From Halomicronema hongdechloris C2206 (lineage in GTDB: Bacteria; Cyanobacteriota; Cyanobacteriia; Phormidesmidales; Phormidesmidaceae), in NCBI RefSeq assembly GCF_002075285.3, contig NZ_CP021983.2, positions 2,730,001 through 2,762,000 on the forward strand: a DNA stretch of 32,000 nt, in the 5' to 3' direction. Position 1 is the first letter of the stretch. Each line of letters opens with the position of its first letter. Made by a program: the position numbers and the translations under genes. The notes beneath the pieces were generated by a model. That model ran no database searches and was not told where the DNA came from. It worked only from the letters and a program-made list of their open reading frames with translations. Shown here piece after piece: positions 1-32,000 of this stretch.

Positions 1-334
1 TTGGAAGTAGCCCAGCACACCGTTGAGGACGACGATGGCAAAAAATTGCGATCGCATCTTTAGGCACCTCCCCCTGGCGCAGGGCCAAGACCCCAGAAAT
101 CACTGCCACGGCGATCAGCATCAACAACATGATGTTGCTGAACTGATCGATTAAGATACGCCAGTTATTGCGCCCGGCAGTTTCTTCGAGTTGATTCGCC
201 CCATAGATCTGGCGGCGCTGCAGCACCTCTTGGGCGCTGAGACCATCGCTGCGATTACTCTTGAGTTGGGCCAGGGCCTCATCCGGAGTTAGGGTGTGCC
301 ATGAATATCCCTTTGCTGTCGTCCTGTCATCCAT
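1..334 (-). CDS. P-type cation-transporting ATPase (PacL/Ca2+-ATPase-like), N-terminal fragment; the gene continues beyond the window start
   Basis: Absent from the ORF track because it runs off the edge. My reverse-strand translation from the ATG at 334 reads MDDRTTAKGYSWHTLTPDEALAQLKSNRSDGLSAQEVLQRRQIYGANQLEETAGRNNWRILIDQFSNIMLLMLIAVAVISGVLALRQGEVPKDAIAIFAIVVLNGVLGYFQ. This is the typical cation-ATPase N-terminal domain followed by TM1/TM2. Confidence 0.8.
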   Translation of the reverse strand, partial: MDDRTTAKGYSWHTLTPDEALAQLKSNRSDGLSAQEVLQRRQIYGANQLEETAGRNNWRILIDQFSNIMLLMLIAVAVISGVLALRQGEVPKDAIAIFCHRRPQRCAGLLP

Positions 335-454
335 GGGTGAGACCACTCGCCACCTGTCAACATAACGATCCCATGGTATAGCGGTAACTTCAGGATGTCG
401 CCGTCACAGGGAATGAGATTTAAGAGATTGCCCCGTTGACCGAAACCCTCGACA

Positions 455-482
455 AAATTTGAATTTTGAATTTTGAACTTCG
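455..482. repeat. Heptanucleotide tandem repeat (AATTTTG-like, about 4 units)
   Basis: The units read aaatttg aattttg aattttg aacttcg. It lies between the ATPase start (334) and the hydrolase stop (513). On the minus strand the unit is CAAAATT, related to the CTCAAAA units at 4817-4848. Confidence 0.8.
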
Positions 483-512
483 AAGTCTGACCGTCCAATG
501 CCAGCTCTCTCC

Positions 513-1360
513 CTACACCACCTGTTGGCGCAAGAAGGTGTCTAAGGCTGCTGCCACCTTTTCCGGCCAGTCTTCCTGGGCGTAGTGGCCCACCTGGTCC
601 AGCTTCGTGATCTGGCCGTGGCTCAACTGATTGGCCACCGTGACGGCTGTCTTCACGGGTAGCCAAGGATCTTCGAGGCCCCAGAGCAGGAGGGTGGGCA
701 CCTGCCAATGCTGGAATCCGGTCTCGATTTCGGCGGTGACCTGGGGGAGCTGCAACCGTCGCACCATCGTCATCAGGGCTCGACCAGCCTCAGAACTGGT
801 CAAGAAGGGCCGGCGATAGACATCCAAGTCGGCATCATCCACCTGGTAAGGGCCGCCCCCCTCCAGGGTGCGATCCACCAACAACGGATCCTGGGTAATC
901 ATCTCTCCCAGCAGCGGTAACCCCATCTGACGCAGCTTCCAGGGTAGTCTCGCCTGCGCCGTCAGCGGGGCATTGATCACCACCAACCGTTCGATATGCT
1001 CTGGATGGCGCAAGGCGTACTGCACCCCCACACTGCCTAAAAATCCCTGTGCTACCAGATAAAAACGGCTCAATCCCAGGGCTTCAGTCAGCGCCTCTAG
1101 AGCCTGTAAAAAGGCCTCTGGGGTGTAGGCAAACTCTCGCCGATTCGGCTTACTAGAGAAGCCATGGCCAATCCAGTCAGGGGCAATCGCCCGGAACCCT
1201 GCTCTGCCAAAGTTGGCATCACCCTGCGCCAACTATAACTCTGGGTCACCAGGCCATGGAGCAACAATACCGGCGCCTTACCTTGATCATTACGGGGGGT
1301 GGTCTGACGATAGAACCACTGCAGGGAGCCCACATCGATACGGTGTTCCTCGAAGGCCAT
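513..1360 (-). pseudogene. Alpha/beta-fold hydrolase (haloalkane dehalogenase / epoxide hydrolase-like) interrupted by one frameshift
   Basis: ORF 1097..1360 supplies the N-terminus (MAFEEHRIDVGSLQWFYRQ..APVLLLHGLVTQSYSWRRVMPTLAEQG). ORF 513..1232 supplies the rest (FRAIAPDWIGHGFSSKP..FYLVAQGFLGSVG..VGHYAQEDWPEKV). The two join into one protein if one base is added at the run ccc near 1197-1199. This may be a true frameshift or a homopolymer sequencing error. Confidence 0.75.
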
Positions 1361-1440
1361 GGCCGCTTCCTAGCACTTCCTAGCGTTGTCTAACGATTAG
1401 TGGCCTGAGCTTACCGCCGTTGGGGACCTTAATGCAAGCA

Positions 1441-2612
1441 TTAACCCCTAGCCGCGAGCGTCACTGCCCACGAGATGCGAGCCAGAGGTGGCTCCCGATA
1501 CGTAGTGGCTGAGGATTTGCTCATAGGTGTAGCCCTGCTGGGACAGATTATATGGGGCCCCCCATTGACTGAGGCCGATACCGTGGCCAAAGCCCCGCCC
1601 TGAATCTGCACCATATTTCCTTGCACGGTCATGGAAAACAGAGTACTGCGTAGATTCAAGGCCTGCGCACCTCATTTGCCACTGAGCAGGCGTGTGCCCT
1701 CGCTGCCCTGCAACCGTAGGGTGACGACCCGGCCCCGGGGGAGTCGTGCGCTGGGGTACTGCCCGCCACCAAGCTGCCAATGCCGGGAATCCGCCGTTCG
1801 AACTCTGCCATGGACAAGGTTTCAACCCACTCGTAGACGGGAGCACCGGCGTCATAGTCTTTAACACTGCGCAGGTAGGGTACTGGCCGCTGCCAGACAT
1901 CTTCGACGTTTTCGGTGTAGCCACCCGAGGAAGAGTGAAAGACGGCTTCAATGATCTGACCGTTGTAGGTCAACACCTGTCCTTGGGTAGCATCTACCGC
2001 AGCCCGGGTGCTGCGAGCTTCCGACTCTAGGCCCCGATAGACCTGGGATGCCGTCGTGCTGGCCACATCGTAGGGCCGCTGCCCGGCCCGATTGCGGTGG
2101 TAAAGGGCATAGGACCGGGCGGCGACGGCTTGAGCCTCTAGGGCTGCCGCCGGCCAGCTGCTGGGCATTTCCCCCCCTAACACGCTGTAGAGGTAATGTT
2201 CTAAATCGACATAGTTAATGGCGGTGAGTCCACCGCCATTGGCCATTACCAGCACTCGGCCCCGATACCAGCGATGGCCGACGAAGACGTAGTCACCATC
2301 GCCAGGGTCGAGCCACAGGGCCGTCCCCTGCCAGTTGCCTAGGCTCACCTGGGCTCCTTGGGGGGCGGCGGTGAGGGCCTGATTGCCGGGCACCCGCCCC
2401 AGGGTCTGGCCGTTGCGATCGCGAACCACCGCTGCTCCAGAACTGCCGACAGTGAGCCGCTGACTGCCGCGACTGAGGATGACCCGCAGGTCGACCCCAG
2501 CCCAAGCGGCCACGGCCAACAGAGACCAGACTAGGGCCGTGCCGCCCCCCAGCCACAGCCCCTGCCAACACCGCTGAAACAACCGCCGACACATTACACT
2601 GGAATAACTCAT
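1441..2612 (-). pseudogene. spoIID: SpoIID/LytB-domain protein (peptidoglycan lytic-enzyme enhancer) with a multiply frameshifted 3' end
   Basis: ORF 1656..2612 has an N-terminal TM/signal segment and the SpoIID core (AARSYALYH, VFHSSSGGYTENVEDVW). The conserved C-terminal blocks are all present but spread over three frames: GRVVTLRLQGSEGTRLLSG, NEVRR, ALNLRSTLFSMTVQGNMVQIQG, RGFGHGIGLSQWGAPYNLSQQGYTYEQILSHY. There are at least 4 one-base indels, at runs near 1734-1742, 1668-1672, 1650-1655 and 1596-1600. Confidence 0.8.
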
Positions 2613-2871
2613 GGGCCTAAGGGGGAGCGAGGACAGTGAACGCAGCTAAGGCAACCGCCATAGATATTGCAATTGCCGGCCAGATATAGCGAAAGGCAGA
2701 AGGAAAAAGGCAGAGGGTAGAATCAGGGTGCTTGCTAGGCAAAGAATTCACTGATTTGGCATGTCCTAACCTGGCTGACGACAGCGATAACTTCTGGAGC
2801 TGACGCTGTGCTCATTGTCTTCAGGACATCTCTGGTAGAGTCTTTTCGAGAAAACACCTAAACAATCTGAG

Positions 2872-2897
2872 TCAATGGAACAACTCAATGGAACAAC
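2872..2897. repeat. Perfect 13-bp tandem duplication (tcaatggaacaac x2)
   Basis: Read directly at 2872-2884 and 2885-2897. It sits in the 340-bp spacer between the amidase stop (2953) and the spoIID start (2612). Confidence 0.9.
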
Positions 2898-2952
2898 CAA
2901 ACCTTGTCCAGTTGTCCACCAGGTTGGCCCCCTCTGTCAAGGCTTAAGGGTC

Positions 2953-4314
2953 TCACAGTAAATTGGCCTGCTCATAGAGCCGTCGTAGAATTGCCATCAC
3001 CTTGGTGCCATAGTCCTTATCGAGATCCCAGCGTCCCCCCAATTGCCCCACCAACGGCGCTACTCCCCGCCGCACAAAGCGAAAGCGAGGGTCGACTAGC
3101 TCTTGCACCAGGGGTTCATTACTGCCATAGGCTTTCAGGTGCTGAATGTGGGCCCGCACCCCGATCTCCTCATAGGGGAAGCTCAAAGGTTCGCTGCTGC
3201 CACCGACATTACCGATGCCGCCAAAGTTGTTCTGCTGCCGAGTGAGTTCGCTATCAAATTGCAAAAATGAGGTCTCCAGGCACATCTGGGCAAAGGCCAC
3301 ATCGTAATTCACCCCTTCGATGGCGGCTTCTTCCCGATAGAGCTTGGGCAGCTTGGCCAAGGCAGCATCACTGAGAGATTTAGCGTTGTTACTCTCCAGG
3401 AACCGCATGAGCTGCAACTCGGTCGTGTTGCCATGGCCCATGATCCGATCGATTAAGCCCGGACAGACCTGCAGCGTCGCTTGGGATTTCAACAACACGG
3501 TGCGGGTCTTGCCATCCCAGCCCACGGAGATGTTGAAATCCCGCAGATCCACGGCCCTGATGTAGACCACATTGCGATAGCGCACCCGGCGGACATCGGG
3601 ATGGCTAGCCAAATCCAGATCTAATTGATCGGCCAAATCAATGGGGATGTAGGAATTATTGTTGATGATGATGCCCTGCTCCCCGTAGAGACCACCATTG
3701 AGACTGATGTCAATGGCAGGAAATTGGCCCTCTACGCTGGGGGAGTTGGTGGTGACGGCCCGGCTCCAGGAGGCCAGTCCATCGGCTAGGCCCAGGGCCA
3801 TCTCTTCGCGGCGATTTTGGATCAGGGCTAAATCTTCGGGGTTAGAGAGGAACCCCACTTCCATCTGTAAGGAAGGGCAGTTAATCCGACGGCAGAAGGC
3901 CAAGCTACCCGTGCCTGAGGCAGTATCGGGCTTCACCCCTCGACTGGAGAGCTGAGGTAAGCGCCGCAACAGGGCTAATAGCATCAACTCGGCATGGGTT
4001 TTACGGGTGTCGTTGTTGGCGATGTAGTAGACCGTGGCGCCCCTGGTTTCCGGATTACTAAAGGAACCGGCGTGAATTTCCAGGGCCACATCGCTGAGCC
4101 CGCAGCGAGCATTGATCCACTCCAGGGTCTGCTCAGCACTGAGATCATCCCCCACCACTGCCACGTCAAAGCCTCGCGATCGCAACTCCGGCACCACCTG
4201 ATCCCGCAGCTTTTGCATCTCCGCGGCTTCTGTGGTGGTGGGGGTAAGAGAGCCTGGATCCCGTCGACCATTTTCATAACCACCGTGACCAGCTGATAGA
4301 AAAATCCGTGCCAT
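2953..4314 (-). CDS. Bifunctional cell-wall hydrolase: N-acetylmuramoyl-L-alanine amidase (Amidase_3-like) fused to a C-terminal glucosaminidase-like domain
   Basis: Intact 453-aa ORF. The N-terminus reads RIFLSAGHGGYENG..ALEIHAGS..SLQMEVGFLSNPED (amidase_3 zinc-site context). The C-terminus reads VNYDVAFAQMCLETSFLQF..NNFGGIG..HIQHLKAYG (glucosaminidase/LytD-like). It is on the same strand as, and directly upstream of, spoIID. Confidence 0.85.
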   Translation of the reverse strand: MARIFLSAGHGGYENGRRDPGSLTPTTTEAAEMQKLRDQVVPELRSRGFDVAVVGDDLSAEQTLEWINARCGLSDVALEIHAGSFSNPETRGATVYYIANNDTRKTHAELMLLALLRRLPQLSSRGVKPDTASGTGSLAFCRRINCPSLQMEVGFLSNPEDLALIQNRREEMALGLADGLASWSRAVTTNSPSVEGQFPAIDISLNGGLYGEQGIIINNNSYIPIDLADQLDLDLASHPDVRRVRYRNVVYIRAVDLRDFNISVGWDGKTRTVLLKSQATLQVCPGLIDRIMGHGNTTELQLMRFLESNNAKSLSDAALAKLPKLYREEAAIEGVNYDVAFAQMCLETSFLQFDSELTRQQNNFGGIGNVGGSSEPLSFPYEEIGVRAHIQHLKAYGSNEPLVQELVDPRFRFVRRGVAPLVGQLGGRWDLDKDYGTKVMAILRRLYEQANLL

Positions 4315-4516
4315 AACCCGATCTCGTTGCCAGCGTACCCCTGATCTACGCCCAGATGAGATGGTTTCTTGCCAAGACCTGACTCACCTGGTGCTGAACC
4401 GAGGATATCTCCGCCAGAATACCGCAATTGCCCGCCGATGGAACTAGTCTGCCAGGGCAGAAGCAGGAATGATTATCTTAAATGTCAACCCTGCCATGTC
4501 GGTGAGCAGGGCTGAG

Positions 4517-4735
4517 TCGCGTCGCATCGGCCAGGGATGGTGGACCTCGATAAGACTACGCTTAATCGTGTAGCTCGGGGGGCTCACCCGAGGGGATCTC
4601 GTTCCCCTCGGACTCCCACGACCAGGGCGAACCGCCGCCCTGGACCCCGCGGAAGGGCTTGTCGATTAGTCGTTCAGGATCGCGTCGCATCGGCAGGGTA
4701 GCCGGTTTTCTGCATTGGGCGCGGTTGCCGCGCCC
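4517..4735. repeat. 14-nt direct repeat pair bracketing three GC-rich hairpins (REP-like element or structured RNA candidate)
   Basis: tcgcgtcgcatcgg occurs at 4517-4530 and 4680-4693. Hairpin 1: ccgagggga/tcccctcgg (4588-4611, 9-bp stem). Hairpin 2: ccagggcg/cgccctgg (4622-4643, 8-bp stem). Hairpin 3: gggcgcgg/ccgcgccc (4717-4735). No credible ORF covers the region. Confidence 0.6.
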
Positions 4736-4816
4736 CTACCCTGTTCCCTTACCCTCTATCCGCTATCGGTCTACTTGCCCGCCCATCTACCGTTTCACAG
4801 GGAGCCAAACCATTCA

Positions 4817-5100
4817 CTCAAAACTCAAAACTCAAAACTCAAAACTCAGCCCTGCAGGCAGGCTCCGCCTTTCTTGAATACCGCTAGGCCATACACCCCA
4901 CTCCCCCAAAGCCCTTCGGGCAGGCTCCGCCTACACCCCATCACCCCCACCACCCCATCACCCTTTACTCACTCTTCACTCTGCTGCTACGCACGGCCAC
5001 AGCCCTACACTCTTCACTCTTCACTCTCCACTCTCCCCTACCCCCCCACTTCCCCACCTATTCACCTCCCGCTCTCCGCCCTCCGTTCTCCGCCCTCCGT
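4817..5100. repeat. Cluster of short tandem repeats in a strongly C/T-rich (plus strand) low-complexity tract
   Basis: CTCAAAA x4 plus a partial unit (4817-4848). CACTCTT/CACTCTC x4 (5008-5035). CTCCGCCCTCCGT(T) x2 (5074-5100). ggcaggctccgcct occurs twice (about 4856 and 4919). These resemble cyanobacterial STRR-type heptamer arrays. Confidence 0.8.
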
Positions 5101-7367
5101 CCGCCCCATCCCCCATCCACTCGCCTAGCCGCCAATCCCTCTTCTGCCCCGCTCGGAAACGACGGCCAGATTTTCCCTGATTTTTTAGCGGCTTTGGGGC
5201 GATCGGAGGCGGCCTCTGAGCGCATGGAGAGCCCGATGCGCTTCAGCTCAGTATTCACCTCCAGCACCCGCACCGTGGACCACCTGGCCCACCTTGACAA
5301 TGGCCTTGGGATCTTTGACGAAGTGGTCCGCCAGTTGGGAGATATGAACCAGGCCATCCTGATGGACGCCGATATCCACGAAGGCGCCGAAGTTAGCGAC
5401 GTTGGTAACCACCCCTTCTAGGATCATGCCGGGGCTGAGGTCGGTGATCTCGTTGACTCCCTCGCGGAAGCGGGCGTAGGTGAAGTGATCGCGGGGGTCA
5501 CGGGCCGGGCTTTTTCAGCTCTTCTACGATGTCTTGCAGGGTGGGCAGCCCGACGCTATCAGAGACATAGCGCTCTAGCGCTAGGGATTGCAACCGCCCC
5601 GTGGATTGCAATAGCTGCCCTAGAGGCAGTTGCAGGTCCTGTGCGATCGCATCTACCAGGCCATAGCGTTCCGGGTGCACCGCCGTGTTGTCTAGAGGTT
5701 GATCGCCATCGCGGATGCGCAGGAAACCTGCCGCCTGTTCGAAGGCCTTAGGACCCAATTGCTTCACCTGCAGCAACTGCTGCCGCTGCCGGAAGGGGCC
5801 ATGGCGATTGCGGTGGGCCACGATGTTGTTGGCGATGGTGCCAGTGATGCCAGAGACATAGGTGAGCAGCTCCTTGGAAGCCTGATTCACATCCACCCCG
5901 ACATAGTTGACGCAGCTCTCCACGGTGTCGTCTAACTTCTGCCGCAGTCGGGTCTGGTCCACATCGTGCTGGTACTGCCCCACGCCGATGGACTTGGGAT
6001 CGATTTTCACTAGTTCTGCCAGGGGATCCTGCAGCCGCCGGGCAATGCTAATGGCCCCCCGCACGGTCACATCCAGGTCAGGAAACTCCTGCAGAGCAGC
6101 CTCACTGGCGGAGTAGACCGAGGCCCCGGCTTCATTCACCATCACCGTCACCGGGGCGGCATCCAACTGGGCGCAGACATCGGCCACGAAGCGCTGGGTC
6201 TCGCGGCTAGCGGTGCCGTTGCCGATGGCGATCAGTTCGATCCGGTGAGTCTGGATCAGCCGCTTCAGGGTGGTGGCCGCCCTGGTGGCGCTGGCCTGGG
6301 ATTGGTGGGGAAAGATGGCCTCATAGGCCAGAAACTTGCCGATGCGGTCACCCGCCGCCAGCTTGCAGCCGGTGCGAAAGCCGGGGTCGACCCCCAGGGT
6401 AGGCTTCATGCCGGCCGGGGCCGCCAGCAGTAAATGCTTCAGGTTGGTCTCGAAGGTGGCGATGGACACCTCATCGGCCCCAGCCTTTTTATCCGCCATC
6501 ACTTCCCGAGTAATGGCCGGTCGCAACAGCCGGTTGAAGGCATCCTGGATTAAGTCTCGGTAAAAGGCCCGCAGCTCAGGAACTGCAGTGGTAATGAGCT
6601 GAGACTCTAGCTGGGCCAGGAGCTGCTCCGTATCCACGGTCAGACTCAGCTTGAGAATCCCTTCCTTCTCTCCTCGCAGCAGGGCCAGGAGATTGTGGGA
6701 GGCAATGGCTGGCACCGGGCATTGGTAACGGCGGTACATCTCGTACTTGGTGGTGCCGGGGGGATGCGTTTTCTTGATGGTGGCCGTAAAGACTCCCTGC
6801 TGCAGAAAAATCCGCCGCACCTGGGCCCGCCGGGCGGCCTGCTCCGCCACCTGTTCCGCCAGAATGTCGGCGGCTCCCCGCAGGGCCTCCTCTGCAGAAG
6901 TCACTCCCTGGTCGGCGGCGACATAGGGCATTGCCTCCTGGGTCAAGGATGACACCGCCACGCCCGTGTGGTTCAGCTGCTGCAGCCGTTCTGCCAGAGG
7001 AGCTAACCCTTTTTCTCGGGCCACGGTAGCCCGGGTACGGCGCTTGGGCCCGATAGGGCAGGTAGAGATCTTCGAGTTCGGTCTTCTGCTGGCAGCCTTC
7101 GATTTGGGCCTGTAGCTCTGGGGTGAGGCCACCTTGAGCTGCGATCGCATCTAGAATACTGCGCTTCCGCTCCGCTAGCTCCTGTAAGTAGCGATGGCGC
7201 TCAGCAATTTGCCGCAGTTGCACCTCCGTCAGCTCCCCGGTCCGTTCCTTACGGTAGCGGGCGATGAACGGCACCGTGGCTCCCACCGCCAGAAGGGCCA
7301 GAGCTGCCTGGACTTGGGCGGGTTTCAGGTCGAGTTCAGCAGCAATCTGTTGATGAAAGGTACTCAT
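5058..7367 (-). pseudogene. tex: Tex-like transcription accessory protein (S1 RNA-binding domain) with at least 3 frameshifts
   Basis: The N-terminus (ORF 6576..7367) reads MSTFHQQIAAELDLKPAQVQAALALLAVGATVPFIARYRKERTGELTEVQL. The core (5498..7150) carries the YqgF/HhH regions. The S1 domain ([46 protein letters not shown] then [19 protein letters not shown]) is split between frames. Extra bases lie at about 7049-7051 (ccc), about 5505 (cc) and about 5277 (gg). The C-terminal end point is uncertain. Confidence 0.85.
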
Positions 7368-7421
7368 CTGCAGGGTAGCGTCAGTCGGGTTAGGAGCCTA
7401 CATTTCTACTTCAGTACATCT

Positions 7422-7958
7422 CTACTTCAGATCGAGGAGGCCCGTCTCCTTCAGCTTAGGATTAAACCGCAGCTCCATTTGCACCCCCCGCTGCTGCAAT
7501 TTCTCAAGAATCTCAGCCTCTAACCGCCGGGCAATTTTCTTCAGATACTTTGTCTGGGCCAGGTCATCCAACCCCTTGTATTCCTCCCATTCGGCAGCAC
7601 TCATGGTGCGTTTAGCATCGACGGGCTGGGTCCAGGCCTCAGCAGCGTCCCCATTCCCAGGCGGCAGGGCTCCATTTTCAGCAATCCAGGCGTTGCGAGT
7701 CTCCTCCAGCACCGTCCGACTAGGACGAGCAATGGTTTGCAGCTTAACCCAATGGCAGCCATCGGGCTGCCGCACCAGGTGCTGCTTCAAGCTCAAGTAG
7801 ACATCCCGAGAATACCCCACGTACTGCAGGTCCTGGACGGCATCGAAGATGGCATAGATGCCCACTTGCCCCTGAAATTGCTCGGAAATCTGGCCATTTT
7901 CCAAATAAGGCCGAGCCTCGAGTTGAGTCAGGCTAGCCATGGACTGGGAAGAGGTCAT
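7422..7958 (-). CDS. GIY-YIG-like domain protein (conserved cyanobacterial type)
   Basis: The ORF track gives 7422..7988; I prefer the ATG at 7958 (MTSSQSMASL). GIYAIFDAVQDLQYVGYSRDV fits the GIY-(10-11 aa)-YVG pattern. Confidence 0.6.
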   Translation of the reverse strand: MTSSQSMASLTQLEARPYLENGQISEQFQGQVGIYAIFDAVQDLQYVGYSRDVYLSLKQHLVRQPDGCHWVKLQTIARPSRTVLEETRNAWIAENGALPPGNGDAAEAWTQPVDAKRTMSAAEWEEYKGLDDLAQTKYLKKIARRLEAEILEKLQQRGVQMELRFNPKLKETGLLDLK

Positions 7959-8110
7959 AGGCACAACGCAGAAATCGACTCCCACCAATAAGACCAGGGT
8001 AAGTTCACCATAGGGGCATTAGGGGGCACTCTGGTCTCGCCATTCCTCCCCTACAGCATTGCCTGGCTGGGTAAGGTACAGCTTACCTCCTGAGATCGAG
8101 GGTGTCATGG

Positions 8111-8470
8111 TCATCCGCGTGCCTCACTAGCCTCAGAAACGCTGTGACCTAGTTTGCGATAGACCGCACAGAGCCGGCTAGGCTGAAAGATCTTGGCCTT
8201 GAACATAAACGGCGGCGGCACATTGATGATGATATAGTCTGGCGAATTGTGGTAAGGCTCAAACTCCGCTGGCATGCCCTTGGGAGTGTTTCGAGTATAG
8301 GGCAGCGGTTGAAATAATTTGGCCGTGAATTCCACGCACTCAGCCTGGGCCTGTTGGCACACCTGCTGCAGAAAGCTCGGTGCGCACAGCAACCCGAATA
8401 GAGTTTGCTGTGCCTCAAGCTCTAGAGAAAAACGGCTGTCGTAATTGTCGATAACTTTGAGTCGCACCAT
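8111..8470 (-). CDS. Hypothetical protein (about 119 aa)
   Basis: Single long ORF in this interval with unbiased composition (VRLKVIDNYDSRFSLELEAQ..PDYIIINVPPPFMFKAKIF). I recognise no family. The ATG at 8470 is preferred over the TTG at 8476. Confidence 0.5.
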   Translation of the reverse strand: MVRLKVIDNYDSRFSLELEAQQTLFGLLCAPSFLQQVCQQAQAECVEFTAKLFQPLPYTRNTPKGMPAEFEPYHNSPDYIIINVPPPFMFKAKIFQPSRLCAVYRKLGHSVSEASEARG

Positions 8471-8662
8471 AACCAAAGGAGATTCCAGCAGCCCTAGGAG
8501 GGCATTGCCACCCTACTACTAAGGGCTGTTGCTGCTAGCCTATAGCGTGGCTGGGGGTGGAACCAAGAGCTCTGACGTTAAGAATCGTGTCTGGGCAACA
8601 GCAACCCCAAGCTAGGATCAGAGGCTTAAGGAGGAGATAATCTTTGCTGCCCCGAGCGACCT

Positions 8663-8779
8663 ATGCAATCTGCCCGCGACTTAGTGAAGGTACTAGTAAC
8701 CATCCTGCTTCTTGCCTTCATTGGCCTCAACCTATTTCGCCTGACCATCTTTTTCCTGCAAGCCCAGCACCTGATCTAA
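8663..8779 (+). CDS. Possible 38-aa single-pass membrane peptide
   Basis: My translation is MQSARDLVKVLVTILLLAFIGLNLFRLTIFFLQAQHLI, with one clear hydrophobic helix. It is too short for the ORF track. No well-spaced Shine-Dalgarno sequence. Confidence 0.3.
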   Translation: MQSARDLVKVLVTILLLAFIGLNLFRLTIFFLQAQHLI

Positions 8780-8942
8780 GCAAGGGACCGATTCAACACA
8801 GGCCCCTAGTGTGTCTAAGCTAAGGAGACGTCGCCATCCCCGCCAGCTTCTCTGCCATTACTTGTAGAGGATGGTCGATGGAATCAAATCATGCCCGCCA
8901 CCGTACCCCACAACGGCATGGCAAAAGAGTCTGACTGCACCG

Positions 8943-9230
8943 TTACCGTACAAGCCGACGATAGTCAGGGTAAGAAGGCTCATCCGAAGCGGTTTCATGG
9001 CAGGGATTCCCACAAGGACTTACCTGCCAGCCATGGCTGGGGGCCACTGAAGCGATTAGGGATTCCCAGACAGTGGTCACGGTCGCCGATGGCAATGAAT
9101 GGGAGGGGACGCTCCCCTCAGGATCGGCGCTATCAGCAGGAGAGGGATCAGCAGGGTTAGAGCAGGCCACCAGGGCAGTGGCCATGAAGCTAAGCCCCAG
9201 CAGGGCTGTACGAGCAAGACAACAGGTCAT
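8943..9230 (-). CDS. Putative small lipoprotein
   Basis: An internal Met of ORF 8943..9323 gives MTCCLARTALLGLSFMATALVAC|SNPADPSP. This is a signal peptide with lipobox L-V-A-C followed by a Pro/Ser/Asp-rich linker. Confidence 0.45.
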   Translation of the reverse strand: MTCCLARTALLGLSFMATALVACSNPADPSPADSADPEGSVPSHSLPSATVTTVWESLIASVAPSHGWQVSPCGNPCHETASDEPSYPDYRRLVR

Positions 9231-9700
9231 AGAGATTATCCATGGAGAAGAATCCCCGGTCCCCCTCCCTGGCTCCACCCAGCTTGGAACGGCAGGGTCT
9301 ACGGGAAGGTGCCGACGGAACAAATTGGCAGCCCTAGGAGGATGCGGCTCTGAAAGGAGGGAGATCCCTTAGGACCCAGAGTACTTGAACGGTAACGATA
9401 GACATGTCGGCGGCTGGGGTGATCTCACCAGGGCGGTTCCATCTGAGCACCGTCGGTTTCGCCACAGCCATCCTCTCAGATCTAGACTCGGACAGGGAGC
9501 AACACGCAGCTTAATCGATTATGGACGAAACCCCAGGAATTGACTGGTCGTTTCACAAATGGATACAGCCGTACTCAAGGGCATGCCGCTCAGCACCCAG
9601 GCTCACCCTTGACCATCAGCCAGCAGAGGGGACTGGAGAAACGAGTATCCCGAATCACGCCAGTGTTATAGGTGTAGCTGTGTCCTTAATTTGATCAACT

Positions 9701-10075
9701 ATGACGTCTTCCTTATCCCAGGCGCTGGATCAGTTTGCTCAGCAGTTAACCGTGCTACACCAGCAGAGTCGCCAGGCGAATCCGGATGGTCGCCACCTAC
9801 AGGCACTGTTCCTGACGACTCAGCAGCAGTTTCAGGCGTTTCTGGCCCTAGTAGAACAGACAGAGTTAACTACGGCGGTGGAGGTGCCGTTGCGATCGCT
9901 GCAGACGGAGGTGAACCGTCATTTGCGGTTGTTGGGTATGGATGTGGCGTTCTTGCAGGCGGCCCGGCAGCCTCAGACGGTACAGCAGCGGCAGGCCCAA
10001 ATGGGCGATCGCATCCGGACGCTGGAGCAATTTTGTCAGGGGTTACAGCAGACCCTAGCCCAGGAAAAGCCGTAA
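9701..10075 (+). CDS. Conserved cyanobacterial 124-aa helical protein, possibly PatD family (heterocyst frequency control protein-like)
   Basis: Intact ORF rich in Gln and Leu. The LQTEVNRHLRLLGMDVAFLQAARQPQTVQQRQ..LEQFCQGL block matches my recollection of PatD-family proteins. This is not verified by any search. Confidence 0.45.
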   Translation: MTSSLSQALDQFAQQLTVLHQQSRQANPDGRHLQALFLTTQQQFQAFLALVEQTELTTAVEVPLRSLQTEVNRHLRLLGMDVAFLQAARQPQTVQQRQAQMGDRIRTLEQFCQGLQQTLAQEKP

Positions 10076-10139
10076 TTGGGCTAGAAACAGAGCAGCTCAA
10101 TGGTTTAATGGTTAAGAATAACTGGCGAGGAGCAACGGC

Positions 10140-10708
10140 TTGTATCAATGTCCCAAAGAGGGTCAGGTTGACCTGGTTGCAGGCCCCCTCTCTACAGACT
10201 TGAAAGCTTACTGCTGTGAGAGTTGTGGTGGAGCCTGGATTGCTAAAGATACCTATCGCACCTGGCAGCAACAACAGCCAGCTTCGATTCCAACCTTGCC
10301 CGAGCGATTACCCACGGCCCAAGACGTTCAGTTTCAACCGGCCCCCTTTGATAGTCGGGCGGCCCTGTGCCCGGCCTGTCGTCACTATATGGTGCGAGGC
10401 CGGGTGAATTTGCAGGATGGAATGTTTTTTGTAGAGCGGTGCCCCAACTGCGAGGGATCTGGTGCGATCGCGGCGAGTGGGACGTATTACAACGGCTGGG
10501 GCTGGACACCCATATTGAGGATATTTTTTCTGGGGATTGGCAAGCCCAAATGCGGGCCTTAGAGCAAGCTGATCGAGAGCGTCAGGCCCTGCGGGAGAAA
10601 ATGGGGCCAGAGTTAGCTGCTCAGATCTTTGAGTTGGCTGATCGGCTGGAGCAACATCCCAACGGGGATTTTGGCGTGGCCTATTTGATGCGACGCTTTG
10701 AGGAGTGA
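10140..10708 (+). pseudogene. Zinc-ribbon (TFIIB-type zf) domain protein, one frameshift
   Basis: There are two CxxC-type ribbons (CPKEG..CCESCGGAWIAKDTY and CPACRHY..CPNCEG|IWCDRGEWDVLQRLGL). ORFs 10140..10562 and 10367..10708 join if one G is added to the run at 10454-10456. Confidence 0.7.
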
Positions 10709-10711
10709 GCC

Positions 10712-12333
10712 TTGGTGTTTGAACTCAGCCATGTGCGGGTGGCCTATCCTGGTCAAGAGCGCTGGGCCGTTGATGGCGTCTCATTGACCTTGGCTGCCGG
10801 AGAGAAGCTGGGGTTGGTAGGGGAGTCGGGCTGCGGTAAGAGCACGTTGGGACGGGCCGCCTTGCGACTGCTGCCCCCCCAGAGCCAGGTGCAAGGAGAG
10901 GTCTGGTTCAATGGCGAGGCCGTGCTGGAATTTACGCCCCAGCGGTTGCGGCAGTTTCGGGGGGAGGCCATTGCCCTGGTATTTCAAGACCCGATGACAC
11001 GGCTGGATCCGCTGATTGACCATTGGGGATCACTGCTTGGAGACCCTGCGGGCCCATCGTGCCAATCTATCCGGCGCGGCGGCCAAACAACGGGCGCTTC
11101 AGGTGTTGGAGGCGGTTAGCATCCCGGCCAGCCGTTGGAGCCAGTATCCCCATGAATTCAGTGGCGGCATGCGGCAACGGGTGGCCATTGCCCTGGCGTT
11201 GTTGTTAGAGCCTAGGGCTGATTGTGGCCGATGAGCCGACAACCAGCCTGGATGTCACAGTGGCGGCACAGATCTTGCAGGAACTCACCCGATTGTGCCA
11301 GGAATTTTCGACGGCCCTGATGCTAATTTCCCATGATCTATCACTGGTGGCGGAGTATTGCGATCGCATCGCGGTCATGTACGACGGCCAGCTGGTGGAA
11401 ATGGGGCAGGCTCAGCAGGTGTTGTACCAGCCCCAGCATGACTACAGCCGCACCCTGGTAGAATCGGCTCTGCATTTGCAACGGGCGCCGGGCAATGCCG
11501 CCTCAGAGACCGACCGGGATCCCCTATTACAGGTACACGATCTGACCCAGCACTACACCCTGGAGCAAACTCTGCTGGCCCGTTGTCTAGGTGGGCAGCA
11601 CAACCAGGTGATCAAGGCAGTAGATGGCGTTTCTTTTGACCTTTATCCGGGGGAAATTCTGGGACTGGTGGGGGAGTCGGGTTGTGGTAAAAGCACCCTA
11701 TGCCGCAGTATTCTGCAATTGGTGCGGCCCACGGCAGGACGGGTGGACTTCCGGGGCCAAGATCTGAGTCAGCTATCGACCGCGGAGCTGTTGCCCCAGC
11801 GGCGACATTTGCAGATGATTTTTCAGGATCCCCGTGCCTGCTTGAATCCGATGATGACGGTGGGTCGGGGAATCATCGATCCCCTTTTGATTCATGGGCT
11901 AGCCAGTGCTCAGGAGGCGGCAGCCCATGGCCGCGCCATGCTAGAGCGGGTGGGCCTGATCCCCACCCAGGACTATGTCCACCGCTATCCGGGTGATCTC
12001 TCCGGGGGCCAACAACAGCGGGTAGCCATCGCCCGGGCCTTGATTACCCGCCCCAAATTGCTCATCTGCGATGAACCCGTGAGCATGCTGGATGCCACTG
12101 TGCAGGCCCAGGTGCTACAGCTGATGCTGGAGTTGAAGCAGGAGTTTGACCTGACCTATTTGTTTATTACCCATGACCTCTGGGTGGCTAAGTTTTTGTG
12201 CGATCGCATCGCCGTCATGCAGGCCGGCAAACTCGTAGAAATTGGCCCCACCCAGCAAATCTTCAATCAGCCCCAGCATCCCTACACCCAGACCCTGTTA
12301 CAGGCTGCTCCCTTGCTGGCCAAGGTCGCCTAG
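10712..12333 (+). pseudogene. ABC transporter ATP-binding protein with two fused ATPase domains (DppD/DppF, oligopeptide/nickel-type), two frameshifts in the first domain
   Basis: Walker A GESGCGKST occurs twice. Signature motifs are FSGGMRQRVAIALAL and [15 protein letters not shown]. Walker B motifs are LIVADEPTTSLD and [12 protein letters not shown]. The three track ORFs (10712..11119, 11016..11234, 11224..12333) join after correcting an extra T at about 11016-11017 and an extra G at about 11215-11217. Confidence 0.85.
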
Positions 12334-12353
12334 AGAACTATCTAGAGAACTAT
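12330..12353. repeat. Perfect 12-bp tandem duplication (ctagagaactat x2) abutting the tRNA-Leu 3' end
   Basis: Read directly at 12330-12341 and 12342-12353. Copy 1 contains the ABC gene stop codon (tag 12331-12333). The last base of copy 2 is the tRNA discriminator position. Confidence 0.9.
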
Positions 12354-12434
12354 GCGGATGGCGAGACTCGAACTCGCAAGGCTATCGCCACACGCCCCTC
12401 AAGCGTGCGTGTCTACCAATTCCACCACATCCGC
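12353..12434 (-). tRNA. tRNA-Leu (anticodon GAG), class II with long variable arm
   Basis: The reverse complement folds by hand: acceptor GCGGATG/CATCCGC, anticodon stem CACGC/GCGTG with loop TTGAGGG (anticodon GAG), variable arm TGGCGATAGCCTT, T-arm GCGAG TTCGAGT CTCGC, discriminator A. No encoded CCA. Confidence 0.9.
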
Positions 12435-12746
12435 ATGCCACATCCGCCGCGCAGTATATCCCTATCGCTACCTGAGATAGGCACCAGTCATAGCGTATCG
12501 ATTTCTAACAATAGATCATAATCGCCCCTTTGCCACGGAAAATTTTTCTGGACGGCGCCGCCACCGCCCCGGCAGGGCTAAGGAGTAGCCCCGTGGTAGG
12601 ATGAGCTACCGTCATCCATGGTAGAGTCCCGGCGTCTTCCCCTGGAACAGCCTTTCTGCTTTGCCCTGCGACCGGCGTTTCATAGGGACGGTTCCCCAGT
12701 GGTGCTGTGGGCTACCAATCTGTATCAAAGGACCCGATTCGATCTG

Positions 12747-14093
12747 ATGCGCTTTTCCAAGATATTGATCGCCAATCGCGGGGAAATCGCTCTTCGCATT
12801 CTCAGAACCTGTGAAGAGATGGGCATTGCTACCGTGGCGGTGCACTCTACTGTCGATCGCCATGCGCTGCATGTACAGCTGGCCGATGAAGCCGTCTGCA
12901 TTGGAGAATCTCCCAGCAGCAAGAGTTATCTAAATATCCCCAACATCATTGCGGCAGCCTTTACCCGCAATGCCAGCGCCATCCATCCCGGCTATGGGTT
13001 CTTGGCGGAGAACGCACGCTTTGCTGAAATTTGCGCTGACCACAAGATCACCTTTATCGGCCCGACGCCAGAGGTAATGCGGGCCATGGGGGATAAGTCT
13101 ACCGCTAAGGAAACCATGCAGCAGGTGGATGTGCCTATCGTGCCCGGCAGTGAGGGGCTGCTGACGGATGAGCGCGAGGCCTTTGCGATCGCAAACTCCA
13201 TTGGTTATCCCGTCATGATCAAAGCTACCGCCGGTGGCGGTGGCCGTGGCATGCGTCTGGTGCAAGATGACAGCACCCTCAGCAAGCTTTTCTTGGCCGC
13301 CCAAGGGGAAGCAGAGGCCGCCTTTGGCGATCCTGGCGTCTATCTAGAAAAATTTATCGAACGCCCCCGCCACATAGAATTTCAAATTCTAGCCGACAGC
13401 TATGGCAACGTCGTCCATTTGGGAGAACGGGATTGTTCCATTCAGCGGCGGCACCAAAAACTCCTGGAAGAATCCCCCAGTCCCGCCCTCACCCCGGAAC
13501 TCCGCCAGCGCATGGGGAATGCCGCCGTGCGGGCGGCCCAGGCCATTAACTACGTAGGGGCCGGCACCATTGAATTCCTGCTGGATGCTAAAGGGGATTT
13601 TTACTTCATGGAAATGAACACCCGGATCCAGGTGGAACACCCCGTCACTGAAATGGTCACAGGCCTCGACCTGATTGCCGAGCAGATTCGCGTGGCTCAA
13701 GGAGAGCCCCTATCCTTCACCCAGAAAGAAGTCACCCTGCGCGGCCATGCCATCGAGTGCCGCATCAATGCCGAAGATCCCGACCATAATTTCCGCCCCC
13801 ATCCCGGTCGCATCAATGGTTATTTACCCCCCGGAGGATTGGGGGTGCGAGTGGATTCCCACGTGTACACCGACTATGAAATTCCCCCCTACTACGATTC
13901 CTTAGTGGGTAAGTTAATCGTCTGGGGACCCGACCGACCCACTGCCATCAGGCGGGCTAAACGAGCCCTGCGGGAATTTGCCATCACCGGCTTACCCACC
14001 ACCATCGGGTTTCACCAGCAGGTGCTAGAGCAACCCGACTTTATTCGCGGCGATGTCTATACCAACTTCGTCAACCAGATGCTGGAATCCTAG
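12747..14093 (+). CDS. accC: Acetyl-CoA carboxylase, biotin carboxylase subunit
   Basis: [66 protein letters not shown]. The sequence is a full-length 448-aa ATP-grasp enzyme. The start is taken at the internal ATG at 12747 of ORF 12618..14093. Confidence 0.95.
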
Positions 14094-14113
14094 CGCAGGC
14101 AGCCGGCTGAGAG

Positions 14114-14398
14114 TTATCCCACCAGGCGTAACAATCCTTGCTGCCCGACCAGTAACTCCCGCAGTAGGGTGACGATCCCTACCCAGATGATCGGCGAGAT
14201 ATCGACGCCACCAATGGGAGGGACAACCTTGCGGACCGGAATTAAGAAAGGTTCCGTTGGCCAGGCCACCAGATTGTAGGGGAACCGATTCAAGTCCACT
14301 TGGGGATACCAGGTCAGGACGATCCGGAAAATAAATAACAGAGTCATCAGACCCAACAGAGGACCAAGCATCCAACTGGCAACAGTGGCTGGGCTCAT
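14114..14398 (-). CDS. yggT: YggT family membrane protein (Ycf19-like)
   Basis: 94 aa: LLFIFRIVLTWYPQVDLNRFPYNLVAWPTEPFLIPVRKVVPPIGGVDISPII. This is the characteristic YggT repeat. Confidence 0.85.
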   Translation of the reverse strand: MSPATVASWMLGPLLGLMTLLFIFRIVLTWYPQVDLNRFPYNLVAWPTEPFLIPVRKVVPPIGGVDISPIIWVGIVTLLRELLVGQQGLLRLVG

Positions 14399-14631
14399 GG
14401 GATCTCCCTATCCTTAACAGTTCTACATGATCTACTCTCATCATACCCCCGCCCCCCCGATGTCTTGGTAACTCGTTGTCATAGTCATTCCTGAGGCCAG
14501 TTAGGGAATTAGGGCGGATCAGGGATGCCTGTCGGTAGCATCAACTCCTGGGCCCAGGCAAAATCCCCAGAATTTCAGAATTTCTCTAGACTGGAGTCCT
14601 CGTCGACCGATGTTCAAGATCTGGCTCAGAC

Positions 14632-14660
14632 TGTTCAAATGTCCTTTAAGTCAGTAAAAT
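14632..14660 (+). promoter_or_regulatory. Candidate sigma70-type promoter for psbX
   Basis: TGTTCA (14632-14637), a 17-nt spacer, then TAAAAT (14655-14660), about 40 nt upstream of the psbX ATG. This is a sequence-pattern call only. Confidence 0.3.
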
Positions 14661-14700
14661 AAGTTGCAATTGTTTTTGTTAAGAGTACTCCTTTAAGATC

Positions 14701-14820
14701 ATGACACCTTCTCTTGCTAACTTCCTGTGGAGCCTGTTTTGGGGAACCATCATTTTAGTGGTTCCCATCACTGCTGCTCTTGTCTTCATCAGTCAGCGGG
14801 ATAAAATTCAGCGCTCTTGA
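14701..14820 (+). CDS. psbX: Photosystem II reaction centre protein X
   Basis: My translation is [39 protein letters not shown] (39 aa). It is near-identical in pattern to known cyanobacterial PsbX ([18 protein letters not shown]). It is too short for the ORF track. Confidence 0.9.
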
Positions 14821-14861
14821 GGAATGGCCCTGCCGCTATTCACTCAAATCTGTTAGGGTTG

Positions 14862-14897
14862 GGGGACGCATCCAGGATGCGCCCCTCTTTGTGTTTA
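14862..14897 (+). terminator. Rho-independent terminator candidate downstream of psbX
   Basis: Hairpin ggggacgcat / atgcgcccc (one bulged A) at 14862-14885, followed by tctttgtgttt. Confidence 0.55.
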
Positions 14898-14986
14898 CTC
14901 TGTTGTTTACTCTGTATCGACGCGATTTGAAGGTCTCTCAAGACCAGCGTTAGAATTTAGGCGCTAGCTAGAGTAGTAGGTCTGCA

Positions 14987-15790
14987 ATGGTCAATATTGG
15001 CTTCTCCTTTGCCAGCTTGATGGGCATTGTCCTGGCGGTATCTGGGGCTGGGCTATATTTTTTGCGGTCGTTTCGGCCCAATCTAGCCCGTGACCATGAT
15101 GTTTTCTTTGCCGCCGTTGCCCTAGGAGCCGGGGGAATTCTCTTCTTCAACGGCTGGCGACTGGATCCAATCTTGCAGTTTGGCCAGTTGTTAATGGTGG
15201 GCTCGGCCATTTTCTTTGCTGTAGAGAGCATTCGGATGCGGGGACTGGCTACGGAGCAAGCCAAGCGGCGGACTCCAGTTGTTGACGATGAGCGACCCGT
15301 CAGCCGCGTCTATCGGGCGGAGCTAGATGACTGGGAGCAGGTGAACGAGCGTGTCAATACTCGCCGGATTCGTGGCTCTCGCGACGACATGGAGGATGAT
15401 TACGAAGAGGACTATCGGCGCCGGCCAGCGCCGAGTAGTCGTAGCTCAGTCAGTCGGCTTAACCCCAGCAGCGACCGGATTCGCCGCCGCCGCCCTCGCC
15501 CCGATGGCCGGATTAGCGATGCTCGCAGCGAGTCCATGGGCAACGATGTCCCTCCTTCTCGCTGGGATGATGAGCCCCCCTCTCGCCGCCCCCGTCGCCC
15601 CGATGGCCCTCGTCCAAGCCGCTCAGAAGATGTCTATGGCCGCTCGGAAGACGCCTATGGTCGCCCTCCTAAAGCTGGACGCACCTATCGGCCAGAGCGC
15701 TCCGGAGATGGAGCCTCTGATTATGTGGACTATCGACCGGTTGACTATTCCGATGAAGACATAGATCGGCCGGCTGACTACGGCTATTGA
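14987..15790 (+). CDS. ycf66: Ycf66 family protein with a long Arg/Asp/Pro-rich disordered C-terminal tail
   Basis: The N-terminal roughly 85 aa form a membrane domain (MVNIGFSFASLMGIVLAVSGAGLYFLRSFRPNLARDHDVFFAAVALGAGGILFFNGWRLDPILQFGQLLMVGSAIFFAVESIRMR), typical of Ycf66_N. The position next to psbX fits known synteny. Confidence 0.8.
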   Translation: MVNIGFSFASLMGIVLAVSGAGLYFLRSFRPNLARDHDVFFAAVALGAGGILFFNGWRLDPILQFGQLLMVGSAIFFAVESIRMRGLATEQAKRRTPVVDDERPVSRVYRAELDDWEQVNERVNTRRIRGSRDDMEDDYEEDYRRRPAPSSRSSVSRLNPSSDRIRRRRPRPDGRISDARSESMGNDVPPSRWDDEPPSRRPRRPDGPRPSRSEDVYGRSEDAYGRPPKAGRTYRPERSGDGASDYVDYRPVDYSDEDIDRPADYGY

Positions 15791-15908
15791 TCCTAATTTT
15801 TCTCTCGTTATCCAACTCCTCAGCCTATTGCACTCCTAATATAGGCTTTATTGCCATTTAGCAAGGACACTGGGACAACGTTTGCCACTCTAATTTACAG
15901 CGTAGGCA

Positions 15909-16418
15909 CTACACCCTCTTCCAAGGACGCCGCCTCAAAGCGCGTTTCAACGCCATTAACTGACTCAGCCACCAACGGGCCGGAGGGCCAAAGAACGCAA
16001 AGATATCGCCATACGCTTTGCGAGCATCTCGATGATGTTGCCAGTGGCGTTCTGGAGTAGTGATGCCGCATACCCGGCAGATCTGCTGGATAGCGGGGGG
16101 GGTTTGGTAGTCAAGAGCAAACTGATGTCGCCAGATGACATGTAACTCCGCTACTGCTAACCCTAGCAGCACTCCTACAGGAGATAGAGACCACAACCAA
16201 GGAATGAACATCAAATAGGGGAATGCTCCCAGGAATCCATCAATCAAGGCAATGGGGCGGCGATGATGGATAGCATAACGGATGAAGCTGCGGTTGGGAC
16301 TGTGGTGAACAATGGCATGAAATTTGCCAAAGACATGGCCCGGCACATGATAGCCAAAGGTACCGACGAAATCTCCCAGCAACAATAGTAAAAACGCAGT
16401 TAGGACAATGCTAACCAT
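15909..16418 (-). CDS. Fatty acid hydroxylase / sterol desaturase superfamily membrane protein (small)
   Basis: 169 aa and hydrophobic, with clustered His boxes HVPGH, HAIVHH, HHRR, HVIWRH and HWQHH, as expected for di-iron membrane hydroxylases/desaturases. Confidence 0.6.
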   Translation of the reverse strand: MVSIVLTAFLLLLLGDFVGTFGYHVPGHVFGKFHAIVHHSPNRSFIRYAIHHRRPIALIDGFLGAFPYLMFIPWLWSLSPVGVLLGLAVAELHVIWRHQFALDYQTPPAIQQICRVCGITTPERHWQHHRDARKAYGDIFAFFGPPARWWLSQLMALKRALRRRPWKRV

Positions 16419-16515
16419 AGGTAGAATAACCTATTCCTCACACCTCGCCGCCACCATAACAGGCACATGTTAAAAATGATTTAATGTTTGGTTTAGGCTG
16501 GGTGATTATCGGCGG

Positions 16516-16875
16516 TTGCCCTACGCTTTATCGCGTTTAGCAGTCCGTTACAGGTATGACAGCATGGCGACCTTGGCCCTCGTTTTAACGACTGCATCCG
16601 CTGTGAATTCTGCCCTGCCGACAGACTCAGGTGAGTTCACTGGGTTAGTTAGCACGCTGATTATCTTGCTGTTGGTCGCAACAGCTGTGGCCTTGGTCAC
16701 CCGTCAACTGCGCATTCCTTATGTGGTACGTGTCATCGATCGACCGCTGCCCCTGCGTTGGCAGCACGTTTTGATTATGGGAAATGTCAAGGGGTCCCTG
16801 GCGATGGCCCTGGCGGTTAGCCTGCCGTTGAGCAAAACCGCCGCGCATCCTACGAATGAAAGCGGAGCGTCATAA
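16516..16875 (+). pseudogene. Relic of a CPA1 (NhaP-type) Na+/H+ antiporter with a large internal deletion
   Basis: An N-terminal TM1 (LIILLLVATAVALVTRQLRIPYVV) is joined at about 16727-16740 directly to a late-TM motif (PLRWQHVLIMGNVKGSLAMALAVSLP). Roughly 300 aa of transporter core and the C-terminus are missing. Confidence 0.55.
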
Positions 16876-16977
16876 CTCCAGGACTTAGCGTCATGAGCTG
16901 AGCATTCACGAGAGAAACAGGCGTGATTCCAGCCCCATAGGGACACGCTACTTGCTTGTCTGTCCGCCGCTCTCCGG

Positions 16978-16997
16978 CCTAATTTCCGTCCTAATTT
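16978..16997 (+). promoter_or_regulatory. Direct repeat CCTAATTT-N4-CCTAATTT upstream of the response-regulator gene
   Basis: Copies at 16978-16985 and 16990-16997 (12-bp register), about 80-100 nt upstream of the ATG at 17078. A TAATAT -10-like hexamer lies about 30 nt before the ATG. The binding function is inferred only. Confidence 0.25.
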
Positions 16998-17077
16998 AGG
17001 ATCTTTTTAGATGGAGACCGTGGGGATGTCCCAACGTTAAGCGGTAATATAACTGTGTAAGATTTTGAGTTGAATCT

Positions 17078-17839
17078 ATGACTTCGCTGGAACTCTCTGC
17101 TCAGTTTCAGCCGAATCTGCGGGTCGGCTTGGGGCGAGTTCTCATTGTTGAAGACGAAGCGCTGATTCGTGACACCGTAGGATTGGCCCTAGCTGAAGAA
17201 GGCTTTGAGATTTTAATTGCGGAGGATGGGCTTACAGCTCTTGATATGCTCGGGGGTAGTGCCAATGGCTCGCGAGCAGCTGTTCCAGAGATTAACCTGG
17301 TTATCCTAGACTTGATGCTACCGGGTATGAATGGGCTTGATCTGTGTCGCTTGGTACGGCACCAGGGTTTGGATATCCCCATTTTGATTCTTAGTGCTAA
17401 GGGCACTGAGACAGATCGGGTGGTGGGGCTTGAGATTGGTGCCGATGACTATTTAACTAAGCCCTTTGGCATGCGGGAGCTCATCGCCCGTTGTCGAGCC
17501 CTGTTGCGGCGACACCAAGGGAGCTGCCATCAAGAATCGGAGCCGGTGCTACGCTTTCAGGAAATTGCCCTGCACCCGAGGGAATGCCGTGTCTTCATCG
17601 GTCGCCAGGAAGTGAATCTGTCGCCGAAAGAGTTTCGCATCCTAGAACTGTTCATGAGCCAACCTCGCCGAGTTTGGTCTCGAGATCAAATCATCGATCA
17701 GGTTTGGGGCCATGACTTCATGGGCGATAACAAGACGGTGGATGTGCATATCCGCTGGATTCGCGAGAAGTTAGAAGCAGACCCTAGCAATCCACAGTAC
17801 CTGAAGACAGTGCGGGGATTTGGTTATCGGCTGGGCTAG
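17078..17839 (+). CDS. OmpR-family DNA-binding response regulator (receiver + winged helix)
   Basis: VLIVEDEALIRD..LVILDLMLPGMNGLDLCR..ILILSAKG..GADDYLTKPFGMRELIARCRALLRR, then the trans-reg C domain (LSPKEFRILELF..TVDVHIRWIREKLE..YLKTVRGFGYRL). No histidine kinase lies nearby. Confidence 0.9.
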   Translation: MTSLELSAQFQPNLRVGLGRVLIVEDEALIRDTVGLALAEEGFEILIAEDGLTALDMLGGSANGSRAAVPEINLVILDLMLPGMNGLDLCRLVRHQGLDIPILILSAKGTETDRVVGLEIGADDYLTKPFGMRELIARCRALLRRHQGSCHQESEPVLRFQEIALHPRECRVFIGRQEVNLSPKEFRILELFMSQPRRVWSRDQIIDQVWGHDFMGDNKTVDVHIRWIREKLEADPSNPQYLKTVRGFGYRLG

Positions 17840-18184
17840 GCGACTTTAAAGCTGCCCAGCATAGGTGGGATGGAATAATCGATCTGCCCCGCTGGCTCTG
17901 GGGCCGCACCTGGGGAAAAGCCACGACTGGGTTGACTGTGGAGAACCGTCTAGGATCAGACGTGATTCTAGAACTACGCCGCCGTGGTCATCCCGTCTAT
18001 GCTTTTAGTGTGATGCCGATCAGGGTAGAGGTAAACATCTGTCACGGCGATGGCAACTCAGCATCACGGCCAGGGAACGATGAAATCACGACCTTGGCAG
18101 GATGGATATCACCCCCCATTGTTGTTGCCAACGTCATGATGTATTCATGCACCCAAGGAGCTTCCCCATGACCCCCCAACAAGT

Positions 18185-20245
18185 TCAAGGCCTCTGGCTC
18201 TGCCTCACCCTTTCTTTCTCGTTCGCATTGCTAGTACCAGCCCTCTGGTGGATGTTGCCGGATCGACGAGCGACCATGTGATTCCCTGCTAGCGTCATCG
18301 ACTCTCTCACCCTCGTCCTGGCCATTGGCCGGGATTTTTTTGCGCCTATATAGCGTTGGCCAGTCAGGCCATTTGGCGCTGGATCAGCCCCCTTCACTCA
18401 CCACCGTGTGCATCTGCATGGGCATGGCCCGGATATCCTCGGCCAGCCCCGCCTTCTCAGCGGCGTCCCAGGCTGCTTCCAGGGAAATTAGAGCGCCCCC
18501 GGCAGGTTTTCAAAGATGGACCGGCGCTGAGGCGACTGGTCTGTAACACCACGCCCAATTGACGTCGTACGCCACCCCCAGGGCAATCAGGGCTAGGGGG
18601 TGGGCTGTAGTAGACGAGCAATCCCAGATTTAACAGGGAAAAGATCCCGGCAAAGAGGCCTTGCAGGGCGGAGCCACTGAGTTTGCGACGGATGGCGGTG
18701 ATGCTGGAAACGCGGGAGTTGAGGTCGCCGCTGGCAAACTGACGATAGAAGGCCATGCGCAGGGTCAGCAATCGGTCCCAGACGGCGGCTTGCAGCGCCA
18801 TGTCGGAACCGGTCTCCACCCGTAGGGTGGCAATGGCCTGGCTCAAGCGAAAGCTGGCCCCCCCCTAGAGCCGCCGCTAATAGGCCAAGCCTAGCTGCAC
18901 TAGCAGGGTGCGATCGCCGTAGGGCACCACGGTATCGACTAGCACGGCAGTCGCCTGGGGCACCACCATGCCGATTAGGGTGGCGGCAACCCCAGTTAGC
19001 CCAATCATCAGCCAGTCCCGACTCTGACCGCGGCAGGCAAATGTCAGTAGCGAGAGGGCATTCGAGTCATCCCCTGGCAAGGGACGATAGAAGACAAAGG
19101 CGGTCGGATCGAGGGTTTGAGCTAGGGCTGCCGTCACTAGCTGGCGCTGGGGCAGCGACGCTGTTCGCTGTCCCAGGGATCGAATAATTCGTAGCGGTTG
19201 CCCGGACTGGTAGTAGGGCTACGGGATGATGGTCATCCTGGGTGTAGGCCACCAGGGGCCACTGTCTTGGCGCCACCCACTGGCCCGCAGCAATACTCGT
19301 CGCAGTCGCAACTGAGAGGCCGGGCATGGCGTCTAGGGGGTCTTTGGTGCGAGTGGTGTTTTCTGAGGGGGCCGGCGGTGAATGGCCACTCCCAGGGCCT
19401 TGCCCACTGCTCCCGCCGCCGCCAATAGGGGAGATTCGATGTCCTGAGACAGGTCATCCGGGTCCAGTACTCCGGTCAGGGTTCGTACGACGGTTTCGGT
19501 GACAGACTGGTTGAGGCGCTGCCGCTGCTGGAATCGTTTCAGGCTCAGGCGTTGGTCACGGGTCTGGATCAGCGCCAAGGTACTGAAGACATAGCGATGG
19601 AGTTGGGCTAGCCCCCGAATTAGAATTTTGCGATGCCTGACTTCGGTGGTAGGGCGAATGAAGAATTCTAGGTGATCCTGGGCCTGCAGAAACATGCCAT
19701 CCCCCAAGGGAAAACAGCCTAGCTCTGCCGTCAGAGGAAAGGCGGGGTTGCCCATCCAGGAGGCTATGCCCTGTTGCATCCGCACCCAGGCTACCTCTCC
19801 GGTGGCAGCACGGCACACCTGGCCAGAGGTGAGGGAGATGTAGTGAATGTCGGGAACGATGCCACTCTGGGCCGGTTTAGCCAGGCCATCGATTTGACCG
19901 AGATGGTGAATCCAGGGATCGATCAGCTGCCTCAGGGGGTCGGTTGGACAGCCGGTTTCGTCGGTTTCCTGCAGGGGAAAAGATGCGATCGCAACCGGTT
20001 CTAATGCCACTGCGAGCAACCCCAATCCAGTGGTTTCACAGACCCTGGCCCCAAACAACGCCTCTGCTGGCCCTACCGTAAACAGAAACCGCCGTTCTCC
20101 CACTGGCTCTTCCTGGGCCATAGGCACCGCGAAGATGGCCATCCGACCAGACTGCATGCCAGCCAGTGGCGGGATCCGTCAACAGCAGTGGTTGATTGGC
20201 AGTAATGATACGGGGATAGGACTGGGCGATCGGGGTGAGAGTCAT
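18185..20245 (-). pseudogene. Relic of an NHLP/NHLM-type bacteriocin export ABC transporter (cNMP-binding-like N-terminal domain + permease + ATPase); many frameshifts and a deletion of about 1 kb
   Basis: From the ATG at 20245 the product reads MTLTPIAQSYPRIITANQPLLLTDPATGWHAVWSG|RMAIFAVPMAQEEPVGERRFLFTVGPAEALFG, then ESPLLAAAGAVGKALGV, DPLDAM|ASQLRLRRVLLRASGWRQDSGP|LVAYTQDDHHPVALLP, LDPTAFVFYRPLPGDD, and TM1-3 (LMIGLTGVAATLIGMVVPQATAVLVD; LSQAIATLRVETGSDMALQAAVWDRLLTLRMAFYRQFASGDLNSRV; LLVYYSPPLALIALGVA). Within about 80 nt (18492-18570) it jumps to the ATPase segment ISLEAAWDAAEKAGLAEDIRAMPMQMHTVVSEGG (18387-18491). Only degenerate remains lie below 18385. There are at least 8 frame changes. 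Confidence 0.8.
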
Positions 20246-20850
20246 GGGCCTTCCTCGCGGCGAATCAAGCGTCCATAGTGGCCGTCCTGCTGCCAGAGGC
20301 TCTGATGGGTGCCGCGCTGCACCACCCGAGCTGCCATTGATGACCCGCCAGCCCCCGACCACCAGCAAGGCCAGGTTGGTCAGGGTGGAGAGCAGCGGCG
20401 GTAGAATGCCCAACACTTGATTGGTCAGGCCCAGACCTTGCTGAACATTGATGGATTTGGTGTAGTAGCCGGCCCAGCGGCCGAAAAAGTCGGATTCCAG
20501 GCCGGAGGCCTTCAGGGTTTCCATATTTTGCAACCCTGCGATCGCAACCCCAGCAGCCTTGCCAGCGTCCTGGGCCAACCGCAAGTTGGCATCCACCCGG
20601 TGGCGAGCGATCCACTGCAGCAGCACTACATTGATCCCAGCGAAGCCGACCACGATGGCCGTCAGCACACTGGCCGCCGTCACCCCGCCCCGAGAGACCC
20701 CACAGGCTTGGCGCAGCTCGGCTAAGGGCACGGTTTACCGTAGTAACCCAGGATGATGGCCAAGGCCGCCGCCCCACATTCCACCGCTTCCATCTGCAAG
20801 ATGGTAGGGGTCTTGACCCGGCTAGAGCGGTGCTTCGTCTGGGGCTTTTT
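20242..20850 (-). pseudogene. Relic of a C39-peptidase-domain bacteriocin export ABC transporter (peptidase/permease/ATPase), reduced to about 0.6 kb
   Basis: [29 protein letters not shown] (the C39 catalytic Cys context) and, after a frameshift, [14 protein letters not shown]. At about 20685-20690 it jumps into mid-permease (VTAASVLTAIVVGF..GLQNMETLKASGLESDFFGRWAGYY..LALLVVGGWRVING). At about 20325-20335 it jumps to the extreme ATPase C-terminus (RVVQRGTHQSLWQQDGHYGRLIRREEGP*). The stop overlaps the next relic's start as ATGA (20242-20245). No in-frame start codon lies upstream of the conserved N-terminal residues. Confidence 0.8.
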
Positions 20851-20854
20851 TTGT

Positions 20855-22723
20855 TTACTGCTCTAACATTTGCAAGCGATAGAGGCTGGCGTAGAGCCCT
20901 TCCTGGCGCAGCAACTCTTCGTGGCTACCCGTTTCAATCAATTGCCCCTGCTTCAGCACCAAGATGCGATCGACATGGCGAATGGTAGATAGGCGGTGGG
21001 CGATGATAATGGCGGTACGGCCCACGAGCAACTGCTCTAGGGCTGATTGGATCAGGGCTTCGGTGCCCACATCTAGGTTGGCTGTTGCCTCATCCAAAAT
21101 CAAAATGCCAGGATCGCGAATGGCGGCGCGGGCAAAGGCCAGCAGTTGTTTTTGGCCCCCAGAGAGGTTGGTGCCCCGCTCTCGCAGCACCGTATCGTAC
21201 CCCTGGGGCAGCCGTTCGATGAACTGGGCCACGTTGGTTTTCTCGGCCGCTGCTTTCACCTGGTCTAAGGAATAGTCTTCTCCTAGGGTGATATTGCTTT
21301 TAATGTCGCCAGCGAAGAGGAAGCCATCCTGCAGAATCACCGCCATGCGGCGACGCAGGTCGCTCTGGGGTAGATGGCGAATATTGATGCCATCTAGCAG
21401 GATTTGACCTCGGGTGACATCGTAGAGGCGGCAAAGGAGTCGAATGATCGAACTTTTGCCGGCGCCGGTAGGCCCCACCAGGGCGACTTTCTCCCCAGGC
21501 CGAATGGTGAAGTGCAGATCTTGCAGCACATACTCCTCGGGCTTATAGCTGAACCAAACATGGTCAAAGCAAATTTCCGCCGGCGGTGGGGACGTCTGTG
21601 GAGGCGGCGATGCCGAGGGCAGAGAGGCTTGGCTATGAGGGTCTGGGTCGCGAATTTCCACCGGCACCATAAACAGGTCAGTGATGCGTTCGATGGCAGT
21701 AAAGCCGGCCTGAATGGCCGTGAACTTGTCGGCAAACTGACGGAGAGGGTCGAATAGGCGCTGAGCAAACAGAATAAAGGAGGCCAGGGTACCAAAGGTA
21801 AGGGTGTCTTGCATGACCAGTAAGCCGCCTAACCACAGCACCCCACCAATAGCCACCAGAGAAATCCACTCCAGGGTAGAGGAGACGGCAGAGTCGTGGA
21901 AGATGGTCTTATCGACGGCTCGGATGTAACTCTGGTTGGTGCGGCGAAACAGTTCGGCATTGAAGCGTTCCCGCCGAAACAGCTGCACCACATCAATGCC
22001 AGCAATATTTTCCTGCAGGGTGGCATTGAGTTCGGAGAGTTTTTCCCGAGCCTTGTAGTTGGCTTTGCGATACTGCTGTTGAAAGTAGATGATCAGCCAG
22101 GCCACGGGCAGCAACATGGCGATCAGCATGAGCCCGAGTTGCCACTGCAGCATCAGCATGGCCACGGCCAGCACCAGCAGGGAAAAGATATCGCTGATAA
22201 TGCCTACTGCCCCGGTGGAGAACACATCACCTAGGGCGTCGACGTCGCTAGTGAGGCGAGTAATCAGCTTGCCGACGGGGCTGCGGTCGAAGAAGCGCAC
22301 GGCCAGGGAGGTGACATGGGTGAAGAGGTCATTGCGGATGTGGGCAGTGATGTGCTGTCCTACCCGCTGCACCGTGTAGCTCTGCCAGCCGTCTAGGGCC
22401 AGGCGCACGGCCACTGTGCCCAGCAACAAGCCGACGACTAGATTTAGGCCCCCCTGGAGGGTGCGCCCTTCCAGAAACCAAGCTACGGGTTCCTGGCGAA
22501 TCAGAGAGATGGCTTGGCCAATCAGGATCGGCTGCAGGGCATTGGCTACCGACAGGGGAATCAGTAGCAGTAGGGGCAACAGCATTTGTCGCCGCCGTTG
22601 GTAGATGTAGGGCCACAGCCGCAAAAATAGCCGCCAATCACTGTTGGGGCGGCTTTGGTCAAACGACTGGGGCAAGGGGGCAGCGGAAGACATAACGGGG
22701 AGCAGACGAGGGTCGTGTCGCAT
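20855..22723 (-). CDS. ABC exporter, fused permease/ATPase (MsbA/MdlB-like)
   Basis: Intact 622-aa ORF with a six-TM ABC_membrane region. Walker A is GPTGAGKSS, signature [14 protein letters not shown], Walker [14 protein letters not shown]-loop [10 protein letters not shown] Pro/Ser-rich linker ([15 protein letters not shown]) precedes the ATPase. Confidence 0.9.
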
Positions 22724-23584
22724 GGCGGCATGAAAGGCCTAGGCGTGACGCTAAGCTACTGGGGCTGCTGCCCAGGCAGCGGTCAAACTGTGCCAAGCAC
22801 TACATACTGTAACGCATTCGCAGCAATGCCTCAGGATACGGGAACAAGTGCCAGTGTTTGGACTTCCTAGAAACCGGTGGGCAACAGAGAAGCTAGCAGT
22901 ATAGGCCCAGTGCATTGAGCCCTTTGGCAGCGCGATGGTCCGCCAAAGACGGCAGGGCTGAATGGCCAACATTCCAGATAGGGCTGCAGCTCCGAGCTTG
23001 AGCGCCGTCAGGTGGCGGCAAGAGATTGTCAATCAGGGTTAAGGTTTGTAAAAGGAGACAAATTTTAGATTTTCTTCGCGATCCCGAGGCGGTTTTCTAC
23101 AGCACTTTCCCCAGAATCCACCGAGTTTTCCACAGGAGAGCACCCAATATTGAGGGGTTAAGGAAAGTCTGTGGAAATCGCTAATCCACAGGCAGTGGCG
23201 GGATCGCTAAAGTACGATTGTAGCTCAGGTTACTTTCGGGATCGCTCAACAACCGATTCCGTCGTGACCGGATTTTCCCAGCCGGGGGGGGCTCCGCTGC
23301 GGCTAGATTGACAGCCGCTAGGGGGAGTAGGGCACAATGATGCGACCAGCGAAAGAGAGTATCTGACAAGGTATAGCTTCGGCTCCGAGAAATGCCTAAT
23401 TAGGGGGATGGAGGGTTTGCATCTGCCGTAGTCTGCTCTGTTCCTTGTCAAATGCGCTCTGTCAGCGCCCCACCTTGGCCAGGATTTCCCTCTGTGGAGA
23501 TCAGGTTTGCCAGTGATGGTGGGTGTGCTGCTTTCGCCTGCCGACTGATGGTCTGCTCAGGAATCCTTTAGGAGGAATTGGTCC

Positions 23585-23797
23585 ATGGAAGAAACGATGA
23601 CACCTCGCCTCAGCCTACATGCAGAAATTCCCGAGGATCTCTACGATGCGCTTCAAAACTACCTGGAAACGCGTCCCCACTGGAATCAACATCGGGTCTT
23701 CTGCGCCGCCCTATCTCTATTTCTGATGCAAAATGGCACCTGCGATCGCAAGATCAATCGCTTTTATCTAGATTCCCTATTCGACTATGTTGCTTAG
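23585..23797 (+). CDS. Small conserved cyanobacterial protein (DUF2811-like)
   Basis: 70 aa, with aggagga 7-8 nt upstream of the ATG. The pattern IPEDLYDALQNYLETRPHWNQHRVFCAALSLFLMQNG matches my recollection of DUF2811; not verified. Confidence 0.65.
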   Translation: MEETMTPRLSLHAEIPEDLYDALQNYLETRPHWNQHRVFCAALSLFLMQNGTCDRKINRFYLDSLFDYVA

Positions 23798-24015
23798 GCC
23801 AACCGTAGCGTTTGCCAGTCAGCTGGGGACATGGCTACTCGTTTAACTGCCGCTTCTAGGAGGCTGATTGGCCCGTAATCGCCTCAAACTTGGTGGCGGA
23901 GATCCCTGCGACATCAACACTCAAGGCCCTCCCCAGTGATCAGGGAGAGCCTCTATCATCAATGGCTTCGCCTTCCTACTAGAGGAGAGGTAAGGGGAAG
24001 GCTGATGCCACCGAA

Positions 24016-24303
24016 TTACTTGAACTTAGAGGCGATGTTGTCGAAGGTAGTCTGAACATCATTCATCACCGACTTGAGCCCGGCTTGGGCTTCCTGGAGG
24101 GCCTCGCCGCTAGCAGTTTTAAGGTCTTCTAGTTTTTGCTGGGCCTGCTGACGCTGCTCCTGCAGGGTCTGCATTTGCTGTTCGTACTGCAGTTTAGTGT
24201 CGGCAGTGGTTTGATCGGCCTTGGCCTTGAGCTCGCTAATTTGAGCGTCCCACTTTTCTAGTTGGGCTTCGGCTTGCTTTTGGAGTGATTCTTTCGTAGA
24301 CAT
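24016..24303 (-). CDS. Small coiled-coil, Gln/Glu/Lys/Ala-rich protein (LEA/apolipoprotein-like amphipathic helices)
   Basis: 95 aa: KQAEAQLEKWDAQISELKAKADQTTADTKLQYEQQMQTLQEQRQQAQQKLEDLK. No signal peptide. Confidence 0.7.
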   Translation of the reverse strand: MSTKESLQKQAEAQLEKWDAQISELKAKADQTTADTKLQYEQQMQTLQEQRQQAQQKLEDLKTASGEALQEAQAGLKSVMNDVQTTFDNIASKFK

Positions 24304-24391
24304 GGGGATAATCCTATACTAAACGAACGGAGTGACAACGGCGGCTACCCTTGCCATTACTGAAGTCATGTATTCCTCTGGTCCTCAGAAT

Positions 24392-25078
24392 CTATTGGAA
24401 CCAGTTGCGGATAGATTGGAAAAATCCGCCCGATGACTCTTCTAGTTGATCAGCGGCTTGCTTCATTTGATCAGTGGTTTTTTCGACAGCTTCCTCAGCC
24501 CTTTCGGTGGTGTCTTCTATCACGTCTTCAGCCTTCTGGTCGGCTTTCTGAGCCTGCTCCCGGATTTGCTCCTGAACTTGCTGGGAGCGATCCGTCAGCT
24601 CCTCCTGGGCCGCCTGGGCCGCTGCTTCGGTGTTCGCTTTCACCTCGCTGGCGGTTTCTTTGGCCGTGTCTTGGGCCTGCTCAGTGGCCTGCTCCAGGCC
24701 AGATTTGGCCTGCTCGGCTTGTTCTTGCAGCTGTTTGCCCACCTCTTGAGCAGTAACCTTGCCGGTTTCAATCTGCTGCCCTACTGTGTCTGCCGTATCC
24801 TCGGCCCCAGCCTTGACCGAGTCTGTGATCTCAGCGGCGGTCTCCTCCACCTGCTCCTTGACCTCGGCGGTGGCCTCGGCCAGTTGCTCCTGACCTTGGG
24901 GCTGAGCCGTGTCATCTACTGCCACCGCAGGGGTTGACTCTACCATCGCCGCCGCTCCGGCGGCGGCCCAGGCCGCTGTCGGTAAGACTAAGCTGGCCAA
25001 TAGACTTGCGATCGCAAGCGAGAGACCCAGGATCTGCCAGGCCCCTAACCAAGCCCGACGTGGTCGCATAACGCGCAT
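24392..25078 (-). CDS. Secreted or membrane-anchored LEA-like repeat protein
   Basis: The start is taken at the internal Met (MRVMRPRRAWLGAWQILGLSLAIASLLASLVLPTAAWA|AAG) of ORF 24392..25234. The remainder is E/Q/A/T/K-rich amphipathic repeats (AEQAKSGLEQATEQAQDTAKETASEVKANTEAAAQAAQEE). Confidence 0.7.
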   Translation of the reverse strand: MRVMRPRRAWLGAWQILGLSLAIASLLASLVLPTAAWAAAGAAAMVESTPAVAVDDTAQPQGQEQLAEATAEVKEQVEETAAEITDSVKAGAEDTADTVGQQIETGKVTAQEVGKQLQEQAEQAKSGLEQATEQAQDTAKETASEVKANTEAAAQAAQEELTDRSQQVQEQIREQAQKADQKAEDVIEDTTERAEEAVEKTTDQMKQAADQLEESSGGFFQSIRNWFQ

Positions 25079-25390
25079 AAACTTATCTCCTTGCCAGATA
25101 TGACACATGAGGCATGGCTCGATCCTATAGACAATGGCAAGGGTTGCAATCAGTCTCTGGGCTGACTTCATTTCACCTACGTGCTGCAGACTACAACCGA
25201 CCATGCCCTCACCCCCCAATAGGTGTACTGCCAATACCGGTGACAGGACTCAGAGTTGTCTGCAGCTCAGCCAAGATGTCACTTGGGGCTCGCCGTGTCC
25301 CCGTCGTTGTCTGGGCGTTAGCTCTAACATTTACTGTAGGTGTTTTCCTCCAGTAATCTAATGGCCTAATCACCCTTATTCCTAGCGCCC

Positions 25391-26362
25391 GTGAAGATTG
25401 CCTTTATCATTGACCCCATTGACCGCCTCGATCCGGGGCACGATACTAGCGTTGCCCTGATGGAAGCGGCCCAGGCTCGAGGAGATCAGGTTTGGATTAC
25501 CGAAGCCAGCCACCTCAGCGTCGTGCAAAGTCAGGCCCTGGCCCTGATGCGGCCGCTGAGCCTGACGCCAGTGGAGTTGGGCCAGGACCGTTGGGTGGCC
25601 GTCGAAGACTGGTATCGACTGGGAGAGCCAGTGCTCAGCCCCCTAGAAGAGATGGATGCCGTTTTCATGCGCACCGATCCACCGGTGACCATTCCCTACC
25701 TCTACACCACTTACATTCTTGACTATGTCGATCCGAGCAAGACTCGGGTGATCAATGCTCCCAGGGGATTGCGAGCTGCCAATGAGAAGATGTATGCCCT
25801 GCAGTTCACCGAGGCCATCCCCGACACCATCGTCAGCCGGGAGAAACCGGTGATTCGAGAGGCGGTGGAACGGTGGGGGGCAGCGGTGCTGAAGCCTCTC
25901 GATGGCAAGGCCGGAGAAGGCATTCTGTTTTTAGAAACGTGCGATCGCAACTTTAACTCCATAGTCGAAGTCAGCACTCGCCAGGGGCGATTACCGGTGA
26001 TGGTGCAACAGTTTCTGCCGGCAGCCAAAGCAGGCGACAAACGCATTATCTTGTTAGATGGCATCCCCATTGGCGCCGTGAACCGGATTCCCTCCGGCAG
26101 TGAATTTCGCGGCAATATGGCCGTAGGCGGTCGGGTGGCTGCCGCCGACATCACCGAGCGAGAGGGCCAAATCTGCGACCAACTGGCCCCAATCCTGCGC
26201 CGGGATGGCCTCGTTTTCGTGGGCATCGACGTGATCGGCGGCTATCTCACCGAAGTGAATGTCACCAGCCCCACCGGCGTGCGAGAAATCGACCGACTGA
26301 ACCAGACCCGGTTAGGAGAGCAAGTACTCGACTGGATCGCCACCACAGGCCAGGCCGCTTGA
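25391..26362 (+). CDS. gshB: Glutathione synthetase
   Basis: MKIAFIIDPIDRLDPGHDTSVALMEAA..MRTDPPV..NEKMYAL..LKPLDGKAGEGI..GDKRIILLDG..SEFRGNMAVGG..VGIDVIGGYLTEVNVTSPTG. It is full length (323 aa) with a GTG start. Confidence 0.95.
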   Translation: MKIAFIIDPIDRLDPGHDTSVALMEAAQARGDQVWITEASHLSVVQSQALALMRPLSLTPVELGQDRWVAVEDWYRLGEPVLSPLEEMDAVFMRTDPPVTIPYLYTTYILDYVDPSKTRVINAPRGLRAANEKMYALQFTEAIPDTIVSREKPVIREAVERWGAAVLKPLDGKAGEGILFLETCDRNFNSIVEVSTRQGRLPVMVQQFLPAAKAGDKRIILLDGIPIGAVNRIPSGSEFRGNMAVGGRVAAADITEREGQICDQLAPILRRDGLVFVGIDVIGGYLTEVNVTSPTGVREIDRLNQTRLGEQVLDWIATTGQAA

Positions 26363-26478
26363 GTCAAGAGTATAGATCGGTGATATTCCCGTTTCCTGAA
26401 CTCAGCCGTTGCCGCTTTCGGCACTGTGGAGCTTAGGCCACCGGCACGAGAGCGCCATTCACCGCAGCCATTGACAAA

Positions 26479-27798
26479 ATGCCGATTCAGCCCTTTATCA
26501 CGCCACCAGCTGCGTCCCACTACTGGCTTACCCAGGCTCGTATCCCTCTGTCCTTACTGGCACTGGCCGAGCCTTCCTTGCCGTCCATAGATCCGGACCT
26601 GGTCGCGGCTGACCTTGAAATCAAAGACGGTGCCATTGCCACCATCGTTCCTGCCGGGACGGCTGCCGATTCCCAAGCAACGATTTCCCTGAACCAGGCC
26701 ATGATCTGGCCTGGCTTTATCGATATCCACACCCACCTAGATAAAGGGCATATTTGGCCCCGCCAACGTAATTCAGATGGCACCTTTGACCAAGCCCTAA
26801 TGGCCTCAGAGCAAGATCGGCAGGTGCACTGGAACGCCGACGATCTCTACCGGCGTATGAGCTTTGGCCTGCGTTGTAGCTATGCCCATGGCACCACGGC
26901 AGTACGCACCCATCTAGATGCCTTTGCAGCCCAAGCGCCGATCAGCTTCGAGGTATTCGAGACCCTGCGGCAGGAATGGGCTGGCAACCTGGAGCTCCAG
27001 GCGGTGTGCCTGGTTCCCCTGGAACTGTTGAAGACTGACTATGGCCCCATCCTGGCCGACCTGGTAGCTCAAGTAGGTGGCATCTTGGGCGGAGTGACTT
27101 ACGCTCATCCGGCTCTAGATGCCCTCATTGATCGGGCCTTTACCCTGGCCCAAGAACGACATCTGCCCCTGGATTTTCATGTAGATGAGAGTCTAAACCC
27201 TGACGATGATGCCTTGGGCCGCATTGCTCGGGCAGCCTTACTCTATTCCCTAGAGCAACCTGTGGTCTGTGGTCACTGCTGTAGTCTATCGGTGCAATCT
27301 GAGGCCAAGGCGGCCGAGACCATTAGCCTGATCAAGGCAGCCGGTATTGGTATCGTCAGTCTGCCCCTGTGCAATCTCTATCTGCAGCATCGGCGACCGG
27401 GTCGCACCCCTCGCTATCGCGGCATCACCCTAGTGCAGGAGTTGGCCCAGGCAGGGGTTCCAGTGGCCTTCGCTAGTGATAACTGCCGGGATCCATTTTT
27501 TGCCTACGGAGACCACGATGGTCTAGAGGTGTTCACCCAGTCTGTGCGCATTGGCCAGCTGGATCGGCCCTTAGGTGCCTGGCCCCGGGCCGTGACCCAA
27601 ACCCCTGCCGATCTTATGGGGCTGCCTCGGGCAGGTCGCATCGCCCCTGGCCTTCCCGCCGATTTGGTGATCTTTCCAGCCCGTAGCTTCAATGAGCTGC
27701 TGTGCCGTCCCCAAGCCGATCGCCTAGTATTGCGGCAAGGGAGAGCGATTGACTCTAGTCCACCAGCCTATCAAGAGTTGGATGCTCTGATGGGGTGA
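26479..27798 (+). CDS. Cytosine deaminase-like amidohydrolase
   Basis: 439 aa with the metal-binding motif FIDIHTHLDKGHIW, DFHVDES, and the C-terminal block YRGITLVQELAQAGVPVAFASDNCRDPFFAYG. That block parallels E. coli CodA [32 protein letters not shown]. Confidence 0.8.
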   Translation: MPIQPFITPPAASHYWLTQARIPLSLLALAEPSLPSIDPDLVAADLEIKDGAIATIVPAGTAADSQATISLNQAMIWPGFIDIHTHLDKGHIWPRQRNSDGTFDQALMASEQDRQVHWNADDLYRRMSFGLRCSYAHGTTAVRTHLDAFAAQAPISFEVFETLRQEWAGNLELQAVCLVPLELLKTDYGPILADLVAQVGGILGGVTYAHPALDALIDRAFTLAQERHLPLDFHVDESLNPDDDALGRIARAALLYSLEQPVVCGHCCSLSVQSEAKAAETISLIKAAGIGIVSLPLCNLYLQHRRPGRTPRYRGITLVQELAQAGVPVAFASDNCRDPFFAYGDHDGLEVFTQSVRIGQLDRPLGAWPRAVTQTPADLMGLPRAGRIAPGLPADLVIFPARSFNELLCRPQADRLVLRQGRAIDSSPPAYQELDALMG

Positions 27799-27801
27799 TG
27801 C

Positions 27802-27821
27802 CAGTTCTAACAGTTCTAACA
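27802..27821. repeat. Perfect 9-bp tandem duplication (cagttctaa x2, plus ca) at the left border of the low-GC islet
   Basis: Read directly, starting 4 nt after the stop codon (27796-27798) of the cytosine-deaminase-like gene. Confidence 0.9.
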
Positions 27822-28147
27822 AGTAGCTCCCCGACTCACCCAGGTAGGAGGTAGTCTACATACACGCATGACCATAAAACCCTTGATCTCAGCAGGCAGG
27901 CTGTACCTCAGGCGTGACTTTTAGCCGTTAGCCATTGGAATTTGGTCAGTCAATCGGGATATTCCAGGCACTTCTAGATGTTAAGGCAAGGCCATAGGCA
28001 TCTCAGACATCAAACCTTATCAACTAACCAGCTATATTAATGGCATGTGCTAGGTGGACATCCCTAAATCAAAGGGTGTGCTGTGGAGTCAGCTAACATA
28101 CCGTAGTTGGATTGCAGAGTTGCTATAGGCATCTATAGCCATAGGAT

Positions 28148-28780
28148 ATGGATTATCGGTTTTTGCAACAACATATCAAGCCTTATAAGGAAGCCGGCTA
28201 TACCACTATTCGACTCAATGCCCAAAAAAGTGTGCTTGAGAAGGAATATCACCGATTGCTGGGGCTCAATCTTTCATACCAGCAACTTGAGCAAGCGATT
28301 TTTAATCGCGAGAAGGATCGCATCAAAGCCATTGATCCCTTTGAAGTTTATGTGTTTCCTGAGCGTTACAAGCTTAATGAAATTAGGACAAAAGTTTTCG
28401 AATTAGCTCATGTCAGTAGTCTCCAAGAGCTTAGAGGAGAGTTTCCTGCTTTAAAAGACAAAGATTTTGACTTTCGTTACAAGTTGCCTTGGGTAGAATG
28501 CTTGCTGATGATTGCGAAAATTACTCAGCAAGCCCGTCTCAACCAAGAATTTTATGATGCAGTCGAGCGAGCTATCGAAATTGAATTGAAATCACTGGAA
28601 GATGACTTTTATCGCCATGAGACTTCTGACCTAGACCTGTATACACTTTTATCTGACAACAAACTTGCAGGTCCTGTTTTCCAGAAAAATCAATCAAATT
28701 CTAGCTCCCTAATGCGAGCTTATATTACACGAAAGTGTGAAAAAGTCGGGCTCAATCCCAGTGAATATTTTTTAGTCTAA
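28148..28780 (+). CDS. Hypothetical protein, 210 aa (islet gene 1), no family recognised
   Basis: Intact ORF in the low-GC islet with helix-rich composition and ordinary complexity (e.g. FELAHVSSLQELRGEFPALKDKDFDFRYKLPWVECLLMIAKITQQARLNQEFYDAVERAIEIELK). It ends 25 nt before gene 2. The overlapping ORF 28107..28406 is out of frame and implausible. Confidence 0.7.
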   Translation: MDYRFLQQHIKPYKEAGYTTIRLNAQKSVLEKEYHRLLGLNLSYQQLEQAIFNREKDRIKAIDPFEVYVFPERYKLNEIRTKVFELAHVSSLQELRGEFPALKDKDFDFRYKLPWVECLLMIAKITQQARLNQEFYDAVERAIEIELKSLEDDFYRHETSDLDLYTLLSDNKLAGPVFQKNQSNSSSLMRAYITRKCEKVGLNPSEYFLV

Positions 28781-28805
28781 ATCAATTGTTATAGGAGCTT
28801 ATTTA

Positions 28806-29498
28806 ATGAAATCTAGTCAATCCAGTCAAATTAGAGTCCTAATTGAAAAATTCAAACTGCGCCTCGAGGATTTTCCTCCTTATGAAAGAGATGGAAAACT
28901 CTATTTTCGCCGTACCGATACTGGAAAGGAAATTTCTTACTTGAAGGCAACCTGTGATGAGTTAAGACATGGACTAACCAATTATGAGACTCTATTAGCT
29001 GAAATCAAGACTCTTAGTTTCAAGCACTCTAGCATTAGGGATGCTGTTATTTACGCGATCAAGTACGAGGCAACTCGTAAAGTATATCATACCCAAAGGA
29101 TTGAATTAAGACGATATTATAATGCGCTCATAGCAAGATTAAAGAAGGGCAAAATAATAGAGCTAAGGAAAATTTCTGGAAAAGACAAAAAGACTCAAGA
29201 AGAAATTGAGCATCTAGAGAATATCAGAGATGCTTTATTAGCTCAAGTTAAGCAAAAAGATAATGAGATTAGAAGCCTGCAGAAGCAAGTTAATGAGTAT
29301 ATTGGGCTCTGTGAAAAATATGCAAGAGATTGGTCCAAGGAAAAGTCAAGGCGTGAGCTGTTAGGTCGCAATAATAAATCCCTTGGAGCCTACAAAGGTC
29401 TCTATGGTCAAGAAAAGAAAAAGACAGCAGCCTTAAAGCAAGAAATCCAGCGGTTGCGAGCACATATCGCTAGCCTAGAGCAACAATTAGACGATTAA
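28806..29498 (+). CDS. Hypothetical protein, 230 aa (islet gene 2): N-terminal globular region plus C-terminal Lys/Glu/Gln-rich coiled coil
   Basis: AGGAG lies 8 nt upstream of the ATG. N-terminus: FPPYERDGKLYFRRTDTGKEISYLKATCDELRHGLTNYETLLAEIK. C-terminus: heptad-like EEIEHLENIRDALLAQVKQKDNEIRSLQKQVNEY..ALKQEIQRLRAHIASLEQQLDD. Confidence 0.75.
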   Translation: MKSSQSSQIRVLIEKFKLRLEDFPPYERDGKLYFRRTDTGKEISYLKATCDELRHGLTNYETLLAEIKTLSFKHSSIRDAVIYAIKYEATRKVYHTQRIELRRYYNALIARLKKGKIIELRKISGKDKKTQEEIEHLENIRDALLAQVKQKDNEIRSLQKQVNEYIGLCEKYARDWSKEKSRRELLGRNNKSLGAYKGLYGQEKKKTAALKQEIQRLRAHIASLEQQLDD

Positions 29499-29681
29499 TA
29501 GTCTGGGATATTAATCAATCCCTAAGTTCTCATACCAATTCCATAGAAAAAGTCACTTATGATTGGCAGAACTGAACCAGCCGGGCCTGGCGGTGTTTTA
29601 TGATCCTGAGGCAGGGTTGTCCTGCGCCAGCCCTCAGCCATCTGAGCTGCTGCTTCGCATCGTATTTCTAAACAGAACTCT

Positions 29682-30266
29682 ATGGCGCCGCCTCTGCCTC
29701 CCGATCTAACATCCCCGGATCCTAGTTGCGATCGCACCCTAGTGATACGCCTATATGCTGGCCAGGCAGAGGTCTTAGGGAAGCTCTATGACCGCTATGC
29801 CAGTCTGGTTTATACCCTGGCCCTGAAGATGTTAGGCAATGCTGAGGAAGCTGAAGATCTGACCCAAGAAGTGTTTATCACTCTTTGGCAGCAGCAAAAA
29901 TATGATCCCGATCGGGGCAGTTTGGGCAGCTATCTCGCCACCTATACCCGCTCTCGGGCATTGGACCGGCTGCGGGTGCAGGGAAACCGTCGACGCATTG
30001 TGCAGCAGTTTCGTGGGGTCCTAGCTAAGAACTCCCAACCCCCGACCCAACCCTTGGACCAAGCTAGCCAGCAGGAACAAGGACAGCAGCTACGGTCTGC
30101 TCTGGCCCAACTGCCTGCCACCGAACGAGAGGTGCTGGAAATTGCCTACTTCGAGGGATTAAGCCAATCTCAAATGGCTGCTCGACTCAACCTGCCCCTA
30201 GGAACTGTCAAAACCCGTTGCCGCCAGGGACTACGGCGGCTGCGCATGCTATTACACCAAGGGTAA
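29682..30266 (+). CDS. ECF-type (group 4) sigma-70 family RNA polymerase sigma factor
   Basis: Region 2: LYDRYASLVYTLALKMLGNAEEAEDLTQEVFITLW. Region 4: LPATEREVLEIAYFEGLSQSQMAARLNLPLGTVKTRCRQGLRRLR. Confidence 0.9.
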   Translation: MAPPLPPDLTSPDPSCDRTLVIRLYAGQAEVLGKLYDRYASLVYTLALKMLGNAEEAEDLTQEVFITLWQQQKYDPDRGSLGSYLATYTRSRALDRLRVQGNRRRIVQQFRGVLAKNSQPPTQPLDQASQQEQGQQLRSALAQLPATEREVLEIAYFEGLSQSQMAARLNLPLGTVKTRCRQGLRRLRMLLHQG

Positions 30267-30320
30267 GGGAATGATGCCGAACTATAGTCCACATCTGTTA
30301 CGCCCTAGGCGGTATCTGTC

Positions 30321-31052
30321 ATGACTTCATCTGCCCTTCCTGACAATTGGCAAGACCTCCTAGCGGGATATGTGCTGGGTGATCTAGATGCTGAGGAAAC
30401 AGCCCGTGTACAGCATTGGCTGAACCAGTATCCGGAAGTCACAGCGGAGTTAACGGCCCTGCAAGAGACCTGGCACAGCCTTCCCCAAGGTCTCCCTGCC
30501 CAAGCACCTCCTGCAACTCTACGGCAGCGAATTATGGCAGAGATTCAGCCCACCGCTACTGCCCCAAGGCAGGAGCGACGGCGTCCCTGGGCAGTAGTAG
30601 GCTTCAGCGGCTGGGCGCTGACGGCAGTCGCCCTTGTCAGCGTTGTCGTCGAAAATTATCAACTGCGTCAAGACAACCAGCAACAACAAGCTATCTTGGC
30701 CAGCATCAGTCAACCTGAAAACCAGCTGTACTTGCTGGCAGGAACCGACAATGCTCCCGACGCCACGGGTCGCCTCATTATTGACCCCAGCCAACAGTCA
30801 GCGCTAATAGCGACCCAGAATCTGCCATCACTACCAACCGATCAGGCCTACCGCCTGTGGACCTTGGCAGGTGACACCGACAACCCCATCTATTGTGGCC
30901 AGTTTAATCCTTCTGGTGAGGCAGCTTGGAGTCAGTGGTCCTTGCCAGATCCCGCCTGTCAGACTACTCCAGGTCAGTTTTTAATCACCCAAGAGTCAAC
31001 CCAAGCACCTCCCAACCCCCAGGGCCCTCTAGTCTTGCAGGGGCAATCATAA
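30321..31052 (+). CDS. Anti-sigma factor (RskA-like, single TM)
   Basis: N-terminal anti-sigma helix bundle (LLAGYVLGDLDAEETARVQHWL..ELTALQETW), a TM segment (WAVVGFSGWALTAVALVSVVV), and an extracytoplasmic RskA-type block (AYRLWTL..PIYCGQF). It starts 54 nt after the sigma gene. Confidence 0.85.
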   Translation: MTSSALPDNWQDLLAGYVLGDLDAEETARVQHWLNQYPEVTAELTALQETWHSLPQGLPAQAPPATLRQRIMAEIQPTATAPRQERRRPWAVVGFSGWALTAVALVSVVVENYQLRQDNQQQQAILASISQPENQLYLLAGTDNAPDATGRLIIDPSQQSALIATQNLPSLPTDQAYRLWTLAGDTDNPIYCGQFNPSGEAAWSQWSLPDPACQTTPGQFLITQESTQAPPNPQGPLVLQGQS

Positions 31053-31340
31053 TTGAGTTGGATTGGCTCGGTGGCAACCTCTATCAGTAAAGCGGCGATG
31101 AAGCAATTAGACTTTTTGATTAAGCAAGTATCAAGAAAGCCATACTTAGCAACCCGCCAACCTGACTCAAAGCTAGGCCTGAAGCTCAATTCAGCAATTA
31201 GCATCTGAGTTTCAACTGAGCTTTGAGATATCCACCAGGACATCCAGTTCAGTCCATCGCTCGTATCAACGTGGAAGCTGCCACTCCAGGAACAGCCTGG
31301 GTTGGCAATGCTCCCATTGTTGACACTCAAGCATAGCCCT

Positions 31341-32000
31341 ATGGATTTCCGAACGCCTCTATTAGGCACTGCCGCCGTTGCCGTCGCCACCTTTGCCCCC
31401 GCTCACGCCAACGCCGCTTCCCTATTCAAGGCCGATATCGTACCCCTGAACGAAGCTTTTGGCTCTACTGCCTCAGGATCGGCTCAGATCACCCTAGATC
31501 AGCCCAGCGAGACCCTGCGTACCCTGCGGGTCCAGATCGATGTCACCGGCCTACAAGATCTGAGCGACTTCGGCGGCATTCACGTCGCCCACATCCACGG
31601 CCAATTTAGCGGTAACGCCAGTCGCCCCCTATTCGACCAAGGCAATGGTCCCTTCTTCACCGGAGCAGGGGGAACAGCGGTAGAGTCCGTCCTGCCAACC
31701 CTAGCTGATGACATCGACGGCGACGGATTTCTCAACTTCATTGAAGGCCGGCCAGCCTACGGTCCTGTCGTGCTCAACCTGACCAGCGAACAACTACCGG
31801 CCTCACCTAGCGGCGTGCCTCCCTTGGCTCAATTTCTAGAATTAGCCAGCAACGGCACCATTGATCCAGCGGCTCTATTTCCCGCTGGCGACACCTTTTC
31901 CTTAGATACCACCTACCAATTTGACCTCACCGATCCCGACCAGGCCCGTCAGTTCAACAACCTGACTGCCTTAGACCAACGGGAAATCGTCATTCATGGC
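31341..32000 (+). CDS. Secreted protein, possibly CHRD-like domain; 3' end beyond the window
   Basis: My translation is MDFRTPLLGTAAVAVATFAPAHA|NAASLFKADIVPLNEAFGSTASGSAQITLDQPSETLRTLRVQIDVTGLQDLSDFGGIHVAHIHGQF..IDGDGFLNFIEG..REIVIHG. The frame is open to the window end, with a clear signal peptide. The domain call is tentative. Confidence 0.6.
   Translation, partial: MDFRTPLLGTAAVAVATFAPAHANAASLFKADIVPLNEAFGSTASGSAQITLDQPSETLRTLRVQIDVTGLQDLSDFGGIHVAHIHGQFSGNASRPLFDQGNGPFFTGAGGTAVESVLPTLADDIDGDGFLNFIEGRPAYGPVVLNLTSEQLPASPSGVPPLAQFLELASNGTIDPAALFPAGDTFSLDTTYQFDLTDPDQARQFNNLTALDQREIVIHG

Follow-up and report, generated by a model that had tools for sequence, protein, structure and literature searches.

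The AT-rich islet between a deaminase-like gene and an ECF sigma gene of Halomicronema hongdechloris is very probably the horizontally acquired cargo of a mobile element. It holds two genes, A and B, whose protein families are orphans by sequence and fold and stand next to each other in every lineage that has both. The islet occupies positions 27801..29586 of the 32,000-nt stretch analysed here (the window); A, B, their flanking genes and all features within them lie on the plus strand. A fuller reading, in which the cargo was imported from a phage or phage-plasmid and A and B act together in the conflict between the element and its host, is put forward tentatively and falls somewhat short of an even chance. 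The conflict or defence role taken by itself is a possibility that we lean against rather than for.

The composition of the islet is deviant, as the initial annotation had stated. Over its 1786 nt the GC fraction is 0.401, against a mean of 0.571 (sd 0.025, minimum 0.510) for all other stretches of that length in the 32-kb window (z = -6.8), and in 300-nt windows the value falls from 0.56-0.62 to 0.35-0.44 between ~27800 and ~29550. The GC content published for the genome is 54.6% (PMC6416890). GC3 is 0.37 in gene A and 0.34 in gene B versus 0.54-0.69 in the four flanking genes, so amino-acid content does not account for the drop, and the notion that the low GC merely reflects a lysine-rich coiled coil is ruled out.

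The edges of the islet, 27801 and ~29586, are set by synteny with one close relative, the 2.4-kb contig L014, which is the closest available; homology to it ends at 27800 and restarts at ~29587. There the amidohydrolase and the ECF sigma gene recur, at 78-83.5% nucleotide identity, and enclose an unrelated segment of 424 nt, so the stretch is lineage-specific, and the question posed earlier of whether the deaminase-like and sigma genes are neighbours in relatives is answered by this contig, in which they are, without A-B. No remnant of the relative's PEP-CTERM fragment, or of a third gene, C, that accompanies the pair elsewhere, is present in the 32-kb window. At the left end, the upstream spacer contains a short dispersed host repeat (27862..27908; 83% identity over 47 nt to 8074-8120 of the minus strand), around which GC is still ~0.5 before falling after ~28000, and the imported DNA thus probably begins near 27950-28000. 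The leftmost ~110 nt of the extent proposed in the initial annotation thus contain a repeat found elsewhere in the host genome.

Both flanks are native. On the left lies an amidohydrolase of cytosine/pterin deaminase type (26479..27798; Pfam Amidohydro_3, 6.8e-35), with an 81% identical protein in L014; source annotations call it a pterin or a cytosine deaminase. On the right, Pfam identifies an ECF sigma factor with Sigma70_r2 and Sigma70_r4 (29682-30266) and an RskA-type anti-sigma factor (30321-31052), together spanning 29682..31052, and the N-terminus of the sigma factor is conserved in L014. Since the 5′ region of the sigma gene (29587..29681) is also kept there, at ~78% nucleotide identity to L014 2124-2214, the sigma operon probably retains its own 5′ region despite the islet.

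Acquired islets are known by deviant composition and absence from a relative, and also by an integrase or transposase, a tRNA target or flanking direct repeats. Searches for terminal direct or inverted repeats and for a target-site duplication gave matches at chance level only; a tandem pair of CAGTTCTAA at 27802-27819 has a weak inverted partner (72%) at 29557-29574. There is no tRNA within 15 kb of the islet, the nearest being at 12352-12435, and no mobility gene among the four flanking genes scanned, which on the right extend to 31052; this agrees with the earlier description of an islet with no integrase, transposase or tRNA attached. The flanking genes scanned likewise include no defence or toxin–antitoxin gene. 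An Rfam scan of 27500-29900 (E <= 1) returned no match, promoter and terminator scans of the islet gave signals no stronger than those in shuffled sequence, and no conserved non-coding element precedes gene A across lineages. The whole islet has no blastn match in the phage and plasmid collections (72,556 plasmids).

Just as first described, the two open reading frames are intact, co-oriented and separated by 25 nt, with lengths of 210 and 230 aa and an AGGAG ribosome-binding site before the second. This site (28794..28798) lies 7 nt 5′ of the ATG at 28806. Gene A (XM38_026100; 28148..28780) encodes an orphan protein for which AlphaFold2 (AF2) predicts helices only (pLDDT 85.8); its homologues form 15 clusters at 54-65% identity plus one distant subfamily. 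Residues 1-40 (28148..28267) make up a basic module to which 57 of the 63 profile matches of A are confined, with predicted helices at residues 3-16 and 27-38 (pLDDT > 90), a glycine, G17, that is near-invariant in 49 module sequences, and a pI of 9.2-10.1 across the family. A second helical module (residues 75-125; 28370..28522) is matched twice each in two unrelated small proteins, P0161 and P0164.

Gene B (XM38_026110; 28806..29498) has homologues in 18 clusters, all adjoining A. Its product is a basic coiled-coil orphan protein (pI 9.7, charge +17; family pI 9.2-9.7; AF2 pLDDT 86.2) in which three parts can be distinguished. Residues 1-72 (28806..29021) form a predicted small alpha/beta domain, with a helix at 5-19, strands at 26-28, 31-35 and 42-44, and helices at 50-57 and 60-69 by DSSP; it carries the motif A-x-x-D-x-L-R-H-x-x-T-N-Y, invariant in both subfamilies. 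Residues 73-125 (29022..29180) form a highly basic helix (pI 10.4, charge +10) with invariant K86, E88, T90, R91 and Q97. Residues 126-230 (29181..29495) belong to a long coiled-coil helix, modelled as a single helix at 128-229, with a conserved NNKSLGAYKGLY motif that both subfamilies share and that L008 carries in duplicate. Both helices, 75-125 and 128-229, are modelled at pLDDT ~90. The pI values suggest that B and the module of A may bind nucleic acid.

The claim that both proteins belong to no recognised family withstood every search made. Neither A nor B has a family match in Pfam, NCBIfam, PADLOC or PDB sequences, and PHROGs yields noise only; profiles of A, B and the B N-terminus, as well as protein C, find only coiled-coil or chance matches among PDB sequences. 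Foldseek comparisons (A against PDB and BFVD, B against PDB) reach a best E of 0.7-5 with TM < 0.3. The N-terminal domain of B has no match in PDB or Pfam, the coiled coil gives coiled-coil noise alone in all libraries searched, and domain, PDB and fold searches detected neither an enzymatic domain nor a known DNA-binding one in either protein. Neither full-length A nor B has a homologue among 50,697 phage records, among 72,556 plasmids or in IMG/VR: tblastn of A and of the B N-terminus is negative against the phages and plasmids, as are scans of IMG/VR with A, B, P0155 and P0156. The locus tags of both genes are absent from the literature searched. As far as sequence comparison reaches, then, A and B are protein families with no detectable described relatives; the novelty claimed is that of the families, not of a mechanism. 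The source annotation of B as a "chromosome segregation ATPase" was considered and rejected. SMC ATPases have Walker A/B motifs and an ABC-type head, and the 230-aa sequence contains no P-loop or Walker motif, so the label reflects coiled-coil similarity only; the NCBIfam SMC matches of B reach 12-19 bits, where the cut-offs are 300-730, and lie in the coiled coil only.

Every lineage possessing both genes (26-65% identity) has A next to B, even where identity is as low as 26-37%; in L001-L013, L017-L022 and L027-L030 the two are also co-oriented, and their flanks differ. The initial annotation had named the co-occurrence of the two genes as neighbours elsewhere as a check, and they are found side by side at ~9 different cyanobacterial loci. 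In distant lineages homology starts 2-5 nt 5′ of the A start and stops at the last stop codon, and cassette GC lies 6-9 points under that of the flanks in every chromosomal host measured, the exception being a lone A in the phage-like locus L026. In nearly all lineages the two frames are intact, and purifying selection acts on both genes (dN/dS 0.18-0.28 for A and 0.15-0.36 for B). In Halomicronema both copies retain the invariant residues and are no more degenerate than those elsewhere. A scan of GTDB species representatives matched Oscillatoriales RM2_1_1 only, with patterns that reach close relatives only.

The commonest form of the cassette, found in most close relatives, contains a third gene, C, of 113 aa and translationally coupled to B; the statement that there are exactly two genes is thus right for Halomicronema, which lacks C, but not for most of its close relatives. 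PD-(D/E)xK nucleases carry a D...(D/E)-x-K motif in an alpha-beta-beta-beta-alpha-beta core, and a D...ExK motif (GRIDLL...ELIEVK) was spotted by eye in protein C. This protein has no match in Pfam, PADLOC or PDB and a weak one in PHROGs (phrog_5928, 2e-4, function unknown); a homologous cassette has two weak PHROGs matches, and the Halomicronema copies give noise. Further variation includes a tandem duplication of B in L011/L012, an in-frame stop in B of L027/L028, and, in L001/L002, a B joined in frame to a group-2-type sigma70 gene; in L001 that sigma gene is frameshifted, with region 4 in another frame. The cassette of L027-L029 is surrounded by inserted and rearranged BrnT/BrnA and PIN toxin–antitoxin pairs; no such pair lies beside the copies of Halomicronema, L001, L008, L011, L012 and L030.

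The link to phages is carried by the 40-residue module of A. The same module is present in ORF3 of Pf-WMP4, in the Leptolyngbya phage Lbo240-yong1, and on the phage-like Planktothrix plasmid p3, where its gene lies beside Gp37/Gp68 and Bro-N genes, as well as on a Gloeothece plasmid. Matches to the cyanophage proteins reach 1e-6 to 2e-7 by tblastn with the module consensus and an i-E of ~1e-19 with the module HMM, and residues 1-40 of A are taken as homologous to the module of the Pf-WMP4 and Lbo240-yong1 proteins. The likeness to Pf-WMP4 ORF3, which is encoded in the left-end early region annotated with host promoters, is confined to these 40 residues, which are N-terminal in A but C-terminal in ORF3. 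Outside the module A has no homologue in the phage collections searched, and B has none along its whole length. In other proteins the module is fused promiscuously, to amidoligase, phrog_2319 and phrog_625 domains, and sometimes stands in tandem. The lone A homologue of L026 lies in a prophage-like operon with the GC of its surroundings, together with a divergent HTH repressor, an RRXRR/HNH gene (phrog_32617, 3e-124), HicA and KilA-N. Phage moron or host-takeover genes, specifically ORF3 of Pf-WMP4 and its Lbo240-yong1 homologue, are thus a near parallel, and the cassette behaves as small AT-rich cargo that lacks mobility genes.

Could the module be a variant of a known nucleic-acid-binding fold? 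SAP and HeH domains consist of two helices joined by an extended loop with a conserved glycine, in ~35 residues. The module of A likewise has two predicted helices and a ~10-residue loop with a near-invariant glycine, is basic, spans ~38 residues, and occurs in promiscuous fusions and at times in tandem, but its loop is ~3 residues longer. Identification as SAP was rejected at profile level, at an hhalign probability of 1.3% against a hand-typed SAP alignment, and A has no Pfam match to SAP, Rho_N or HeH; in the PDB, a sequence search with the module profile finds coiled-coil or chance matches only. The predicted module resembles SAP/HeH in shape only.

The architecture of the pair also admits a role in organising DNA or maintaining a replicon, with B as a DNA-binding coiled-coil rod and A as its partner, both left over from a plasmid or phage-plasmid and acting as nucleoid-associated or partition-accessory proteins rather than as a conflict system. 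KfrA-type plasmid proteins join an N-terminal DNA-binding domain to a long coiled-coil tail, and in B, encoded in a small operon of mobile-element origin, a small globular N-terminus is similarly followed by a very basic helix and then by ~100-150 residues of coiled coil. The basic helix-loop-helix module of A, its occurrence on the phage-like Planktothrix plasmid and the Gloeothece plasmid, and the source label of B fit as well. The KfrA-like alternative, raised from the outset, holds as an analogy of architecture but not at the level of families: B has no match to KfrA_N (PF11740; absent among the best 25 of its 37 Pfam matches and all 15 of its N-terminus), to a winged helix or to any other Pfam DNA-binding domain at E <= 1, and its N-terminus has a different predicted topology (helix, three strands, two helices). 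In the 72,556 plasmids B has no homologue, and neither A nor the B N-terminus has a tblastn match; kfr operons have no counterpart of A, B lacks Walker motifs, and every observed context is chromosomal or phage-like. We consider replicon maintenance improbable. A similarly low probability attaches to the view that A-B is a hitch-hiking remnant of a decayed prophage or plasmid, useless to the host. The missing mobility genes, known domains and recognisable promoter, the loss of C in Halomicronema, the in-frame stop in B of L027/L028 and the fusion of B to a frameshifted sigma gene in L001 would all suit such a remnant. Against decay stand the intact frames of nearly all lineages, dN/dS values of 0.15-0.36, an adjacency that persists at 26-37% identity, and the invariant residues retained by the Halomicronema copies.

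Phage early proteins often bind a sigma factor or RNA polymerase, and B, with A, might bind or tether one of these, which would explain the position of the cassette directly 5′ of sigma genes. That B might act on sigma factors is hinted at by its in-frame fusion to sigma70 and by the ECF sigma gene just downstream in Halomicronema: a co-oriented sigma gene directly follows B in two of the ~9 independent loci (ECF in Halomicronema, sigma70 in L001/L002), and the module of A recurs in ORF3 of Pf-WMP4, in the left-end region annotated with host promoters. Yet the association was spotted post hoc, the other loci have no sigma gene near the cassette, L014 has the same ECF sigma gene without A-B, the sigma gene keeps its own conserved 5′ region, and the L001 fusion, with region 4 in another frame, is perhaps an accident of decay. 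A transcriptional module is thus quite improbable. Lowest in probability, and very improbable in our view, is the reading of A and B as a new kind of toxin–antitoxin or abortive-infection pair. The short spacer within the two-gene operon, its horizontal acquisition and, in L027-L029, the adjoining BrnT/BrnA and PIN pairs would suit it, and like type II systems A-B consists of two adjacent co-oriented genes, mobile between genomes and placed in variable islets. Type II proteins are small, however, typically < 150 aa, and at 210 and 230 aa A and B are large; neither matches a toxin or antitoxin family (a GnsAB_toxin match is sub-threshold, with E 0.0048 and 17.2 bits against a cut-off of 27), and the solo A of L026 and the tandem B of L011/L012 are atypical of a balanced pair. 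The suggestion of the initial annotation that operons of this sort are typical of defence, abortive-infection or toxin–antitoxin modules gains nothing from the searches for PADLOC or toxin and antitoxin families, from protein size or from the neighbours of the Halomicronema copy. Context offers two hints only, namely the toxin–antitoxin pairs that adjoin the cassette in L027-L029 and its ties to phages and prophages.

Under the preferred reading, of mobile-element cargo engaged in element–host conflict, the islet would be a recent import from a phage or phage-like plasmid, carrying the two-gene form of a small cassette that more often comprises A-B-C and that would move among the chromosomes of filamentous cyanobacteria, settling in variable intergenic spots. 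With much less certainty, A and B may form a nucleic-acid-associated complex. In it, B would dimerise through its coiled coil of ~100-150 residues, and its conserved N-terminal domain, together with the very basic helix next to it, would touch nucleic acid, while A would act as an adaptor whose module recognises the same partner as the module-bearing phage proteins, be it DNA or a host or phage protein. Where present, protein C would be the likely effector, given its D...ExK motif and translational coupling to B, and the Halomicronema copy, without C, may be a reduced version or one acting by binding only. The cassette could then serve phage exclusion or defence. The most specific form of this idea we regard as unlikely: that with A-B(-C) filamentous cyanobacteria possess an anti-phage or exclusion system not described before, in which A, through a helix-loop-helix module borrowed from cyanophage proteins, senses or competes for the target of those proteins, B is a basic coiled-coil scaffold on nucleic acid, C is a nuclease effector, and Halomicronema has a two-component variant.

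Among described defence systems, the nearest parallels are Lamassu LmuB and Wadjet JetC, which are SMC-like coiled coils. The cassette resembles theirs in being a short, sporadic, horizontally moved operon with toxin–antitoxin neighbours in one lineage and with a coiled-coil protein, B, to which the three-gene form adds a small protein with a nuclease-like motif. It differs in that the PADLOC matches of B cover the coiled-coil region only (E 2e-4 to 0.2), in having neither an ATPase head nor a recognised effector domain, and in the lack of defence genes nearby in Halomicronema; A and C have no match in PADLOC-DB v2.

To our knowledge, few cyanobacterial defence or exclusion systems have been tested experimentally, and PADLOC, PHROGs and Pfam sample filamentous cyanobacteria and their phages poorly. 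Two always-neighbouring orphan families, a frequent third partner and a 40-residue module that links them to cyanophages and phage-plasmids are defined here. If the cassette were neutral prophage debris, the result would be of local interest only; as a candidate it is small and clonable, and the phage-host pairs Leptolyngbya boryana/Lbo240-yong1 and Phormidium/Pf-WMP4 match it. The intact state of A and B had originally been set against frameshifted native genes elsewhere in the window, and at least one such gene is present, a Tex-like gene split between frames (5498-7150 and 6576-7367, minus strand).

The AT-rich islet at 27801-29586 lies between an amidohydrolase gene (Amidohydro_3, 6.8e-35), described as deaminase-like in the initial annotation, and the genes of an ECF sigma factor and an RskA-type anti-sigma factor. 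The GC drop reported there is borne out: in 300-nt windows GC falls from 0.56-0.62 to 0.35-0.44 across ~27800 to ~29550, and the 1786-nt islet has a GC of 0.401 (z = -6.8), as compared to 0.510-0.624 (mean 0.571, sd 0.025) for the other windows of equal length in the 32-kb sequence. The published GC of the H. hongdechloris genome is 54.6% (PMC6416890). Third-position GC (0.37 in A and 0.34 in B, versus 0.54-0.69 in the four flanking genes) rules out lysine-rich protein sequence as the source of the low GC. The two co-oriented ORFs are exactly as first described: A (28148-28780, plus strand, 210 aa) and B (28806-29498, plus strand, 230 aa) are 25 nt apart, an AGGAG lies 7 nt ahead of B's ATG, and the two have exact protein matches in H. 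hongdechloris C2206 XM38_026100 and XM38_026110. A second, milder GC dip (0.47-0.49) occurs at 30900-31350, just past the anti-sigma gene.

Synteny was compared with one close relative, a 2.4-kb Logan contig (L014) whose amidohydrolase, at 81% protein identity, is the closest to that of the window in the comparison. Nucleotide identity is 83.5% up to window position 27800, two bases past the amidohydrolase stop codon, and resumes at 78% from ~29587, covering the ECF sigma gene and ~95 nt upstream of its start codon. The deaminase-like and sigma genes, whose adjacency in relatives the initial annotation proposed to check, are thus neighbors in L014 in the absence of A-B, separated by an unrelated 424-nt segment that carries, on the opposite strand, a PEP-CTERM/Choice_anch_L fragment (L014 1677-2006, minus strand, 109 aa), probably a truncated gene, overlapping the amidohydrolase gene end. 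There is no trace of the islet in L014 or of the 424-nt filler in the window, and farther relatives (amidohydrolase 61-62% identical in protein) have yet other genes behind the amidohydrolase. Because L014 and these distant relatives carry different fillers, the spacer between amidohydrolase and sigma genes is a variable site, at which A-B is cargo specific to this lineage; the L014 filler with its PEP-CTERM fragment likewise marks the spacer as a turnover site.

At the left edge of the islet, a tandem duplication (CAGTTCTAA x2, 27802-27819) coincides exactly with the synteny break, right behind the stop codon of the amidohydrolase gene; an inverted match to it close to the opposite break (29557-29574) is weak, at 72%, and not above chance, and the islet has no terminal repeats above chance. 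GC falls only past ~28000 rather than at this edge, and the imported DNA probably starts near 27950-28000. Within the upstream spacer, 47 nt (27862-27908) are 83% identical to the intergenic stretch 8074-8120 on the minus strand of the window and probably represent a short repeat dispersed in the host genome. The sole tRNA of the window is 15 kb away, in keeping with the claim that none is attached. Horizontal acquisition, as initially proposed, draws support from composition and synteny and none from mobility genes or repeats. The 17-point GC deficit of the cassette relative to its flanks suggests that it was imported recently, from a donor with ~35-40% GC. We consider it very likely that the islet is recently acquired phage or phage-plasmid cargo and represents, in its two-gene form, a cassette, A-B(-C), that is rare and belongs to filamentous cyanobacteria.

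A search of 5.8 billion protein clusters yields 15 clusters of A homologues and 18 of B homologues, which with few exceptions come from metagenomes and metagenome-assembled genomes. Wherever both occur they are adjacent and co-oriented, which answers in the affirmative whether the two genes are neighbors elsewhere. Across the roughly nine loci of our census, the pair stands behind PhoU/PHO4 (L001/L002), between icd and an amylase gene in Oscillatoriales RM2_1_1 (L008/L009/L013), and with an upstream flank that differs again in L020; followed by a third gene, C, it stands beside rubrerythrin and hemF (L003-L007, L019, L027-L029) and behind a CtpA-like peptidase and DUF1499 (L030). All contexts hold typical cyanobacterial genes (PsbO, PetL, phycobilisome linker, NDH subunits, OprB/SLH), and in all chromosomal hosts measured the cassette is 6-9 GC points lower than its flanks. 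Nucleotide homology between distant lineages begins 2-5 nt ahead of the A start codon and stops at the last stop codon, with no element conserved upstream of A. A distant subfamily (L011, L012; A 36-37% and B 26-34% identical) keeps the gene order and has B duplicated in tandem behind A (L011 6972-7640, L012 9053-9250); of the two paralogues, the second is the closer to B of the window (34% versus 27% identity for the first). In L008 (10865-11701), B reaches 278 aa through duplication of a C-terminal unit comprising coiled coil and an NNQSLGAYK motif, and the A-B spacer is 210 nt, as compared to 25-46 nt elsewhere.

Purifying selection acts on both genes (dN/dS 0.15-0.36 for pairs with unsaturated dS). 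Halomicronema has private changes at 5 of 64 otherwise invariant columns in A and 5 of 59 in B, like other divergent members. In L027 (8911-9597) and L028 (2007-2693), B is interrupted in frame by a TAA near codon 14 and is called from a downstream start as 198 aa, which could reflect decay or restart in this lineage.

The third gene, C (113 aa; L003 7788-8129, also L019, L022, L027-L030), directly follows B in most close-subfamily members, its GTG start overlapping the B stop codon by 4 nt, and is 88-95% conserved among its loci. It is missing from the window, L001 and L008; a "113-aa" gene in L009 proved unrelated. C has no match in Pfam, PADLOC or PDB, and a single weak one of unknown function in PHROGs (2e-4). 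To our eye, its GRIDLL...ELIEVK pattern may resemble a PD-(D/E)xK motif.

The initial annotation could place neither protein in a family, and this holds: A has no match in Pfam, PADLOC, NCBIfam or PDB sequences and only chance-level ones in PHROGs (E above 0.1), while profile searches with B return coiled-coil noise only. The label "chromosome segregation ATPase" given to B by some sources is not accompanied by ATPase motifs. AF2 models based on the family alignments are locally confident. That of A is all-helical (pLDDT 85.8, pTM 0.52); in that of B (pLDDT 86.2, pTM 0.46), residues 5-69 are predicted to form one helix, then three short strands and another two helices, followed by helices at 75-125 and 128-229. 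Foldseek matched neither model to PDB, nor A to BFVD (best E 0.7-5, TM < 0.3). In both subfamilies, P25, Y45, A48, D51, L53, R54, H55 and T58 of the B N-terminal domain are invariant, as are N59, Y60, K86, E88, T90, R91 and Q97, and Cys50 is nearly so; the profile of this domain has no match in PDB or Pfam. B is very basic: most members have a pI of 9.2-9.7, one distant homologue has 8.4, and residues 73-125 have 10.4. A is near neutral overall, its N-terminus being basic and its C-terminus acidic.

The cassette has a demonstrable phage connection. In an exhaustive search of 1.84 billion representative proteins with the A alignment, only six full-family representatives were found (E < 1e-10), and the family is therefore rare; all but two of 57 further proteins match only the first 40 to 100 residues of A. 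The shared module of 38-40 residues (consensus M-x-Y-R-E-L-Q-x-x-L-K-x-Y-K-x-x-G-L-T-x-I-K-L-N-S-K-K-x-V-L-x-A-E-Y-x-R-L) is often N-terminal, sometimes in tandem, and is fused to Amidoligase_2 (phrog_2443), phrog_2319, phrog_625 and other bodies of unknown function. In phages, a tblastn search with the consensus detects ORF3 of Pf-WMP4 (host Phormidium), encoded at the left end of the genome where the genes carry annotated host promoters, and the homologous protein of Leptolyngbya phage Lbo240-yong1. On plasmids, it detects a protein with two modules on p3 of Planktothrix agardhii, a phage-like plasmid on which Gp37/Gp68 and Bro-N genes lie next to it, and a DnaJ-domain protein in Gloeothece. 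Residues 75-125 of A form a second module, of which two other small proteins each have a duplicate. On L026 (1205-12454), an A homologue occurs with neither B nor C, in an operon that resembles those of prophages or plasmids. It belongs to a series of small ORFs on one strand, upstream of which an HTH_3 repressor gene is divergently transcribed; KTSC, HicA and KilA-N are among these ORFs, as is, on the opposite strand, an RRXRR/HNH gene (phrog_32617, 3e-124), and GC there equals that of the surroundings (0.37). The 40-residue module, basic and predicted to be helix-loop-helix, is like SAP/HeH motifs in shape; we do not class it as SAP, given a profile-profile probability of 1.3% against a hand-typed SAP alignment.

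What the pair does is a more tentative matter. Our preferred reading, which we hold as possible, is that A and B would form a nucleic-acid-associated complex, B contributing a basic coiled-coil dimer and A acting as an adaptor with its phage-type module; the complex may serve conflict between mobile element and host, as exclusion or defense, with C as probable effector where present. No membership test was passed for PADLOC systems (v2 models, 2023), type II toxin-antitoxin, KfrA, SMC, SAP or PD-(D/E)xK, and since no test against a named family was passed, both families are undescribed. They are new only in lacking a detectable relation to any described family, and we claim no new mechanism. 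A KfrA-like pair organizing DNA or serving maintenance, the alternative reading offered initially, appears unlikely, and the idea of a neutral prophage remnant is equally doubtful, purifying selection speaking against it.

A sigma-linked regulator is less probable still. A sigma gene immediately follows B at 2 of about nine independent loci, counting the ECF sigma of Halomicronema; at the other, known from two JGI samples (L001 10704-12520, L002 6474-7496), the B reading frame runs on into a fused group-2-type sigma70 with regions 1.2, 2 and 3, region 4 lying in another frame with a 40-nt overlap. However, L014 has the ECF sigma without A-B, and the association was spotted after the fact, leaving it a low-probability lead. 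Least probable is that A-B is itself a toxin-antitoxin pair. Known toxin-antitoxin pairs, BrnT/BrnA and PIN, do surround the cassette in L027-L029, and strains that are homologous in other respects differ by their insertion or rearrangement (PIN/VapB-like and BrnT/BrnA pairs at L027 6554-7917 and L029 2310-2943, differing in position around the cassette); this marks the region there as a variable hot spot for small accessory modules. The islet stands as a real, well-delimited foreign cassette of two conserved orphan proteins and a moderately interesting candidate system.

Elsewhere in the window, a Tex-like gene on the minus strand (5498-7367) is broken into two frames that overlap: 6576-7367 encodes Tex_N, and 5498-7150 the central, YqgF and HHH domains. 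Either the native gene is frameshifted or the sequence contains an error.
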